From the NCBI GenBank assembly GCA_001543005.1, contig LFLB01000003.1, positions 221,797 through 285,796 of the forward strand: a stretch of 64,000 bases of DNA, written 5' to 3'. This DNA is from Candidatus Spongiihabitans thiooxidans (GTDB lineage Bacteria > Pseudomonadota > Gammaproteobacteria > Arenicellales > Poriferihabitantaceae). Every line of letters starts with the position of its first letter. Positions within the stretch are counted from its first letter, which is position 1. Positions 1 to 64,000 of this stretch are shown in pieces. The translations under genes were made by a program, and so were the position numbers. The notes under the pieces were generated by a model, which was given only the letters and a program-made list of their open reading frames with translations, was not told the origin of the DNA and did no database searches.

Positions 1-1125
1 CACCCACCCATTCGCAGGGTCGATATCGCATGGGCAAGCAGATGAAACACAAACCAAATCCTTAATAGCGCGCATCAACACGTAGTCTCCCGGCCGCGAC
101 CAGGGATCATCAAATATAAATGTAAAGTCATCATCAAAGAAAGTGTTAAAGAATAGATTCATCGCCTGCCATCCTTTGCGCGGCGCAATGGGGTACGGTT
201 CCAGTGCATGGTTGAAATTGTCTGAACAATTTATGTGACCGGGATAACCGGCTTCGTCATAGTATTTACTCGTGCAAGCCAAACCGAAACTGTCGTGTCG
301 CCCGCAGGTATCCTGAACAATTTCAAGCAACGGCTGGAAGTCCACATCATAAAACTTTGAATACAATCCGGGTCTAGGATAGGCCGAGCCTACTAACGCC
401 CGAGTTGTGGTTGCGCTGAGATAGCGCATCAAACCTTTATCCAGCTGGGCTTGGTCAAAGCACTGAAAATCCGAACACTCTCGACCATCGATATCGAGAA
501 CTTGAATATATTCCCCGGCCTTGACTTCGTAACTTTGTGCGGTTGCTGCATCGATTCTGAAACTTTGTTGTTCATCCGCCAAGGGATCGGGTAATTCATT
601 GGCAATGACCTGTCCCGGATTAGCTCTCGTGATATAGGCAATTAAATCGGTCGGGGGCAAATCGGTTAAAGATATGTGTTCATGCGCTATCATCGGCTCC
701 CCGGGCGCGCACACCAAGCAGACTAATTCGCCTTCGCTGACTAACTTTATGCTTGATCCGGCCACTGTATCGCCGGATAAAACTTCAGCAACTTTTGCTT
801 CCGGCAAACTGACCGAGAATGTTTTAAGTTTATTTCTTATTTTCGCTGCAACCGGGCTGTCGCTATCCAGCATCCGGGCTATGGTTTCTCCATTTGTATT
901 TGGCGCAACACCGAGTTGCGCCGTTGCAGATTGGCCGGAACCATTAAATGCCAGTACATGGGCCGGCTGGAGACCTTCAGGATCAACGATTTCCAGCTCA
1001 TCTCCCGCCAGCATTGGCACCGCGACCACAGCACCGGCACGCACCACATAACGCTCTTTGCCAATCCACTCCCGCCCCAGTCCAGGTTCACGAAGTTTAA
1101 TTACGGAACTTATGCCCATAGTCAT
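1..1125 (-). CDS. DUF1989-domain protein, N-terminal ~375 aa only (gene runs off the left edge); candidate TMAO-demethylase (Tdm)-type enzyme
   Basis: This ORF is not in the ORF track because it has no stop inside the window. My translation of the minus strand from the ATG at 1125 (alternative ATG at 1119) is open down to position 1. It reads MTMGISSVIKLREPG...YEVKAGEYIQVLDIDGRECSDFQCF...TCGRHDSFG...HINCSDNFN...PGDYVLMRA...VCVSSACPCDIDPANGWV. The GRHD, NCxDN and C-x-C-D blocks are typical of DUF1989 (urea-carboxylase-associated family). The Tdm call is inference from the adjacent betaine/TMAO-type ABC transporter. Confidence 0.7.
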   Translation of the reverse strand, partial: MTMGISSVIKLREPGLGREWIGKERYVVRAGAVVAVPMLAGDELEIVDPEGLQPAHVLAFNGSGQSATAQLGVAPNTNGETIARMLDSDSPVAAKIRNKLKTFSVSLPEAKVAEVLSGDTVAGSSIKLVSEGELVCLVCAPGEPMIAHEHISLTDLPPTDLIAYITRANPGQVIANELPDPLADEQQSFRIDAATAQSYEVKAGEYIQVLDIDGRECSDFQCFDQAQLDKGLMRYLSATTTRALVGSAYPRPGLYSKFYDVDFQPLLEIVQDTCGRHDSFGLACTSKYYDEAGYPGHINCSDNFNHALEPYPIAPRKGWQAMNLFFNTFFDDDFTFIFDDPWSRPGDYVLMRAIKDLVCVSSACPCDIDPANGWV

Positions 1126-1163
1126 CTTTTTGTAGCTTTTTTGTATTGGCGTTTGTCCAAGGC

Positions 1164-1197
1164 TATTTTTCCAGGGTTATTTTTCCAGGGTTATTTT
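1164..1197. repeat. 14-bp tandem repeat (tatttttccagggt, about 2.5 copies) in the divergent promoter region
   Basis: Read directly from the sequence: tatttttccagggt tatttttccagggt tatttta. Confidence 0.9.
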
Positions 1198-1430
1198 ACT
1201 TTCTGACCTATGGCTGCGCACTAAAAATGACATAAAATAATGACTCTGAAACAATATTGGCACATTTATCAATTGCGGAATGTTTTTACCTCAATTGATC
1301 CAAAATTGCACCATAATCAATTTTAACGGCTCAATGACTATACACTAAATTTCAATATTCTAATCAGAAATATTAAAATGGTATAATTATGGTACTTCTA
1401 TTGCCAAGATAATTGGCGTATAGTTAAAAA

Positions 1431-2450
1431 ATGCCCGCAACGTATGGCATTACGGATTTTATCTTATCAAATTTACTTATGAAAAATATCTTGGAGAATA
1501 TGAATATAATGAACAAGGTCACTACCATGGCGGCGACGGCTGCCTTATCAATGGCGATGGTTACGGTTTCCGTGCCAACACTTGCTGCTGACTCGAGCGA
1601 GCCCATCGTCATCCCCACCCATAACTGGTCAAGCCAAATCGTGATGGCACATGTTATCGGGCAAATTTTCGAAAGCATCGGCGACATCGTTAACTACACG
1701 CCGTCGGATTCGCAGACCGTGTATGAATCAATTCGCCAAGGCGATATTACGATTTCGCACGAGGTTTGGGAATCAACCTTTGGTGCTTCATTCAAAGCAG
1801 CCCTCGATAAGGGTGGCATTCTCGATGCCGGTACGCACGTAGCCAAAACTCGCGAAGAGTGGTGGTACCCGGCGTATGTCGCTGAGTTGTGCCCGGGTCT
1901 GCCTGACTGGAAAGCACTAGACGCTTGTGCCGATAAGTTTGCCACTGCAGATTCTGGCGGCAAAGGCCGTTATCTGGACGGTCCCATGGATTGGCATGGT
2001 CAAGAAACGCTGGACCGTATTGACGCGTTGGGCATGAACTTCGTTGCCAAGTTTGCCGGCTCTGCGAGTGCCCTTTGGGCTGAGCTGGAGTCCGCGAACG
2101 CCGCTGGCCGCGCGACGGTTGTGTTTAACTGGTCGCCCAACTTCACCGACGCGGTTTATGGCGGCGACTTCGTTAAATTCCCGGATTGGTCTGAAGGGTG
2201 CAAAAAGTCTGAAGGCGGCGACGGCAAATGTGGTTCACCGCCGGCGGGTTGGTTGAAAAAAGCCGCGCACGACCAAATGCCGGTGAAATGGCCGCACGCT
2301 TACAAGACCTTCACCAACATCTCGTTCACCGCCGCACAAATCGGCGCGATGGCGGCGATGGTTGACATCGATGGCTTGAGCGCCGAAGACGCCGCCGCCA
2401 AGTGGATTGGCGACAACGCCAAGCTAGTTGCTTCTTGGACTAACTCTTAG
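1431..2450 (+). CDS. ABC transporter substrate-binding protein, glycine betaine/ProX-OpuAC family (TmoX-like candidate)
   Basis: 339-aa ORF. A signal-peptide-like stretch MNKVTTMAATAALSMAMVTVSVPTLAADS suggests the true start is at about 1500/1509. The Trp-rich betaine-binding-family body (NWSSQIVMAHV..., EEWWYPAYV, VVFNWSPNF) is followed by the ATPase and permease genes. Confidence 0.85.
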   Translation: MPATYGITDFILSNLLMKNILENMNIMNKVTTMAATAALSMAMVTVSVPTLAADSSEPIVIPTHNWSSQIVMAHVIGQIFESIGDIVNYTPSDSQTVYESIRQGDITISHEVWESTFGASFKAALDKGGILDAGTHVAKTREEWWYPAYVAELCPGLPDWKALDACADKFATADSGGKGRYLDGPMDWHGQETLDRIDALGMNFVAKFAGSASALWAELESANAAGRATVVFNWSPNFTDAVYGGDFVKFPDWSEGCKKSEGGDGKCGSPPAGWLKKAAHDQMPVKWPHAYKTFTNISFTAAQIGAMAAMVDIDGLSAEDAAAKWIGDNAKLVASWTNS

Positions 2451-2491
2451 TCATTAACGGGATTTACTCAAAACGCACGACTAACTCCGGG

Positions 2492-2527
2492 ATTGCCCGT
2501 ATTGCCCGTATTGCCCGTATTGCCCGG
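2492..2527. repeat. 9-bp tandem repeat (attgcccgt, 4 copies) forming the loop of a hairpin at 2481-2533
   Basis: attgcccgt occurs 3 times, followed by attgcccgg. The flanks ctaactccggg (2481-2491) and cccggggttag (2523-2533) are complementary except for one G-U pair, and are followed by tttt. This may act as a terminator or attenuator between the binding-protein gene and the ATPase gene. Confidence 0.85.
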
Positions 2528-2607
2528 GGTTAGTTTTGTGAGGTTGGTTTTCTAGCCAAATAGACCTCAACGATGGGGCTATTGATGATGCGCCATTAGG
2601 AATAAAT

Positions 2608-3657
2608 TTGTCTGTTCAACAACCGGTCATAAAGTGCGACGCCGTATATAAGGTGTTTGGCGAAAACGCACAAAAAATGATGCGCGCCCACAACGGCAAG
2701 GTTGACCCACAGGCGTTTGCTGAGGCCGGTTGTGTTGTCGCGGTTAATAATGCGTCTTTTGCCGTACAAAAAGGCGAAATGCTGGTGATTATGGGGCTTT
2801 CCGGCTCGGGGAAATCCACACTGCTGCGGTGTATTGCGCGGCTGACCGACACCACCGCGGGCAATATTTTTATCAACGGTGTTGACATACTCGCCATTAG
2901 CGACAAAGAGTTAATCCAACTCCGCCGCAACAAAATGGGCATGGTCTTCCAAAGCTTCGCCTTGTTGCCGCACAAAACCGTGTTAGAAAACATCGCTTTT
3001 CCACTGCAAGTGAAGGGCAAGAGCACCAAAGAAAGCATGCAAAGAGCCATGGATATGGTCGAGCTAGTGGGTTTGGATGGGCGTGAGAACAGTTTCCCGC
3101 GCCAGCTCTCCGGCGGGCAACAACAACGCGTCGGCATTGCGCGTTCGCTCGCGGTTGAGCCCGATATTTGGTTCTTGGACGAGCCATTTTCCGCACTCGA
3201 CCCGCTCATCAGGAAAGAAATGCAGGACGAATTTTTACGTTTACAAGGCGTTCTCAAAAAAACCATTTTATTCGTAACGCATGATTTTGACGAGGCGTTG
3301 CGGCTTTCCGACCGTATCGCCATCATGAAGGACGGCATCATCGAGCAGCTCGATACAACGGCAAATATTGTCTTGAACCCGGCGACCGAATACGTGCGTA
3401 AATTTACCGCGGAAGTGCCGCGTGAAAAGGTGCTTAAAATCAAAGCCGTGATGGATCCGGTCGGCGACACTTCGGATTGGAGCGAGCTGCGGGTGCCAGC
3501 GGATGCCATTATCCAAACGGTCGCCGAGGCCGTCATTGGCGAGCGCAAGCCGATGGCTGTCGTCGATGCCAATGACAAAATTGTTGGCGTCTTGCACGCC
3601 GCTAAAGTAACTCACGTGTTGTTCGGCGAAAAATCAGCACTCGAAAATAGCGGTTAG
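2608..3657 (+). CDS. ABC transporter ATP-binding protein, ProV/OpuAA type with a C-terminal CBS-like region
   Basis: Walker A GLSGSGKST, signature LSGGQQQRVGIARSL, Walker B IWFLDEPFSALD. TTG start. Confidence 0.9.
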   Translation: MSVQQPVIKCDAVYKVFGENAQKMMRAHNGKVDPQAFAEAGCVVAVNNASFAVQKGEMLVIMGLSGSGKSTLLRCIARLTDTTAGNIFINGVDILAISDKELIQLRRNKMGMVFQSFALLPHKTVLENIAFPLQVKGKSTKESMQRAMDMVELVGLDGRENSFPRQLSGGQQQRVGIARSLAVEPDIWFLDEPFSALDPLIRKEMQDEFLRLQGVLKKTILFVTHDFDEALRLSDRIAIMKDGIIEQLDTTANIVLNPATEYVRKFTAEVPREKVLKIKAVMDPVGDTSDWSELRVPADAIIQTVAEAVIGERKPMAVVDANDKIVGVLHAAKVTHVLFGEKSALENSG

Positions 3658-3667
3658 CTCTGGGGTT

Positions 3668-5836
3668 ATGAGGCATTTAGCCCAGCATCCCAAGTTAACG
3701 CAATTTGGGCTCATCCTGCTCGCCTTCGCCATCCTCATGTATATGGCGGGGGATTACTACGACATTATTACCCACAGCGGCACCTTTAACAAACTGGTGG
3801 CGAGCGGTGAAATTGCTGGCGCAACGGGTTTTTTCGAGTCGCTGCGGCTGTTGCTGAACGGCACCCTGCCGCCGCAATTTGTGCGCATTCCAGAGAACAT
3901 CGTTTGGGGCTTGCCCGAGTTGATTAACTCCTCGCTGCTCTATCTTGTCGAAGACCTTTGGAAAATTACCACCGTCGACCCCGTGTACGGGTTCGAGAAA
4001 AACACCACGGTCATCAAGGAATTCACGCGTGGTTTGGCCGGCATCATTTTGGTAATGATTAACTTCATCCGTGAGTTTATTTTGGGTGGTACCAAAACCA
4101 TCGCCTCAGTTATGGGGTGGGACTTCATTCGTGACACCAAAGCCTCTTGGCCGGCGTTGCCGTGGCCGGCCGTGGCCGGCGGTGCTTTCTTGCTAGGTTA
4201 TTCGTTAAACGGCATGAAACTCGCGCTCTTGGCGTTTATTCCGACGGTCTATATTGCGATCTTTGGACAGTGGATTCCGGCGATGGAAACCCTATCGTTC
4301 ATTTTGGTGGCCGCTCCGGTGTCGGTCATCATCGGGCTAAGTTTGGGGGTGTTGGCGTATAAGGTGAGAACCGTAGAGCTGTTTCTTACGCCACTTCTTA
4401 ATGTTGCGCAGACGCTGCCGCATTTCTCGTACCTCGTGCCTGTGGTCACCTTTTATGGTGTGGGCGACCAAGCCGGTGCGATCGCAACGATTATCTTCGC
4501 AACCCCGCCGATGATACGTTTGACGATATTGGGGTTGAAGCAAGTCCCGCCCGAGACTTTAGAGGCTGGCATGATGAGCGGCTGCAGCAAACGCCAACTG
4601 CTGTTCAAAGTGCATATTCCAACGGCGAGACAAGACATGCTACTCGGCGTGAATCAGGTCATCATGCAGTGTTTAGCGATGGCGGTCATCGCCTCATTTA
4701 TTGGCGCGACCGGATTAGGCTACGATTTGGTGGTCGCGCTCAACTCTCTCAGAATTGGCGTCGCCCTTGAGCTCGGCATCTCCATCGTCTTGATTGCGAT
4801 TGTGTTAGACAAGTTGTCCCTGGCCTGGGCAAACAAGTCGGTTGACTATTTGGCCGAGCTGCCGTTCCATGTTCGGCACAAGCATAGCCTGATGTTCCTC
4901 GCAATTTTAGCGCTCAGCATCATCGTGGCGACGGTCGTGCCGCATATTTCGGAGTTTTGGGGGCAAATGTTCTATTTGATCCCCGAGAATCAGGGCTTCT
5001 CGACCGATGTTTGGTGGGACAAATTGGTTAAATGGGTAGTGGTTGAGTTCCGCTCTTACTTCCAAATATTCAACACGTTCATGCTGGTCTCGGTGCTGAT
5101 TCCAATGCGGGATGCATTCCTAGCTATGCCGGTGGTTGCGACCTTTACCTTGGTCATGGGTGTGGGCTATATGGTGGGTGGGATTAAATCATCGCTGGTT
5201 GTTGGTGGCTTCCTGCTGTTCATTGCCGCCAGCCAATGGTGGGACGAAGCCTTGATTACCATGTACATGACCACTTTTGCCGTGGTCGCCTCGGTGATTA
5301 TCGGCTTGACCGTGGGCGTTCTTGCGGCGAGAAATACCACGGCCACGAAAATCCTGTTGATTATTTGCGACACCTTCCAAACCTTGCCGTCGTTCGTGTA
5401 TTTGATTCCGGTGATTATGCTATTCGGTGTGAACGACGTGTCGGTGTTGATTGCGGTTATCATGTACGCCGTTATTCCGTGCACCCGATACACCATCGAG
5501 GGCTTGCGCAATGTGCCGCCGTCCATTCTCGATGCTGGCGATATGTCGGGCGTGACCAAGTGGCAGCGGCTGATAAAAATTGAAATGCCGCTCGCCTTCC
5601 CGCACATCATGCTGGGCATCAACCAGACGGTGGTTTTCGCGCTATTTATGGTGATCATCGGCGCCTTCATCGGCACCGAAGACTTGGGGCGGTTAATCAT
5701 GGGCACCTTAAGCAAGGCAAACGCGATGGGCAACGGCTTAACGCTCGGTCTATGCGTCGCCTTCATCGGCCTCGCGATTGACCACCTAATCCACACCTGG
5801 GCGGATAAAAGAAAGAAAATATTAGGCATTGCTTAA
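3668..5836 (+). CDS. Fused double permease of the betaine/TMAO-type ABC transporter (two ProW-like domains)
   Basis: 722-aa polytopic protein. It has two copies of the permease EAA-type loop: ATPPMIRLTILGLKQVPPETLEAGMMSG and VIPCTRYTIEGLRNVPPSILDAGDMSG. Confidence 0.9.
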   Translation: MRHLAQHPKLTQFGLILLAFAILMYMAGDYYDIITHSGTFNKLVASGEIAGATGFFESLRLLLNGTLPPQFVRIPENIVWGLPELINSSLLYLVEDLWKITTVDPVYGFEKNTTVIKEFTRGLAGIILVMINFIREFILGGTKTIASVMGWDFIRDTKASWPALPWPAVAGGAFLLGYSLNGMKLALLAFIPTVYIAIFGQWIPAMETLSFILVAAPVSVIIGLSLGVLAYKVRTVELFLTPLLNVAQTLPHFSYLVPVVTFYGVGDQAGAIATIIFATPPMIRLTILGLKQVPPETLEAGMMSGCSKRQLLFKVHIPTARQDMLLGVNQVIMQCLAMAVIASFIGATGLGYDLVVALNSLRIGVALELGISIVLIAIVLDKLSLAWANKSVDYLAELPFHVRHKHSLMFLAILALSIIVATVVPHISEFWGQMFYLIPENQGFSTDVWWDKLVKWVVVEFRSYFQIFNTFMLVSVLIPMRDAFLAMPVVATFTLVMGVGYMVGGIKSSLVVGGFLLFIAASQWWDEALITMYMTTFAVVASVIIGLTVGVLAARNTTATKILLIICDTFQTLPSFVYLIPVIMLFGVNDVSVLIAVIMYAVIPCTRYTIEGLRNVPPSILDAGDMSGVTKWQRLIKIEMPLAFPHIMLGINQTVVFALFMVIIGAFIGTEDLGRLIMGTLSKANAMGNGLTLGLCVAFIGLAIDHLIHTWADKRKKILGIA

Positions 5837-5945
5837 ATTCAGTCGTTTCCTTATGAACTAACAACGTAACCAGTTTATGCTCCGCTTTGACTCAAATTAC
5901 AATCGAACGCGACAACTGTGCTTGAAGCATCACTGCCCGCTTGCA

Positions 5946-8900
5946 TTAGCAATCATATGGAACGGTACAAAGGGCGTGTTGCAATAGATTGATAATCTCC
6001 GTAGCCTTTCCTTTCGCCAGGAATATCCCCTGTTTTCGGCAGTCTTGTTCTGTCATTGTGCAATCGCTTCCAATGTCTTTAGGCTGTGTGGCCGACCAGA
6101 TATAGGAATGCAGGAAAATCTCGGGTTTTTTCTCTTTAATCTTTTTCTCGGTTTCTTTTATCCGTTTGTGCAAATCCACTTTGGATTTGATTTTGCTGTC
6201 AAAGCGCACAAGCCCCTTGGGATCGATAAACAGAATGTCCTGCCTGTTTGAGTCTCTAACCCAAAGAATGAAATCTGGGTAAAAAGAATAATCATCAAAG
6301 AAAGAAACCCCTTTCCCACGGCTGAGATTACGCATCAGGTATATCTCTTTGCCTTGTAGAAAATCAATATTCTGGTTTTCCACAATAACTTTCAGGTATT
6401 CAACAAAATCAGCTTCGCCATCATTCAGCGCAAGCGGTGAGATTTTAACGGATTCTCCCGCACCGACAGATGCTTGAAGCAAGGGAATGTAAGCATGAAA
6501 AGCTGGCGCCAGAAGCGAGAGTTGAAACGCGCCTGATTTAAATTTCTCATCGTAGTTACCTTGCGCCACCTCTTTCGCCAACTGCTCAATGTCTCGTATC
6601 AAATCCTTTTCTTTTACATCAACCGACAGCTGGTATGCTTCGACATAGCTCAAGTTTTCATCATCCAGCGGAACGGCTTCAATGTATTTGTGTTCCCAAA
6701 TGCTTCTCTCTCTGCGCCAATATTGGTTTGCATATTCACAAATCAAGTCAACCGCAAGGTCTTCCCACTCGCGCACTCTTTCATAGTGTGACGGTTCAAG
6801 TTTTTCAGGCGGAATGGTAAGTACATACCAATCCTGATTTTCAAGCAGTTGATTCACTGTTGCCTGAGAAATAGTCATGTTATGCCATGAAAATAGATGC
6901 TTGCGCTCAAGCATTCGGTGATAGACCGACAGTTTGTTTATCAAAGCCAAATACTTTTTTTCAAGTTTGTGTTCTTCTTTGGCAGATGCGTGGCCGCCTG
7001 CTTGATTTTCATTCGATTCAAGAACCTGCAAATGCTTGTAGCGGTCAAGCGTTACCCTATCCCGTGCCTTCGGTTGGCTCGGTAAATCAAGACGCTTGTC
7101 CGAATATTGAAACTCGCCTGCATTGTCCTGCTTTTTGAGTATTTTTAAATCCCTTGCATTTCCAAACTGTTTCTTTGTCGGCAATGTAATTGTAATTCGA
7201 TTGACTGCGACCCCTTCTTTTTGCAGGTAGTCCTTGAATTTGTCCATATAGTTGGCTTTGAGGCCAAAGATGTTTAGCGTTTCAAGAAGTTTGAGTTGGC
7301 CGCTATCCTGTGGGATTGCGCCTTCAAGCGCGGTATGCCGCTTGAGCGACATGCCACGTCCCTTGAGGCGGACACCGCGTCCGAACATCTGGATAATTTG
7401 CGGCCCTTCGCCGGTTCCCACATGCATAAGCCCCATAGTGCTGACCCGCCAGGAATTCCACCCGGCTGCAAACTTGCGCGCGCCGATAACGATATTCACC
7501 GGAGAGTTGTTGTTATCCACATCGGCAAAAAGCGGTTTGGCAAATGCGTCCTTTGCAAGAGAAAAGAGTCGATTTTCAACCGCTTCAAGTTTTGTGTAAA
7601 GCCCGGATGCATCTCCAACATTGACCACCCCGAACGCGGCCGCGTCTCCAACCTTGAATTGAAGTTCGTCCGCTCCGGTGAGATGCGATATAAGCAGTTG
7701 CCCTTTTCCGCGAAACACGATCGCGCATAAGTCATTGTAAATGGCTTGCGGCTGCATTTCTTTAATGTAAGAAAAAGACTCGCTGAATATGTCCTTTCCG
7801 TTTTCATCAATAAGCCCGGTACTGCCGCTTGTGAGTTTCTTAATACCCGTTATCACTTGTTGCGGTTGGCTTTGCGCCCAAGCCAGAAAATTGATGATTC
7901 GGATTACATCGGTTTCCGTTTCTTTCTTGCCAGCGGTCTTGCCTCCGGTGACCGTCTTTCCGAGAAAAACCCAAAGCGGCGGTGCGATGTTGAACTCCCG
8001 CCACTGCCCACCTTTATCCTCGAAAATCCGGCATTGCTGATAAAACATCAACAAGCAGGCAAGCAAATAAACATTGTTCGCCTCGCCGTCATCGGTCTGT
8101 TGCAGATTGGATATTTGATAATCCTTGCCGTAGCCGTCTCCATAGAAAAATTTGTATGAATAATCAAACAAAATTGATTTGCCGTATTCATCGCGCAGTT
8201 TCTTGATTTCATCTCCGCTGCCGGAAACCGCCTGATTAAATGTCGCCGAGTATTCAAAGGTGAACCCGTTTGTGGCAAGTTGCTTGCGCCGTTTTCTCCA
8301 CACCTTGCCGCCGGTTCCCAGATGACCCTCATCCACCATGACAAGATTGTTTTCTTCAAAGGATTCCAGAGCGACCCGCTTAATGCCTTTCCTTTCATCC
8401 AGTTTGTGCAAATCAATGATGTCCACGATTGCGCCACCCTGAGAAAACAAGCCCGGCCCCGCATTGTCGGAGAAAAGTTGCGCCGGTATGCCGCTTGATT
8501 GCAACTCGCGCAAGTGCTGGCGGGAAAGCCCCTCGTCCGGCGTTACCAATATAATTTTGTTGAGTTTGTGCAGCTGTTTGTATTCTTTCAGGTAGTGTTT
8601 GTATTGCAGGATGTTGGCGTGCAAAAGAAGCGTTTTGCCGGAGCCGGTCGCGCTTTGGAAAGCAAGCGTGCGCAAATCGTCAATCGTATAATCGGCAATA
8701 TCGGACGCCCTCTCTCGTCGTTTCCATTCGTTTAGTTTTTCAATCAGGATTTCCGGATCTTGAAAATACAAGTCAAGATACCGCTCGGTAAAAAGCAAGG
8801 CGAGATACTGAAACGGTTTCCACGATTTGCCCTTTTCATTCGTCATCCCCAAAGTCTGGCTATGGGCGAGTATATTTTCGTCATAGCGGGCAAGATCACT

Positions 8901-9131
8901 CTGCGTCGCTTCCTTTGGGTAAGGATGCAGAAAATTAGAGAGTGTTTGGAAAAAACGGGTCGTATTGTTCTCGCTCAACCCTTCAGGCAGCCCGCTAAAC
9001 CGATCTAACATTGCGCGCAGGTTTTTATAACCGAACTGGTCGCACATGAAACGGTGCAGAACCATGCGGGATTCAAGATTATTTGTGTTTCTACTTCTTC
9101 TTGTTTGGCGAGACATATTATTTTCCCTCAC
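5946..9131 (-). CDS. Type III restriction enzyme Res-like helicase-nuclease
   Basis: Helicase motif I SATGSGKT, motif II LVMVDEGHLG, motif III YSATF, motif VI MFGRGVRLKG. The C-terminus has a PD-(D/E)xK-like YPDFILWV...ILFIDPKG. The gene lies 24 nt downstream of the methyltransferase gene on the same strand. Confidence 0.8.
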   Translation of the reverse strand: MRENNMSRQTRRSRNTNNLESRMVLHRFMCDQFGYKNLRAMLDRFSGLPEGLSENNTTRFFQTLSNFLHPYPKEATQSDLARYDENILAHSQTLGMTNEKGKSWKPFQYLALLFTERYLDLYFQDPEILIEKLNEWKRRERASDIADYTIDDLRTLAFQSATGSGKTLLLHANILQYKHYLKEYKQLHKLNKIILVTPDEGLSRQHLRELQSSGIPAQLFSDNAGPGLFSQGGAIVDIIDLHKLDERKGIKRVALESFEENNLVMVDEGHLGTGGKVWRKRRKQLATNGFTFEYSATFNQAVSGSGDEIKKLRDEYGKSILFDYSYKFFYGDGYGKDYQISNLQQTDDGEANNVYLLACLLMFYQQCRIFEDKGGQWREFNIAPPLWVFLGKTVTGGKTAGKKETETDVIRIINFLAWAQSQPQQVITGIKKLTSGSTGLIDENGKDIFSESFSYIKEMQPQAIYNDLCAIVFRGKGQLLISHLTGADELQFKVGDAAAFGVVNVGDASGLYTKLEAVENRLFSLAKDAFAKPLFADVDNNNSPVNIVIGARKFAAGWNSWRVSTMGLMHVGTGEGPQIIQMFGRGVRLKGRGMSLKRHTALEGAIPQDSGQLKLLETLNIFGLKANYMDKFKDYLQKEGVAVNRITITLPTKKQFGNARDLKILKKQDNAGEFQYSDKRLDLPSQPKARDRVTLDRYKHLQVLESNENQAGGHASAKEEHKLEKKYLALINKLSVYHRMLERKHLFSWHNMTISQATVNQLLENQDWYVLTIPPEKLEPSHYERVREWEDLAVDLICEYANQYWRRERSIWEHKYIEAVPLDDENLSYVEAYQLSVDVKEKDLIRDIEQLAKEVAQGNYDEKFKSGAFQLSLLAPAFHAYIPLLQASVGAGESVKISPLALNDGEADFVEYLKVIVENQNIDFLQGKEIYLMRNLSRGKGVSFFDDYSFYPDFILWVRDSNRQDILFIDPKGLVRFDSKIKSKVDLHKRIKETEKKIKEKKPEIFLHSYIWSATQPKDIGSDCTMTEQDCRKQGIFLAKGKATEIINLLQHALCTVPYDC

Positions 9132-9155
9132 CCTCGTTGCCTTTGTTGTCCAACA

Positions 9156-12100
9156 TTACTCCGTCCCTTGAAACATCAATTCCCGAAAAACTGGTTCAGT
9201 CGTGACCGCTTCCCATTGGTCGCCGGACTGTCTGAGCGCGTTCAAGGTGTGGTCGCCGTTGACATAAATCAAGTTCAGGTCATCGCCAAAGGTTTTGCGG
9301 TGTTTGAGAAACCACTTATCCAGTTTGGATGCGCTCATCTTTTTCAGGTTGCGCCACAGGATGAGACAGTTTTCGCCTTTGGAGTTTGTGCCGGTGATGG
9401 TCAGCACATCATCCATCCGGCGGCGACTGGCGAGGCGTAGACCAAGCAGGAAGTTGAAAGTTTCCGCAAGATCAACCGCAACATCACGGCGCGTGCCATC
9501 GCGCACAACCGACAGGGTGTACTGAAACGGATCTATAAAGTCTTGCCCTAGCAGCGAAGCGCTGTACGCGGTTTCCGCGCCGAGCGCGTAGCGAAGTTGG
9601 TAGTCCTCGATGATTTTCTTGTTTTCTCCCGCTTCAACCAAATCTTTGCGCGAGGCAACCTGTAGGCTGTCCATTGTGTCTTCGTAGGATTCAAGGCGGA
9701 CATAGCGGAATAACTGACTGATTCCTTCGCGGCTTTGCGGCTTGCCGTTTTTCCAATCCTTGGAATAAGCGACTTTTTTCAACCGCGGCAAAAGCACGGT
9801 TTCAAAATGATGCCCGATTTCGACGAGGATGTATTTGCGCTTGCCGTTATCTTCTCGATTGAGATTGACGACCGCATGGCCGGTGGTGCCGGAGCCAGCG
9901 AAGTAGTCCAGCACATTGGCATCTGTGCCACCGTTGATCGAGCAAATCAGACAATCTTTCACCAAATCAACAGATTTAGGAAAGTCAAAATTTTTATCGC
10001 CTAACACTTTTTTAAGTTGCATTGTTCCATTGGCGGACGAGTATTTGCTTTGATCCCACCATGTCTTGGGTAGGGCGTCTTCGTCCATGCGCTTTTTGAA
10101 GTCAATCGCAACCTCTCCCGAAGAAAAGCGTCGAACGCGGTATTCGCCCGGCTCCGTTTTTATTCGCTGGTGTCCTCGATGCCAATTCCCATCGATTATT
10201 TCATCGCCTGTTTTTCTAATCGGATAAACAACCACTTCATTATCCAAATGAGATTCTTGCAAAACCCACTCTCTAGTGGTTTCATTCCATTCCATTCGCG
10301 GAATTCGAATTTCGTCCGTATCGCCGACAAAAATTGGATAAAACTGCTTGGGGCGATCTTGCCGCTTGTCGTTTGTGCCGGAACGAATAAAATTTGTCCA
10401 CATAAAACGCCCTTGCTCATCTTCTTGCGGATAACTGCGTTTCTGTTCTTCTGTCTTTTCAAGAGAACCGGGAATAGTTTTATCCGTTTTTCCATAAAAC
10501 AGTGCATACTCGTGTGCCGGTGCGAATCGGCCTTTGGTTTTGCGACCAGCAGGATTCGAGCGCACTGTCACGATGCCTAACTCGGATTCAAAACTGCTCG
10601 CCATGATATTGCGTAGCACTGATACCTCCTCATCATCTATTGCCGCACACGCAATCCCATCATCTTGAAGTATTGAATGCGCCAGCGCAAAACGGTTTTC
10701 GATTAACGACATCCAAGACGAATTTTTATAACCGTTTTTATAAAGAATCGCCGAAGCGTCCGTATTATACGGCGGGTCGATATAAACACACTTGACTTGC
10801 TCCCTATACCGCTCCTGCATCAAATTCAAGGCCTGAAAGTTTTCCCCGTGAACCAGCAAACCGTTCATCTGTTCTTCAATCGGTCCTGCTTCCGATAAAG
10901 TGGCGAGCAGTTTGTCGGCAAATTGGTTGTCGAAGTGCTTGGTATCCAAAACCAGATACGAATTCTCTTTGAGAAATTCCGGCTTCAACGGCTTGCTGTA
11001 AGCGGTGGCGGCAAGGTCACCATTTATCTCGTCAATGGCAAAAAGTCTCACCCATTCATCGTGCTGGGCTTTGTTTTTGGCAATTTCCGCATAGAGCGAT
11101 GGCGGCGCTTTGTCAAGCGTCACGCAATACTGCGTTTCCAGCACAAACTTCTTTTTCAGCCACAGTTGTTTTTGGAAGTCTTCCAGTTGCGCCAGAAAAT
11201 CTATGATTTTATTGCCGACGATCTTTATCGCTTTTATTTGCGCTAGACTGCGAATGAATACGACTGGGTCATCGGTCAATTCCAGATGGTCAATGGATAT
11301 GACTTCGCTTTTAAGATAGAAGTCAAGTTCCCGGCGCAGAAAGCCGCCTAGGTCTTTGTGAATGAAATAATCAAAACTGTTCTTTGCGGTATAAGCGGTG
11401 ATGTGCTTGCCAAGCAGGGTGCGAGCATCATCCGCTTTGGTGGGACACGGCTGGGAAAGTGGAATCAACCATTCCCCCTGAAGTTTTTTCACCTTTGAGA
11501 GAATTCGCTGTTCGATTGCCTGGTTGATTGAGTTCTGTCGCCTGACGCCATTTTGTGGGTGTTGCTTTTTCTCTCCTTCGCTTAGAGGGCGATGATCAAA
11601 GCGGATGATGAGTTCTTTCTCCGCTTTCACGGGGACATGCTTTTCTTCGGCGATAAAATCTTTCGAGAGAACAAAGAAACGCTTGTTTCCATTGCTCTCT
11701 TTGATGTTATCTTTTTCATTGTCCGCCGCCGCAATCTCAAAGCACACACGGTGTTTTTTGTCGCCTTTGTCAACCGTGAAAACATAGGAAGCGTAATTCT
11801 CGGTTGTTTTTATGTAATACTGGTCGGAGTTCGCCCAATGGAGTTTTACCTCCTCGCCGTTGTAGGGAATTGAATAAGCCTCTTTTCCTTCGCTTTTATA
11901 GCGACGAAGCGACATAAAATCACCTTCGTCGTAGTAGCGCGAGAAGAAGTTGCAAAGATGATTGTAAGTTTCCGCCTCTGTACGCTGGTCTCTTTTGGCA
12001 GCTTTTATCTGAGCTTTTAGTTCCTGAATCTTTGGGGATTGTTCGGGGTCAAAACCAAGTTCCTTTGCTGTTTCGGATGCTTTGTCGAGATCCGCTTGCA

Positions 12101-12353
12101 ACAATGTAGTGTCGGATTCAGCAATATTTCCCAGCGCATCGGTAACCTGCGGCAACAGATGACCGTCCAGAAACTCAGTAACCTCGGCGCTTTTGAGCGC
12201 CATAATGCGATACAAGCCGAAATCCAGGTCACCGCGATCAAGTTGAAACAACTCGCGCAGTTTTTCTTTCAGTTTGGCGAGGTTTTCTTCGGCAGCTTTG
12301 CTTATAATTTTGGGAGTATTGCTCATTTTCGGCTCAACAAAAAGTGGGCGCAA
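9156..12353 (-). CDS. Site-specific DNA methyltransferase, beta-class N6A/N4C (Type III Mod-like), unusually long (about 1055-1065 aa)
   Basis: Motif IV VYIDPPYN precedes motif I DYFAGSGTTGHAV, with about 280 aa between them (position of the target-recognition domain). There is an extra ~490-aa N-terminal region and ~240-aa C-terminal region. The likely start is the ATG at 12326 (MSNTPK). Confidence 0.85.
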   Translation of the reverse strand: MRPLFVEPKMSNTPKIISKAAEENLAKLKEKLRELFQLDRGDLDFGLYRIMALKSAEVTEFLDGHLLPQVTDALGNIAESDTTLLQADLDKASETAKELGFDPEQSPKIQELKAQIKAAKRDQRTEAETYNHLCNFFSRYYDEGDFMSLRRYKSEGKEAYSIPYNGEEVKLHWANSDQYYIKTTENYASYVFTVDKGDKKHRVCFEIAAADNEKDNIKESNGNKRFFVLSKDFIAEEKHVPVKAEKELIIRFDHRPLSEGEKKQHPQNGVRRQNSINQAIEQRILSKVKKLQGEWLIPLSQPCPTKADDARTLLGKHITAYTAKNSFDYFIHKDLGGFLRRELDFYLKSEVISIDHLELTDDPVVFIRSLAQIKAIKIVGNKIIDFLAQLEDFQKQLWLKKKFVLETQYCVTLDKAPPSLYAEIAKNKAQHDEWVRLFAIDEINGDLAATAYSKPLKPEFLKENSYLVLDTKHFDNQFADKLLATLSEAGPIEEQMNGLLVHGENFQALNLMQERYREQVKCVYIDPPYNTDASAILYKNGYKNSSWMSLIENRFALAHSILQDDGIACAAIDDEEVSVLRNIMASSFESELGIVTVRSNPAGRKTKGRFAPAHEYALFYGKTDKTIPGSLEKTEEQKRSYPQEDEQGRFMWTNFIRSGTNDKRQDRPKQFYPIFVGDTDEIRIPRMEWNETTREWVLQESHLDNEVVVYPIRKTGDEIIDGNWHRGHQRIKTEPGEYRVRRFSSGEVAIDFKKRMDEDALPKTWWDQSKYSSANGTMQLKKVLGDKNFDFPKSVDLVKDCLICSINGGTDANVLDYFAGSGTTGHAVVNLNREDNGKRKYILVEIGHHFETVLLPRLKKVAYSKDWKNGKPQSREGISQLFRYVRLESYEDTMDSLQVASRKDLVEAGENKKIIEDYQLRYALGAETAYSASLLGQDFIDPFQYTLSVVRDGTRRDVAVDLAETFNFLLGLRLASRRRMDDVLTITGTNSKGENCLILWRNLKKMSASKLDKWFLKHRKTFGDDLNLIYVNGDHTLNALRQSGDQWEAVTTEPVFRELMFQGTE

Positions 12354-12554
12354 TTATAACGAACCTAAAGGCGCAGATAAAGGCGCGGTTATGAACCGGC
12401 CTAATATTGCGCTTTTGTCACTTGCTTAAGAATCTCCTTTTTGATGGACCGACCCACACGGCTTGAGGACGATGTATTCCAGATTGTGGCGCTTGTAAAC
12501 GATGCCGCTACCGAACAAGGCGCCACGGGAGTTACCAGAAGAACGACATAGAAT

Positions 12555-13307
12555 TTATTTAGAACAAATCTGCAAATATTGGTTGACCACTTGTTGCATA
12601 CCAGAATCGAGACATTCAATTATCAACGCATGGCCGATGGACACTTCCAGGATGCCGTCTATCTCCAGGAAACGACCAAGATTGTTGAGGTCTAAGTCAT
12701 GTCCGGCATTGACACCCAATCCCAGCGACTGAGCGTATGCTGCCGCCGCTTTATAATTTTTGAATACTTCCGCTGCGTTTTCCTGGTGCAATGCCAGGTT
12801 AAATGCCCGGTTAAATATTTTGGCAAATTGTTCGGTATAAAATTCAATACGATCACAGCCGATGGCCGCGGCGGCTTTGATTTGTTCCGGATCGGGATCG
12901 AGGAAAAGGGAACTGCGAACACCTGCGATTTTTAAACGCTCTAGGCTGGACCCTAAAATTTCCTGAGATCCGGCAACATCCCAACCATGATCTGAGGTAA
13001 GTTGATTGGCATCATCGGGAACCAAGGTGCATTGATCTGGCCTGGTTTGCTCTATCAGCTCAAGAAAATCATCCGCTGGATAACCTTCAATATTAAACTC
13101 AACCTGGTCGAAGTCCTTAAGCAATTTCCCCAAATCGTAAGCATCCGAACGCTTTGCGTGGCGCTGGTCCTGGCGCGGGTGAATGGTAATGCCCTGAACC
13201 CCGAGATCGATAAACTTGTTCGCATAAGCAACCACATTAGGATAGTCCCGGCCCCGGGAATTCCTGAGTAATGCAATTTTATTGAGATTGATGCTTAAGT
13301 TTGTCAT
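12555..13307 (-). CDS. pdxJ: Pyridoxine 5'-phosphate synthase
   Basis: 250 aa. LNKIALLRNSRG, ITIHPRQDQRH and GHALI blocks are typical of PdxJ. Confidence 0.9.
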   Translation of the reverse strand: MTNLSINLNKIALLRNSRGRDYPNVVAYANKFIDLGVQGITIHPRQDQRHAKRSDAYDLGKLLKDFDQVEFNIEGYPADDFLELIEQTRPDQCTLVPDDANQLTSDHGWDVAGSQEILGSSLERLKIAGVRSSLFLDPDPEQIKAAAAIGCDRIEFYTEQFAKIFNRAFNLALHQENAAEVFKNYKAAAAYAQSLGLGVNAGHDLDLNNLGRFLEIDGILEVSIGHALIIECLDSGMQQVVNQYLQICSK

Positions 13308-13318
13308 TGTCTTCTACA

Positions 13319-13366
13319 TGTCGTCTTCTGGGGTCGTCTTCTGGGGTCGTCTTCTGGGGTCGTCTT
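13319..13366. repeat. 13-bp tandem repeat (gtcgtcttctggg, about 3.6 copies) 12 nt upstream of the pdxJ start
   Basis: Read directly from the sequence. In the minus sense it reads GACGACCCCAGAA, which shares the GACGACCCCA core with the repeat family at 27.0-27.4 kb. Confidence 0.9.
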
Positions 13367-13468
13367 TTTAGGCCACCGTTTCAAAATGAGCATAATTCCA
13401 GTTAGGGGCAATCCGCTTTGCTTCACGGATTTTTTCCCACAGATTTTTTAATGGACAATGGCAGTGAA

Positions 13469-13855
13469 CTAGAATTTTTTATAAGCGTTCATTAACTCAA
13501 CCAGAGGATGGGATTTTGCCATCTGGAATTTCACCAATAATTGCCTGGCAATCATGTCCCGGTCCTGTTGGTTATCCGGCAGTTTCATCTCTTGCGGAAC
13601 CTGCACCCAGCCATTGATGTTACGGTCGAATACAGCCGGTCGATTTTCTTCATAGCCCATATGCACATCTTCCAGCCAGTTCAAATCGTCCCACCCCATT
13701 ATCTCCATGTACTTTTTAAGAAATGCCGGGCAGCGTTCCATATCCGGCACTAGGTTCACGTCATAACGATAACCGATGTGTTGACCAATATCTTTTTCCC
13801 GTCCTGTGTCCAGGCCATCGGATTCAATAAATTTATCTACATCATTGCTCATCAT
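13469..13855 (-). CDS. Hypothetical protein (128 aa), last gene of the Glx/Mgs-like operon
   Basis: The ORF starts 8 nt after the stop of the upstream FMN-subunit gene, on the same strand. It is acidic and Trp-rich. I recognise no family. Confidence 0.5.
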   Translation of the reverse strand: MMSNDVDKFIESDGLDTGREKDIGQHIGYRYDVNLVPDMERCPAFLKKYMEIMGWDDLNWLEDVHMGYEENRPAVFDRNINGWVQVPQEMKLPDNQQDRDMIARQLLVKFQMAKSHPLVELMNAYKKF

Positions 13856-13863
13856 TCAGTCTC

Positions 13864-15216
13864 CTAAAATCGGGTCATATCCGGCCGCCCGACGGTATGC
13901 TGGGTGCCTGCCAGCGGGACTTGAGCCAATGCGGAAGCCTCCATGGTTAATGCGGCTAAATCTTCGGGCTCGAGGGAGTGGATATTGGTTTTTCCACAGG
14001 CGCGCGCCAAAAGCTGCGCTTCGATCGTCAGTGTATGCAGGAAGTTATAGACCCTCTCCGCCGCTTGGTCAGGATTCAGACGTTTTCGCAAGATTGGATC
14101 CTGGGTGGCGATACCAACCGGGCATCGACCGGTGTGACAATGATAGCAATGACCCGCGGCAACGCCCATTTCTTTCTCGAAATCAGCTTCAGGAATCGCT
14201 TTGTTACAGTTCAGCGCCATCAATGCAGAGTGCCCGATGGCGACCGCATCGGCGCCGAGCGCCAACGCCTTGGCCACATCACCGCCGTTACGAATACCGC
14301 CGGCATAAACCAAGGATATTTCCCCGGATTTACCGACATCTTCAATGGCTTTGCGCGCTTGTCGGATGGCCGCGATGCCCGGGATGCCGGTTTCTTCTGT
14401 TGCAAGATGAGGGCCGGCGCCAGTGCCGCCTTCCATGCCATCAATATAGATAGAATCAGGGCCGGTTTTGGCCGCCATACGCACGTCATCGTAAACCCGC
14501 GCAGCGCCCAGTTTTAACTGGATAGGAATTTCACCATTGGTTGCCTCACGAATTTCATCGATTTTCAATGCAAGATCATCCGGGCCGAGCCAGTCAGGGT
14601 GACGAGCAGGGGAACGCTGATCAATGCCAGCGGGCAAAGAGCGCATCTCGGCAACCTGATCGGTCACTTTTTGACCCATTAAGTGGCCGCCGAGTCCCAC
14701 CTTGCAGCCTTGACCGATAAAAAATTCCACACAATCCGCAAGGCGCAGGTGATTCGGATTAAAACCGTAACGGGATTGAATACATTGATACATCCACTTT
14801 TCGGAGTAGCGGCGTTCATCGGGAATCATGCCGCCTTCACCAGAACAGGTCGCAGTTCCAGCCATGGTTGCACCCCGAGCCAGCGCAGTTTTAGCTTCAT
14901 AGGACAATGCGCCAAAACTCATGCCGGTGATATAAACAGGAATATCCAACACCATGGGGCGTTTTGCTTGTGGGCCAATGATGGTTTCAGTCAGACATTT
15001 TTCGCGGTAACCCTCAATGACAAAACGAGTCAGTGTGCCTGGCATAAAAGTCAGATCATCCCAGGTTGGGATTTTTTTGAACAGGGAAAAACCGCGCATA
15101 CGGTAACGTCCCAATTCCGCTTTGATGTGAATATCATCAATCACCTCCGGCGGGAACATGAAACTTTGTCCCAGGTGATGGGTGTCTCTGTCTATTTTAG
15201 GCATTCGTTTTGACAT
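13864..15216 (-). CDS. FMN-dependent glutamate-synthase-like subunit (GlxD / N-methylglutamate synthase MgsC-like)
   Basis: 450 aa. It has the glutamate synthase central-domain blocks DGMEGGTGAGP and GGIRNGGDVAKALALGADAV, plus a Cys cluster CYHCHTGRCPVGI. Confidence 0.85.
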   Translation of the reverse strand: MSKRMPKIDRDTHHLGQSFMFPPEVIDDIHIKAELGRYRMRGFSLFKKIPTWDDLTFMPGTLTRFVIEGYREKCLTETIIGPQAKRPMVLDIPVYITGMSFGALSYEAKTALARGATMAGTATCSGEGGMIPDERRYSEKWMYQCIQSRYGFNPNHLRLADCVEFFIGQGCKVGLGGHLMGQKVTDQVAEMRSLPAGIDQRSPARHPDWLGPDDLALKIDEIREATNGEIPIQLKLGAARVYDDVRMAAKTGPDSIYIDGMEGGTGAGPHLATEETGIPGIAAIRQARKAIEDVGKSGEISLVYAGGIRNGGDVAKALALGADAVAIGHSALMALNCNKAIPEADFEKEMGVAAGHCYHCHTGRCPVGIATQDPILRKRLNPDQAAERVYNFLHTLTIEAQLLARACGKTNIHSLEPEDLAALTMEASALAQVPLAGTQHTVGRPDMTRF

Positions 15217-15246
15217 AATTATTTTCTGGATTGTTTTCCTGGTGTG

Positions 15247-16110
15247 CTAGAGCACCAATTTTTTCTCGGCCGGTTCAAGGTTATCGTAGTTCCATAACTG
15301 TTTGCCAGAGACGAATTTCTTTAAATTTTCAATCCCGCAAGCCGGTTCAATGCCATACATGCCCAACTTGGTTTTCAGCCATTTCAGCTCAGTGTCATTC
15401 ATTTCACCCGGCACGCAATCCACACCCAGGTCTTCGACCTGACCGCCGACGTAGATGGTGCCGTCATACATGGAGTCACCCAGACTCTTGCTCGCGTCAC
15501 CGCAAATGATCATGCGCCCGCGCTGCATCATGAATCCGGAGAATGCGCCGGTGCGACCGCCAACGATGATGGTGCCGCCCTTTTGGTCAATCCCGGTTCG
15601 AGAACCGACATCACCACGACAAACCAGATCACCGCCACGAATCGCCGCGCCAAATGTTGAGCCGGCATTTTTATCGATCACGACTTTGCCCGCCATCATG
15701 TTTTCCGCACAAGACCAACCGACTCGACCGCTGATATGAATGTTAGGCCCATCGACTAATCCGCAGCCGAAATAGCCCAGGCTTCCTTCAAACTTCAGGT
15801 TCAAACGATTGAGAATCCCCACACCCACACCGTGTTTGGCACGAGGATTTTTTACGGTGATGGTGCCGTGACCCGATTGCATCAGTTCGCGAATTTTCAG
15901 GTTAATTGCGGATGAATCCATTTCCTCAGCATCAAACTCTGCGGTTTTATCAAAGTCAACATCGTAAGCCCAGGGATAGGTAAAATTTTCTTCCTCAGCG
16001 GCGCTAAAGAAACGCTGTTGAGTTCGACCGGTTAACTGCTCGGCATGCAGACCCATGTCGTGGGATTTGTCATGGCGTTTGCCATGGGATTTGTGTCCTA
16101 CACCTGCCAT
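15247..16110 (-). CDS. GXGXG-motif glutamate-synthase-like subunit (GlxC / MgsB-like)
   Basis: Repeated beta-helix GXGXG segments (GGTIIVGGRTGAFSGFMMQRGRMIICGDA, GGDLVCRGDVGSRTG). It overlaps the upstream gene by 13 nt. Confidence 0.85.
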   Translation of the reverse strand: MAGVGHKSHGKRHDKSHDMGLHAEQLTGRTQQRFFSAAEEENFTYPWAYDVDFDKTAEFDAEEMDSSAINLKIRELMQSGHGTITVKNPRAKHGVGVGILNRLNLKFEGSLGYFGCGLVDGPNIHISGRVGWSCAENMMAGKVVIDKNAGSTFGAAIRGGDLVCRGDVGSRTGIDQKGGTIIVGGRTGAFSGFMMQRGRMIICGDASKSLGDSMYDGTIYVGGQVEDLGVDCVPGEMNDTELKWLKTKLGMYGIEPACGIENLKKFVSGKQLWNYDNLEPAEKKLVL

Positions 16111-17033
16111 ACTTTTACCTCCCCGTGATAGGGATCCCAGGTTTCAATTTCATCTGGAAATATACTGCGGATAGCGACTTCTTCTGAAGCCAGCCCGACA
16201 AATTCATCGCTTTCATATAACACCATGGGCTTGGCAGCCATCACATCTTTCGCCATTCCCAGTTGGTCGCTGGTTGCGACCAGATAAGTGAAAACACCGT
16301 CCAGTTGGTCGACAGACCGGTTCATGGCTTGTTCAAGATCATCGCCCTGCCCGATTCGGTCGGCGATATAAACCGCAATTAATTCCGAATCACAATCGGA
16401 CACAAAACGATGGCCACGGCGTTCCATCCGGCGACGGAAACTCCAGTAGTTAGTAAGCTGACCATTATGCACCACGGATACGTCGTTAAATGGATATGCC
16501 CAATAAGGGTGCGCCGAGCGGATATCCACGTCAGATTCGGTCGCCATACGGGTATGCCCGATGCCGTGAGTACCTTCGAAGCCAGCCAAACCATATTGCT
16601 CAGACACCACTGCCGCGTCACCCAGATCCTTGATTAATTCCAGGGCTTCCCCGATGGATAGAATTTCCACGCCGTCGATGTCCTCAACATAATCGGCAAG
16701 TTTTCTCATATCGCCAGCAAATGAAAAAGTGTATCGGTGGGAATATTCGGTCGCTTGATTACGGCGTTTTACATTTACGCCCAGGCTTTCCAGTCTATGG
16801 TCGACTTCTTTTTGACGTTCAGCAATTTGTCGATGTATGTCAAAGCCCTTGTTCATATCTTCCTGTTCGGCGACTTTGAAGCGCATTACATACTGATTAT
16901 CAGTCGGGTTTCCGTACAGCGCGAAGCCGGTCGAATCCGGGCCCCGATGCTTCAAAGATTGAAGCATCGCCGTCATTTCCGTCCCAATGTCAGCGCTTTT
17001 GCCGCGATGGATTAGTCCTGCAATACCGCACAT
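16098..17033 (-). CDS. Class-II (Ntn) glutamine amidotransferase subunit (GlxB / MgsA-like)
   Basis: N-terminal MCGIAG, which carries the catalytic Cys2. 311 aa. Confidence 0.85.
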   Translation of the reverse strand: MCGIAGLIHRGKSADIGTEMTAMLQSLKHRGPDSTGFALYGNPTDNQYVMRFKVAEQEDMNKGFDIHRQIAERQKEVDHRLESLGVNVKRRNQATEYSHRYTFSFAGDMRKLADYVEDIDGVEILSIGEALELIKDLGDAAVVSEQYGLAGFEGTHGIGHTRMATESDVDIRSAHPYWAYPFNDVSVVHNGQLTNYWSFRRRMERRGHRFVSDCDSELIAVYIADRIGQGDDLEQAMNRSVDQLDGVFTYLVATSDQLGMAKDVMAAKPMVLYESDEFVGLASEEVAIRSIFPDEIETWDPYHGEVKVWQV

Positions 17034-17072
17034 AAATTGGTCTCCTGTTTCGTGGTTAAATTATTTTGATGA

Positions 17073-17450
17073 TTATTCCGACTTTAGTGCCGTGCAATCA
17101 TTTCCAGAAAATCTCCATGAGACAATCACACTGCCTTTACTTTCAAATGTAGTCCGGCAGTACTCATGGATAATTATTGGTGCAGATCCTCCACTGCTTG
17201 TTGTGTAAATGGTATTACCATAAACAGTCGAAGTGTAAGTTGGGATGGTGCCGGGAATGTGGATGTTTCTTGAGGAATTATAAGTAAGAAACCTTACGCC
17301 ACTGGAATCATATGCCTGGTCTGGCGCCCCCCAACTTCTGACAAGATCAATTTCCTCTGCGCCAACCCAAGTATCCAATATCGCCTTATAATTTTCTGTC
17401 GTGGCGCATCCGGCCAGGGTAAGTGTTAGTACGATAAGTAGACGTTTCAT
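17073..17450 (-). CDS. Small lipoprotein of unknown function
   Basis: Signal peptide with lipobox MKRLLIVLTLTLAGC. 125 aa. It lies inside the operon, between the GS-like gene and the amidotransferase gene. Confidence 0.6.
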   Translation of the reverse strand: MKRLLIVLTLTLAGCATTENYKAILDTWVGAEEIDLVRSWGAPDQAYDSSGVRFLTYNSSRNIHIPGTIPTYTSTVYGNTIYTTSSGGSAPIIIHEYCRTTFESKGSVIVSWRFSGNDCTALKSE

Positions 17451-17474
17451 TGTAAAAAATACCTCGCGGCTTAT

Positions 17475-19025
17475 TTAGGGCAGGCAATCAAGATAATTTT
17501 CCAGATCCCAATCGGAAACCGAATGATTAAACCGCTCCCATTCATCATTTTTATAATGATGGTAAACCTTGTACATTTCGCCTGGCATAGCCGAGCGAAC
17601 CACATCGTCTTTTGCCAATGCTTTTAAGGCATCGCCCAAAGTCATCGGCAGTTTTTTCACTTGCTTGCCGGCTTCCATCGCGGTGTAGATATTGCGCTCT
17701 TCGGGCTCGCCCGGATCAAGGTTGCGGGAGATGCCATCATCGAACACTTTGAGCAGCGCGCCGCCCATCAGGTACGGGTTGACCATGGAATCCACCGAAC
17801 GATACTCAAAACGGCCTGGCGCTGAAACTCTCAATGCACAGGTTCGGTTTTGAAATCCCCAGTCGGCAAAAACCGGGGCCCAAAAACCGGTATCCCATAA
17901 ACGTCGATAGGAATTAACCGTGGATGAGCCGATGGAAGTCAAGGCGGCGAGGTGTTCGATAACCCCGCCGATTGACTGGAGACCAATCGGGCCGGGTTTA
18001 ACTGTGTCGATTTTCGGGTCTGGCATGAAATAGTTTTTACCACCTTGACGATAAGTGAATACGCCATCCATGCCCGCAATGGATTTTTGGTGAAATTTGT
18101 TGACTTTGTCCTTGCCACCCGACCATAACGAAAGGTTATGGTGACAACCCGATGCAGAGACGTTCATGAAAGGCTTGGACATGAAACAGGCATGCAGGCC
18201 TTTTTCTCGGGCCACCTGAGCGCAGATTTGACGATAGGTTGTCAGTCGATCAGAATTTCTCAGGACATCGTCGAACATCCAGTTCAATTCAAGCTGACCG
18301 GGCGCATCTTCGTGGTCGCCCTGAATCATATCAAATCCCATCTTTTCACCATATTCGATGACTTGCATAAACACCGGGCGCAGCTCTTCAAATTGATCAA
18401 TGTGATAGCAGTTGGGTTTAGTAACCCCTCCTTTCAGTTGTTTATTCTCGTCCAACCTGAGCCACATCATTTCCGGTTCGGTACCGGCCCGCATGTGCAT
18501 TTTGTGCTTTTTCTCGAACTCTTGATGGATAAGCTCCAGGTTGCCGCGACAATCGGAGGTCAGGTGCGCACCAGGATCAACGCGCTCTTCGCGGTTGCGA
18601 TAACAAGTGCAAAATACGCGGGCGATGCGTTTGTCCCAAGGCAATTGCACAAAAGTTTCAGGATCTGCGATGCCGACTAACTCGGAGGCTTCGGGACCAT
18701 AGCCAATATAGTCGCCATGCCGATCAATAAACAGGTTTGCGGTAGAACCGTAAACCAGTTGGAAGCCTCTTTCCGCGACTCGTTCCCAATGGTCGGCGGG
18801 AATGCCCTTGCCAACAATTCGGCCGGTCACAGAAACAAACTGAAAGTAAATATAGGTTACCCCGGTTTCCTTGATTTTTGCGCGGACTTGCTTAACCAGT
18901 TGCGCCCGGCCCGGGGCATTGACACGACGCTCTAAATCAGTTGAGGTTTGCACACGACTCGTAGGTCGTTTGCTGCCCGCGGTTTTCTTTGTAGCGGTTT
19001 TCTTTTTTGGCATTTTATTCTCCAA
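17475..19025 (-). CDS. Glutamine synthetase family protein (GlnT / gamma-glutamylmethylamide synthetase-like)
   Basis: GS catalytic-domain blocks GTEPEMMWL, SGCHHNLSLW, NRTCALRV. It has a Lys-rich ~45-aa N-terminal extension (MENKMPKKKTATKKTAGSKRP...). Confidence 0.85.
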   Translation of the reverse strand: MENKMPKKKTATKKTAGSKRPTSRVQTSTDLERRVNAPGRAQLVKQVRAKIKETGVTYIYFQFVSVTGRIVGKGIPADHWERVAERGFQLVYGSTANLFIDRHGDYIGYGPEASELVGIADPETFVQLPWDKRIARVFCTCYRNREERVDPGAHLTSDCRGNLELIHQEFEKKHKMHMRAGTEPEMMWLRLDENKQLKGGVTKPNCYHIDQFEELRPVFMQVIEYGEKMGFDMIQGDHEDAPGQLELNWMFDDVLRNSDRLTTYRQICAQVAREKGLHACFMSKPFMNVSASGCHHNLSLWSGGKDKVNKFHQKSIAGMDGVFTYRQGGKNYFMPDPKIDTVKPGPIGLQSIGGVIEHLAALTSIGSSTVNSYRRLWDTGFWAPVFADWGFQNRTCALRVSAPGRFEYRSVDSMVNPYLMGGALLKVFDDGISRNLDPGEPEERNIYTAMEAGKQVKKLPMTLGDALKALAKDDVVRSAMPGEMYKVYHHYKNDEWERFNHSVSDWDLENYLDCLP

Positions 19026-19106
19026 TAGACGACATGTTTATTTATGGGTTTATTTATGTGGTGTCTGGTGTATCAGTTATCCGAATTATTGACTACTCCA
19101 TGTTTA

Positions 19107-20459
19107 CTAACTCCAGGGAAATGGGCTGTTGGATACCGGATGCAGCTTGCCTTCAATATAACGTGAAAAACGAAAGGGTTCCAATAGCTTGCTTTTTGAA
19201 CCGAGCAGTTCTTCGGCGACCAATTTTCCAACCCCAAGCATCTTGTAGCCATGATTGGAATCGGCGATGAAATAACAGTTATCCCTGAAGCTATCGAAAA
19301 CCGGAAAACTATCCGGGGTAAACGAGCCTATTCCGCCGGACGGTTGATTATTGTATTTCGGCGTCTGACCTTCAAAACGTCTTTGGCAATGGGCTAACGC
19401 CGAGGTCCACATATGCGCGAATTCAGGACCGACGATAAACTCCGGCGAATCCACGCCATAAGGATCAACCGCGACTTTGTCTGGATCAGTTTCCACTTTA
19501 AATGGCGCCGCGCCGCCTTGCACGCCGTTAAAATGAAAATCGGGCTTATAATAAACGCCCCATATTCCATCTGTAATCAGTGATCCGTCCACATCGGAAT
19601 ACAATGGCGAATTGGAATCGACATGAATAACCGGCGGCAATTTCCCATCATTGGTTTTTTGCATATCCGGGTCAACGCCCAGAGTCCCTTCCTGCAATGA
19701 CCAGTAAACCCACATTGGCACATCTTTATATATCTCGCCGTTGGATTCGCCGCCGGATTTCATGGCTACCGACTTGGGCAAATCAAGCATATCCCAAATA
19801 GTTTTGGCCCAGGGTCCCGGCGCAACAATCAATTGATCACAAGCAATATTGCCCTTATCGGTTACCGCTGCTTTGATCGCACGACTGGCATCATCGCTTT
19901 GAAAACCGGTAACCTTTACGCCGGTTAATATTCTTACACCTTCCGCTTCCGCTTTGCCGGCCAGGCCATATAGCGATTTTGTATTATTTGCAAAACCACC
20001 TTTCTTTTCATGCAGAACAGAGGTGATGCCTTTTGCTTGCCAGTCATGGAAAAGCCCTTTCATATAGTCCATAGAGGCTTGCTCGCCTTCAATGAATACG
20101 GATTCGTATCCAATCTGTTTTTGTTGTTCGGCGATGGATGCCACATCTTCAAACATGAAATCCGGGCTAATCTGCATATAGCCGACCGGGTGATAGCTAT
20201 AGGCTGTGGCGTCGCTTTCCCATACTTCGACACATTGCGCCATTAACTCGCGCATCGCCGGCTGGAAATAGTTATTGCGGACAACGCCACAGGCGATGCC
20301 CGACGCACCTGCTCCGATAGCGGTTTTGTCGACGACTAATATATTACGACCGCCGCCCTTACCTTTGGCTTTGAGTGCTAACGCCAAATGATAGGCAGTG
20401 CTTAGTCCGTGGATGCCGGCACCAATAATTAAATAATCACTGTGTTGAGGAAAGGCCAT
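19107..20459 (-). CDS. FAD-dependent oxidoreductase (sarcosine-oxidase-beta / DAO family)
   Basis: N-terminal Rossmann fold DYLIIGAGIHGLSTAYHLA. 450 aa. First gene of the minus-strand operon. Confidence 0.8.
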   Translation of the reverse strand: MAFPQHSDYLIIGAGIHGLSTAYHLALALKAKGKGGGRNILVVDKTAIGAGASGIACGVVRNNYFQPAMRELMAQCVEVWESDATAYSYHPVGYMQISPDFMFEDVASIAEQQKQIGYESVFIEGEQASMDYMKGLFHDWQAKGITSVLHEKKGGFANNTKSLYGLAGKAEAEGVRILTGVKVTGFQSDDASRAIKAAVTDKGNIACDQLIVAPGPWAKTIWDMLDLPKSVAMKSGGESNGEIYKDVPMWVYWSLQEGTLGVDPDMQKTNDGKLPPVIHVDSNSPLYSDVDGSLITDGIWGVYYKPDFHFNGVQGGAAPFKVETDPDKVAVDPYGVDSPEFIVGPEFAHMWTSALAHCQRRFEGQTPKYNNQPSGGIGSFTPDSFPVFDSFRDNCYFIADSNHGYKMLGVGKLVAEELLGSKSKLLEPFRFSRYIEGKLHPVSNSPFPWS

Positions 20460-20705
20460 GGTTGATTTCTATAGGGTGATGATATTAAATTTATGGTACA
20501 TTTTAGGTGCATATAATTTTAAACAATTTTATACCATTCGCCATTATCTCATTCGCCAGGTAATTTGTAATTGACCGTATTTAACCATTATCTATCGAGG
20601 GTTTACAATATCAAATTGACCGATATAAGGTAATTATAATAGACCATTTCCGAACCAACCAGCGTATCATTCTAACCGGATAGAGACAACCCACTTCAAA
20701 ATACC

Positions 20706-21389
20706 ATGCAAGACCACTTGAAAGTCACAACCGGCGCTGCCGGATTATTTAACCATATCCGTGCCGCTATTGTTAATGGTGACTACGCTTATAACGAGCG
20801 CCTACCTTCCGAGAGAGCCCTGGCAAAGCAATTTTTCGTAGCGCGAGGAACAGTAAGAGCCGCTCTCAATCAATTAGAACGAGCGAATTTTGTCAGAAAA
20901 AAGTTTGGCAGCGGCACATTTATTCATTACGACATCAAATTCGACCAGGACACTATATCTGAAGAAACCAGTCCGTTGGATCTAATCGAGACTCGACTGG
21001 CCATAGAACCCTATATTGTTAAATTGGTAGTCTCTAACGCCAACAATCGGGAGCTAAGAAAACTGGAACAAGCATTAGACAATGTCGTTAATTCTCAACA
21101 AGACCCGGATTCTTTTTCATCCGCAGATGAAGCTTTCCATTTAATGCTGGCGAACTGCTCCCAAAACCCCTTGCTGATTTGGATGTATCAGCGAATTAAT
21201 GATATTCGCCGCCATACCCAATGGAACCACCGTAAACATAATATATTAACACCAGAAAAAATAGCTCAATACAACCAGCAACATAGCGATCTACTAAACG
21301 CCATAATCAGGCGCGATATGGAAAGCGCGTCCAATCTAATGATCCAACACTTGAATCAGGCAAAGAAAGATTTGTTGAAAGATTCTTGA
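20706..21389 (+). CDS. GntR-family (FadR/FCD subfamily) transcriptional regulator
   Basis: Winged helix-turn-helix LPSERALAKQFFVARGTVRAALNQLE followed by an all-helical C-terminal domain. It is divergent from the FAD-oxidoreductase operon. Confidence 0.85.
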   Translation: MQDHLKVTTGAAGLFNHIRAAIVNGDYAYNERLPSERALAKQFFVARGTVRAALNQLERANFVRKKFGSGTFIHYDIKFDQDTISEETSPLDLIETRLAIEPYIVKLVVSNANNRELRKLEQALDNVVNSQQDPDSFSSADEAFHLMLANCSQNPLLIWMYQRINDIRRHTQWNHRKHNILTPEKIAQYNQQHSDLLNAIIRRDMESASNLMIQHLNQAKKDLLKDS

Positions 21390-21604
21390 TGGCGGAAGTG
21401 CAAATAACGCATCGTTACATGGACGTAACTTATTAGAGCAATGCAGGAACAATTGCCGAGGAGCAATGATTTGCCATTACGTCCCTGCAAAATCGGCATA
21501 CGACCGCCAGGGATGGCGGAAGTGCAAATAACGCATCGTTACATGGACGTAACTTATTAGAGCAATGCAGGAGCAATTGCCGAGGAGCAGTTATTTGCCA
21601 TTAC
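21389..21604 (+). repeat. Two 92-bp direct repeats with a 124-bp period, GGA-rich and hairpin-forming, starting at the GntR stop codon
   Basis: Copy 1 is 21389-21480 and copy 2 is 21513-21604, nearly identical. Each contains GTTAC-ATGGAC-GTAAC and GCAATGC-AGGA-(A/G)CAATTGC hairpins. I count 9 GGA on the plus strand. The same module occurs inverted at 27.08 and 27.32 kb. Confidence 0.9.
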
Positions 21605-21618
21605 CATCCATGTAAATC

Positions 21619-21643
21619 GCCGCGGTTGAAAACCGACCGCGGC
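21619..21643. terminator. GC-rich hairpin between the convergent GntR/repeat unit and the amt operon
   Basis: gccgcggt (21619-21626) pairs perfectly with accgcggc (21636-21643) around a 9-nt loop. The flanking U-tract is weak on either strand. Confidence 0.35.
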
Positions 21644-21667
21644 TTGAATAGTAAAACCAATTATTCA

Positions 21668-21835
21668 TTATTTGTACTTGTCCTCGGCAGCCTTTTCCGC
21701 TTTTAAAGACACCAACACAGGAATGATGCAAAGAATCACACTGACCCAGAACCAGAGTACGGGGCCGCCGGATCCAGCATAGCTGAAGAATGCAGCCGCA
21801 CCGTCCCAGGCTTGAATTGGACTTGAATTAAACAT
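21668..21835 (-). CDS. Small single-pass membrane protein (55 aa), absent from the ORF track (below 60 aa)
   Basis: My translation is MFNSSPIQAWDGAAAFFSYAGSGGPVLWFWVSVILCIIPVLVSLKAEKAAEDKYK. A GGAG sits about 10 nt upstream of the ATG. The ORF starts 26 nt after the amt stop on the same strand. Confidence 0.45.
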   Translation of the reverse strand: MFNSSPIQAWDGAAAFFSYAGSGGPVLWFWVSVILCIIPVLVSLKAEKAAEDKYK

Positions 21836-21861
21836 AGTAATTTTCTCCGATAGTTAAAGGT

Positions 21862-23163
21862 TTAGCTTTTAATTTCTTCAGGATAGGCTGTACCAACCAC
21901 TTCAACATCCATACCCGCTCGTTGAATTGCATCGCTGGCGCGAAGTATGCCACACATTTTGAAAATCAGTGAGATCACGTATCCAGGGATAAAACCCAGT
22001 AGGACCATAACAATCATGCCCTTAAACTGACCCATGAAAGTCGCTGGGGGAATGTCAGCAGAGAACTCTGGATAACCACCCATAAATATGCCAACAGCGA
22101 GCACACCCCAGATACCACAAATACCGTGCACAGATACCGCGCCTACTGCGTCGTCAATACCCATACGCTCGAAAATACCCGCGGCCCATGGACCGAGAAT
22201 ACCGCCCGCGAAGGCTATGGCGAAACACAAACTTGGGTCCCAGACATCCATACCCGCAGCTACGGAGATAATCCCGCAAAGGGCGCCGGACATCATCCAG
22301 AAAGGATCCCGGGTCATGGCGTAACAACCAATAATGCCACCTGCTACCCCCATCAGCGTATTGAAAGTGATTGCTGATAGTGTTGTTGGCTGACCGTAGA
22401 TGTTGGTCCAATTTACTGCGTCAAAACTTACGTCCGTTCCCGGAAAGATGAGGCAACCAGCAAGAAAGCCAAAGAAACCAAAAACAATCAGCATTAATCC
22501 CGCACAGGTCATGGGCAAACTATGACCTTTGATTACGTTGGGTGAGCCATCGTCGTTGTATTTGCCGATTCGAGGTCCAAGATTGATCAAAATACCTAGG
22601 GCAAAAAACCCTGAAATGATATGTACCACACCAGAGGCGCCAAAATCGTGGTATCCCCACCCAGTCACCATCCAGCCAGCATAGTGCCATCCCCACGATG
22701 CAGAAAGATTCCAGACCACAGAGCCGAGCACCACCGCCAGCACGATGAATGCAGCCATTCTGATACGCTCGATAACCGCGCCAGACATGATGGAGGCCGT
22801 TGTACAGGCGAATAAGGTAAACGCACCCCAGAATACGCCCGTGGCATGATCCTGCAGGTTTGGACCCATGGAATCACTCCATGGCACACCACCTGCCCCT
22901 GCTTCGAAATCTGGTATGAAACCATTGATCATTGCCAGATATATCCACCATCCAAACATATAGAATGTTGGAATCATGAATGCAAAGGCAAGAATGTTTT
23001 TGGTGCCGGAAGCCAGGGTGTTTTTGACGCGGGAGGCGCCCATTTCGTACATCAAAAAGCCAGCGTGAATCAGGATCATTATGGCGGTACACCAATAATA
23101 ATAAACCTCGAGGTTTATTGTATTGGCCGCCATAACGGCCGCTTCTAGTTCTTCTAGAGTCAT
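21862..23163 (-). CDS. amt: Ammonium/methylammonium transporter, Amt family
   Basis: Polytopic protein with Amt blocks (DFGASGVVHIISGFFAL, SVHGICGIWG). I place the start at the ATG at 23163 (MTLEELE...) because it is preceded by AGGAGG. The track ORF extends to 23226. Confidence 0.9.
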   Translation of the reverse strand: MTLEELEAAVMAANTINLEVYYYWCTAIMILIHAGFLMYEMGASRVKNTLASGTKNILAFAFMIPTFYMFGWWIYLAMINGFIPDFEAGAGGVPWSDSMGPNLQDHATGVFWGAFTLFACTTASIMSGAVIERIRMAAFIVLAVVLGSVVWNLSASWGWHYAGWMVTGWGYHDFGASGVVHIISGFFALGILINLGPRIGKYNDDGSPNVIKGHSLPMTCAGLMLIVFGFFGFLAGCLIFPGTDVSFDAVNWTNIYGQPTTLSAITFNTLMGVAGGIIGCYAMTRDPFWMMSGALCGIISVAAGMDVWDPSLCFAIAFAGGILGPWAAGIFERMGIDDAVGAVSVHGICGIWGVLAVGIFMGGYPEFSADIPPATFMGQFKGMIVMVLLGFIPGYVISLIFKMCGILRASDAIQRAGMDVEVVGTAYPEEIKS

Positions 23164-23590
23164 TTGCTCCCTCCTGTAATAAGGTTGCTTACAAAATTGT
23201 TTTGCGTTATGGCCACATCCAAGCATCAGGATATACCAAAGATTCCAACTTGTGGCGGCCTGCTTATTGTATTTGTTACCTCTACGAAAGAGGTAACGGC
23301 TGTCAATTCTACTTGCTTACGAAAAATATAAAAACTGTTTTTTACACCATTTGGTATAGAAATGGTCTTGCACTGAGCCTTGCTAATTTAGACGAAATTC
23401 CTGCTTACCCTGTGACTCGCCACCGAACTGCATTATTTATGGCGTAAATTGTTTTGTGCAAAATACGGTATAATTCCGCCGAATTTCTGGCATAACCTTA
23501 GCTGATTCGAAAAGCGATATGACAATTATTACCGAGTCAGTAATTTTATAAATACTGTTTTAATTGTATTTTTTCTTAATTGATTAACGA

Positions 23591-24040
23591 ATGATGAAAT
23601 ATTTTAGTATTGCCTTTACCAGTGTTATGACCAGCGTTATGGCCATTTTGTTGTTTTCAAATGCGCTTGCTCATCACAATTCACCTGAATCTCTGGAGGC
23701 AAGAGTGGCGGCCGTAGGAACTTTAAACATTGACGGTGGCAGCGCAGGCGTAGGCGTTGCAACCAACGACGCCGATTCTGCCGCCCCTGAAACCGGCGAA
23801 ACGGTTTACAACACGAACTGCGCGACCTGCCATGCTGGCGGCATTGCCGGCGCACCGATTTTAGGAGAAGTCGACGACTGGGAGGAGCGAATTGAACAGG
23901 GAATGGATAGTCTGGTAGAACATGCGATACTGGGTTTTACCGGGTCATTTGGGGTGATGCCGCCTAAAGGGGGCAACACTGCTCTGAACGATAATGCGGT
24001 CACCGCGGCGGTGCAGTTTATGATTAATCAAGTTGAGTAA
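23591..24040 (+). CDS. Cytochrome c5-type class I c-type cytochrome
   Basis: Signal peptide, heme-binding site CATCH, and a downstream MPPKG block that provides the Met ligand. Confidence 0.8.
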   Translation: MMKYFSIAFTSVMTSVMAILLFSNALAHHNSPESLEARVAAVGTLNIDGGSAGVGVATNDADSAAPETGETVYNTNCATCHAGGIAGAPILGEVDDWEERIEQGMDSLVEHAILGFTGSFGVMPPKGGNTALNDNAVTAAVQFMINQVE

Positions 24041-24044
24041 AAAA

Positions 24045-24088
24045 CATTCCTGCTTGATTCATTCCTGTTGATTCATTCCTGCTTGATT
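24045..24088. repeat. 15-bp tandem repeat (cattcctgcttgatt, 3 copies, the middle copy 14 bp)
   Basis: Read directly from the sequence, immediately after the cytochrome c5 stop codon. Confidence 0.9.
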
Positions 24089-24116
24089 TAAGGAAGCGCT
24101 AAATACCCGATATTCA

Positions 24117-24953
24117 TTGATGTCCGAAAACAATATACTGCTAACCAAAAAGGCGGGCGGCGTCGCAACCCTTACCCTGAATCGCCCGCAACAATACAAC
24201 GCATTGTCGAGCGAACTCCTGGATCTGTTATCCGCTGAGCTTGATGCTATTGCGGCAGATTCAACCACCCGTGCTGTTGTCGTTGCTGCCAGCGGGCACG
24301 CATTTTGCGCCGGTCACGACCTCAAGCAAATGCGTCTGCAAATGCGCCAGAATGATGGCCAAAAATCACGACAACAGTTATCCAGCAGGCAGTTATTCAG
24401 CAAGTGCAGTGAAGTGATGATGAAACTGGTTAATTTACCCCAGCCGGTCATCGCAAAAATACAGGGAATGGCGACTGCGGCAGGCTGTCAATTGGTAGCG
24501 ACCTGTGATCTCGCGGTTGCAGCCGATAGCGTAAAATTCGCCGTCTCCGGCATTCGAGTTGGATTATTTTGCGCCACTCCCGCAGTCGCATTGAGTCGAA
24601 ATATTAACCGTAAACACGCACTGGAAATGCTCATGACCGGTGAATTCATTGATGCACAAAGCGCATTGAATTATGGGCTGATTAACAAAGTTGTGCCATC
24701 AGAAAACCTTGATCAAGCAGTCGATGATTTGGTTGGCAAAATTATCCGCCATCCCCATCGCGTGGTTACTCTGGGCAAGAAAATGTTCTACCAACAAATC
24801 AACCAGGATTTAAGTACGGCTTATGCGCACGCGACTGCTGCCATATCTGCAAACATGATGCTTGATGAAACCAAACAAGGCATTGATGCTTTCATCGAAA
24901 AACGCCCTCCAAACTGGAAATTGCAAACGACATCAGGGCTTAAAAATGACTGA
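24117..24953 (+). CDS. Enoyl-CoA hydratase/isomerase family protein
   Basis: Crotonase-fold blocks LTLNRPQQYNAL and GHAFCAGHDLK. Confidence 0.85.
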   Translation: MMSENNILLTKKAGGVATLTLNRPQQYNALSSELLDLLSAELDAIAADSTTRAVVVAASGHAFCAGHDLKQMRLQMRQNDGQKSRQQLSSRQLFSKCSEVMMKLVNLPQPVIAKIQGMATAAGCQLVATCDLAVAADSVKFAVSGIRVGLFCATPAVALSRNINRKHALEMLMTGEFIDAQSALNYGLINKVVPSENLDQAVDDLVGKIIRHPHRVVTLGKKMFYQQINQDLSTAYAHATAAISANMMLDETKQGIDAFIEKRPPNWKLQTTSGLKND

Positions 24954-26058
24954 ATACAATATTGCGGTGTTAGAGGGGGATGGCATTGGAGAAGAGATTA
25001 TGGAACAAGCCCTCAAGGTGCTTAAGGTGGTCGAATCGAGAAACGACGTTGCCTTTAACCTGATGCCGGGATTGTTCGGAGCGGCGGCCTGGTTTGAAAC
25101 CGGCAAAAGCTTTCCCGATGAAACTATCGCAATCTGTGACAAAGCGGATGCGATTTTAAAAGGCACCATTGGATTGGGCCACGAGGAATCGAAAAAAATT
25201 CCCCTTAACCAACAGCCCGAGCGAGGTGGCTTGTTGCCAATGCGTAAACGCTACGATACTTATGCAAATTTCAGGCCGGTCTATCTGCCGCAGAACCTGG
25301 CGCACTTTTCACCATTAAAACCGGAAATCATCGGCGCTGGCATTGACATTATGATTATCCGGGAATTAGTGGGCGGATTATATTTTGGGAAAAAAGAAAC
25401 CGGGGTGAATCAACAAGGGCTGCGCTTTGCTCGGGAAACGCTTGAATATAACGAACAACAAATCAGGCGTATTGTGAAAATTGGCTTTGAATCGGCCATG
25501 AAACGCAGAAAATTGCTGCACAGTATTCACAAAAGCAATGTGTTGAAATCCAGTGTGTTGTGGACCGATGTAGTCGGCGAAGTGGCACAAGATTTTCCCG
25601 ATGTGGAAGTCCAACATATGCTGGTCGATGCGGCTGCCACACATTTGTGCCTGAATCCGGGGCAATTTGATGTGATGGTCATGGAAAATTTGTTTGGAGA
25701 TATTCTCAGCGACCAGGCGGGTGGGATTTTAGGATCGCTGGGCCTTATGCCGTCAGCATGCGTAGGACCTGATAAGGCTTATTACGAACCGGCCCATGGG
25801 TCAGCGCCGGATATTGCGGGTAAAAATATCGCCAACCCCTATGCCATGATCGGGTCGGTGGCAATGATGCTTGACCTGAGTTTTCAAATGACCGGGGAGT
25901 CCGATAACCTGTGGCATGCCATGGAATCCGTATTTGCAGCCGGTTACGCCACGCCTGATTTGTCAAAACCAGGTACAGACGTCACCATGGTCAGCACCGG
26001 CGAGTTTGGTGACCGGGTTGTTGCTGCATTGAGTTGCCTTCCGCTCCCAAATAGATAA
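24946..26058 (+). CDS. Isocitrate/isopropylmalate/tartrate dehydrogenase family protein
   Basis: IAVLEGDGIGEEI and NLFGDILSDQAG blocks. I place the start at the ATG at 24946 (MTEYN), which overlaps the upstream stop by 8 nt. The track ORF starts at 24862. Confidence 0.85.
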   Translation: MTEYNIAVLEGDGIGEEIMEQALKVLKVVESRNDVAFNLMPGLFGAAAWFETGKSFPDETIAICDKADAILKGTIGLGHEESKKIPLNQQPERGGLLPMRKRYDTYANFRPVYLPQNLAHFSPLKPEIIGAGIDIMIIRELVGGLYFGKKETGVNQQGLRFARETLEYNEQQIRRIVKIGFESAMKRRKLLHSIHKSNVLKSSVLWTDVVGEVAQDFPDVEVQHMLVDAAATHLCLNPGQFDVMVMENLFGDILSDQAGGILGSLGLMPSACVGPDKAYYEPAHGSAPDIAGKNIANPYAMIGSVAMMLDLSFQMTGESDNLWHAMESVFAAGYATPDLSKPGTDVTMVSTGEFGDRVVAALSCLPLPNR

Positions 26059-26062
26059 CGGC

Positions 26063-26845
26063 ATGAATCAAAATGACATCCTGACCACCCCGCCCGACTT
26101 TATCCCATATCAATCAACCCTTGCCGATCGCGTCGTTCTAGTGACAGGAGCGGCATCGGAAATTGGAAGTGCGGTGGTATTGGCTGCGGCCAAATCGGGA
26201 GCCACCGTTTTAATGCTGGATCGGAAACAGCGCTTCATGACCGCGCTATATGACGCAATATGCGATCAGGGATTAGCGCAACCGATGATGATTGAGTTTG
26301 ATATGGTGCGCGCTGATTCCCGTGCCTTTGAAACGCTAGGCACATCGTTACTCGCTCAGTTTCCGGAAATTCATGGTTTGGTGCATTGTGCAATGTGGGG
26401 CGCGCCGCTCACCCCTGCACCTCATGCGGAAATGGAAGCCTGGTCAAAAGTACTGGACCAACAGTTGATAAAACCCATGTATCTAACTAAAACGCTTTGT
26501 CCCAATCTAAATCACCCCAACCCGGCATCAATCATTTTCACCGTGATGGACATTGGGCGAGCGGGGCGTGCCTATTGGGGTGCTGTTGGTGTGGCATTTG
26601 CAGGTGTGGAAAATCTTTGTGAATCATTAAGCGCGGAATTCTTCGACTATAAAACCCGGGTAAACACGGTGGATCCTGGCAAGGTTAAAACCGCAATCCG
26701 AAAATATTTTTATCCCGGTGAAACCGATAAAGGTTTAAGAGAAGCAAACGATACTGAAATTGTTAACGCCTATCTATATCTTTTATCGGACGCAAGCAAT
26801 CAGCAAACCGCAAAACGATTCTCAGTCACGCCTTTGGATGGTTGA
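26063..26845 (+). CDS. Short-chain dehydrogenase/reductase-like protein
   Basis: VLVTGAASEIGSAV Rossmann motif. 260 aa. It starts 4 nt after the previous gene. Confidence 0.75.
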   Translation: MNQNDILTTPPDFIPYQSTLADRVVLVTGAASEIGSAVVLAAAKSGATVLMLDRKQRFMTALYDAICDQGLAQPMMIEFDMVRADSRAFETLGTSLLAQFPEIHGLVHCAMWGAPLTPAPHAEMEAWSKVLDQQLIKPMYLTKTLCPNLNHPNPASIIFTVMDIGRAGRAYWGAVGVAFAGVENLCESLSAEFFDYKTRVNTVDPGKVKTAIRKYFYPGETDKGLREANDTEIVNAYLYLLSDASNQQTAKRFSVTPLDG

Positions 26846-26989
26846 AAACTGAGGGATGCGCATCATAACTTTGTAACAAAATAAAGTGGTGGCATATCGA
26901 GAACCCTTTATTCATGGCTTTGTGAACTTACGGACAAAATTGTTTGTTTCAGGACATTCCATTCATCAGCACCGTAACAACGGATATTT

Positions 26990-27383
26990 TCGTCGGCTTT
27001 GGCATCCTCGGCAATTGCTCCTGCAGGTGATGAACAGGAAGTTCAAATGTCGCGATGGCAGGATGCCAATGAGCGACCTCTAATAAGCTACGTCCATGTA
27101 GCGATGCGTCGCTCTACCTCCCCCGTCCCTGGGGTCGTCGGCTTTGGCATCCTACCGCTCTCGACTTCTGTTCCAGACTCAGTTCTATCTCCCCCATCCT
27201 TGGGGTCGTACCTCCCCCGTCCCTGAGGTCGTCGGCTTTGGCATCCTGCGTCGCTCTACCTCCCCCTTCCTTGGGGTCGTCGGCTTTGGCATCCTCGGCA
27301 ATTGCTCCTGCATTGCTCTAATAAGCTACGTCCATGTAGCGATGCGTCGCTCTACCTCCCCCTTCCCCTGGGGTCGTCGGCTT
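26990..27383 (-). repeat. Mosaic repeat block of about 45-bp units that form ANGGAN-loop hairpins on the minus strand (candidate Csr/Rsm-like RNA or REP-like element)
   Basis: By hand count there are 19 TCC (GGA on the minus strand) against 2 GGA on the plus strand within 27005-27366. There are five CCCC-loop-GGGG hairpins (27121-34, 27192-205, 27215-28, 27263-76, 27359-73), two GCTAC-ATGGAC-GTAGC hairpins (27087-102, 27325-40) and four AGGATGCC modules. Confidence 0.9.
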
Positions 27384-28213
27384 CTTTTACTGTATTGCCT
27401 GGATTTTTTGAGTGGTTTAGGAGTAACCACCTTGTCGTTGTCGTCGTTTTTCTCCAGCTTTTCGATTACATCTGCACCAAGTTCAATCCAGTCTCCTAAT
27501 TTAATCCCTCTTGGCAGTGCAACTTTTCCGTACCGAATTCGAGACAGTCTACTTAGTTTGCAGCCAATCGCTTCCCACATCCGCCGAACTTCACGGTACT
27601 TTCCTTGTTTGACAGTAACCGAATACCAGGTATTACTGCGCTCTCCTCGTTGGCGTCTAACCTGTAGAAATTGAGTCAAATGCCCCTCAATCTTTATGCC
27701 TTGTTTTAATCGATCGAGTGATTCATTATCAACTTGCCCATATACCCTGCACAGATATTCTCGCTCTAACCCGAGTTTTGGATGCATCAAATGATGGGCA
27801 AGATCGCCATCATTGGTGAACAACAATAATCCACGGGTATTGATGTCCAAACGACCAATCACAACCCAACGCTCTCCTTTCAATACCGGTAGGCGGCGAA
27901 ATACGGTCGGTCGATTTTTCGGGTCCGACCGGGTACAAATTTCCCCTTCCGGTTTATTGTACAGAATAATACGTTTTTGACGATGGTGTCGCTTATTCCC
28001 GAGCTTTCTTTTTGGGTGGTCTTTTAATGGTCGGCCATCAATATTTATCCGACTACTTGAAGTAACACGATCACCCAGTTTGGCAATCTTGCCATCAACC
28101 GTTATTTTCCCTTCGCTTATCCACTCTTCTATTTTTCTTCTGGAAGCAACCCCGATACTGGATAAATATTTCTGCAGCCGTTCTCGAGCAAGACCGGCAT
28201 CATATCGTGGCAT
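27326..28213 (-). CDS. rluB: 23S rRNA pseudouridine synthase RluB
   Basis: N-terminal S4 domain (LQKYLSSIGVASRRKIEEWI), a RsuA/RluB-family catalytic core (GRLDINTRGLLLFTNDG) and a basic C-terminal tail. The last ~19 codons lie inside the repeat block. Confidence 0.9.
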   Translation of the reverse strand: MPRYDAGLARERLQKYLSSIGVASRRKIEEWISEGKITVDGKIAKLGDRVTSSSRINIDGRPLKDHPKRKLGNKRHHRQKRIILYNKPEGEICTRSDPKNRPTVFRRLPVLKGERWVVIGRLDINTRGLLLFTNDGDLAHHLMHPKLGLEREYLCRVYGQVDNESLDRLKQGIKIEGHLTQFLQVRRQRGERSNTWYSVTVKQGKYREVRRMWEAIGCKLSRLSRIRYGKVALPRGIKLGDWIELGADVIEKLEKNDDNDKVVTPKPLKKSRQYSKRSRRPQGKGEVERRIATWT

Positions 28214-28833
28214 CAGGTTTTCGTATCAGGTGCATCGCCATCTTGCTTGTCATCCAGAACGGCCAATAGCTCCAGCGGCAAAGGCGTATCAAATTCGCGG
28301 GCAATGACACCGAGCTCACGCTGTTCCATTAAAAGCGGCAATTCACTCAGCGACTCAAGATTAAAATAAGCAAGAAACGCCGGCGTGGTTCCAAATATGG
28401 CTGGCCGGCCCGGCGTGTCCCGAACTCCCACCTGGTTCACCCATTCTCGCTCTATCAGCCGCTGCATAATTTCGGTGCTAACACTAACCCCTCTGATGTC
28501 CTCAATGTCGCCGCGGGAAACCGGTTGCCGATACGCAATGATGGCCAGGGTTTCCAGCAATGCTCGGGGCAACTTCGGTGGTCTGCTCGCCTGTAGCTTT
28601 CTGATCCGGTCTGCATATTTGAGTTTGGTTTGGAATCGATAACCCTTACCAATTTTCTTAAGATCAATGGCGCGTTCCGCACACTCTTCCTGTAACTCGT
28701 CGAGTACCGCATTAACCTGTTCAGTTGTTGGCGCCGATTTGTCATCAAAAACAGCCAGAATTTTGGCCACACTCAACGGTGTCTCTGAGACCATCAAAAC
28801 AGCTTCAACAATATTTTTAAGCTCGTTACTCAT
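28213..28833 (-). CDS. scpB: Segregation and condensation protein B
   Basis: ScpB-like blocks (EAVLMVSETPLS, IAYRQPVSRGDIEDIRGV). It is overlapped by scpA upstream. Confidence 0.9.
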   Translation of the reverse strand: MSNELKNIVEAVLMVSETPLSVAKILAVFDDKSAPTTEQVNAVLDELQEECAERAIDLKKIGKGYRFQTKLKYADRIRKLQASRPPKLPRALLETLAIIAYRQPVSRGDIEDIRGVSVSTEIMQRLIEREWVNQVGVRDTPGRPAIFGTTPAFLAYFNLESLSELPLLMEQRELGVIAREFDTPLPLELLAVLDDKQDGDAPDTKT

Positions 28834-29728
28834 GGGTGTTTTTTTCGACGCTTTTTAAATGCACCGGCATGAACGGCTCATTCTGCATCACCACCAACAT
28901 ACCATCCCGCGCCAATTCCAGAATCGCCATAAAACTCACCACCAACCCGGGCTTGCCCTCATGGTGATCAAACAAGTCTTCGAATTGAAGAAAGCGGGTA
29001 GTGCGAACTCTATCCAGAATATAGGTCATTTTTTCCCGCACCGTCAGCCTTTCTCTGCCAAAATAAAAATGTTTGTTCACCTCCGAGCGCTCCAAAACAT
29101 TTCGAAACGCCACCACCAAATCATTCAGCGATGCCCGTGGCTCAATTTTCACCAGCTCGGAATCCTCGAAATCCGCGCTCACCAGATACAGTTCGCGCTC
29201 CAACCGGGGTCGTTCATTGAGGCCCATGCCGGCCTGACTAAAGCGCTCGTATTCCTGTATCCGTCGAATCAAAGCGGCTCGTGGATCCTGTTCATCACCG
29301 TCTTCTTCGGCAACCGGACAGGGCAACAACAAACGCGATTTAATTTCCGCGAGTATGGCCGCCATAACCAGATATTCCGCCGCCAGATCCAGTCGAAATT
29401 TTCGCATCATCTCCACATATTCCATGTACTGTTTGGTAATGCGCGCCACTGGAATATCCAGGATATCCAGATTTTGTTTTCGTGTCAGGTACAACAATAA
29501 ATCCAACGGGCCCTGGAAGGTTTCCAGAAATACTTCCAGGGCATCAGGTGGAATAAACAGATCATGAGGCCAGTTATCGAATACTTCACCGTTGACCAGC
29601 ACTTCGTTGACCAACACGTTGGCCTGGGCGTCATTATCCTGCGCAATTTCCGCCTGGTTTGGTGCGCTGTCAGCTGCCTGAGTGTCGGTTACTGCCTGGT
29701 TTTGATGAGTGGTTTTTGTATCGCTCAC
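28826..29728 (-). CDS. scpA: Segregation and condensation protein A
   Basis: The block FQGPLDLLLYLTRKQNLDILDIPVARIT is typical of ScpA. Confidence 0.9.
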   Translation of the reverse strand: MSDTKTTHQNQAVTDTQAADSAPNQAEIAQDNDAQANVLVNEVLVNGEVFDNWPHDLFIPPDALEVFLETFQGPLDLLLYLTRKQNLDILDIPVARITKQYMEYVEMMRKFRLDLAAEYLVMAAILAEIKSRLLLPCPVAEEDGDEQDPRAALIRRIQEYERFSQAGMGLNERPRLERELYLVSADFEDSELVKIEPRASLNDLVVAFRNVLERSEVNKHFYFGRERLTVREKMTYILDRVRTTRFLQFEDLFDHHEGKPGLVVSFMAILELARDGMLVVMQNEPFMPVHLKSVEKNTHE

Positions 29729-29736
29729 AATAATAT

Positions 29737-29785
29737 AATCATTTGCACACTTTCATTTGCACGCTTTCATTTGCATGTTCATTTA
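29737..29785. repeat. 14-bp tandem repeat (tttcatttgcacgc, about 3.5 copies) between trpS and scpA
   Basis: Read directly from the sequence. The last partial unit contains the trpS stop codon. Confidence 0.85.
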
Positions 29786-31008
29786 TAGGCCGTGCCCACC
29801 GCTTCGCGCACGATTTCCATAGTTTCCACCGCCACTGTCCGCGCCTTTTGACAACCAGCGTGAATCACTTCTTTGACCCTTTCGGGGTTGGATTCATAGG
29901 GCTGAGCCCGCTGTCGAATTTCTTCTTGTTGTTCCAGCACTTTTTCGATCAGTGGTTGCTTACATTCGAGGCACCCAAAAGACGCCGCGCGGCATCCAGA
30001 TGAAGCCCATGCCTGAGTGTCCTCATCACTATAAACGAGGTGTAGCTGCCAAACCGGACATTTATCTGGATCGCCGGGGTCGGTTATTCGTACCCGAGCT
30101 GGATCCGTCGGCATCACCCGAATGGATTGCTCAACGCGCTTGGGTTCATCCCGCAATGCGATGATATTATCATAGGAATTGGACATTTTTTGTCCATCCA
30201 GTCCAGGCATTTTTGCGGCTTCGGTCAGCAAAGCCTCGGGTTCCGGCAAAATGGCTTTTCCCCGCCCTTCCAGGAATCCCACAAGTTGATCCTTTTGCGT
30301 CTGATTGAGGTTTTGTTGCCCTAGAATTAATGCAATTCCCTGGGCATGGGCTTCGCGATCACCTTTTTCGTTAAACAACTGTTTAAGCCGACTAAACGAT
30401 TTGGCCGTTTTTCCCCCCATTTGTTTGATTGCTTGTTGCGCCTCAATTTCAAAATTTGGGCCGCGCCCAAAAAAATAATTAAATCGACGAGCAATTTCCC
30501 TGGTCAATTCCACATGCGGCACTTGATCCTCCCCGACCGGGACATGCGCCGCGCGATACATTAAAATATCCGCGGCTTGCAGCAACGGGTAGCCCAAAAA
30601 CCCATAGGTGGAAAGATCCTTGTCGTGGAGTTTTCGTTGCTGGTCCTTAAAACTTGGCACCCGCTCCAACCAGCCCAAAGGCGTTACCATGGACAGCAAC
30701 AAGTGCAACTCGGCGTGTTCAGGAATTCGGGATTGGATGAACAAGGTTGCTTGTTCAGGATCCACTCCGGCTGCCAGCCAATCAATCACCATTTCCCATA
30801 TATGCTCATTCATGGTTTCCGGGGTATCGTAATGCGTCGTCAGCGCATGCCAATCGGCAACAAAATAGAAACATTCATAGTCCTTTTGCATCCGCACCCA
30901 GTTTTTCAGCACACCGTGATAATGCCCAAGATGCAGCCGGCCGGTGGGCCGCATTCCGGACAAAACCCGGTTGTTAGCCAAAGCGCTGTTTTCTGATGAT
31001 GAACGCAT
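29779..31008 (-). CDS. trpS: Tryptophan--tRNA ligase (long form)
   Basis: HIGH-type motif GRLHLGHYHG and KMSKS-type motif GQKMSNS. 409 aa. Confidence 0.9.
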   Translation of the reverse strand: MRSSSENSALANNRVLSGMRPTGRLHLGHYHGVLKNWVRMQKDYECFYFVADWHALTTHYDTPETMNEHIWEMVIDWLAAGVDPEQATLFIQSRIPEHAELHLLLSMVTPLGWLERVPSFKDQQRKLHDKDLSTYGFLGYPLLQAADILMYRAAHVPVGEDQVPHVELTREIARRFNYFFGRGPNFEIEAQQAIKQMGGKTAKSFSRLKQLFNEKGDREAHAQGIALILGQQNLNQTQKDQLVGFLEGRGKAILPEPEALLTEAAKMPGLDGQKMSNSYDNIIALRDEPKRVEQSIRVMPTDPARVRITDPGDPDKCPVWQLHLVYSDEDTQAWASSGCRAASFGCLECKQPLIEKVLEQQEEIRQRAQPYESNPERVKEVIHAGCQKARTVAVETMEIVREAVGTAYK

Positions 31009-31017
31009 ATCTCGTCA

Positions 31018-31653
31018 TTATCCATGTGTGCTTGATATAAATGTGCTGACATCGCCCTTGCCCACTCGGCGCACATTGGGGATACCGCTGATCAAGTCAA
31101 CCACAGACGTAGGCTGGAAATCGCAAGGCCCGCCATCAATAACCAGATCAATTTCATGCTCCAGCGCTTGGCGAATCTGTTCAGCGTCATTTAACGGTAA
31201 TGTTTCTCCAGGCATAATCAAGGTGGAACTCATCAATGGCTCATTCAGCTCACCCAGCAACAGCTCTACGATACGAAAGTCCGGCACCCGCAAGCCGATC
31301 GAGCGTCGTTTCGGATTTTGAAGTCGTCTTGGAACTTCACCGGTAGCGGCGAGAATAAATGTATACGGTCCGGGAGTAAAGCGTTTCAACAAACGATAGA
31401 TGTCATTGTCAACTTTCGCGTAAATACTTAGCTCGGATAAATCCTTGCACACCAGGGTAAAGTTATGATCCTCCCCGACTTTCCTGATTGCCCTGATGCG
31501 ATTCATTGCCTCTTTGTTGCCGATTGAGCAACCTAATGCATAGCTGGAATCCGTTGGATATGCCACCACGCCGCCATGACTAATTATTTCGGCGGCTTGA
31601 TGAATTAGCCGCCTTTGGGGATTTACTGGATGTATTGAAAAATATTGTGCCAT
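31018..31653 (-). CDS. yciO: YrdC/Sua5-fold protein, YciO type
   Basis: The N-terminus MAQYFSIHPVNPQRRLIHQAAEIISHGGVVAYPTDSSYALGC...HNFTLVCKDLSEL closely parallels the E. coli YciO sequence as I remember it. Confidence 0.8.
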   Translation of the reverse strand: MAQYFSIHPVNPQRRLIHQAAEIISHGGVVAYPTDSSYALGCSIGNKEAMNRIRAIRKVGEDHNFTLVCKDLSELSIYAKVDNDIYRLLKRFTPGPYTFILAATGEVPRRLQNPKRRSIGLRVPDFRIVELLLGELNEPLMSSTLIMPGETLPLNDAEQIRQALEHEIDLVIDGGPCDFQPTSVVDLISGIPNVRRVGKGDVSTFISSTHG

Positions 31654-31710
31654 AGTACCTGAGGTGAATAGGTAGCCGGTGAATGAGCCAGTGGATGGGT
31701 GGTTGGCAAA

Positions 31711-33120
31711 TTAGCCATTGTATTTTCCGGTTGGATTGCGCGCTTTTGATGCTATTTTATTTTCTGCGGCACTGCTTGCTGCGCCCTTTTTGGGGTGCCT
31801 TTTTGGGCCTCTTTTTTGATTCGAGTTACCGCGCCCCTTTTCAACCGTTGTTTCAATCATTGATTGGCGCTGATGAAAATCGCAGTCCTGTATTTCGGTC
31901 CACCAATCCACAATATCCTTGCTGACTTCCCCAATTTCCTGACGCAATAACAAAAAATCATAAGCCGCTCGGAATCGCCTGTTTTCAAGTAATCTTTCAA
32001 TGGATCGCGGAATTCTGTTTTCCAACAAAGATTGCATTTCCCATATTTCATGCGCCGGCCCTTTAACTCGCAAAGGCAAAGTAACTGAACTGGACTGCTG
32101 TTTGAAAACCAGATCGCTGGCAATCCAGAAAGCTTCATTTCGTCGCACTCCTTTTGAAACCAGTCTTTTAAATTCAGTTTTGAATGGCCACCACAGCATT
32201 ACCGCAAATAAATACGCAGGAATAACCGGCTTATTTTGTCCAACCCGTTTATCGGTATTGTTAAGCGCACTCAAAATTAACGACTCAAATTTATCCCCAC
32301 CTTCCTGGTTGATACATTTCACCGTTTGCGGAAACAAATAATAAAGCAACAGCGTTTCTCTTAATCGTAGCCAGGTTTTCGCTGCCGCAGAATGGTGAAA
32401 CAACTTCAAGACTTCCTCGAACAACCTCGCCGCCGGAACATCTTGGAGTAGTGCGGCATTTTTTTCAATGGCAGCTAAAATGGATTCCCCTACCTGCAAT
32501 CCCAGTTTGGACTGGAACCGAACAACGCGTATCATACGAACCGGGTCTTCAGAAAATCGAAGATTTATATCGCCAATTATCCTTAATGTTTTTGTCTTCG
32601 CGTCCTCAATTCCGTTAACAAAATCAATAACCGTTTCTTTATTTGGGTCGTAATACATGGCGTTGATGGTGAAATCTCGTCGAATTGCATCAACCTCAAT
32701 GGTGCCGTAAACATTGTCGTCTAAAATTCTGCCGGTACTCGAAGCCTTTGATCTGCCACGAAATCCCTTTTTATTTGCACTGTCGGGCATAGCACGGTAA
32801 GTCGCTACCTCAATTATTTCACGCTCACGACCACGACCAAAGGTGACATGCACGATCTTGAACCGCCGCCCAATTATCCGAGCACGATCAAAAATTTTCT
32901 TGATCTGTTCGGGGTTGGCATTGGTGGTAACATCGAAGTCTTTGGGCTTTCTGCCCATCAATAAATCTCTGACACAACCACCGACTAAATAACCGTCGAA
33001 ACCCGCTGACTGTAATCCTCGGACTACTTTTATGGCGTTTTGACTAACGCATGACTTATCGAATCCCAACTCGACGGCAGAATGTTGGGTGGGTTTCAGG
33101 TGCGTTAATTTCCGTTTCAA
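31711..33120 (-). CDS. pcnB: Poly(A) polymerase I
   Basis: Nucleotidyltransferase block GGCVRDLLMGRKPKDFDV and a basic C-terminal tail. Confidence 0.9.
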   Translation of the reverse strand: MKRKLTHLKPTQHSAVELGFDKSCVSQNAIKVVRGLQSAGFDGYLVGGCVRDLLMGRKPKDFDVTTNANPEQIKKIFDRARIIGRRFKIVHVTFGRGREREIIEVATYRAMPDSANKKGFRGRSKASSTGRILDDNVYGTIEVDAIRRDFTINAMYYDPNKETVIDFVNGIEDAKTKTLRIIGDINLRFSEDPVRMIRVVRFQSKLGLQVGESILAAIEKNAALLQDVPAARLFEEVLKLFHHSAAAKTWLRLRETLLLYYLFPQTVKCINQEGGDKFESLILSALNNTDKRVGQNKPVIPAYLFAVMLWWPFKTEFKRLVSKGVRRNEAFWIASDLVFKQQSSSVTLPLRVKGPAHEIWEMQSLLENRIPRSIERLLENRRFRAAYDFLLLRQEIGEVSKDIVDWWTEIQDCDFHQRQSMIETTVEKGRGNSNQKRGPKRHPKKGAASSAAENKIASKARNPTGKYNG

Positions 33121-33244
33121 ATTCGATCCTTAATGACTATCATTATTGCTCAACCCGATTTTTATTATCGAGTCCGATTTTCAATCAACCGGCAGATAGC
33201 TGGATAAAAACCTGACCACCACTATCCAGGATACTATTCCAGCC

Positions 33245-33877
33245 TCAGCCGGATTTTTTGATGTCCAGTTTTTTGATACCCGGTTTTTTGATAATTGCCC
33301 AGGTGGCAGGAATAACCAGCATGGCCAACACTATTTTAGCCAAATCGCCCAATAAAAATGGATTCATGCCCCATTCAAAAATCGGTTTATCCCAGCCCAA
33401 TACATTGGCCAGCCAAATCAAACCGGGGATGTAGATAATCAGGTTACCGATGAGCATCGCGGCGAAAGTCAAGGTTAGCTTTCTATCCCAGCCTTTTTCT
33501 GCAAGGTAGCCGGTTGTCGCCGCGGCAATAACAAATCCCAGTAAATATCCCCCGGTCGGCCCCATCATATAAACCAGACCAATTCCTTTTTCAGGGGTGC
33601 CGGCGAATACCGGAAACCCGAAGATGCCCACTGCCAGATAAAGCAATACCGTAGAGGCGCCCAATTTCCAACCATAGATGATACCTAACGCCAGAACCAC
33701 AAATGTCTGCATGGTCATGGGCACCGGATAAAATGGAATTTTGATCTTGGCCGACAGCGTTAACAGGGCTGCGCCGATTGCTGCCAATATAATATGCCTT
33801 ACCCAACTTCGGTCGTCCGACAATGCGGGCCATAAAACAGTGGCCAGGGTAGGAAAATGGATTGATTGCGATGTCAT
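33245..33877 (-). CDS. bioY: Biotin transporter BioY
   Basis: 210-aa, six-TM ECF S-component-like protein with BioY-type blocks (PVPMTMQTFVVL, GPTGGYLLGF). Confidence 0.8.
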   Translation of the reverse strand: MTSQSIHFPTLATVLWPALSDDRSWVRHIILAAIGAALLTLSAKIKIPFYPVPMTMQTFVVLALGIIYGWKLGASTVLLYLAVGIFGFPVFAGTPEKGIGLVYMMGPTGGYLLGFVIAAATTGYLAEKGWDRKLTLTFAAMLIGNLIIYIPGLIWLANVLGWDKPIFEWGMNPFLLGDLAKIVLAMLVIPATWAIIKKPGIKKLDIKKSG

Positions 33878-34044
33878 GCCAAAACCTCTTTGAAGTAATT
33901 GTTTGCGCTGAAATGGAAGTGGTTTAATGCGTGGTGTGGATGCTGGATAATACCATCAATCATGGCCATAATGATAAAACAATCACAAACAAATAATCCT
34001 GATTCGTGACCATGATTCATGGCCTCATTCACCCAGGGGTGGAT

Positions 34045-35631
34045 TTAGGTGTATAATCCATTGTTCCGCCTCCCCGACTTACCGAACAACAATCCCAAAA
34101 TCAACCACGACCCAATCAGGATTAAAACCGGATTTTCACCAAACGCGACGTAAGGCGTCGCCCCGGATCTTGGTTGGATGGTTGCGGTTACCACATGTTG
34201 GACAAACTGCGGCGCATCAACATCGATGCCACCCTTCCAGTTAATCACTGACGACAATCCATTATTGGAAGAGCGAATCATCGGTCGCTCGCTTTCCCGC
34301 GCGCGAAATCTTGCCATTTGCAATCGTTGGTGCGGTGCCAGGGAATCGCCAAACCAACTGTCTTCGCTGACATTAATCAACGCACCCGAGGACGTAACCT
34401 GATCTCGCCATTCCCGGGGAAACGCATCCTCGTAACAAATCGATACTGCGAATCGATTTTCTGCTGCAATTAGCGGTGATTGAGGTTGCTGCCAAGCCGA
34501 AAAATTCGACATGGGGATATTCAACATTTCAATCAACGGCCCGAGCAAACCCGGGAATGGAAAATATTCGCCAAATGGCACCAAGTGCTGTTTTCGATAA
34601 ATCATGATGTGATCGGTGACCGCCACGACACTATTGTAATATCGCGTAACATCATCCACCGTTTCTCGATGCAAAACACCGAAAATAAAATCTGCCGGGT
34701 GGTCTTCAATATCTCGCCAAAAACCATTCGCGATGTTGTCCAGATAATCGGGAATTGCGGCCTCTGGCCACACGATTAAATCTACATCTTGATATTCCTG
34801 ACTTTTTTTCATGTATTCAAAAATAATGCGATTGACTTCCTGTTCATCCCATTTTTCCATGAGCGCAACATTGTTCTGAATAACAGCAACGGAAATCGGC
34901 TGCCCTTGCGCCTGGGTCCAGGCGGTTTCATTTAGTTGCCATCCCGTGGCCCAAACCAGAATAAATAATACCGCCAGAATTAAATTGCCCTTGGTAGTTT
35001 GCCTGATAATCGCCACCAAAGCACCTACCGAGACCAGCACGATCAGGCCCACGAGATAGACACCGCCAATTGGCGCATAATTGGATAGTGGCGTATCTAA
35101 ATAGGCATAACCGGTAGATAACCAGGGCAGTCCTGTAAAAATCCACCCGCGCAACCATTCAAACAATATCCACAACGATGGCATTAGAAATGCCATCCGG
35201 ATGGTTGGATGCCAGGCTGAGAACCAGGACTGCAACCACCCACTCAGCGCCGGAAAAATGGAGAGTATGGCTACCAGTACGAAGATGCACAGACCCGCAA
35301 TAATCGGCGACATACCGCCAAATGTATGTATGCTGATATAAACCCATGAAATACCGACGCCAAACATGCCAAGCCCATAAACAAATCCATACCAGGTTGC
35401 GCCCTTTGAACTGCTTGTGTGCCAGATCCAAAACAGCATGACGAAACTCAACATGCCCAGTGGCCACCAATTGAATGGTGCAAAGGATACGGCGTTGAGA
35501 ACGCCAGCGGCGACCGCCAGTAGGGTTTTAATCACTATTCGATTTGTGCCCGTAACACTGCTCTTGGAAACCTGCATTAAAACCGAAAAACGCGAGATAA
35601 TCAAATTCACAGAATTACTAGGCGGAGGCAC
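34045..35631 (-). CDS. lnt: Apolipoprotein N-acyltransferase
   Basis: N-terminal polytopic region followed by a CN-hydrolase domain (LIVWPEAA, VSICYED). It lies in the lnt-ybeY-ybeZ-miaB synteny. The start is uncertain. Confidence 0.9.
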   Translation of the reverse strand: MPPPSNSVNLIISRFSVLMQVSKSSVTGTNRIVIKTLLAVAAGVLNAVSFAPFNWWPLGMLSFVMLFWIWHTSSSKGATWYGFVYGLGMFGVGISWVYISIHTFGGMSPIIAGLCIFVLVAILSIFPALSGWLQSWFSAWHPTIRMAFLMPSLWILFEWLRGWIFTGLPWLSTGYAYLDTPLSNYAPIGGVYLVGLIVLVSVGALVAIIRQTTKGNLILAVLFILVWATGWQLNETAWTQAQGQPISVAVIQNNVALMEKWDEQEVNRIIFEYMKKSQEYQDVDLIVWPEAAIPDYLDNIANGFWRDIEDHPADFIFGVLHRETVDDVTRYYNSVVAVTDHIMIYRKQHLVPFGEYFPFPGLLGPLIEMLNIPMSNFSAWQQPQSPLIAAENRFAVSICYEDAFPREWRDQVTSSGALINVSEDSWFGDSLAPHQRLQMARFRARESERPMIRSSNNGLSSVINWKGGIDVDAPQFVQHVVTATIQPRSGATPYVAFGENPVLILIGSWLILGLLFGKSGRRNNGLYT

Positions 35632-35702
35632 CGATGGGCATGAATCCAGGGGTTGCTTATCAGCCGCCTTTAGCGCATTTTTATCCTCAGATAGGTGCAG
35701 GA

Positions 35703-36212
35703 TTAATTGACACCGATGTTTGCGAGTATGCTTTTTTCTACACCCTCCATCGTAGCGGCTTGATCATCGGTTTGATGGTCGAAACCACAAAGATGCAACG
35801 TGCCGTGAATAACCATCTGGGCGAAATGGCTTTGCACAGACTTATGTTGTTGATTTGATTCGTTTTTTACCACTGAAAAACAAATGACAATGTCGCCCAA
35901 AGAGTGGTAATCAACCTCAGCCACCGATTCAAATGGAAAGGCCAGCACATTAGTGGGATTATCTTTTCCACGATAACGATGGTTCAATTCGGTGATTTCT
36001 TCCTCGTTCACTACCCGAACGGTTAAGTTTTCAGGCGACCGGTCGATCGCTAAAAATGTTTCTGCTACCCACCAATCTATCGTCTCTGAGCTGGGGATTT
36101 CCGCACCGTCAGCCACATCATCAAAGCCTGCCAGTTGCAAATCAATCGCCATTTTGGAACTGTTTTTTCCCGGCGTTATTTTACTGGGCGTCTTTTTCGT
36201 ACGCCTCAACAA
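35703..36212 (-). CDS. ybeY: rRNA maturation endoribonuclease YbeY
   Basis: Zinc motif HGTLHLCGFDH. The true start is possibly the ATG at about 36152 (MAIDLQ). Confidence 0.9.
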   Translation of the reverse strand: MLRRTKKTPSKITPGKNSSKMAIDLQLAGFDDVADGAEIPSSETIDWWVAETFLAIDRSPENLTVRVVNEEEITELNHRYRGKDNPTNVLAFPFESVAEVDYHSLGDIVICFSVVKNESNQQHKSVQSHFAQMVIHGTLHLCGFDHQTDDQAATMEGVEKSILANIGVN

Positions 36213-37194
36213 TGCATTGTATCAGGGGGTGGCGGACAACGTCCTGCGGTTTGAAGTGGGTGAAACTGATTCCTTTTATGTCAGATAGCACTTGTTGCGA
36301 ATGTTTAAGCCCGGAAAGCTGCCCTTTGGGCAAATCCACCTGAGTGATATCGCCGGTGATAATTGCCTTAGAACCAAATCCGATGCGAGTCAGAAACATT
36401 TTCATTTGCTCTACCGTGGAATTTTGCGCTTCATCAAGTATCACAAAAGATTCGTTGAGCGTTCGACCTCGCATATACGCCAGCGGCGCTAGCTCAATGG
36501 TGCCTCGCGCAATTAATTTTCCAACCCGGTCGAATCCAAGCATCTCATACAATGCATCAAAAAGCGGGCGTAGGTAAGGGTCAATTTTCTGCCCGATATC
36601 GCCGGGTAAAAACCCCAGCTTCTCACCGGCTTCTACGGCAGGTCGGACCAATAGAATTCGTTCAACCGTATTCTCCGCCAACGCATGTACCGCACATGCC
36701 ACTGCGAGATAAGTTTTTCCAGTTCCGGCCGGGCCGATGCTAAAACTAATATCGTTATCTCTAATGTTTTTTAGATAAATTCTTTGCTTCTCGTTTTGGC
36801 CACTGATACGATTTTTTCGCAAGCGGATGACGATTTCATCATCGACATCAATATGATCCGTTTTAACCGTTTTTACGCTGCCGACACCCTCCTGTTCGGC
36901 ATCTTTAGCCATGTTGTTTGTCACGTTATTTTTATGGGACAGCACTAAATGAACGTCCCTTGCTGTTAATGATTGATTGTTTTGTCCGGTTATCGTAAAT
37001 AATTTCTTTACCACGGCGGCGGCACGTTCGGTTTTAAATTTTGCGCCATTGATACAAAATTTATTGCTACGCTGGATAATTTTGACCTCAAGATAGTTTT
37101 CGATTTGTTTTAAGTGACAATTCAATTGCCCGCATAAATCCGACAGCCGTTCGTTTTCTACTGGCAGAAGTTGGAAGGTGACCGGTTTAGACAA
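36181..37194 (-). CDS. ybeZ: PhoH-like ATPase YbeZ
   Basis: Walker A GPAGTGKTYLA and the PhoH family body. Confidence 0.9.
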   Translation of the reverse strand: MSKPVTFQLLPVENERLSDLCGQLNCHLKQIENYLEVKIIQRSNKFCINGAKFKTERAAAVVKKLFTITGQNNQSLTARDVHLVLSHKNNVTNNMAKDAEQEGVGSVKTVKTDHIDVDDEIVIRLRKNRISGQNEKQRIYLKNIRDNDISFSIGPAGTGKTYLAVACAVHALAENTVERILLVRPAVEAGEKLGFLPGDIGQKIDPYLRPLFDALYEMLGFDRVGKLIARGTIELAPLAYMRGRTLNESFVILDEAQNSTVEQMKMFLTRIGFGSKAIITGDITQVDLPKGQLSGLKHSQQVLSDIKGISFTHFKPQDVVRHPLIQCIVEAYEKDAQ

Positions 37195-37218
37195 TGCCTG
37201 TTATCGTTTAATGAGGCT

Positions 37219-38592
37219 TTATGCAACCTGTTTCGCATTAACCGAAAGCAATCTTCCGCGCAGGGAGTTGGGCAATGCTTCGGTGATCATGACATTAACA
37301 AAATCGCCAATAATTGTTGGGTCTCCATCAAAATTCACAACTCGATTATTTTCAGTGCGTCCCGACATTTGTTGCGGGTCTTTTCTTGAAGGGCCCTCGA
37401 CAAGAATAATTTGTTCGGTGCCGACCATTTCATGACTGAAAAAAGCAGCCAAGTTAATGATCCTGGATTGCAACGCCGACAGTCTCTGTTTTTTTACTTC
37501 CATGTCGACATCATCGTCTAAATCCGCTGCTGGCGTTCCTGCTCGCTGGCTGTAAATAAAGCTGAAACTTTGATCAAATTTTACGGCTGCGATTAAATTC
37601 ATTGTGGCCTGAAAATCCATATCTGTTTCGCCGGGAAAGCCAATAATAAAATCCGACGACAAGGAGATGCCTGGACGTGCAACTTTTAGTTTATCGACCC
37701 ATTGCAGATAATCCTCTGCTGTGTAGCCGCGTTTCATCAGTTCAAGAATTCGATTCGACCCGCTTTGCACCGGTAAATGTAAATGACCTACCAACTCGGG
37801 AATTTCCGCATATGCTTCAACCAACTGGTCAGTGAAATCTATGGGGTGGGAAGTGGTGTAACGCAATCGCTCAATACCCTCCACCGCAGCAACATAATGC
37901 AGTAATTCTGCAAACTCCATGATTCCGCCATGGTCGTCTCTGCCATCGTGGCCGCGATAGCCATTTACATTTTGCCCCAGTAACGTAATTTCCCGAACAC
38001 CCTGTTGCGCCAACCCGTAAACTTCGGTAATCACATCATCGAATGGACGACTGAATTCTGTTCCCCGCGTGTACGGCACCACACAGAACGAACAGTATTT
38101 GCTGCATCCTTCCATGATCGAAACAAATGCTTTGACCCCGTCCACACTCGGCGGCGGCAGACAATCAAACTTTTCGATTTCCGGGAAAGAAATATCCACG
38201 GCTTGTTGACGTTTTTCTATGACTTGATCAAGCATTTCCGGAAGTCGATGCAGGGTTTGCGGGCCAAAAACCATATCCACATAGGGCGCGCGCTTCAAAA
38301 TCATCTCACCTTCCTGACTGGCCACGCAACCACCCACGCCAATCACCAGGTTTTTGTTTTTCGCTTTAATTTCCCGCCAACGTCCGAGCAGAGAGAAAAC
38401 TTTTTCCTGAGCCCGCTCACGCACCGAACAAGTATTCAACAACACAATATCCGCCTGCGCAGGATCCGTCGTAGTTTCACATCCATGGCTGGAAGACAAT
38501 AAGTCCGCCATTCTTGACGAATCATATTGATTCATCTGGCAGCCAAAAGTCTTAATAAATAATTTTCGACTCACAATAAAATCATCCGACAC
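37219..38592 (-). CDS. miaB: tRNA-i6A37 methylthiotransferase MiaB
   Basis: N-terminal [10 protein letters not shown], radical-SAM [11 protein letters not shown] and a C-terminal TRAM domain. Confidence 0.95.
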
Positions 38593-38624
38593 TTCGCCTT
38601 GAATGTTAACCCTATCCTATCAAA

Positions 38625-39122
38625 TCAAGTCAACTGTATTTTCTCAAGCGATGACTCTTTGCACCGACGAATAATATCCGTAGTTGAGACATCTTTTGTA
38701 TAATTGACCGTCTGGAATATCCCCATCTCAATGGGAACCTTGTATATACGCCGTTGTTGCTCATCGGAATAATCGTCACCATGTACCACTAAATCAATGT
38801 CGTACTTCTCGATCCATGCAGGGTCGAATACCCACGGCGCGTTGGGAATCACCTGGTCCACATACCGACAGGCAGCAACAGCCGCGATACGCTGTTCCAT
38901 CGGCTGTATCGGTTTGCGCTTATGAACCTTTGCCACATCATCAGCATTAATTCCCACCAGGACATAGTCTCCCAAGTTGCTGACCTTCCTCAGAAACTCA
39001 ACATGCCCATAATGAAACAGATCGGCCACCATGTCTGCATACACTCGTATCATCAATCCGTTTCCGTTTTTATCCGGCTTTCCCACGGACTGGTATTTAG
39101 TATCAAAATCATGGCAGTTCAC
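38625..39122 (-). CDS. Cytidylyltransferase resembling the eukaryotic CTP:phosphocholine/phosphoethanolamine cytidylyltransferase catalytic domain
   Basis: RVYADMVADLFHYGHVEFL (HxGH motif) and CRYVDQVIPNAPWVFDPAWIEKYDIDLVVHGDD parallel the CCT/ECT core as I remember it. The GTG start overlaps the LicD stop (GTGA). An internal ATG (MIRVYAD) is an alternative start. Confidence 0.8.
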   Translation of the reverse strand: MNCHDFDTKYQSVGKPDKNGNGLMIRVYADMVADLFHYGHVEFLRKVSNLGDYVLVGINADDVAKVHKRKPIQPMEQRIAAVAACRYVDQVIPNAPWVFDPAWIEKYDIDLVVHGDDYSDEQQRRIYKVPIEMGIFQTVNYTKDVSTTDIIRRCKESSLEKIQLT

Positions 39123-40027
39123 TCCGTGGACAAGACACAGAGCCGGCCAGAAACTGCCGATGGATCTGCTTTGTAAATGTAGGTTTGGTCTTGAGCCAGC
39201 TTCTCCTGATAGAGCACTTCCTCGTGGTTGTCATACTTGATAACGAGCGCGTACCAGTCATCGCCAGGCAGATTTAACTTCGTGTAGCCAAGCTTATTGG
39301 TCCTGGAACGGCCTATCCCGGCAACCCTGACCTCGGCGCCAAAAATAGGTTTACTCTCATGATCAAGGACCCTTAGCTTGCCGCCGCCCTTATTGCAATC
39401 GATATTTTTTGAGGAAACATCTTGGTCTGCCCGCGCTGTCAGGTAGGGACCATCCGCAACTAAATCCAAAACGTCTTTCTCAAACCCCACTTTCTTTGGT
39501 GTCATCCACGTTGCACCATACTTGTGACGCAAGTATTCTTCGGGCGGATTGGGGACCAGAAACTTCGCGCCAATAAAGTCTATTTCCTTCAATCGGGTAA
39601 AAAGCCTGTCAGGGATACGGACCCCAGGATAATGGATTATGCTGTGGTCAACGATCCTGTAGCAGGCCCAGTCTATCCTCGTTGAAGACTTCATCATTGA
39701 CACGCATATATGGTGGTCGTTGCGTTCAATCTTGGCAAAATACCCCTGCCCCCTAAAGGCTGAGGCAACCGTATCTATGGTCTTTTCTGTGACCCCATGC
39801 AGTCCGATTATTGATCCAAGATCCAAGTCATCATCCCACGGAATAATACCTTTGTCTCTGATTGCGCCAAGGCATGTGCCTTGCCGAAGAAAGAAGACCA
39901 CACCAAGTTGGTCCATGATCTGTTTTGCTTCCACCAGCAATCTCTCGGCAATGGCGACATCCACTGGCGGCGCAACCGAATATGATCTTTCTAAAGCAGC
40001 TTCATCTGCTCCGTTACTTGATACCAT
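39119..40027 (-). CDS. LicD-family phosphocholine/phospho-alcohol transferase with a C-terminal beta-sandwich (CarboxypepD_reg-like) extension
   Basis: The LicD block FFLRQGTCLGAIRDKGIIPWDDDLDLG is present. The C-terminal ~85 aa (GKLRVLDHESKPIFGAEVRVAGIGRSRTNKLGYTKLNLPGDDWYALVIKYDNHEE) resembles a carboxypeptidase-regulatory-like fold. Confidence 0.8.
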   Translation of the reverse strand: MVSSNGADEAALERSYSVAPPVDVAIAERLLVEAKQIMDQLGVVFFLRQGTCLGAIRDKGIIPWDDDLDLGSIIGLHGVTEKTIDTVASAFRGQGYFAKIERNDHHICVSMMKSSTRIDWACYRIVDHSIIHYPGVRIPDRLFTRLKEIDFIGAKFLVPNPPEEYLRHKYGATWMTPKKVGFEKDVLDLVADGPYLTARADQDVSSKNIDCNKGGGKLRVLDHESKPIFGAEVRVAGIGRSRTNKLGYTKLNLPGDDWYALVIKYDNHEEVLYQEKLAQDQTYIYKADPSAVSGRLCVLSTE

Positions 40028-40445
40028 TTTCTCCCCTTTTCAGTATTTGATATGGACCCTGACTCAAAGTGCGACATCATTGTCAACAAACGCGAGCTTT
40101 ATTCAGTCCAGGTGCCGTTCGCCTGTTAATATGCGTTGTGGGAATCACTAAAAAAGCGACCATCGGCAAGCAAAACCCGACGAGCGACCCGAATCAGGTG
40201 CTCATCACCGGTACAGTAGATAGAATTAGGCCAGGTGCTACGACGTATACCGAACTGGAACTGCTGCTTGGCTACCACAGCCAACAGGTTGATTAAACAT
40301 AGCGACTATAACACAAAACAGCACCCTATTTCGGCTTCAAATTCTTTCAGGTCAAAACCGAGTCCGCAATCCAAACTCAGCCTCATTAAGCGATTACCCA
40401 AATCCTCGGATATTCATGTTTGGTAAAACTGATTTGGTAAAACTA

Positions 40446-40724
40446 TTAAGCACACCCAAAAGACGGAAGCCAATTGATAAAGCCTGGAATTATAAAGCCC
40501 GAAACGAAGGCACCTGACGCACTTATATCGGTGGTGCCTGGAATGACATTGATGCCGATTTTCTCAAAGGTTTTCATGGCACTTGGCCTCTGAATTGCAG
40601 CAGTGACCAGTAGCGCAGGTTCATTGAGCAATTTATTGCCATCAAGACAGGCACTGGTTTCTATCGCATTTTCTCGGATAGACTGAGAATAACTCGCCTT
40701 CGCAATTGTATTTTCGGGGATGCC
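40446..40724 (-). pseudogene. Remnant of a DUF218 (YdcF/ElyC/SanA-family) gene: C-terminal half only, preceded by an in-frame TAG
   Basis: Minus-strand frame reads ...RLLMA*GIPENTIAKASYSQSIRENAIETSACLDGNKLLNEPALLVTAAIQRPSAMKTFEKIGINVIPGTTD... The T-x-ENA and LVTsa-H/Q-m-x-RA blocks are typical of DUF218. Only about 19 codons lie between the TAG and the neighbouring PPIase gene, so the N-terminal half is missing. Confidence 0.4.
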
Positions 40725-40785
40725 CTACGCCATAAGCAACCGGGAAACATATAATGTTTCAGATTTTAAACAAAACCTGACTGAA

Positions 40786-41388
40786 TTATTCTGAAATGAC
40801 TTCAGCCTTTTTTATCACTATGGCCTCTAGCGGCACATCGCCATGTCCACCAACATTTCCAGTTGCAACACCGCCGATTTGCTTTACAACATCCAACCCA
40901 TTGATGACTTTTGCAAATACAGCGTATCCCCAACCTTGTTGAGTTTTAGCGGTGAAGTCGAGAAATGCGTTATCCACCAGATTAATAAAAAATTGTGAAG
41001 TTGCAGAATCCGGAACCGAGGTCCTGGCCATAGATAATGTGCCAACGGTATTTTTTAGCCCATTGTCCGCTTCGTTTACGATGGGTGGTTGGGTGTTTCG
41101 TTGCTTCATGTCCGGGGTAAATCCACCACCTTGAATCATAAACCCAGGAATAACCCGATGAAATATCAACCCATCAAAGTGACCGCTTTGTACATAGCTA
41201 ATAAAGTTTTTTACCGTTTCCGGGGCCTGTTCGGGATACAGTTCTATGTCGATGACACCAACGGAGGTAGTCATTTTTATCATGTTTCTGGTTTCAGTGG
41301 CATAAGCAGGCAAGCAGAAAATACTTGCGCCAATAATCAATAAGACTGGAATTGATATAACCACGATAAGTTTTTTGAGCAATTCCAT
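40786..41388 (-). CDS. ppiA: Periplasmic cyclophilin-type peptidyl-prolyl isomerase
   Basis: Signal peptide and the FHRVIPGFMIQGGG block. Confidence 0.9.
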   Translation of the reverse strand: MELLKKLIVVISIPVLLIIGASIFCLPAYATETRNMIKMTTSVGVIDIELYPEQAPETVKNFISYVQSGHFDGLIFHRVIPGFMIQGGGFTPDMKQRNTQPPIVNEADNGLKNTVGTLSMARTSVPDSATSQFFINLVDNAFLDFTAKTQQGWGYAVFAKVINGLDVVKQIGGVATGNVGGHGDVPLEAIVIKKAEVISE

Positions 41389-41466
41389 TTAAACTAGCCC
41401 GTTTAAGGGTGGGCGCCTCATAAATTAGCATAAATTGACCAGCAGAGAAATAACATTGTGTCGGTC

Positions 41467-41922
41467 TTACATAAGAGTGTGAATAAAATCCCAATGCTTT
41501 TTCTCAACCGGGGTGATCGATAGTCGATTACCTTTTTGCAACAAGCGCATACCCGATACTTGAGGATATTGCCTTAATGCCTGCAAGGTAATGGGGGCAT
41601 CCAGTTTGGAAATAAACTTAACATCGACCATGATCCAGGTGGGATTGTCCGGCTTGCTTTTAGGATCATAGTAGTGCTCGTTTGGATCAAATGCAGTGTG
41701 GTCGGCATAGGCTTTACTGGCAATTTCCATCATGCCGACAATCCCGGGTGCCTTGCAACTCGAATGGTAAAAGAACGCCTTATCGCCCATAGACATATCA
41801 TCTCGCATAAAATTTCTGGCCTGATAATTTCGAATCCCGTCCCAAGGTTCGGTTTTAACCTTGGCCAGGTCATCAATGGAAAAGGCCTCAGGTTCATTTT
41901 TCATTAACCAGTATTTCATCAT
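41467..41922 (-). CDS. EVE (PUA-like) domain protein
   Basis: 151 aa. YWLMKNEP...WDGIRNYQARNFMRDDMSMGDKAFFYHS is typical of EVE/DUF55. Confidence 0.8.
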   Translation of the reverse strand: MMKYWLMKNEPEAFSIDDLAKVKTEPWDGIRNYQARNFMRDDMSMGDKAFFYHSSCKAPGIVGMMEIASKAYADHTAFDPNEHYYDPKSKPDNPTWIMVDVKFISKLDAPITLQALRQYPQVSGMRLLQKGNRLSITPVEKKHWDFIHTLM

Positions 41923-42035
41923 CTTTTTACCTTGCCTGGATCAGGAGTGTCCGCCCTCACTCTTAATGGAACGGCGTTTCCTGAGGGTTGGTCAACGTCA
42001 ATGATTACATCGCCGATAGTCAGAATTTTCATGGA

Positions 42036-42701
42036 TTAATTTGTGTTTGAATTATATATGTTTTTATCTGTTACCACCGTGGTCAGTGGAACATCCCAAT
42101 GCTCGGCGGCAATATCGCCCACCTTCTGAATTTCGTGGGCAATTCCGATCAGGCGAGGGTTATGGTGAGATTGGTCGGTTAATTTTTCTTTTAAGAAAGC
42201 GAAAGTCGTGTCATAAAAACCACCTCCCATGCCGATCCGATTGCCATTTTGATCGAATGCAACCAGCGGCACCAGTACCAGGTCCAAACGCTGTGCTTGA
42301 ATAATTTGATCCTGTTCGACTACCGGCTCCTTGATGCTGAATCGGTTTTCCACATATTCGGTTTGTTCGTTCACGTTTGCGAACAACAATGTATTTTTTT
42401 CTCCCTGAACAACCATCGGAAGGTACGCTTGTTTTGAATTCTGCCAACACCATTTCATAACGTCCCTGGGATCAATCTCGCCATCATGAGTTAAATACAG
42501 GGCGATTTTCGTAGCCGCCAAAAACGCGGCGACTGATTGCAACTGAGCTAATAGTCCCCTAGCCGCCACGGCTTGTTGGTCGGGACTGAGTGATCTGCGT
42601 TTATCGCGTATGGCATTTCTGAGTGCAACTTTATGACTATTATTGCTCACGCTATTGCTCTGGTATTCTGATATTGTTCTGGCACAAGATCGTTCAAGCA
42701 C
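42036..42701 (-). CDS. ygfA: 5-formyltetrahydrofolate cyclo-ligase
   Basis: RLDLVLVPLVAFDQNGNRIGMGGGFYD block. It lies downstream of the 6S RNA position, as in E. coli and Pseudomonas. Confidence 0.85.
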   Translation of the reverse strand: MLERSCARTISEYQSNSVSNNSHKVALRNAIRDKRRSLSPDQQAVAARGLLAQLQSVAAFLAATKIALYLTHDGEIDPRDVMKWCWQNSKQAYLPMVVQGEKNTLLFANVNEQTEYVENRFSIKEPVVEQDQIIQAQRLDLVLVPLVAFDQNGNRIGMGGGFYDTTFAFLKEKLTDQSHHNPRLIGIAHEIQKVGDIAAEHWDVPLTTVVTDKNIYNSNTN

Positions 42702-42739
42702 ATTTATCAGGGAGGCGGGTGAAAAATTGAACGAGCTCT

Positions 42740-42960
42740 AAAAATAAGAAAGCAGGTATTACCCGCAAATGCCGTATGCTCACTTGCCTTGAACCAAAAG
42801 GGTCCAAAGTGGGCGCAAAGAATAACTTCGGGATTCGCGCCAGCTCAACGCTGAGGTCATACACACCCGTCATTCATAACAGCACCCGAATTGATAGATT
42901 AGGTTCTAAGGGTTTCGGAGAACAACTCGAACACCGCAGGTAATACCCACACTGAGTCTA
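42740..42960 (-). ncRNA. ssrS: 6S RNA (ends approximate)
   Basis: It lies in the 411-bp gap between zapA and ygfA, the conserved ssrS position. A long closing helix is present: ggtattacc (42755-42763) pairs with ggtaatacc (42939-42947) and extends with G-U pairs. A GGUUCAAGG hairpin segment lies about 35 nt from the 3' end in the minus sense, as in E. coli 6S RNA. Confidence 0.6.
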
Positions 42961-43112
42961 ACACGGCCACAACCTGTTGTGGGCACAACCGATTTAATAT
43001 TGTGGCTTGATATTTGGTGGGTCCTTATGCGAAAACCGTCAAGGTAATCACCGCTCCTGCACATACTGGTATTCCCCGGTTTTGGAATCTCAATCAGCTT
43101 ACCATTCAGATA

Positions 43113-43463
43113 TTATGGGCTCCAGGATACAGCCTGCTGACTATTAGTCACGACTTTGTCGATCTGGTCATGCAGCGATTGCAGTCTGGAATCCATATTT
43201 TCTTGCATACCAACGGCCTTTTGAATTTGCAGCAATGAATGGGCGATGTTTAAACCGGCCATGATTGCACAGCGATCGATTGACAGAATCTGACTGCCTT
43301 TGCTAATAGCCCGCATTTGTTTATCGAGATATGCCGCAGCTTCGACCAATCCTTCGGCTTCTTCATTACTGCACGCCACGGTAAATTCCCGCTGCATTAT
43401 GCTCACTTTCACACTTTGTTTCACGCTTTGTTTTACGCTTTGTTGCGGTTCCTGTTCTGGCAT
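43113..43463 (-). CDS. zapA: Cell division protein ZapA
   Basis: 116 aa. VSIMQREFTVACSNEEAEGL aligns with the ZapA N-terminal pattern. It has an N-terminal QSVK x3 repeat. Confidence 0.8.
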   Translation of the reverse strand: MPEQEPQQSVKQSVKQSVKVSIMQREFTVACSNEEAEGLVEAAAYLDKQMRAISKGSQILSIDRCAIMAGLNIAHSLLQIQKAVGMQENMDSRLQSLHDQIDKVVTNSQQAVSWSP

Positions 43464-43533
43464 GGTTATTGAGTCGCGATAAATTTTGATACGTGATACT
43501 TCTTATGGTATTTTTATGAACCCTGACTCAGGG

Positions 43534-43731
43534 CTATAGCGATTTTAGTCTCGAAACAATTTTCTCGACGCGACCTCTGGCGATTTTATTTTTTTCCTGT
43601 AGCGACTTAAATTCCTGCCGCAACATTTGCTGGTCGGTTCGTAGTATTTCATTTTCACGCCCCATATCTTCGACCAATTTGATCATGTCTGCTACACGTT
43701 GCTCTAATTTTTGCAGGGGATCTTCCGTCAT
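43534..43731 (-). CDS. Small coiled-coil protein upstream of zapA (TIGR02449/ZapB-like)
   Basis: 65 aa, heptad-rich (LEQRVADMIKLVEDMGRENEILR...). This is the same position as the small coiled-coil gene upstream of zapA in pseudomonads. Confidence 0.55.
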   Translation of the reverse strand: MTEDPLQKLEQRVADMIKLVEDMGRENEILRTDQQMLRQEFKSLQEKNKIARGRVEKIVSRLKSL

Positions 43732-43968
43732 TTTTATAACCGTCAGCCGATATTTTGTCGATATTTCTAAACCGGGCTGTTTATGGCCCGATATGCTTTG
43801 GATTGATGAGTTGCAAATATACCAACTTTTTCAGTCAATTTGGCAGTTGAATTCACGAGTTTCATTAATATTAAATGATGAGAAAACGTTACGCTCTGGT
43901 TACAATACCAATACAAATCAAAAGTAGACCATACACCATGCTTAATTCCTTAATTACCGACGGTCGCC

Positions 43969-45273
43969 ATGACCGCTGATACTTACCAACGTCGTCGCCA
44001 GGACCTGATGCACTTTATCGGGGATGGCATTGCCATCTTGACCACTGCGCACCATCAAATACGTAACGGCGATGTGCTTTTTCAATTTCGCCCGGACAGC
44101 GATTTTTATTATCTCACTCATTTTTCCGAGCCCGAAGCGGTGGCTGTTTTTATTCCCGGTGGAAAGGAAGGAGAATTTTTATTGTTTTGTCGGGAAAAAG
44201 ATGCGGCCAAGGAGCAATGGGATGGTCGTCGTGCCGGTCTTGAAGGCGCGGTTTCCGACTATGGTGCCGACCAGGCATTTCCTATCGACCAACTGCAGCA
44301 AAAGCTTCCAGAATTACTCGACAATCGCGACAAGGTTTATACCATGATGGGGCGCTATCTTGAATTCGACAGTGAATTATTGAACTGCATCAACGCGGTT
44401 CGGCGTAAACGCCGTTGCGGTGCCCACGCACCGGGTGAGTACGTCGATGTTCGTCATATCCTCCATGAAATGCGTATCATCAAGAAAAAAGACGAAATCA
44501 AGATCATGCGCAGCGCAGCAAAGCTGTCCGCAGCAGCGCACAGACGCGCCATGCAATTCACTCAGCCGGGGAAATTTGAATATCAGGTACAGGCGGAAAT
44601 GGAATGCGAGTTTCGTCTCGGTGGCAGCAAATACAATGCCTACCCGTCTATCGTTGCTGGCGGCGCCAACGCTTGTATTCTTCATTATCTGGAGAACAAT
44701 TGCGAATTGCATGATGGCGACTTATTGCTTATTGATGCGGGCGCGGAGGTCGATTGCTATGCCGCAGACATCACTCGAACTTTTCCGGTCAATGGAAAAT
44801 ACAGCGCTGAGCAAAAAGCGCTGTACGAAATTGTTCTGGCCGCGCAAAAAGCGGCGCTCAATGAAGTTAAACCCAACAACCGTGTGGTCGAGTATCATGT
44901 AGCGGCAGTGCAGGTGCTGACCGAGGGACTGGTTGATATTGGACTCCTGGATGGAGAAATTAACGAACTCATCGAAACCCATGCCTATCAACCGTTTTAT
45001 ATGCATCGAACCGGGCATTGGTTGGGGATGGATGTGCATGACGTGGGCGATTACAAAATTGACGAACAATGGCGTATTCTGGAACCGGGCATGGTATTGA
45101 CTGTTGAGCCGGGACTGTATATTTCGGCGGCCAAAGATATCGATCCCAGGTGGCACAATATCGGCATACGCATCGAAGACGATGTTCATGTTACGCGCCA
45201 GGGAAACGAAGTGCTCACCAAAGATGTTCCTCAAGAAATTAATGAGATAGAAGCATTGATGGCAGGAAAATGA
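43969..45273 (+). CDS. pepP: Xaa-Pro aminopeptidase
   Basis: M24B blocks DGDLLLIDAG, HRTGHWLGMDVHD, IRIEDDV. Confidence 0.9.
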   Translation: MTADTYQRRRQDLMHFIGDGIAILTTAHHQIRNGDVLFQFRPDSDFYYLTHFSEPEAVAVFIPGGKEGEFLLFCREKDAAKEQWDGRRAGLEGAVSDYGADQAFPIDQLQQKLPELLDNRDKVYTMMGRYLEFDSELLNCINAVRRKRRCGAHAPGEYVDVRHILHEMRIIKKKDEIKIMRSAAKLSAAAHRRAMQFTQPGKFEYQVQAEMECEFRLGGSKYNAYPSIVAGGANACILHYLENNCELHDGDLLLIDAGAEVDCYAADITRTFPVNGKYSAEQKALYEIVLAAQKAALNEVKPNNRVVEYHVAAVQVLTEGLVDIGLLDGEINELIETHAYQPFYMHRTGHWLGMDVHDVGDYKIDEQWRILEPGMVLTVEPGLYISAAKDIDPRWHNIGIRIEDDVHVTRQGNEVLTKDVPQEINEIEALMAGK

Positions 45274-46667
45274 CAACGGAAAATAATCCCGGAAACCACG
45301 CCCACGGACGGGATGATGCAACGGATATCATCATCATCGGCGGTGGTCTGGTGGGTGCCAGTCTCGCGGTCGCCCTCAAACCCACCGGCAAGAATGTGTT
45401 GCTTGTTGAATCTGTCAACCCTCAATCTAACGATCAATCGGCCCATCAATCTAATGACGACGAACGCACCGTGGCGCTGACCCACAGCGCAAAACTAATT
45501 TTTAGCGCAATGGGTATTTGGAAAAATATCCAGGCTATCCAGGCGCAGCCTATTTTAGATATTCACATATCAAATCGAGGTCATTTTGGTCAAACTCATC
45601 TATCCCATAAAGATGCCCGAATCAATAATACCAGGATCAATGCATTGGGTTACGTGGTGCCCATCAAGGTGATTGGAAAAGTTCTGTGGGCGCAATTGAA
45701 AAAGGATAAAAATACCCGAATTGTTTGCCCTGCCTGCGCACAAAATCTGCAGCAACACCGTGACTTTTGCTCAGTGGAAATTATCCATCAAGGAAAAACC
45801 AAACGCATCAAAGCAAAGTTGGTGGTGCTGGCGGATGGCGGTCAATCATCTCTTGGTCAGCAATTGAATCACGATGCGCAATTTCATCACAAAGCGAGGG
45901 CCACCGACTACGCACAATCTGCTGTTTTAAGTATCGTGACCACCGACCGACCCCACAATGGACACGCCTACGAACGCTTTACCGATGAAGGGCCACTGGC
46001 ACTGCTACCACATAGCACGATTGAGGGCACGGGTGATAGCGTGGGTGATGGCGTGGGTGATGCCAGGAGCCGATATGCTTTAGTGTGGACCACCCACCGG
46101 GATAATGTGGCATCGCGGATGTCTTTATCTGATGATGAATTTCTCGCATCGTTGCAAGATACATTCGGTGATCGTGCCGGAAATTTTAGCAATCCATCAC
46201 CGCGCAATCATTACCCGCTCAAACGCTCAACACTGTCCGACCCAGCCAGCGGACGAGTTATTATTATCGGCAATGCCGCCCATACCGTACATCCGGTGGC
46301 TGGGCAAGGATTTAATCTGGGATTGCGGGATGTCGCCGAACTGGCCGAAATTATCTTTAATCTGCCGGATTCGGACCGGGAAAATTCGGACCTGGAAAAT
46401 TTCGACCTGGGCGGTGAATCGATGATCAATGCCTACACTCGAGCGCGCAAGCGCGATACCGAAATGGTGAATAAATTGACCCACGGTTTAATAGCGGTTT
46501 TTTCCAACGATTCAAAAACTTTGGGCTTTATCCGAAATCTTGGGCTCACAACTATCGAGCATTGCCCACCAGCCAAACGATTCTTGTTGAAACGCACGAT
46601 GGGGCTTGCCGGCAGGCAATCGAAGCTGGCTTTGGGCATTCCCCTTGATATCGCACTGAGCGAATAG
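45270..46667 (+). CDS. ubiH: 2-octaprenyl-6-methoxyphenol hydroxylase (UbiH-type flavin monooxygenase)
   Basis: IIIIGGGLVGASLA and GNAAHTVHPVAGQGFNLGLRD blocks. It overlaps pepP by 4 nt. It contains two low-complexity tandem insertions. Confidence 0.85.
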   Translation: MTTENNPGNHAHGRDDATDIIIIGGGLVGASLAVALKPTGKNVLLVESVNPQSNDQSAHQSNDDERTVALTHSAKLIFSAMGIWKNIQAIQAQPILDIHISNRGHFGQTHLSHKDARINNTRINALGYVVPIKVIGKVLWAQLKKDKNTRIVCPACAQNLQQHRDFCSVEIIHQGKTKRIKAKLVVLADGGQSSLGQQLNHDAQFHHKARATDYAQSAVLSIVTTDRPHNGHAYERFTDEGPLALLPHSTIEGTGDSVGDGVGDARSRYALVWTTHRDNVASRMSLSDDEFLASLQDTFGDRAGNFSNPSPRNHYPLKRSTLSDPASGRVIIIGNAAHTVHPVAGQGFNLGLRDVAELAEIIFNLPDSDRENSDLENFDLGGESMINAYTRARKRDTEMVNKLTHGLIAVFSNDSKTLGFIRNLGLTTIEHCPPAKRFLLKRTMGLAGRQSKLALGIPLDIALSE

Positions 46668-46683
46668 CCATTAAGCAAATAGA

Positions 46684-47967
46684 TTGTCGGGAAATCCCAG
46701 GATGCCAAAAAAATCTACTGCACCATGTGATACAACATGCGATGCCACATTTGACCTGGTCGTCGCAGGCGCCGGGATGGTCGGCGCCACCGCCGCCTGC
46801 TTATTTGCCAAGCAAGGTTTGCGGGTCGGATTGCTTGACAGCAAGCCCGTAGCAGACGGGCAAGCGGACACCATTCATCCACGCGGCGATTCACGGGTCA
46901 GCGCAGTTAATATCGCATCAATGAATATTTTTCAGGCGTTGGAAGTATGGCAAACCATGCTGGATAAACGAGTGAGCCGCTATCACGCCATGCATGTCTG
47001 GGAACAGGGCAGCGACGCAGCCATTTCCTTCGATGCCCAAGCCTTAGGTCAACCCCAACTGGGATTTATCATCGAAAACAGTGTCATAGTCAGCGCCTTG
47101 ATTGAGAAACTGCGCCAAAACTACAATGTGTCCATCATGGAGAACACTTCTTTATCGCAAAGGCAAATCCATAAAGATAAATTAGTATTGGTCACAGAAG
47201 ACAATAAATCGCTTGAATGCGGCTTATTGGTCGGTGCCGATGGCGCACAGTCAAAAGTCCGCGAACTATGCGACATTGATACGGCTTCTTTCGATTATGA
47301 GCAGGATGCCATTGTAACCCGCGTCACCACCGAGAAAGGCCATCGAAAAACCGCGTGGCAAAGTTTTCTGCCCACCGGTCCGGTAGCCATGTTGCCGTTA
47401 CAAGATGGCAGATGTTCCATCGTCTGGTCCTGTGACCGAGCCGGTGGAATGGATTGCGCCGACCGCCTCATGGATTTATCCGATGATGCATTTTGCAAGG
47501 TACTGTCCGGCTATTTCGATCAACATCTGGGGCCAGTACTGGAATGTGATGAACGATTTCGTTTTCCATTGCGCCAGTATCATGCCGCACACTATATTTC
47601 CAAATACACCGCACTGGTAGGAGATGCCGCCCACATCACTCATCCACTGGCCGGACTCGGTGCGAATATCGGATTTATGGATGTTGCGGCCTTGGCCGAA
47701 GTTGTGGAAGCCGCTCGCACAAACGGGCGAAACATTGCCAACCACTCCGTGCTTCGGCGCTACGAACGCTGGCGCAAAGGAGAAAATGCGCTGGTATTAG
47801 GCATGATGAAAGGTTTCAAAACAGTATTCGGGCAATCTCAGGAACCCATAAAAACCGCCAGACGCCTGGGCCTGAATTTAGCCGACCGGATTCCGCCGTT
47901 AAAAGCACAATTTGCCAAATACGCCATGGGCCTGTCCGGCGATCTACCGGAAATTTGTAAAGGATAA
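46684..47967 (+). CDS. ubiI: UbiH/UbiF/VisC-family ubiquinone hydroxylase (UbiI by synteny)
   Basis: LVVAGAGMVGATAA and GDAAHITHPLAGLGANIGFMD blocks. It is third in the pepP-ubiH-visC order. The start may be the ATG at 46702. Confidence 0.8.
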   Translation: MSGNPRMPKKSTAPCDTTCDATFDLVVAGAGMVGATAACLFAKQGLRVGLLDSKPVADGQADTIHPRGDSRVSAVNIASMNIFQALEVWQTMLDKRVSRYHAMHVWEQGSDAAISFDAQALGQPQLGFIIENSVIVSALIEKLRQNYNVSIMENTSLSQRQIHKDKLVLVTEDNKSLECGLLVGADGAQSKVRELCDIDTASFDYEQDAIVTRVTTEKGHRKTAWQSFLPTGPVAMLPLQDGRCSIVWSCDRAGGMDCADRLMDLSDDAFCKVLSGYFDQHLGPVLECDERFRFPLRQYHAAHYISKYTALVGDAAHITHPLAGLGANIGFMDVAALAEVVEAARTNGRNIANHSVLRRYERWRKGENALVLGMMKGFKTVFGQSQEPIKTARRLGLNLADRIPPLKAQFAKYAMGLSGDLPEICKG

Positions 47968-48128
47968 TAAGAAACGGGGTGATCCTGGCTGTAATCCTGC
48001 CTGATGTTTTGCCGTCTTGTTTTACATGGATCAAGCCAAGCAACAGAATTGAAGTAGCAAAATACAAATCAGATGGCTGGCTGAGGTATAATAGGCACAT
48101 CAATCTCTCGTTCTACAATTAGCCGATA

Positions 48129-48554
48129 GTGGACAGCACCGATCTTAAACAAGCAGGATTAAAAACCACCCTACCCCGACTGCGGGTGTTATCCATACTT
48201 GAGAACAGCAAAATACGTCATCTCTCGGCTGAGGATGTCTATAAGGAATTGCTCAACGAGGAAGATTCAGTGGGGCTGGCCACGGTATATCGTGTGCTTA
48301 CCCAGTTTGAAGACGCAGGCTTGGTAATTCGGCATCACTTTGAAGGAGATCGATCTGTTTTTGAACTCAACGACGAAGACCATCACGATCATATGATCTG
48401 CGCCCAGTGTGGCAGGGTTACCGAATTCTTTGACGGGCGAATCGAATCTTTACAGGAAAAAGTTGCCGAGGATCACGGCTTTTCTTTACAGGACCACTCT
48501 CTTACACTCTACGGAATTTGTGCATGTTGTCAAAATAGCCGACTGCCAAAATAA
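48129..48554 (+). CDS. fur: Ferric uptake regulator
   Basis: LKQAGLKTTLPRLRVLSILE, HHDHMICAQCGRVTEF and CxxC at the C-terminus. GTG start. Confidence 0.95.
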   Translation: MDSTDLKQAGLKTTLPRLRVLSILENSKIRHLSAEDVYKELLNEEDSVGLATVYRVLTQFEDAGLVIRHHFEGDRSVFELNDEDHHDHMICAQCGRVTEFFDGRIESLQEKVAEDHGFSLQDHSLTLYGICACCQNSRLPK

Positions 48555-48618
48555 TCCGTAAAATCATACCCTGTAAACAATAACTCATTTCTATTAATTT
48601 TTTTCACGGAGCAGTTTT

Positions 48619-49557
48619 GTGTCCACTTTAATCACTGGTTCGTTCGCCTATGACACCATTATGGTGTTCCCGGATCAATTTAAAAACCACATTCTTCCCG
48701 AACAGGTACACATCCTCAATGTGTGCTTTTTGGTGCCCGATATGCGCAAGGAATTCGGCGGCTGCTCGGGCAATATTTCATATAATCTACACCTGCTTGG
48801 CGGCGAGCCTGTGCCGATGGGTACGGTTGGTCAGGATTTCACGCCCTATCGTAATTGGCTGGAAAAAATTGGCATCAATCATAGCCATGTAAAGGAAATC
48901 CCGAACACCTATACCGCCCAGGCATTCATTACTACGGATACCGACAATAATCAAATTACCGCATTTCACCCCGGAGCAATGAATCATGCCCACCAGAATA
49001 AAATTAGCGAGGCCACGAATATCGACATTGGCATAGTCGCTCCGGACGGCCTTGATGCCATGATTGAGCATGCCGCGCAGTTTGCCGACGCCAACATTCC
49101 GTTTTTCTTTGACCCCGGCCAAGGCTTACCCATGTTTGATGGAGACCAGCTCAATCGGTTTATTGCGCAATCGAACTATGTGGTTGTCAACGACTATGAA
49201 TCGGAAATGCTGATCGACAAAACCGGCAAAAGTCTGGCGCAAATCGCAAGGCAAGTTGAGGCTCTAATCGTTACCCGTGGCGGAGACGGCTGTGACATTT
49301 ATGCGAACGACACCCAAATTCATATCGCCCCAATTAAGATATCCGGGATTAAAGACCCCACAGGTTGTGGCGACGCCTTTAGATCTGGATTGCTATACGG
49401 TGTGGCTAACCAGTGGGATTGGCAATCGACCGGTCAATTGGCATCGGTAATGGGCGGCATTAAAATTGAACACTCCGGAACCCAAAATCATCAACCAGGC
49501 AAAAGCGATATCGAATCCCGCTACAAAGAAAATTTCGCAACAGCGATTTCATTGTAG
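48619..49557 (+). CDS. PfkB-family carbohydrate/nucleoside kinase
   Basis: C-terminal PfkB signature DPTGCGDAFRSG. 312 aa. Confidence 0.8.
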   Translation: MSTLITGSFAYDTIMVFPDQFKNHILPEQVHILNVCFLVPDMRKEFGGCSGNISYNLHLLGGEPVPMGTVGQDFTPYRNWLEKIGINHSHVKEIPNTYTAQAFITTDTDNNQITAFHPGAMNHAHQNKISEATNIDIGIVAPDGLDAMIEHAAQFADANIPFFFDPGQGLPMFDGDQLNRFIAQSNYVVVNDYESEMLIDKTGKSLAQIARQVEALIVTRGGDGCDIYANDTQIHIAPIKISGIKDPTGCGDAFRSGLLYGVANQWDWQSTGQLASVMGGIKIEHSGTQNHQPGKSDIESRYKENFATAISL

Positions 49558-49689
49558 AGAATCAAGTCGGGGAGACGCCATAACTATCCAGGCCATTGCG
49601 GCCAATGATAAACCCGGAGCAATCCATACCCCAGCCAGAACATTACGTTTTTGCATTATCTAGCCCGGATATCCGAATTTAATATTATT

Positions 49690-51303
49690 TCAGGCCGACT
49701 CCCTGAGCAGTCGGCGAATTATCTTTCCCGTGCTTGTTTGTGGCAAAGCTTCAACGAATTCTATTTCACGAGGATATTCATGCGCCGACAGACGCTCCTT
49801 TACCCATTGCTGAAGCTCGCCCATTAATTGCTCGGATTGTTTGGAATTATCATTCAGTTTGATAAATGCCTTGACAATTTCTGTCCGCATCGAATCCGGC
49901 TTACCGATAACAGCCGCCATCTGTACCGCTGGATGGCCTATCAGACAATCTTCAATCTCCCCCGGTCCAATCCGATATCCCGACGAGGTAATCACATCAT
50001 CATCGCGCGCCACAAACTTTATCGCGCCATTTTTTTGGGCAATCCCCTTATCGCCGGTCAACATCCATTCCCCAATAAATTTCTCCTGAGTTTTTTCCGC
50101 ATTATTCCAGTATCCTAAAAACATAACCGGGTCGGGGGCGCGCACGGCGATGTTGCCAATTTCTCCGAGCGCAACAGCTTCTCCTGTCGCCGAAATCACC
50201 TGAACATCGTGCCCCGGCGCCGGCAATCCCATTACCCCGGGAGCCGACGGAAAAAGTGCTGCGCAGCTCGACACAATCATATTGCACTCGGTCTGTCCAT
50301 AAAATTCATTGATGGTGATACCAAATATTTCACGCCCCCACTCCAATAGCTCGGCCCCGAGCGTTTCACCACCACTGGCAATCGTTCGCATCGGCTTTGC
50401 GACATGACTTTGCGCCTTGCTGACTGCACGCATCATCTTTAATGCTGTGGGTGGCAAAAATGCATTACGTATTTCATGTTTATCAATCAAAGCAAACGCG
50501 GCTTCTCCGGTGAACTTCTTAAAACGACAGGATACAACGGCAACGCCGTGGTGCAAGGCCGGCATTAACACATCCATCAATCCGCCAATCCAGGCCCAGT
50601 CGGCCGGAGTCCAGATTTTATCGCCTGGTTGCGGAAATAAGTCATGGCTCATCTCCACACCCGGAAGATGCCCCAGTAAAGTGCGATGGGCATGTAACGC
50701 CCCTTTTGGGTTTCCCGTCGTGCCTGAGGTGTAAATAATTAATGCGGGATCATCTGCTCGGGTATTTTGCGATGGATAATCCTCGCTATGCCATTCTATT
50801 TCTTTGGCTAAATCAATAGAATTGAACTGATTACCTTCAATACAAAGAATGTTTTGTAAATTAGGCAACTGGTCGAAAATTTCGGATAGCTTGTGAGCCC
50901 CTTGAGCATGGGTAATCACGATTTTGGCGGCACAGTCGACAAGACGAAATTGCAACGCATCCCTTCCGAACAGCGTAAACAAAGGCACCGCAATAGCGGC
51001 CAGCTTGTACACAGCGATATGGGAAATTGCAGTATATGGATTTTGAGGCAGTAGAATCCCAACTCGGTCGCCCCGACCAATACCCAGATTGGTTAACAGA
51101 TTGGCAAGTTGATTTGATCGTGCCTTTAACTGCTGGTAGGTGAATTCTTCCTGATAGTCACCATCGTCATGAATAATCGCAACCTGGTCAGGGCAGGTAT
51201 CCGCCCAACGATCACACACATCAACGCCAATATTGTAGTATTCAGGAATATCCCATCTGAATCGGTCACGAATTTCTTCGAATGAGTTCCCTGTTTCCAG
51301 CAT
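49690..51303 (-). CDS. AMP-forming acyl-CoA synthetase
   Basis: AMP-binding motif IIYTSGTTGNPKG and a C-terminal TGKIIRR-type block. Confidence 0.85.
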   Translation of the reverse strand: MLETGNSFEEIRDRFRWDIPEYYNIGVDVCDRWADTCPDQVAIIHDDGDYQEEFTYQQLKARSNQLANLLTNLGIGRGDRVGILLPQNPYTAISHIAVYKLAAIAVPLFTLFGRDALQFRLVDCAAKIVITHAQGAHKLSEIFDQLPNLQNILCIEGNQFNSIDLAKEIEWHSEDYPSQNTRADDPALIIYTSGTTGNPKGALHAHRTLLGHLPGVEMSHDLFPQPGDKIWTPADWAWIGGLMDVLMPALHHGVAVVSCRFKKFTGEAAFALIDKHEIRNAFLPPTALKMMRAVSKAQSHVAKPMRTIASGGETLGAELLEWGREIFGITINEFYGQTECNMIVSSCAALFPSAPGVMGLPAPGHDVQVISATGEAVALGEIGNIAVRAPDPVMFLGYWNNAEKTQEKFIGEWMLTGDKGIAQKNGAIKFVARDDDVITSSGYRIGPGEIEDCLIGHPAVQMAAVIGKPDSMRTEIVKAFIKLNDNSKQSEQLMGELQQWVKERLSAHEYPREIEFVEALPQTSTGKIIRRLLRESA

Positions 51304-51341
51304 TATCGACTACATTGCATCTCTATGGGCGCCATCCAGGC

Positions 51342-52193
51342 TCAGTGGTATTGATAAAATCCTTCTCCGGTTTTTCGCCCCAGGTAATTGGCATCAACCA
51401 TCTTTTTCAACAACGGGCAGGGTCGGAATTTCGGATCGCCCATACCCTCTTGTAAAACCTCCAATACCGAAAGGCAAATATCCAGGCCAATTAAATCCGC
51501 CAATGCCAGAGGGCCAAGCGGATGGTTCATACCCAATTTCATTATTTCATCTATCGCTTGCGCTGTGGCGACGCCCTCATGCAGCGCAAAAATGGCTTCG
51601 TTGATCATTGGAATCAGGATGCGATTAGACACAAAACCCGGACTGTCATTTGCGACCACTGGCGTTTTTCCCAATCGGCGAGAAACCGATTCCACCCGCT
51701 GACAGGTTTGATCGCTGGTTTGCATTGCCCGTATGATCTCGACTAACTGCATTACTGCAACCGGATTCATGAAATGCATGCCGATGACTTTATCCGGGCG
51801 ATTTGTTTGTGCAGCGATACGGGTAAGTGAAATTGATGAAGTATTGGAGGCAAGTACAACATCAGACTTACACAGCGAATCCAGTTGGTTGAAAATCCTG
51901 GCTTTGACCTCAAAATTTTCAACCACCGCTTCTATTACAAAATCAGCTTCGCTAAGGATATTGAGATCCGTTGTAGTGGAAATTTTGAGTAATGCAGACG
52001 ATTTTTCATCGGCACTGATCTTTTCTTTTTTCAGCAGCCGCTGCAGACTACTCTCGATGCTCAGCGTAGCCCGTTCGAGAGATTCGTAATCGACATCCAC
52101 TAACATTACATTGAAACCAGATGTGGCAAATACCTGTGCGATGCCATTTCCCATGGTCCCCGCACCGATCACGCCGACTGTTTTTATGTTCAT
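51342..52193 (-). CDS. hbd: 3-hydroxybutyryl-CoA (3-hydroxyacyl-CoA) dehydrogenase
   Basis: VGVIGAGTMGNGIA Rossmann fold and an HMNP-type block (GMHFMNPV). 283 aa. Confidence 0.9.
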   Translation of the reverse strand: MNIKTVGVIGAGTMGNGIAQVFATSGFNVMLVDVDYESLERATLSIESSLQRLLKKEKISADEKSSALLKISTTTDLNILSEADFVIEAVVENFEVKARIFNQLDSLCKSDVVLASNTSSISLTRIAAQTNRPDKVIGMHFMNPVAVMQLVEIIRAMQTSDQTCQRVESVSRRLGKTPVVANDSPGFVSNRILIPMINEAIFALHEGVATAQAIDEIMKLGMNHPLGPLALADLIGLDICLSVLEVLQEGMGDPKFRPCPLLKKMVDANYLGRKTGEGFYQYH

Positions 52194-52231
52194 TTTTTAT
52201 TTTTTATTCAGGCACTTAAAACTTCAGGTCG

Positions 52232-55200
52232 CTACATATTGCGGCGATACTGGCCGCCAACTTCATATAATGCATCCGAAATCTGACCGAGAGAACAATA
52301 CCGAACCGCAACCATCAATTGCGTAAAAATATTTTCGTTATTGACCGCAGCTTGTTTAACCCTGATTAGCGCATCATCGCAGTGCGCGCGATTTTTCTCA
52401 TGGAACGAGCGCAATCTTTTAATCTGGCTTTGCTTTTCCTGCTCGGTGGAACGAGATAGTTCTATGGCCGCAACCGCCTCAACTGGATTGTCCCGATTGG
52501 TATTGAGAAACGTATTGACCCCGATGATGGGCAAACTGCCGTCATGTTTGCGCTGCTCGTAAACCATCGACTGGTCTTGTATCTTGCCGCGTTGGTAACC
52601 GGTTTCCATTGCCCCCAGCACCCCTCCGCGTTCAGAAATTCGTTCAAATTCCGTAAGCACGGCTTGTTCCAACAACTCGGTCAGTTCATCAATAATAAAA
52701 CTCCCCTGATTAGGGTTCTCATTCATCGCCAGACCCCATTCATTATTGATAATTAATTGTATCGCCATCGCCCGACGCACCGATTCATCCGTCGGCGTGG
52801 TAATCGCCTCATCAAAGGCATTGGTATGCAGGCTATTGCAATTGTCATAGATTGCAATTAACGCTTGCAAACTTGTACGTATATCATTGAAATCCATTTC
52901 CTGTGCATGCAGGGATCTGCCTGAGGTTTGAATGTGATATTTTAATTTCTGTGAACGCTCATTGGCGCCATAACGATCGCGCATTGCAACCGCCCAGATT
53001 CTTCTGGCAACACGACCCATCACGGTATATTCGGCACACATGCCGTTGCTAAAGAAAAACGATAAATTGCCAGCAAAATCATCAATATGCATTCCTCTGG
53101 CTAAATAGGCTTCTATATAGGTAAATCCATTAGCCAGCGTAAATGCCAGTTGAGATATTGGATTGGCGCCAGCCTCGGCGATGTGGTAGCCCGATATAGA
53201 TACCGAATAAAAATTGCGAATCTGGTTGTCGGTGAAATACGCCTGAATATCGCCCATTAATTTCAACGCAAATTCAGTGGAGAAGATGCAGGTGTTTTGG
53301 CCCTGGTCTTCCTTGAGAATGTCGGCCTGCACGGTGCCGCGAACATTAGCCAGCGCAGTGCTTCGAATTTCCGCCGCTTGCTCGGTATTCGGTGTTGTGC
53401 CTTGATCGGCGGTAAACGCCGCGACCTGTTGATCGATGGCAACATTCAAAAACATGGCTAAAATTATCGGCGCCGGCCCATTGATTGTCATCGAAACCGA
53501 AGTCGTTGGACTGCATAAATCAAACCCTTCGTATAAGGCTTTAAGGTCATCCACAGTGGCGATGGACACGCCGGAATTTCCTACCTTGCCATAAATATCC
53601 GGGCGTTCGTCAGGGTCGCATCCGTACAGGGTTACCGAATCAAACGCCGTCGAAAGGCGTTTTGCTGCGGAATATTCCGACAGTTTTCGAAACCGCTGAT
53701 TGGTCTTAAAGGCATCACCCTCACCGGCAAACATTCGGGTAGGCGCTTCGTTGTCGCGCTTAAATGGAAAAACCCCGGCGGTAAATGGAAATCGCCCCGG
53801 CAGATTATCCAGCATCAGCCACTTCAAGCATTCCCCATGATCTGCATAGCCCGGCAAGGCAACTTTCGAAACTTTTGTACCCGAAAGCGTTTCAAATTTT
53901 AATTGGGTTGTTATTTCCTTATCCCGAACAACCACTACCAACTCATCGTTGGCGTAGTCTTGTTTTAACCGCCGCCACGCCGTTAGCTGCGCCACGCTCT
54001 CTGTGCCAAGCATTGATTTTTTCTGCGCTATCAATAATTCCAAAGCCTGATTATCGGTATGGCCGGAATCAACCAGCATGGACAGCGACGATTCCAATTG
54101 TTGTATTTCTCTCGCCTTTTGCGATTCACTGATGGCCCGAATTTTATAGTCACGAACAGTTTCCGCAATTTCCGCCAGGTAGCGGATGCGCTTCTCCGGA
54201 ATAATTTTATGCTGATCGGTTGAATATCGTGTCGTAACAACGGGCAATCTATTGGCCGATTTATTGGGCATTTCATGGCTTAGGAAAGACCATCCTCGGT
54301 CATCGAATTGCGACAATATTTCCTGATACAAAGCGGTCAATCCATCGTCGTTGAAGCGTGCCGCAATGGTGCCAAAAACAGGCATCTCCAGTGAATTGGT
54401 GGAAAAAGCCCCGCGGTTACGCTGTACTTGCTTGCACACATCGCGATAGGCATCCGCGGCACCTTTTCGATCGAACTTATTAATCGCAACCACGTCAGCA
54501 AAATCCAGCATGTCTATTTTTTCAAGCTGAGATTGTGCGCCGAATTCCGGGGTCATCACGTATAACGAGCAGTCAACCAGAGATGAAATACCGGCATTGC
54601 CCTGCCCGATTCCAGGCGTCTCCACGATAATCAAGTCGAATCCGGTAACCTTGCAGGCGCCAATCATGTCCGACACATACTCCGGTAATTCGGTATTGCT
54701 GCCGCGAGTTGCCACCGAGCGCATATAAATATTATCGTGATTGATTGCATTCATGCGAATTCGATCGCCCAGTAATGCGCCGCCAGTTTTGCGGCGAGTT
54801 GGGTCAACCGCAATGATTGCGATTTTTAACCCGTCGTCGAAGCCCATTCGAAACCGTAATATCAATTCGTCGGTTAATGACGATTTACCTGCGCCACCAG
54901 TGCCGGTGATTCCAAGCACAGGAATTTTATCTGCTGAATTGTGGTTATAGTGTGCAATCTGCTTCATTAATTCACTGGTTGCAGTGCGATTCTCAAGCGC
55001 AGATAAAACCTGAGACAACGCTCTGCGGTCGCCATTGATTAACGGTTGCAGAGTTTGTGGCGCGTCCACTGCGGTATCGAATTGACTCAAGGCGATGGCA
55101 TTTTCAATCATGCCACTGAGCCCCAACGCCTGACCATCTTGCGGGGTATAGATGCGAGTCACGCCGTATTCTTCCAGAATCGCTTTTTCTTGCGCGACAA

Positions 55201-55549
55201 TGACACCACCACCGCCGGCAAATACGCGGATTTTGTCTCCGCCATTTTGACGTAGCATATCCATCATGTACTTGAGGTATTCGACATGCCCGCCCTGATA
55301 AGAGCTCAGTGCGATACCGTGCGCATCTTCCTGCAATGCGGCATTCACCACTTCGGCAACCGAGCGATTGTGCCCAAGATGAATAACCTCGACACCCGAC
55401 GCCTGCAGAATTCGACGCATGATATTGATTGCCACATCATGCCCATCGAATAAACTGGCCGCGGTGACAAAGCGAATATTTGATATCGCTTTTACTGACA
55501 ATGGGTTGGCCTTGCTTAAAATAGTCTTGCCCACAATAGTCTTACCCAA
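52232..55549 (-). CDS. icmF: Fused isobutyryl-CoA mutase IcmF (B12-binding domain + MeaB-like GTPase + mutase domain)
   Basis: 1105 aa. It has an N-terminal B12 domain ([15 protein letters not shown]), a P-loop ([12 protein letters not shown]) and a C-terminal methylmalonyl-CoA-mutase-like barrel. TTG start. Confidence 0.9.
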
Positions 55550-55599
55550 AATAATCCTCGCTTCCGAAGTTGGATTCTGTTAGCTTTGCAACTTACATT

Positions 55600-55615
55600 A
55601 CGTTTACGTAAACGT
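55600..55615. promoter_or_regulatory. Perfect 16-bp palindrome ACGTTTACGTAAACGT in the icmF / MerR-regulator divergent region (candidate MerR/LiuR-type operator)
   Basis: Read directly from the sequence. It is centred in the 124-bp intergenic region between the divergent genes. Confidence 0.5.
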
Positions 55616-55673
55616 CAATTTAATTTTACCTGTTCAACGCGATGCGGCCTCAAATTGATATACCCAAATTGAC

Positions 55674-56048
55674 ATGAACACACAGTCCACTTATACCATT
55701 TCTGATCTGTCAAAACACCTTGATTTGACCCTCCGCACAATTCGCTTCTATGAATCGGAAGGTTTGCTTAGCCCGGAAAGGACAAATGGCAAACGTGTCT
55801 ATCATGAAAGAGATTTAGTGCGCTTAAAATTGATATTACGGGGTAAGCGATTAGGATTTTCGCTGGCTGAAATCAAAACCACCCTGGAGCTATACGACAC
55901 CCAGCCCAATGAAGCGGCGCAACTGAAATACGTGCTGGCAATTATCGAAACCCATCGCCATGAATTGCTTCAAAAACAACAAGACATCACCAATACGCTG
56001 GATGAAATGGAGGCAGTCGCCGAACAGGTCCAGGCACACCTCGTTTAG
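55674..56048 (+). CDS. MerR-family transcriptional regulator (LiuR-like)
   Basis: N-terminal helix-turn-helix YTISDLSKHLDLTLRTIRFYESEGLL followed by a coiled-coil dimerisation helix. 124 aa. Confidence 0.85.
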   Translation: MNTQSTYTISDLSKHLDLTLRTIRFYESEGLLSPERTNGKRVYHERDLVRLKLILRGKRLGFSLAEIKTTLELYDTQPNEAAQLKYVLAIIETHRHELLQKQQDITNTLDEMEAVAEQVQAHLV

Positions 56049-56216
56049 TTATTCTTTGAACGTGGTGCCGAGTATAGGTTTTGTTTAAGTTTGGTGTTTA
56101 ATTCAAGCTCGTGCTCGTTCCTTTAAAATATAAGGGTGCGAAGTGAAATTGGAAACCATGCGCGACAATTTAGCCAACAAAAATCAACCTGATAAAATTA
56201 ACCTGAGAAAATTAAC

Positions 56217-58055
56217 ATGACCTACACAGCACCGACCCGGGATTTATTGTTTTCAACCGTGCATTTAGCCGACCTTGAAGGCGTTGCCGCCCTGCCCGGA
56301 AATGCAGACGCAACCGCAGATCTGGTGGAAGCGATATTGCGGGAAGCCGCAAAAATCGGCGAGGAAATTCTCGCGCCGATAAACCGAAGCGGCGATATTA
56401 ACGGGGTGAAATTGGTGGATGGCCAGGTGCAAACCGCGGCCGGGTGGAAAGAAGCCTATGCCACATTCATCGAAGGCGGTTGGAACGGATTGCCGTTCTC
56501 GCCGGATCGCGGTGGTCAAGGCTTGCCTTGGCTGGTGGCAACGGCAATCCAGGAAATTTGGCATGCATCGAATATGGCTTTCTCTTTGTGCACATTACTG
56601 ACCCAAGGCGCCATCAAAGCCATTGAGTTGCACGGCTCCGATCAGCAAAAAGACACCTTCATGAATAATATGATTTCCGGCATCTGGTCCGGCACCATGA
56701 ATCTGACCGAAGCCGATGCCGGATCAGATCTGGCCGCAGTAAAAACCCGGGCCATAGCCGATGGCGATCACTATCTGATCAGCGGCCAGAAAATTTTTAT
56801 TACCTATGGCGATCATGATTTAACAGAAAACATCATCCATTTAGTGCTTGCGCGCCTGCCGGATGCGCCCGCAGGGGTTAAGGGAATATCGCTGTTTATT
56901 GTTCCTAAATTCCTGCCCGATGAAAACGGCAAATGGACCGTACGTAATGATATCGAAACCATTTCCCTGGAACACAAATTGGGTATCCACGGTAGCCCCA
57001 CGGCAACACTGGCTTACGGTAGCGGAAAATATCGTAGTGACAAAAACCAGAAAAAAACCGGTGCTATCGGGTATTTGGTCGGTCAAGAAAACCACGGCAT
57101 GAGTTACATGTTCACCATGATGAATGTCGCCCGGCTTGCCGTCGGCATTGAAGGCAATGGTGTGGCAGATCGCGCCTACCAACAATCTGTACGGTTCGCC
57201 AATGAACGTGTCCAGGGCACCGCGATTGAGAATCCGAAAGGGGCTCGCGTCACCATCGTCAATCACCCGGACATCAAACGCATGTTGATGTTGCAGAAGT
57301 GCCGAATCGAAGCGCTGCGGTCACTGGGACTGGTATTGGGCGCATCTTTCGATAAAAGCCTTAAACACCCCGATCAGGAAGTACGAACATTCAACCAGGC
57401 CATGGTTGAAATACTTACCCCAATCGCCAAAGGCTATATGACGGAAATGGGACTTGAGAATGTATCCATCGCCTTGCAAGTACACGGCGGAATGGGCTTC
57501 ATCGAACAAACCGGTGTGGCGCAACATTATCGTGATCAACGGATTACCCCTATTTATGAAGGCACAAATGGCATTCAGGCATTGGACCTGGTTGGCAGGA
57601 AACTGCTTCGCGACCAAGGCGACATGGCGCGCGCCGTCATCGAACACATTGGCAAGGAAATGGAAACCGTACACCATACTACGTTGAGTTCAATGCGTGC
57701 TCAGGTAACCGAAGGTCTGAACGCAGTAGAGCAAAGCATGAATACGATTCTGAAAATGGCAAGCGGTGATACTGCCGGCGTTGATATGAAGCAGGCGGCC
57801 GCAATTGCCGACCCCTATCTTCGGCTTTGGGGCACGGTAATGTGTGGCTGGCAACTGGCAAAAGCGGCAAGCGTGGCCATGGATTTTATCGATCTTGATG
57901 ACGGTGGAGATCCGTTTTACCGAGCAAAAATTGAAACCGCAAAATTTTATTTTGCCTATGAAATGCCAAAAGTTGCCTATCATCAAGCGGTGATAAAACA
58001 AAGCGCGAATTGCATCGCCAATCTTGATACCGCTATTTTCGAAACGCTACAATAG
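56217..58055 (+). CDS. Long (about 600 aa) acyl-CoA dehydrogenase
   Basis: Acyl-CoA dehydrogenase N-terminal, middle and C-terminal domain pattern (GTMNLTEADAGSDL, ITPIYEGTNGIQALDL) with a C-terminal extension. Confidence 0.9.
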   Translation: MTYTAPTRDLLFSTVHLADLEGVAALPGNADATADLVEAILREAAKIGEEILAPINRSGDINGVKLVDGQVQTAAGWKEAYATFIEGGWNGLPFSPDRGGQGLPWLVATAIQEIWHASNMAFSLCTLLTQGAIKAIELHGSDQQKDTFMNNMISGIWSGTMNLTEADAGSDLAAVKTRAIADGDHYLISGQKIFITYGDHDLTENIIHLVLARLPDAPAGVKGISLFIVPKFLPDENGKWTVRNDIETISLEHKLGIHGSPTATLAYGSGKYRSDKNQKKTGAIGYLVGQENHGMSYMFTMMNVARLAVGIEGNGVADRAYQQSVRFANERVQGTAIENPKGARVTIVNHPDIKRMLMLQKCRIEALRSLGLVLGASFDKSLKHPDQEVRTFNQAMVEILTPIAKGYMTEMGLENVSIALQVHGGMGFIEQTGVAQHYRDQRITPIYEGTNGIQALDLVGRKLLRDQGDMARAVIEHIGKEMETVHHTTLSSMRAQVTEGLNAVEQSMNTILKMASGDTAGVDMKQAAAIADPYLRLWGTVMCGWQLAKAASVAMDFIDLDDGGDPFYRAKIETAKFYFAYEMPKVAYHQAVIKQSANCIANLDTAIFETLQ

Positions 58056-58413
58056 ACCCATCCTCAGCGTGCCAACATGCGCCGCTAATTTGACCTGCTT
58101 ATGCCAACTTATTATCTGCGCCAGCTCCAAAATAATGGTTGGTGTTTCTGCCTTGTGGCGGGATATTCCATATTCAGCAGATTTCATTGACAATTCAGTC
58201 GGCATGGTTAACTATACCCCTCGCCTAAGCGCTGGATCCGTTTAGTCGGGTCTCTCGCGAATACAACACTGATTTAAAAAGATGGCTTTAGCGGGCCATA
58301 TACGGAAATTCGCGGGGAGTTCTTTATTCATCGCTTATGCAAAGGCACGGCATCGCCGCCGCTTAACCGCAACTATGAAGACTAATCATCATGATAATTA
58401 ACAATGCCCACAT

Positions 58414-60987
<2,574 letters not shown>

Positions 60988-61133
60988 GGTGTCGTTTTTT
61001 CGCTGCTCTGGTCAAAAGCTTGCCACAATGGTTTAACAAATTAAGGGTCAGAGTTTGAAGAGCCTCCTCCTAAACCTAAACCACCAATACTCCCAGCGGC
61101 ATTATCTGCTCCGGGAAACCAATGTTTCTAATT

Positions 61134-61607
61134 TTAGGGGGTATTCAAAGGTTGTGTAAAAATATCTTGAGATTGGTCAACTGTTTCATTGCCTTCTGCC
61201 AACATCGAATAAGCATCCGGTAAATTCGCCACCACGCGGATTAACTTATCCATCGCTTCGCTTTGTATGGCGTAACCTCTTTCGTATTTTGAAAACGCGT
61301 TTGGCCCGCCGCCAAAAATTTCGGCGGCGCGTTTTTGCGTGAGTTTCAGTTTTTTACGAATATCCTTGATCTCCGTGCTGGTCAATAACCCGATGCGTTT
61401 GCGCTTCGCATCGGCGATTTTTAGCTCGTTACGGATGATCTGGTCGGTCAGAACGGGATCGCAACCGCATGAATCGCAAAGGCAACATTCCAGGCCCTTG
61501 ACTTGAAATGGTTTGCTGCCATCTCGGGGTTTGAATTTGCCGGTAAATGTCGATGCGGTTAATTTTCCCTTCCAACAAACCGGGCAATCATAGGTCAAAA
61601 GTTTCAT
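61134..61607 (-). CDS. mqsA: MqsA-family antitoxin (N-terminal zinc ribbon + C-terminal XRE helix-turn-helix)
   Basis: CPVC...CLCDSCG zinc ribbon followed by LKLTQKRAAEIFGGGPNAFSKYERG. Confidence 0.8.
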   Translation of the reverse strand: MKLLTYDCPVCWKGKLTASTFTGKFKPRDGSKPFQVKGLECCLCDSCGCDPVLTDQIIRNELKIADAKRKRIGLLTSTEIKDIRKKLKLTQKRAAEIFGGGPNAFSKYERGYAIQSEAMDKLIRVVANLPDAYSMLAEGNETVDQSQDIFTQPLNTP

Positions 61608-61616
61608 GGTAAATCC

Positions 61617-61964
61617 CTAATGAAGGTGGAAAGAAAAAACAAGGAGGGTTGTGCATTTTTTATCGAATCCGAGTTTGATATAAAGTTCATCGGGGTTATT
61701 TGTCTCAGATTGTGGCGTTGGCCATTGGCAATGATAAACATCAAACCAAGGCTTTGACTTTCCATATCTGACGGATTCTCGATAGTTTTCCGAGGTTAAA
61801 TTTTTCAAACACTTGCAAACTTCTGGCAACGAATAACCAAGATTTTTGATGTCGTTAAACACTGTTCCCGTCGCAAAATGAACCTGCTGATTGCTTGCCA
61901 GCCGATGTATATGTTCAAGCGAATATTCGGATGTTTTGCGTTTTTGCGGCTGAGGACTAACCAT
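61617..61964 (-). CDS. mqsR: MqsR-family toxin (type II toxin-antitoxin RNase)
   Basis: 115 aa. It lies immediately upstream of the antitoxin (toxin-first order, as in mqsRA). YSLEHIHRL..., WFDVYHCQW and ELYIKLGF follow the MqsR pattern. Confidence 0.75.
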   Translation of the reverse strand: MVSPQPQKRKTSEYSLEHIHRLASNQQVHFATGTVFNDIKNLGYSLPEVCKCLKNLTSENYRESVRYGKSKPWFDVYHCQWPTPQSETNNPDELYIKLGFDKKCTTLLVFSFHLH

Positions 61965-62213
61965 TATGGTTATTTTCTATTCGATGTCAATACGAAAAAA
62001 GTGAAAATATTTAATTTTTTTGGCTAATTTCCATGAAATAATGGCACTCACTCATCGTCGGTTGTCCGTTACCGCCAATCTCCTTTGTTGTCCATATTCC
62101 TTCTTTGTCTGCTGACGACTGAAAATAGCGGGGCACATTAGGACTCAATATGACCGCAAAAATCTATGCGGCACTTTTATCCCTACCCCACAGGTAGCGA
62201 CCTGCCCCTACCA

Positions 62214-63005
62214 TCATTCAGACCTCCACGGCGGCGGTTTTTTCTCGAAAAATCCACTGATACCGGCAATGGCTTCTTCGGTTTCCCAGGCATCAGCCAG
62301 CATCTTTGCGGTGTATTCTCGATTCTCCTGCATCGTTTGTTGACTGACATTTCGTATTAATTTTTTAGTCATGGCGATGGCCCCGGGAGCGCAAGCAAGG
62401 CAGCTTTGCAGCTCCTTTTCAATTGCCTGATCGAGATTAGCGGGTTCAACCACTTTATCAATCAATCCGAATTGAACTGCCTCGTTTGCATCAAATACAT
62501 ACCCGTTCAATAATGTGCGGCGAGCATTACTGATGCCCATTCGATCAATCAAATAAGGAGAGATATTGGCAGGGGTCAGTCCCAGATGGGTTTCGGTTAA
62601 CGAAAACCGCGCATTGGACACAGATATTGCGACATCGCAAACCGCAATCAGTCCAACGCCGCCGGCATAAGCCGCGCCGTGAACCCGAGCGATGGTAATT
62701 TTGTTGAGCCGGTTTAATGCTTCCAAAACATCCGCCAAGGCGGCGCTTTCCCTGATTCTTTGTGCGCGACTGCGCGCCAGATTTTCTTTCATCCAAGCCA
62801 GGTCGGCACCGGCCGAAAAACTTTTCTCTCCGGCAGCAGCCAAAACCACTGCTCTTATAGAATTGTCATTGCTTATCGCCTCGCAGGCATCGCGCAACTC
62901 CAACATCATCCGGCTACCCATGGCATTGTGCTTTTGCGGACGGTTCAGAGTTAACCAGGCTACGCACCGTTGATCCACTTCAAGATTTATATCCGCGTAA
63001 TTCAT
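62214..63005 (-). CDS. Enoyl-CoA hydratase/isomerase family protein
   Basis: Crotonase blocks LTLNRPQKHNAM and KSFSAGADL. 263 aa. Confidence 0.85.
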   Translation of the reverse strand: MNYADINLEVDQRCVAWLTLNRPQKHNAMGSRMMLELRDACEAISNDNSIRAVVLAAAGEKSFSAGADLAWMKENLARSRAQRIRESAALADVLEALNRLNKITIARVHGAAYAGGVGLIAVCDVAISVSNARFSLTETHLGLTPANISPYLIDRMGISNARRTLLNGYVFDANEAVQFGLIDKVVEPANLDQAIEKELQSCLACAPGAIAMTKKLIRNVSQQTMQENREYTAKMLADAWETEEAIAGISGFFEKKPPPWRSE

Positions 63006-63023
63006 ATTGACTATTCCGCTTGA

Positions 63024-64000
63024 TTATTCGTACTGTCTGATGTCTTCTATGACCAGCCCATCATTGGAAATTGAACCAGGTTCAACGAAATTAACTTCTC
63101 CGCGAACCTTGCACAACTCCCGAATACTTTTGCTTATTGCTTGGCCAAGAGACTCGGATTGTTGCGTAACTTCACATTGCAAAGTCATTTTATCGCTTTG
63201 ATCGACCCAATCAACAACCAGTCTTGCTTTGATAATTTCTGGATGGCGTTTTATCAGGCCCTCTATCTGCTCGGGATGAATGAACATGCCGCGCACTTTC
63301 ACGGTCTGATCGGCGCGCCCCATCCAACCCGCTATTCGCCGATTAGTGCGGCCACATTCACTGACTCCCTTGAGAACCGCAGACAGGTCACCGGTGGCAA
63401 ATCGAATCAAAGGATAATCTGGATTCAACGTGGTCACCAATACTTCACCGACTTCACCATCTGCCACAACATCACCACTGCCGGGTCTTACAATTTCCAG
63501 GTAAACGCCCTCATCGACTATCAGTCCCGAATGCACAGAAGATTCATAAGCAATCACACCCAGATCAGCAGTGGCATAACATTGCAGGACCGATATTCCC
63601 CGCTCGGTAAAATCATTTCGCAGCGAAGGCGGCAGTGCTTCTCCAGAAACCAGCGCCTTGTTCAGGCTACTCGCATCCAGATTTAACGCATCCGCCTTTT
63701 CCAGAATAATTTTCAAAAATGACGGCGTGCCGATATAACCGCTCGGTTTTAAATGGTTTATGGTTTGCACTTGCAAATCAGTTTGGCCAACACCCGCGGG
63801 GATTACGCTACAGCCCAAGGCATGGCATCCGCTGTCGCCCATTGCGCCAGCCGGAGTAAAGTGGTAGGAAAAACAGTTTTGCACTAAATCGCCCGCACGA
63901 AAACCGGCGGCAAATAATGTGCGCGCAAACCGCCAATAGTCGGTGCGCTTGGTGCTGACTTCGTAAATCGGCCCGGGAGAAGCAAAAATATAAGCTAACT
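63024..64000 (-). CDS. Phenylacetate-CoA-ligase-like (PaaK-family) adenylate-forming enzyme, C-terminal part (gene runs off the right edge)
   Basis: The track ORF starts at 63884, but the frame stays open to 64000 (...DYWRFARTLFAAGFRAGDLVQNCFSYHFTPAG...). The PaaK-like pattern (GDxVxN, IPAGVGQT, TPSFL, C-terminal ACT-like end) continues upstream. Confidence 0.75.
   Translation of the reverse strand, partial: LAYIFASPGPIYEVSTKRTDYWRFARTLFAAGFRAGDLVQNCFSYHFTPAGAMGDSGCHALGCSVIPAGVGQTDLQVQTINHLKPSGYIGTPSFLKIILEKADALNLDASSLNKALVSGEALPPSLRNDFTERGISVLQCYATADLGVIAYESSVHSGLIVDEGVYLEIVRPGSGDVVADGEVGEVLVTTLNPDYPLIRFATGDLSAVLKGVSECGRTNRRIAGWMGRADQTVKVRGMFIHPEQIEGLIKRHPEIIKARLVVDWVDQSDKMTLQCEVTQQSESLGQAISKSIRELCKVRGEVNFVEPGSISNDGLVIEDIRQYE

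Follow-up and report, generated by a model that had tools for sequence, protein, structure and literature searches.

At 21.4 kb in the window (the whole 64-kb stretch of DNA analysed), the repeats that follow the gene for a GntR-type regulator probably form a small cluster of a dispersed, fast-changing, mosaic family of mobile hairpin modules, similar in kind to REP/BIME repeats or to the small dispersed repeats (SDR) of cyanobacteria. This reading is supported by turnover of the modules at orthologous loci, by their nesting, by a module-bearing element of Colwellia-type bacteria in which the insert is conserved, by the presence and absence of arrays, by the lack of signs of an independent gene, and by orientation and covariation. 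An earlier note on this DNA had drawn attention to hairpins, to GGA in their loops and to compensatory changes in their stems, all of which extend further than it had seen; the Rsm-like RNA genes that it proposed on this basis did not hold up. If the repeats are transcribed, binding of a CsrA/Rsm-type protein is a secondary possibility suggested by their sequence.

Two repeat clusters in the window

The TGA stop codon of the GntR gene (21387-21389) overlaps the first bases of the repeat cluster, which starts at 21388 (Table 1). Alignment gave a direct repeat of 108 nt at 91% (21388-21495 and 21512-21619) with a start-to-start spacing of 124, and Tandem Repeats Finder, run on the window, returned a period of 124, 1.8 copies and 93% matches; these results bear out the earlier description of two direct repeats beginning at the GntR stop codon, and put their length at ~92-108 nt. 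A 39-nt probe from the repeat matched two places in the window, both in the GntR repeats, where 0 were expected. The ORF list holds no ORF of 50 aa or more crossing 21389-21650.

Table 1. Features of the two repeat clusters and their neighbouring genes, in window coordinates.
Feature	Position	Strand	Basis
GntR/FadR-family regulator gene	20706-21389	+	Pfam GntR + FCD; ORF list
Repeat unit 1, 124 nt	21388-21511	+	Repeat alignment; Tandem Repeats Finder; module comparison; fold
Nested 48-nt A+B module, copy 1	21412-21459	+	Empty H hairpins elsewhere; same 48-nt unit in other hosts
Hairpin D, CCGCC-AGGGAT-GGCGG, across the unit 1/unit 2 junction	21504-21519	+	Recurrence in other loci
Repeat unit 2	21512-21618	+	Fold with outer stem and hairpins A and B; alifold consensus
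Nested 48-nt A+B module, copy 2	21536-21583	+	Hairpin A 21538-21553; hairpin B 21562-21580
GC-rich hairpin GCCGCGGTTGAAAACCGACCGCGGC, with the GntR gene on one side and the convergent 55-aa ORF/amt on the other	21619-21643		Kept after modules in L010, L039, L040
Conserved 55-aa ORF, convergent neighbour	21668-21835	-	ORF list; gene order also in L039, L040
Ammonium transporter gene (amt), convergent neighbour	21862-23226	-	Pfam; gene order also in L039, L040
Second cluster of the hairpin module family	26986-27385	- (GGA strand)	Complementarity to GntR repeats; module comparison
RluB-like pseudouridine synthase gene	27326-28213	-	Pfam S4 + PseudoU_synth_2

Unit 1 opens with the GATGGCGG half of hairpin D; the host hairpin H with its nested A+B module comes next, then a fused remnant of P/E, and finally the 5' half of the D hairpin that follows. 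Its hairpin H has a 5' arm at 21400-21408 and a degenerate 3' arm at 21466-21474, leaving the outer stem of this copy degenerate (ATGATTTGC). The A+B module, located in the GCA^GGAGCA loop of H, comprises hairpin A (GTTAC-ATGGAC-GTAAC, 21414-21429), a linker (CTTATTAGAG) and hairpin B (GCAAT-GCAGGAACA-ATTGC, 21438-21456). Hairpin H of unit 2 is intact (GCAAATAAC at 21524-21532, GTTATTTGC at 21590-21598), and this unit also holds a nested A+B module and a P module (CATTACCATCCATGTAAAT, 21599-21617), the latter carrying its GGA on the minus strand. Variants of the junction hairpin D, CCGCC-A(C/T/G)GGAT-GGCGG, were found at four other loci (L002, L009, L016 and L025). The GC-rich hairpin noted previously on the 3' side of the block is present; it has no T tail, and a terminator scan made no intrinsic terminator call at 21619-21643. 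The cluster probably lies in the 3' UTR of the GntR gene, between the stop codon and this terminator-like hairpin.

The second cluster, at 27 kb, contains the same module in inverted orientation, as had been claimed: 27292-27347 complements a 56-nt stretch of the GntR repeat at 95-96%, and 27078-27109 and 27005-27025 hold partial copies. This cluster holds two A+B modules (27292-27347 and 27078-27109), a 52-nt module X (27026-27077) lodged between hairpins A and B, and 48-nt type-2 units (GACGACCCCAAGGATGGGGGAGGTAGAGCGACGCA^GGATGCCAAAGCC). Repeat modules supply the last ~18 codons and the TAG stop of rluB, the translation of which ends in GKGEVERRIATWT; the rluB orthologue has a different C-terminal end. 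Within 6 kb the two window clusters face opposite ways, and this speaks against a simple orientation bias set by replication direction.

Modules turn over between sister genomes

GntR orthologues of 83-95% identity stop at the same codon whether or not repeats follow. What follows varies: one H hairpin with A+B in L040, the same arrangement with a further nested piece of 52 nt in L010, two units in the window, and D/E/P modules without A+B in L039, with the GC hairpin coming after the modules at every repeat-bearing GntR locus. At this locus two more distant relatives (L041 and L042; 83-85% GntR identity) lack repeats, and 2 x 20 kb of their sequence contained none. Between sister genomes, modules have been both gained and lost. 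Some junctions resemble microhomology deletions, not insertions.

A related 48-nt type-2 unit builds arrays of up to ~700 bp, some of them translated in frame, with in-frame units in grpE, pcnB and rluB. A ~700-bp array at the pcnB 3' end of OZ250154 is missing from the pcnB of the window, and an array 3' of erpA in L012 and L044 is missing in L046 and L047. We considered the erpA-grpE array as a conserved "master" CsrB-like locus and rejected it on its absence from the latter two. The family does not appear very abundant, with two clusters in 64 kb and three to four separate exact-23-mer stretches per representative genome; the 23-mer gave 0 matches in the viral contigs scanned, and the window repeat matched nothing among plasmids. 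That repeats can be mis-assembled is all that speaks for chance similarity or an assembly artefact, whose probability we regard as close to nil: several assemblies made independently, from two bacterial orders, contain the same hairpin modules, and 0 chance matches are expected.

The 48-nt A+B module is nested precisely in several hosts

In Ca. Spongiihabitans genomes the 48-nt A+B module occupies three host repeats, in each case at a GCA^GGA loop: that of hairpin H, that of hairpin E (L001, L024) and that of the 48-nt type-2 unit (27-kb locus, L005, L012). Empty H hairpins are found in L001, L002 (two) and L009. Filled and empty sites differ by exactly the insert, and the 48-nt module has neither target-site duplication nor terminal inverted repeats. 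The earlier note had named target-site duplications and terminal inverted repeats typical of MITEs as grounds for refuting its proposal. In substance the modules do behave like MITEs, being inserted precisely with empty sites retained, though the 48-nt module lacks the target-site duplication and the classic terminal inverted repeats.

Colwellia-type marine bacteria provide a further host: a ~330-bp MITE-like element that has terminal inverted repeats (TATATACCCG/CGGGTATATA) and carries the same module at two AAGG^GAA target sites. In form 1 of this element the 48-nt insert is at AAGG^GAAT; in form 2 it is at AAGG^GAAC, on the other strand, and site 2 is empty. No target duplication was seen at either site, and both sites are empty in a Pseudoalteromonas homologue. 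Searched against plasmids, the Colwellia element matched only unannotated Pseudoalteromonas chromid DNA, which is this "empty" homologue. The 48-nt insert has a mean pairwise identity of 96.9%; the 110-nt flanks on the host element reach 69% and 61%. An inversion between the host arms was rejected as the source of the two forms, as form 2 is colinear with form 1 over the whole element, with site 2 empty.

In one host element the A+B targets read AAGG^GAAY, at two sites that lie on opposite strands; in three other hosts they read GCA^GGA. The module is placed precisely at these short G-rich targets (GCA^GGA or AAGG^GAA) and always points the same way with respect to them, and empty sites are kept elsewhere. 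We conclude that the modules, found nested in a number of different hosts, act as interchangeable building blocks. Several loci share the hairpins D, H, P, E, A and B, joined by fixed linkers, in a mosaic grammar of few hairpin types with a cycle D-H-P-E.

This grammar, and the position of both window clusters between convergent genes, would also suit a DNA function of the BIME type, with the palindromes bound or cut by gyrase, IHF or Pol I, or acting as barriers to transcription or supercoiling between convergent genes. E. coli BIMEs have such protein-binding and transcription/supercoiling roles. Module copies are, however, also found between co-directional genes, in the 5' leader of hemE (L009) and within coding regions, and a function of this type leaves the GGA in every loop unexplained; we consider it quite improbable.

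Stems covary and every loop carries GGA

The predicted fold of the GntR repeats holds the GUUAC-AUGGAC-GUAAC and GCAAU..AUUGC hairpins and the copy-2 outer stem (GCAAAUAAC/GUUAUUUGC), all three of which had been described from the sequence. In the fold and the alifold consensus the loops of A and B are AUGGAC and (GC)AGGA(GC), and the linker has GAGGAG. Across loci, A takes the general form GYUAC-AUGGAC-GUARC, B the form GCAAU-GCAGGAGCA-AUUGC, and the host hairpin H the form GCAAAUAAY/RUUAUUUGC. The compensatory change reported earlier in the AUGGAC stem is real: over 26 distinct copies, the variable GYUAC/GUARC pair is CG in 17, UA in 8 and UG in 1, and is never unpaired. Hairpin-templated repair can also yield "compensatory" changes in palindromes. 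The asymmetry between G-U and C-A mismatches (~5 versus 3, counted by hand) is uninformative on RNA versus DNA structure.

The nine GGA of the repeat block, counted correctly in the earlier note, compare with two TCC in the same 232 nt and with 3.6 +/- 1.8 GGA expected under a first-order Markov model (p ~0.007). GGA is in the loop of all nine hairpin types, and five of the nine match the CsrA/Rsm core CANGGANG; unrelated stems (CCCC/GGGG, CUGC/GCAG, CCGCC/GGCGG and GUUAC/GUAAC) carry one common loop. The core occurs three times on the + strand and twice on the - strand of the 232 nt and six times in the 27-kb cluster, where ~12.5 per strand would be expected over all 64 kb.

These loops are the basis for the rather unlikely alternative that the 3' UTR of GntR, and likewise the 3' regions of rluB, erpA and pcnB, contain predicted CsrA/RsmA-binding arrays whose GGA loops were selected for binding by a protein of the CsrA family. 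Such sites would titrate CsrA as a distributed sponge, or couple the stability of host mRNAs to CsrA, and module mobility would merely be how they arise. The density and local excess of the motifs fit: GGA occurs about once per 16-26 nt, against ~1 per 17 nt in CsrB, the core is concentrated in both clusters, and non-homologous stems all show one loop. Hairpins A and P read ACAUGGACGU and ACAUGGAUGU, which match the RsmE consensus (A/U)CANGGANG(U/A) and resemble the CsrA SELEX consensus RUACARGGAUGU, and all type-2 arrays observed are sense relative to the upstream gene. However, sister genomes differ by gains and losses of modules, genomes only slightly more distant lack them, and some copies lie inside coding sequence. 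Orientation also speaks against selection for binding: in L001 and L011 the genes on both sides of A+B run antisense to it, and at Colwellia-type loci A+B shows no orientation bias (five sense, four antisense, counted against co-directional flanking genes). The corresponding count at Spongiihabitans-type loci is seven sense and two antisense. Within one cluster the strand that carries GGA also varies between modules, as with the P and E modules.

Searches for an sRNA gene and a mobilising enzyme

The earlier note had suggested paralogous Rsm-like RNAs at 21.4 and 27 kb. Multiple GGA hairpins, and the GC hairpin after the 21.4-kb block, are what two independently transcribed Rsm/CsrB-like sRNA genes would offer, yet we regard such genes as very improbable and largely refuted. 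The 21.4-kb block starts inside a stop codon, with no room for a promoter, and its final hairpin lacks a T tail; at 27 kb, the block runs into the coding end of rluB. A consensus scan found no sigma-70-like site on the + strand of the GntR 3' end, where a promoter had been proposed as worth seeking, and the window contains no GacA box (TGTAAGN6CTTACA, up to 2 mismatches). At the Rfam gathering threshold the window and 13 loci gave only 6S RNA, elsewhere in the window; at E <= 10, both window loci and a Colwellia element gave only noise, with no CsrB, CsrC or RsmX/Y/Z. Module content varies at orthologous loci, and modules occur at many unrelated ones.

In 473 kb of sequence, too little to be informative, tblastn found no match to CsrA, RsmA or Hfq and none to an IS200 TnpA, and no Y1 HUH transposase was found. 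Literature searches on Spongiihabitans repeats, on CsrA with REP or MITE and on nested bacterial MITEs turned up nothing relevant.

How the modules may spread

We suggest that the modules spread as non-autonomous mobile DNA, likely routes being a single-strand enzyme acting in trans (HUH/RAYT-like or IS200/IS91-like) or template switching at hairpins. Stem complementarity would be maintained because recognition acts on the hairpin itself, be it DNA or RNA. An RNA effect at GntR, through 3' stem-loops on the mRNA and possibly CsrA-type binding, would be a by-product of the modules and not the cause of their presence.

Several observations count against mobile modules. No mobilising enzyme was found in the 473 kb, and the family does not appear very abundant. 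GGA in all nine loops, with CANGGANG in five, fits an RNA-binding protein of the CsrA family more naturally than a transposase. The type-2 arrays are all sense, some junctions are microhomology-like, and the "compensatory" changes could have come from hairpin-templated repair.

A bolder proposal, which we think unlikely, joins the two: A+B would be an undescribed class of ultra-small (48-nt), two-hairpin mobile modules that home precisely, without target duplication, into the GGA-bearing hairpin loops of other repeats, and their own invariant loops would also be genuine CsrA/RsmA-type sites. Homing would then have given rise to "Russian-doll" clusters in no fewer than two marine gammaproteobacterial orders, the Arenicellales (sponge symbionts) and the Alteromonadales (Colwellia-type); with both parts true, selfish spread would create and reshuffle a distributed post-transcriptional sponge in 3' UTRs.

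Comparison with known repeat families

Among the closest known systems are REP, BIME and REPIN repeats, which in Gammaproteobacteria are mobilised by RAYT transposases. Like these, the modules are short imperfect palindromes in extragenic 3' regions, often between convergent genes, in which few hairpin types and fixed linkers form mosaic clusters with rapid strain turnover. They differ in that A+B is two different hairpins rather than an inverted doublet of one REP, its outer stem being a host hairpin; that modules are nested within other hairpins, in the loop, at a set GCA^GGA site; that the GTAG motif is in only one allele; and that every loop has GGA and a 48-nt module is common to two bacterial orders. 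REP/BIME clusters expand when new copies insert into old ones or beside them, and they form tandem arrays (PMC3116915). The clusters here grow in the same way, with arrays of up to ~700 bp.

The SDR of heterocystous cyanobacteria, reportedly ~21-27 nt long, are similarly very small and mobile, lack target-site duplication, nest in each other and in other repeats, and show insertion polymorphism between close relatives. They belong to another phylum, have unrelated sequences and are smaller than the 48-52 nt two-hairpin modules; to our knowledge, neither a GGA-loop rule nor in-frame tandem arrays are features of SDR. The PATEs of IS200/IS605 and other HUH systems also combine absence of target-site duplication, fixed orientation to a short target and a hairpin near each end. 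The module is far smaller at 48 nt, its hairpins lie within 3 nt of the junctions, and no transposase was found in the 473 kb.

ERIC/IRU and Correia/RPE elements are transcribed palindromic repeats in UTRs, as the modules may be; ERIC variants carry extra blocks at fixed internal sites, and Rickettsia palindromic elements (RPEs) insert in frame in genes, as do the type-2 units in grpE, pcnB and rluB. Those elements, however, are 100-150 bp units of unrelated sequence with terminal inverted repeats (and, in Correia, TA duplications), without multi-level nesting of ~50-nt modules. With CsrB/CsrC and RsmX/Y/Z the repeats have in common dense GGA in hairpin loops and linkers, a variable repeat number and the unit motifs CAGGAUG and ACANGGANGU. 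Unlike those RNAs, they show in consensus scans no promoter of their own, GacA/UvrY box or canonical terminator, they have no conserved synteny and no Rfam match, and they lie at many loci, inside ORFs and sometimes antisense.

If the family is indeed one of mobile hairpin modules, sponge-symbiont and free-living marine Gammaproteobacteria have in common a 48-nt module that acts like a site-specific mobile element and falls far below the size of any element whose mobilisation mechanism is known. The nested clusters and long in-frame arrays that it builds would then change gene ends (PcnB, RluB, GrpE), and the family would offer a tractable system for the old question of how REP- and SDR-like micro-repeats move. 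Should the GGA loops also bind CsrA, a selfish repeat family would be seeding regulator-binding sites across the transcriptome. For annotation, a GGA-rich hairpin array is an insufficient basis for calling an Rsm or CsrB gene.

Nested hairpin repeats downstream of GntR

Downstream of the GntR gene, a stop codon and a terminator-like hairpin enclose a cluster of hairpin repeats whose family is mosaic, nested and apparently mobile. The earlier note described two direct repeats of period 124 from the GntR stop; these are confirmed, and start within the TGA itself (see table). A 39-nt repeat probe has two matches in the window, both in these repeats, against a chance expectation of 0. The nine GGA previously counted lie in a 232-nt block with two TCC and an expected 3.6 GGA (first-order Markov, p ~0.007), and the predicted fold of unit 2 places the outer stem GCAAAUAAC/GUUAUUUGC around both hairpins already recognized, GUUAC-AUGGAC-GUAAC and GCAAU...AUUGC; in copy 1 the outer stem is degenerate. 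Fold z-scores are modest (unit 2, -2.0 on the + strand and -3.4 on the - strand; whole block, + strand, -3.6). The GC-rich hairpin downstream is present, though it lacks a T tail and was not called by the terminator scan. The block separates GntR (+) from a convergent, conserved 55-aa ORF and ammonium transporter (-). The window belongs to a relative of Candidatus Spongiihabitans, a gammaproteobacterial sponge symbiont of the order Arenicellales.

The 27-kb cluster likewise has convergent neighbours, a short-chain dehydrogenase gene (+) and an RluB-like one (-), and it overlaps the last codons of rluB, where hairpin A gives the TAG stop. As the earlier note held, the module is inverted there, with 95-96% identity over 56 nt and two differences that make a compensatory pair.

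Scanning a genome collection with the 23-mer TACATGGACGTARCTTATTAGAG yielded 13 loci, and metagenomes a further 25; of the 13, two Spongiihabitans chromosomes have four apiece and Ca. Colwellia aromaticivorans has five. The core conserved across loci is a 48-nt module of hairpins A and B, TCGYTACATGGACGTARCTTATTAGAGCAATGCAGGAGCAATTGCCGA. In Spongiihabitans-type DNA A+B occupies the GCA^GGAGCA loop of three distinct hosts. At 21.4 kb in the window the host is hairpin H (GCAAATAAY...RTTATTTGC); in L001 and L024 (L numbers denote loci or contigs from other genomes or metagenomes) it is hairpin E (GCCGATTTT...AAAATCGGC); and at 27 kb, in L005 and in L012 it is the 48-nt type-2 unit (GACGACCCCAAGGATGGGGGAGGTAGAGCGACGCA^GGATGCCAAAGCC). 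H hairpins without insert occur in L001, L002 (two) and L009, and other inserts lie inside the B loop (L025) or between A and B (L035). Because A+B is nested inside host units, the 124-nt period resolves into a 76-nt D-H-P/E unit, D and P being further hairpin types, plus the 48-nt insert.

Precise insertion in a MITE-like host element

The Colwellia-type core, ACGCTACATGGACGTAGCTTATTAGAGAATGCAGGAGCAYATTCTCCT, is also 48 nt, and lies inside an unrelated host, a MITE-like element of ~330 bp that contains internal hairpins and is bounded by the terminal inverted repeats TATATACCCG/CGGGTATATA (L004, L006-L008, L013-L038 (most); L043). In an alignment of four copies the insert occupies AAGG^GAAT in L007 and L008, and AAGG^GAAC on the opposite strand in L018, whose first site is empty; a Pseudoalteromonas homologue has both sites empty. 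Simple inversion as the origin of the L018 form is ruled out, as the rest of L018 aligns colinearly with the other copies. Target-site duplication, named in the earlier note as a mark of MITEs, was absent at the 48-nt insert in the aligned copies. Across 21 copies mean identity is 96.9% for the insert versus 69% and 61% for the 110-nt host-element flanks, so that, judged from sequence identity, either the hosts are much older than the insert or the insert is far more strongly constrained. The element is dispersed in Colwellia-type contigs in any intergenic context, including divergent promoter regions, and Pseudoalteromonas chromids carry unannotated homologues.

Turnover between related genomes

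We compared GntR orthologues and flanks downstream of the stop codon, whose position is identical in 6/6 loci. The window has two units; L040 and L010 (GntR 95% identical to the window) each have one H hairpin with A+B, accompanied in L010 by module X; L039 (91%) has D/E/P modules without A+B; and repeats are absent from L041 (85%) and L042 (83%). The GC hairpin lies downstream of the modules in repeat-bearing genomes. At the pcnB 3' end of the Spongiihabitans chromosome OZ250154 a ~700-bp type-2 array lies ~20 codons ahead of the ancestral stop, and the window pcnB has none. On the 3' side of erpA an array of ~10 units occurs in L012; it is also present in L044 and is missing from L046 and L047. 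Given this gain and loss of modules, none of the compared loci (GntR, pcnB, erpA) behaves, at the sequence level, as a conserved RNA gene.

The L044 sequence, a Logan contig, ends inside its array, which suggests that short-read assemblies break at type-2 arrays and contain too few of them. Native sequence past the erpA stop, TAGACGAC, is identical to the bases with which the type-2 unit starts, GACGAC, and the array junction may thus lie at a microhomology.

GGA loops and CsrA/Rsm-type regulation

Every hairpin type (A, B, H, E, D, P, type-2 and both X hairpins) has GGA in the loop on one strand. The pattern CANGGANG is shared by hairpins A, P and D and by the two type-2 variants; this 8-mer is found three times on the + and twice on the - strand of the 232-nt block and six times in the 27-kb cluster, with ~12.5 expected per strand over the whole 64 kb. 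These loops match the RsmE consensus, (A/U)CANGGANG(U/A), and resemble RUACARGGAUGU, the CsrA SELEX consensus; CAGGAUG, found in the type-2 units, is the repeat motif of CsrB. This match is the strongest point for the idea, raised in the earlier note, that the hairpins could be Rsm-like RNAs or regulator-binding arrays, a less likely but still credible reading. Against a dedicated regulatory role, opposite GGA strands are mixed among modules within a single cluster; in L001 and L011 A+B runs antisense to the genes on either side, and in Colwellia-type loci its orientation is unbiased (five sense, four antisense); copies lie inside coding sequence; and turnover at orthologous loci is rapid. The GGA loop GCA^GGAGCA doubles as the insertion site, so loop conservation also has a DNA-level explanation.

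An independent Rsm-like RNA gene, also proposed earlier, found no support. The promoter scan gave no sigma-70-like + strand site in the GntR 3' end or downstream of it and no promoter-like site ahead of the erpA array, the window has no GacA box, and the block matched no Rfam family, whether the cut-off was the gathering score or E = 10. Membership of the block in the CsrB/Rsm family thus fails for want of a promoter, of synteny and of a model match, and its loops are candidate CsrA-binding sites. The sole Rfam gathering-score match in the window is a 6S (SsrS) RNA gene.

Covariation

The earlier argument from stem covariation holds and generalizes beyond hairpin A. Its variable pair is CG in 17, UA in 8 and UG in 1 of the distinct copies and never unpaired, the other four pairs being essentially invariant; a pair of hairpin B in Spongiihabitans-type copies is UA in 8, CG in 2 and UG in 1. 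Seven pairs of the outer stem around A+B changed on both sides (nine sequences, host types H and E mixed), and the H alleles alone are all self-complementary (GCAAATAAC/GTTATTTGC, GCAAATAAT/ATTATTTGC, GCAGATAAT/ATTATCTGC, GCAGATATT/AATATCTGC, GCAGGTATT/AATACCTGT). The type-2 hairpin has two forms, CCCC..GGGG and CUGC..GCAG. Uncompensated mismatches occur in a few copies (window copy 1, L009b, L019). Covariation does not separate RNA from single-stranded DNA structure, and hairpin-templated repair can also "correct" palindromes.

Relation to known repeat systems

The apparently mobile hairpin family works much like cyanobacterial small dispersed repeats. Insertion of the 48-nt module, without duplication and specific in target and orientation, is similar to single-strand HUH transposition. 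The block works most like REP/BIME/REPIN clusters (PMC3116915), a likeness of repeat features; membership in any of these families, which turns on the defining enzyme, is at most tentative. A 48-nt module common to two orders and a strict GGA-loop rule are unusual.

Translated units and other repeats

In type-2 units several reading frames are open, with translation in places, as in PcnB of OZ250154, RluB of the window and the N-terminal region of GrpE. Beside GGA-module clusters in Spongiihabitans-type genomes lies another palindromic repeat, unrelated to these modules. The 32-C run directly after the ATG of a subtilase ORF may represent a phase-variable homopolymer tract; alternatively, the site may be sequencing-prone. 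Many short tandem repeats unrelated to the GGA-hairpin family are scattered in the window.

Table. Positions of features, in the window unless a locus is named
Feature	Position	Strand	Remarks
GntR + FCD regulator ORF (Pfam)	20706-21389	+	TGA 21387-21389
Direct repeat pair	21388-21495, 21512-21619		108 nt, 91% identical, period 124
GC hairpin	21619-21643		
27-kb cluster	26986-27385	- (GGA strand)	
Module X	27026-27077		52 nt, two hairpins, between A and B; also L010, L003
RluB C-terminus	27326-27385	-	..GKGEVERRIATWT*, inside repeats
pcnB	31711-33120	-	
6S (SsrS) RNA gene	42756-42945	-	61.9 bits
32-C run	58420-58451		
Subtilase (Peptidase_S8) ORF	58414-60987		857 aa
Short tandem repeats	1152-1197, 13320-13366, 24045-24088, 29739-29784, 33254-33293, 43407-43444, 46369-46410, 55518-55553, 56180-56220		period 12-15 bp, 2-4 copies
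PcnB of OZ250154	L005 6842-7996	-	extra ~230-aa tail, (TTPRMGEVERRRMPKP) ~13 times
GrpE type-2 unit	L012 7668-7716	+	one, in frame, DDCMDAGDRATQDAKAD
Sequence past erpA stop	L012 6785-6795, L046 3331-3340		
Contig end just past erpA	L044 3424		
~330-bp MITE-like element	L043 440-830		
Second palindromic repeat	L003 ~7600-8000, L046 3440-3470		GGATTCCTGCTTCCGCAGGAATGAC-like

Follow-up and report, generated by a model that had tools for sequence, protein, structure and literature searches.

Csr small RNA (sRNA) genes carry a promoter of their own, in most cases under GacA/UvrY control and preceded by a palindrome, and end in a Rho-independent terminator; arrays of GGA-rich hairpins are the usual computational signature by which CsrB-like RNAs are nominated. 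Folded repeats are also known from other settings. REP systems have a conserved stem with GTAG on its 5' side, BOX elements follow a boxA-(boxB)n-boxC layout, and Rickettsia palindromic elements (RPEs) are short palindromic repeats that lie in frame in protein-coding genes without destroying them. Insertions of the IS200/IS605 type are recognized by a precise site, strand specificity, the absence of target duplication and hairpins at their ends. Known Csr sRNAs show no sequence conservation and hold 9-25 GGA motifs (PMC11882849), and the SELEX consensus for CsrA/RsmE is RUACARGGAUGU (PMC4347634).

Here we analysed a 64,000-nt stretch of DNA (the 64-kb window) from Candidatus Spongiihabitans, a sponge-associated gammaproteobacterium, in which an initial annotation had nominated the sequence downstream of rluB as a CsrA-sequestering RNA of the CsrB/Rsm type. 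The region resembles CsrB, CsrC and RsmX, RsmY and RsmZ in its many GGA triplets, several of them in the loops of short hairpins, in the recurrence of CAGGAUG and in its imperfect repeats. We conclude that it is probably one copy of a dispersed, fast-changing family of hairpin-module repeats and not a dedicated sRNA gene, carried as the tail and 3' untranslated region (UTR) of the rluB messenger RNA and possibly bound by CsrA.

Composition and folding of the rluB array

Comparison of repeat families resolved positions 26990-27383 of the minus strand into a compound array of 48-nt type A units and a two-hairpin module of 48 nt (module X) that occurs twice; the repeat period is thus 48 nt, slightly longer than the approximately 45 nt first proposed. 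Read in the GGA sense, the array begins with a partial type A unit (27343-27378, minus strand; GACGA, the hairpin CCCC-AGGGGAA-GGGG at 27359-27373 and the linker GGAGGUAGAGCGACGCA), which is translated within the RluB tail. An intact 48-nt module X (27295-27342, minus strand; TCGCUAC...UUGCCGA), delimited by comparing empty with filled sites, interrupts a type A unit at GACGCA^GGAUGCC, includes the rluB stop codon and coincides with a match to covariance model R1 (27283-27356, 67.1 bits); its two hairpins, both on the minus strand, are HP1 (GCUAC-AUGGAC-GUAGC, 27325-27340) and HP2 (GCAAUGC-AGGA-GCAAUUGC, 27298-27316). The canonical type A unit follows (27234-27281, minus strand), composed of GACGA, the hairpin CCCC-AAGGAA-GGGG (27263-27276), GAGGUAGAGCGACGC, AGGAUGCC and AAAGCC, and its fold is a hairpin whose loop presents GGA. 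The next two type A units (27140-27233, minus strand) are degenerate and contribute the hairpins CCUC-AGGGAC-GGGG (27215-27228; read in the GGA sense, it contains a U-G pair) and CCCC-AAGGAU-GGGG (27192-27205), after which about 40 nt of unique filler run to AGGAUGCCAAAGCC, and a half unit (27105-27139, minus strand) consists of CCCC-AGGGAC-GGGG (27121-27134) and the linker GGAGGUAGAGCGACGCA. The second copy of the module, X2 (27008-27104, minus strand; HP1 GCUAC-AUGGAC-GUAGC at 27087-27102), is X with the CAAU of the 5' arm of HP2 swapped for a 53-nt piece (27025-27077) that has its own GGA-loop hairpin, UGGCA-GGA-UGCCA, on the opposite strand; model R1 matches it over 27005-27118, and the same variant is present in loci L006 and L015. 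The array closes, again in the GGA sense, with the terminal linker GGAUGCCAAAGCCGACGA (26990-27007, minus strand), a 3' boundary shared with the orthologous array of a relative (L009). All of the hairpins listed by the initial annotation were recovered at their coordinates, and its four AGGAUGCC modules were borne out as four exact copies of TCGTCGGCTTTGGCATCCT.

The strand bias that first drew attention to the region was recounted and stands: 27005-27366 contains 19 minus-strand and 2 plus-strand GGA triplets, the strongest GGA strand bias among all 362-nt stretches of the 64-kb window. Set against dinucleotide-preserving shuffles (16.2 +/- 2.7 GGA on the minus strand, with 19 or more in 379 of 2,000), the total largely mirrors the purine richness of the strand and is not above composition. 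Hairpin presentation was assessed separately, with 6 ANGGAN hexaloops closed by at least four pairs in 26990-27383 against 0.05 by shuffle (none of 2,000 shuffles reached 6), a count to be read in light of the array units being copies of each other, so that the six hairpins are not independent events. Eight of the nine ANGGAN hairpins in the 64-kb window lie in the rluB array or at a related locus at 21.4 kb. Within the array, 8 of the 19 minus-strand GGA triplets occupy hairpin loops; folding the minus-sense RNA as an ensemble left seven of these unpaired with a probability of 0.91-1.0 and that of the CCUC hairpin with 0.48 (mean unpaired probability, 0.66 for GGA versus 0.44 overall). Searches with the repeat families and with model R1 confirmed that the window holds no related architecture beyond the 21.4-kb locus. 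A second GGA-biased stretch at 49.8-50.3 kb proved to be coding sequence for an AMP-binding enzyme.

The placement of the array in the gap after rluB was correct in outline, although part of the array is coding sequence. The rluB open reading frame (ORF; 27326-28213, minus strand; S4 and PseudoU_synth_2 domains by Pfam; stop codon, 27326-27328) enters the array by about 57 nt, such that its last 19 or so codons and its stop are repeat sequence, with the stop inside a repeat hairpin, and the RluB tail departs from the L009 orthologue precisely at the array start. Scans, which may overlook atypical signals, found no sigma-70-like promoter on either strand of 26500-27800 and no minus-strand terminator-like site at the array. 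Because no separate promoter or terminator was detectable, we infer that transcripts of the array arise with the rluB mRNA, whose tail and 3' UTR it would form. A five-codon mini-ORF in HP1 (AUG GAC GUA ACU UAU UAG) was discarded, having no ribosome-binding site and losing its frame in L020, and a protein search with array-encoded peptides returned only four spurious ORFs, which pointed to related arrays and gave no copy count.

The array lies between rluB and a convergent SDR gene, both without recognizable terminators, and each of its strands folds slightly better than shuffles (z about -2.3 each). Combined with a GGA total that composition explains, these features would suit a structural 3' element only, either REP-like or a bidirectional terminator, that shields mRNAs from 3' exonucleases and in which GGA is a by-product of common descent. 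We regard this as distinctly unlikely, as descent alone leaves unexplained the constancy of ANGGAN over compensated stems, with many different stems in several organisms, and the presence of GGA loops in unrelated modules.

Type A units at other loci

In related genomes, type A units were found at four independent loci (rluB, pcnB, an erpA-like gene and grpE), in each case sense to the host gene. The rluB position of the array is common to two lineages with 7-14% nucleotide divergence, and the syntenic array of L009 has a different unit composition. In a relative, the 3' end of pcnB contains 13 identical type A units, with at least 39 GGA, inside the coding sequence; the corresponding empty site in the window is 31749-31757 (no strand assigned), and the filled site (L009, 6904-7565) holds a 733-nt insertion that includes the 13 units and shows no target duplication. 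At the erpA-like locus, ten identical units directly follow the stop codon, and a hairpin plus T-run about 60 nt further on was seen by eye and was not listed by the terminator scan. The grpE gene contains a single unit, in frame. The type A unit is open in five of its six reading frames. These 48-nt units have no defined insertion target, the number and composition of units change between close relatives, and their spread could have proceeded by recombination or slippage, not transposition. Some related arrays in other organisms lie away from genes, with terminator-like sites after them, and for that reason the unit may exist there as a free-standing sRNA. The term 'dispersed family' refers here to about ten arrays in a sample of about 130 kb, together with assembly breaks.

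These clusters resemble in layout the REP/BIME sequences of Enterobacteria and Pseudomonas, which RAYT transposases mobilize: short, G+C-rich imperfect palindromes and linker motifs are combined in mosaic clusters after stop codons and between operon genes, vary strongly among strains and break short-read assemblies. Mosaic clusters are likewise present at many of our sampled loci, with some copies intragenic, and contigs assembled from short reads of the same organism end precisely at the rluB and 21.4-kb arrays; the neighbouring SDR and ScpB proteins are on record only on short contigs that end in arrays, and an exact look-up of the RluB protein returned no record. The family differs from REP/BIME in conserving the loop and not the stem, in placing GTAG (GGUAG) 3' and not 5' of the hairpin, in forming long head-to-tail arrays of one orientation and in having units in frame inside genes, and no RAYT was seen. 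BOX elements of Streptococcus pneumoniae are similarly modular, intergenic and strongly folded, with a variable tandem run of middle units of about 45 nt between other modules, but their sequence and host are unrelated and they lack the GGA-loop theme; we know of no report of BOX units inside ORFs. In-frame insertion into genes, as in the tails of pcnB and rluB and in the grpE unit, recalls the RPEs, which differ from our 48-nt tandem units in being single sequences of 100-150 nt with no GGA-loop signature.

The initially annotated CsrB/Rsm-type RNA, taken as a separate sRNA gene downstream of rluB that GacA/UvrY controls and whose product sequesters CsrA, would agree with the syntenic position of the locus in a related genome, with the terminator-like sites that follow similar arrays elsewhere, with the match of CAGGAUG and of C-ANGGAN-G hexaloops to known CsrA sites, and with GGA numbers (19 in the rluB array, eight in hairpin loops; at least 39 in the 13-unit array) that fall within or above the range of Csr sRNAs (9-25; PMC11882849). 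The Rfam models for CsrB, CsrC, RsmX, RsmY and PrrB_RsmZ had no match at the gathering score in the window, at E <= 10 in 26800-27500, or in 14 related loci, and the Colwellia copy described below and both arrays gave none at gathering and permissive thresholds; as Csr sRNAs are poorly conserved in sequence (PMC11882849), the missing match is weak evidence against such a gene. Other observations count against it and are unlike the Csr sRNAs: the rluB ORF ends inside the array, the scans yielded no promoter on either strand, no minus-strand terminator and, across the 64-kb window, no GacA box (TGTAAGN6CTTACA, up to two mismatches), the unit recurs within the pcnB and grpE coding sequences and directly after the erpA-like stop, and its copies turn over between close relatives. 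We thus consider a dedicated gene of this kind very unlikely. The sole Rfam match in the window was to 6S RNA, outside the arrays.

Module X as a site-specific insertion

Beyond the rluB array, module X was found in Colwellia, Thalassotalea and other Gammaproteobacteria, and in two phage/prophage contigs. Hairpin loops of the form stem-GCA^GGAGCA-stem were empty in L004 and L014, the same kind of site held an insert of exactly 48 nt in 10 of 14 instances, and the type A linker GACGCA^GGAUGCC was empty in 27 instances and filled by X in four. X always has the same sense as the target GGA, without target duplication and with a hairpin near each end. In Colwellia, X is hosted by an element of about 370 nt with inverted ends of about 40 nt, of which two variants are collinear end to end and carry the 49-nt core at two different AAGG^GA sites; in L012, it lies inside an element of about 150 nt bounded by 20-nt inverted repeats. 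Module X and the rluB array have no terminal inverted repeats of their own and in this differ from MITEs, whereas the Colwellia and L012 host elements do have them. Relative to flanking co-directional genes, X is antisense to both at five sites and sense at four. Two further searches returned chance matches: a plasmid BLAST of the array and the Colwellia element (short matches only, in pglX or unannotated) and a viral scan with GGATGCCAAAGCCGACGA (seven matches, all in ordinary non-array sequence).

The 21.4-kb locus of the window is a tandem repeat (period, 124) of a three-helix element. In copy 1 (21398-21476, plus strand; R1 match, 95.5 bits), X interrupts the loop of hairpin P1, GCAAAUAAC/...AUUUGC; in copy 2 (21522-21600, plus strand; 107.1 bits), P1 is GCAAAUAAC/GUUAUUUGC with nine perfect pairs. 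The locus is a mixed-orientation array with GGA loops on both strands, and thus one transcript cannot use all of them. The initial annotation had set its sponge RNA against a generic repeat scattered in both orientations; the family is indeed multi-locus and mobile, with module X in both orientations, and the type A units, sense at all four loci, are the part that departs from this picture.

In its fixed insertion point set by a short motif, its strand specificity, its lack of duplication and its end hairpins, module X resembles the palindrome-associated elements of IS200/IS605, although it is smaller and a transposase was not found in the sampled loci. At 48-49 nt it is, to our knowledge, below the described elements of that derivation and among the smallest site-specific insertion modules known. 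The GGA loops might accordingly serve mobility, as single-stranded DNA elements of the REP/RAYT or IS200/IS605 kind, with a transposase supplied in trans that recognizes the hairpins and cuts next to GGA, arrays growing by self-targeted insertion and any RNA effect being incidental. The one precise insertion point (GCA^GGA; AAGG^GA in Colwellia) in one orientation agrees with such a process, as do nested insertions into the loops of other modules (L005, L033, L035 and 27025-27077 of the window), the mixed-orientation arrays, the antisense copies of X and the phage/prophage contigs, which are a plausible intergenus vehicle; the excess of G-T over A-C in stems (6 to 1) is as compatible with a folded DNA strand as with RNA. 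No Y1/HUH transposase was detected in 443 kb of sampled sequence, in which one copy per genome is easily missed (tblastn with an approximate IS200 TnpA query gave chance-level matches only, E >= 1.9). Variable stems, fixed loops and a 3' GTAG run counter to the REP pattern, the 48-nt units lack an insertion target, and a transposase does not account for CAGGAUG and GGAGG in single-stranded linkers. On this evidence, mobility as the purpose of the loops is a real possibility, if a doubtful one.

Constant loops, changing stems and their reader

The loops are constrained in a way that the stems are not. The clustered ANGGAN hairpins comprise 36 distinct sequences with about 20 different stems by inspection, and their stem positions, in the GGA sense, were 133 Watson-Crick, 6 G-U, 1 A-C and 4 other. 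Units of other organisms keep linkers and loops on the stems GCAUAC/GUAUGC, CUCC/GGAG, GCCC/GGGC and CUGC/GCGG, and in the three-helix element both sides had changed in 9 of 21 pairs, with a covariation score that none of 500 shuffles reached. Constant ANGGAN loops over compensating stem changes imply that some trans-acting factor reads the loops, for which CsrA would be the most likely at the RNA level, as the best candidate by sequence, with the machinery that moves the repeats as its main rival. HP1 reads GUUACAUGGACGUAAC or GCUACAUGGACGUAGC and keeps the invariant ACA and GGA of the SELEX consensus (PMC4347634), with GGA in the hairpin loop, and the predicted fit of the hairpin loops to a CsrA/RsmE ligand is upheld to that extent. 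A tblastn search with Escherichia coli CsrA found no csrA in the 64-kb window or in 443 kb of related loci, and no mention of the gene appears in a cold-seep sponge-symbiont genome paper or its supplements. In the literature, the module sequences appeared in no paper, and no paper tied CsrA to REP-type repeats.

As a member of a repeat family, the rluB array would have been built in two layers. In the first, tandem 48-nt units, each with a short G+C-rich ANGGAN-loop hairpin, a GGAGGUAG linker and a CAGGAUGCC motif, would gain and lose copies as a minisatellite does, at gene 3' ends or within them; in the second, module X would enter GCA^GGA sites in one orientation, two copies having landed in the rluB array. 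The rluB mRNA tail would then display about eight loop-presented and about ten single-stranded GGA sites, and if CsrA reads the loops, the array would be a CsrA-binding 3' UTR, which would either titrate CsrA or recruit it to the mRNA. The stable 3' hairpins would add a generic, REP-like effect on mRNA decay. These are probably interspersed mosaic repeats, and the rluB array is possibly a CsrA-binding 3' UTR. Set against the repeat-family reading, the conserved position of the rluB array and the sense orientation of type A units at all four loci fit selection for an RNA function and not just selfish DNA.

A more far-reaching version, which we hold to be unlikely, would make the 48-nt unit and module X mobile CsrA-binding cassettes that home into CAGGA sites across gammaproteobacterial genomes, MITE-like elements and phages; they would form a distributed, transcription-coupled CsrA sink in mRNA tails and give phages a route to tamper with host Csr control. 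The two GGA loops of X, about 25 nt apart, could in that case clamp one CsrA dimer.

These results suggest that density scans alone can mislead, in that a dispersed mobile repeat at gene ends yields a CsrB-like signature. Module X, which is absent from Rfam, is a new object for the study of REP/RAYT and IS200/IS605 mobility or of structured RNA. If the loops bind CsrA, the capacity to bind it in these bacteria would be divided among the tails of many mRNAs and could be acquired or lost as repeats expand, a design unlike that of one or a few dedicated sponge RNAs.

A mosaic of GGA-loop hairpins at the rluB 3′ end

The array (26990-27383, minus strand) is built as a mosaic of repeated pieces, among them TCGTCGGCTTTGGCATCCT in four exact copies, a CTACCTCCCCCnTCCnTGGGGTCGT hairpin piece in five copies and a 31-nt piece that occurs twice and recurs in inverted form at 21408 and 21532. 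Its unit, put at about 45 bp in the initial annotation, measures 48 nt; the reported GGA strand bias was reproduced (19 minus-strand versus 2 plus-strand triplets, a more extreme bias than anywhere else in the window), and every hairpin listed there was recovered where it had been placed. Given the purine-rich composition, the GGA count is unremarkable (16.2 ± 2.7 in shuffles versus 19 observed). Unlike the count alone, the placement of GGA in hairpin loops is remarkable: six ANGGAN hexaloops with at least four closing pairs were found (0.05 expected; 0 of 2,000 shuffles reached six), and the 64-kb window has nine such hairpins in all, eight of them in this array or the related 21.4-kb locus, the two places to which the architecture had been suggested to be confined. 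Ensemble folding of the minus-sense RNA gave unpaired probabilities of 0.91-1.0 for seven of the hairpin-loop GGAs.

The array does, as first described, occupy the gap after rluB, with a short-chain dehydrogenase gene (26063-26845, plus strand) on one side and rluB (27326-28213, minus strand) on the other, but it is intergenic only in part. The reading frame of rluB continues for approximately 57 nt inside the array, its TAG stop (27326-27328) falls in the 3′ arm of one of the repeat hairpins, and the array overlaps the rluB 3′ end. Neither strand of the array region showed a sigma-70-like promoter, the minus strand had no terminator-like site between 26500 and 27800, and no GacA-type palindrome was found across the entire window. 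Because the array lacks signals of its own, it is probably transcribed together with rluB.

Other repeats in the window include two perfect short tandem repeats (13320-13366, GTCGTCTTCTGGG × 3.6; 2492-2526, ATTGCCCGT × 3.9) and a 32-C run (58420-58451), 6 nt past the ATG of an 857-amino-acid ORF (58414-60987) whose N terminus resembles a lipoprotein signal (LLTAC, then a glycine run). Slipped-strand phase variation of this gene could explain the run, as could an artefact of assembly; G+C content in the ~2 kb around it is 0.58, above the window average.

Mobile or expandable repeats at dispersed loci

As a compound member, the array belongs to a dispersed repeat family whose copies are mobile or expandable. 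A scan for a 22-nt stretch of the shared module, covering a single genome for each species, yielded 18 loci, made up of two Candidatus Spongiihabitans chromosomes (order Arenicellales), Colwellia aromaticivorans (5 loci), Thalassotalea (2) and three uncultured Gammaproteobacteria; a metagenome scan contributed 27 more loci and a viral scan two phage-like contigs. Two of these loci, L009 and L015, are syntenic with the rluB and 21.4-kb loci, respectively, and short-read contigs of the source organism break off exactly inside both arrays, as expected for assemblies of multi-copy repeats.

By its behaviour, the 48-nt type A unit (GACGA, CCCC-AAGGAU-GGGG, GAGGUAGAGCGACGC, AGGAUGCC and AAAGCC, in that order) is an intrusive, unstable repeat. 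The related genome also carries the rluB array (L009), but with another series of units, and the two RluB proteins are similar as far as the array and divergent beyond it. L009 (6904-7565) further contains a 733-nt insertion within the pcnB 3′ end, with 13 identical type A units, through all of which the pcnB frame stays open, so that the predicted PcnB gains a repetitive tail of ~230 amino acids made of repeated MPKPTTPRMGEVERRR; in the window, this site is empty (31749-31757), and there is no target duplication. Ten identical units in the related genome start 2 nt past an erpA/iscA-like stop codon, with a hairpin and T-run ~60 nt beyond them (by eye; not listed by the terminator scan), and grpE carries a single in-frame unit in its N-terminal region (L017, about 7672-7724; ...SSIGVYG-DDCMDAGDRATQDAKADD-SREGLMEKL...). 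All but one of the six reading frames of the unit are open. Its sense orientation to the host gene at all four independent loci is suggestive (p about 0.06, not significant; mechanical ORF calls and a handful of loci). A peptide-based search recovered similar arrays on four more metagenome contigs, some of which lie away from genes and have terminator-like sites after them in the GGA sense.

Module X is a discrete 48-nt insertion with two hairpins, HP1 and HP2 (TCGYUAC-AUGGAC-GUARC, CUUAUUAGRG, GCAAYGC-AGGA-GCARUUGC, CGA). Empty stem-GCAGGAGCA-stem hairpins occur in L004 (at 6437 and 1387) and L014 (at 7952); elsewhere, hairpins of this kind hold X between GCA and GGAGCA, and 10 of the 14 filled sites contain precisely 48 nt. 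X within such a loop yields a three-helix element, for which 92% of cells were paired across 12 sequences, with both-side changes in 9 of 21 pairs (7 of 9 in the outer helix) and a covariation score equalled by 0 of 500 shuffles. The type A linker GACGCA^GGAUGCC was found empty 27 times and X-filled four times, and Colwellia-type copies of X are embedded in a ~370-nt element whose ~40-nt ends are inverted; two variants of that element are collinear end to end with the 49-nt core at different AAGG^GA sites. X always takes the sense of the target GGA. With respect to co-directional flanking genes, five sites have X in antisense and four in sense orientation. Such precise, oriented insertion supports the main rival to CsrA binding (discussed below), in which the role of the GGA loops is in a single-strand-DNA mobility system inserting beside GGA, as does the presence of GGA loops on both strands in some arrays.

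A covariance model of the three-helix element, run against the window, gave two plus-strand matches (21398-21476 and 21522-21600) and two minus-strand matches (27283-27356 and 27005-27118, the latter a variant that is split by a 53-nt piece and recurs in L006 and L015). The 21.4-kb locus (21388-21625, plus strand) consists of two tandem 124-nt three-helix copies with outer helix GCAAAUAAC/GUUAUUUGC around X, and the flanking GGA-loop hairpins partly face the opposite strand. Its neighbours are a GntR/FCD regulator gene on one side and a small 55-amino-acid minus-strand ORF on the other; a strong hairpin (21619-21645) follows.

Several related loci had features of their own. The ~370-nt element is MITE-like (L007, L010, L011, L013, L018 and ~20 metagenome loci, for example, L022 and L024), with ends TATATACCCG...TTCAG / CTGAA...CGGGTATATA, a highly folded interior, X at either of two AAGG^GA sites and no Rfam match. 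Beside the X copies of L006 (7340-8000, minus strand) are ATTCCC-N8-GGGAAT palindromes (for example, GGATTCCCGCTTTCGCGGGAATGAC), a different repeat type resembling the dRS3-type repeats of Neisseria. Two related IMG/VR phage or prophage contigs carry module-X-type three-helix elements in sense orientation (L055, 8766-8853, plus strand; L056, 8663-8740, minus strand), downstream of a portal gene, a small gene and a terminator and upstream of a PAPS-reductase-like or scaffold-like gene; HP1 has another stem (CUGC/GCAG) with the AUGGAU loop retained, and the outer helices covary (CCCGACA/UGUCGGG versus CCCGAAAAU/AUUUUCGGG).

Conserved loops and the CsrA question

Among clustered ANGGAN hairpins (36 distinct sequences), stems are many (~20 by inspection; for example, CCCC/GGGG, CUGC/GCAG, GYUAC/GUARC, CCGCC/GGCGG, CCACC/GGUGG, CCUAC/GUAGG, GUAC/GUAC and GCC/GGC), and nearly all loops are AUGGAU, AUGGAC, ACGGAU, AGGGAC or AAGGAU. 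Units from other organisms retain linkers and loops on stems GCAUAC/GUAUGC, CUCC/GGAG, GCCC/GGGC and CUGC/GCGG. Stem positions in the GGA sense (133 Watson-Crick, 6 G-U, 1 A-C and 4 other) indicate, in small numbers, that pairing is maintained on the GGA-displaying strand, a pattern as compatible with a folded DNA strand as with RNA. Conservation of loops over free stems implies that some factor reads the loops.

By sequence, CsrA is the best candidate. As had been proposed for these loops, HP1 (RUACAUGGACGU) fits the CsrA target, and CAGGAUG of the type A unit is the classical CsrB repeat. In the SELEX consensus, RUACARGGAUGU, ACA and GGA are invariant and GGA lies within a hairpin loop (PMC4347634); HP1 retains both triplets and 10 of the 12 positions. 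Known Csr small RNAs are recognized by many GGA motifs together with a promoter and a terminator (PMC11882849), whereas the array has only the first of these three features. The array region had no Rfam match of any kind with the threshold relaxed to E ≤ 10; elsewhere in the window, Rfam recognized a single family, 6S (SsrS) RNA (RF00013, 42756-42945, minus strand, 61.9 bits). The array lies outside the CsrB/Rsm family as defined, for which the initial annotation had put it forward as a candidate. Loop conservation, the ligand match and sense orientation nonetheless make CsrA binding in the mRNA tail a reasonable supposition, and we tentatively suggest, at somewhat below even odds, that the array may act in a CsrB-like manner through such predicted binding. 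The CsrA and mobility readings are not mutually exclusive.
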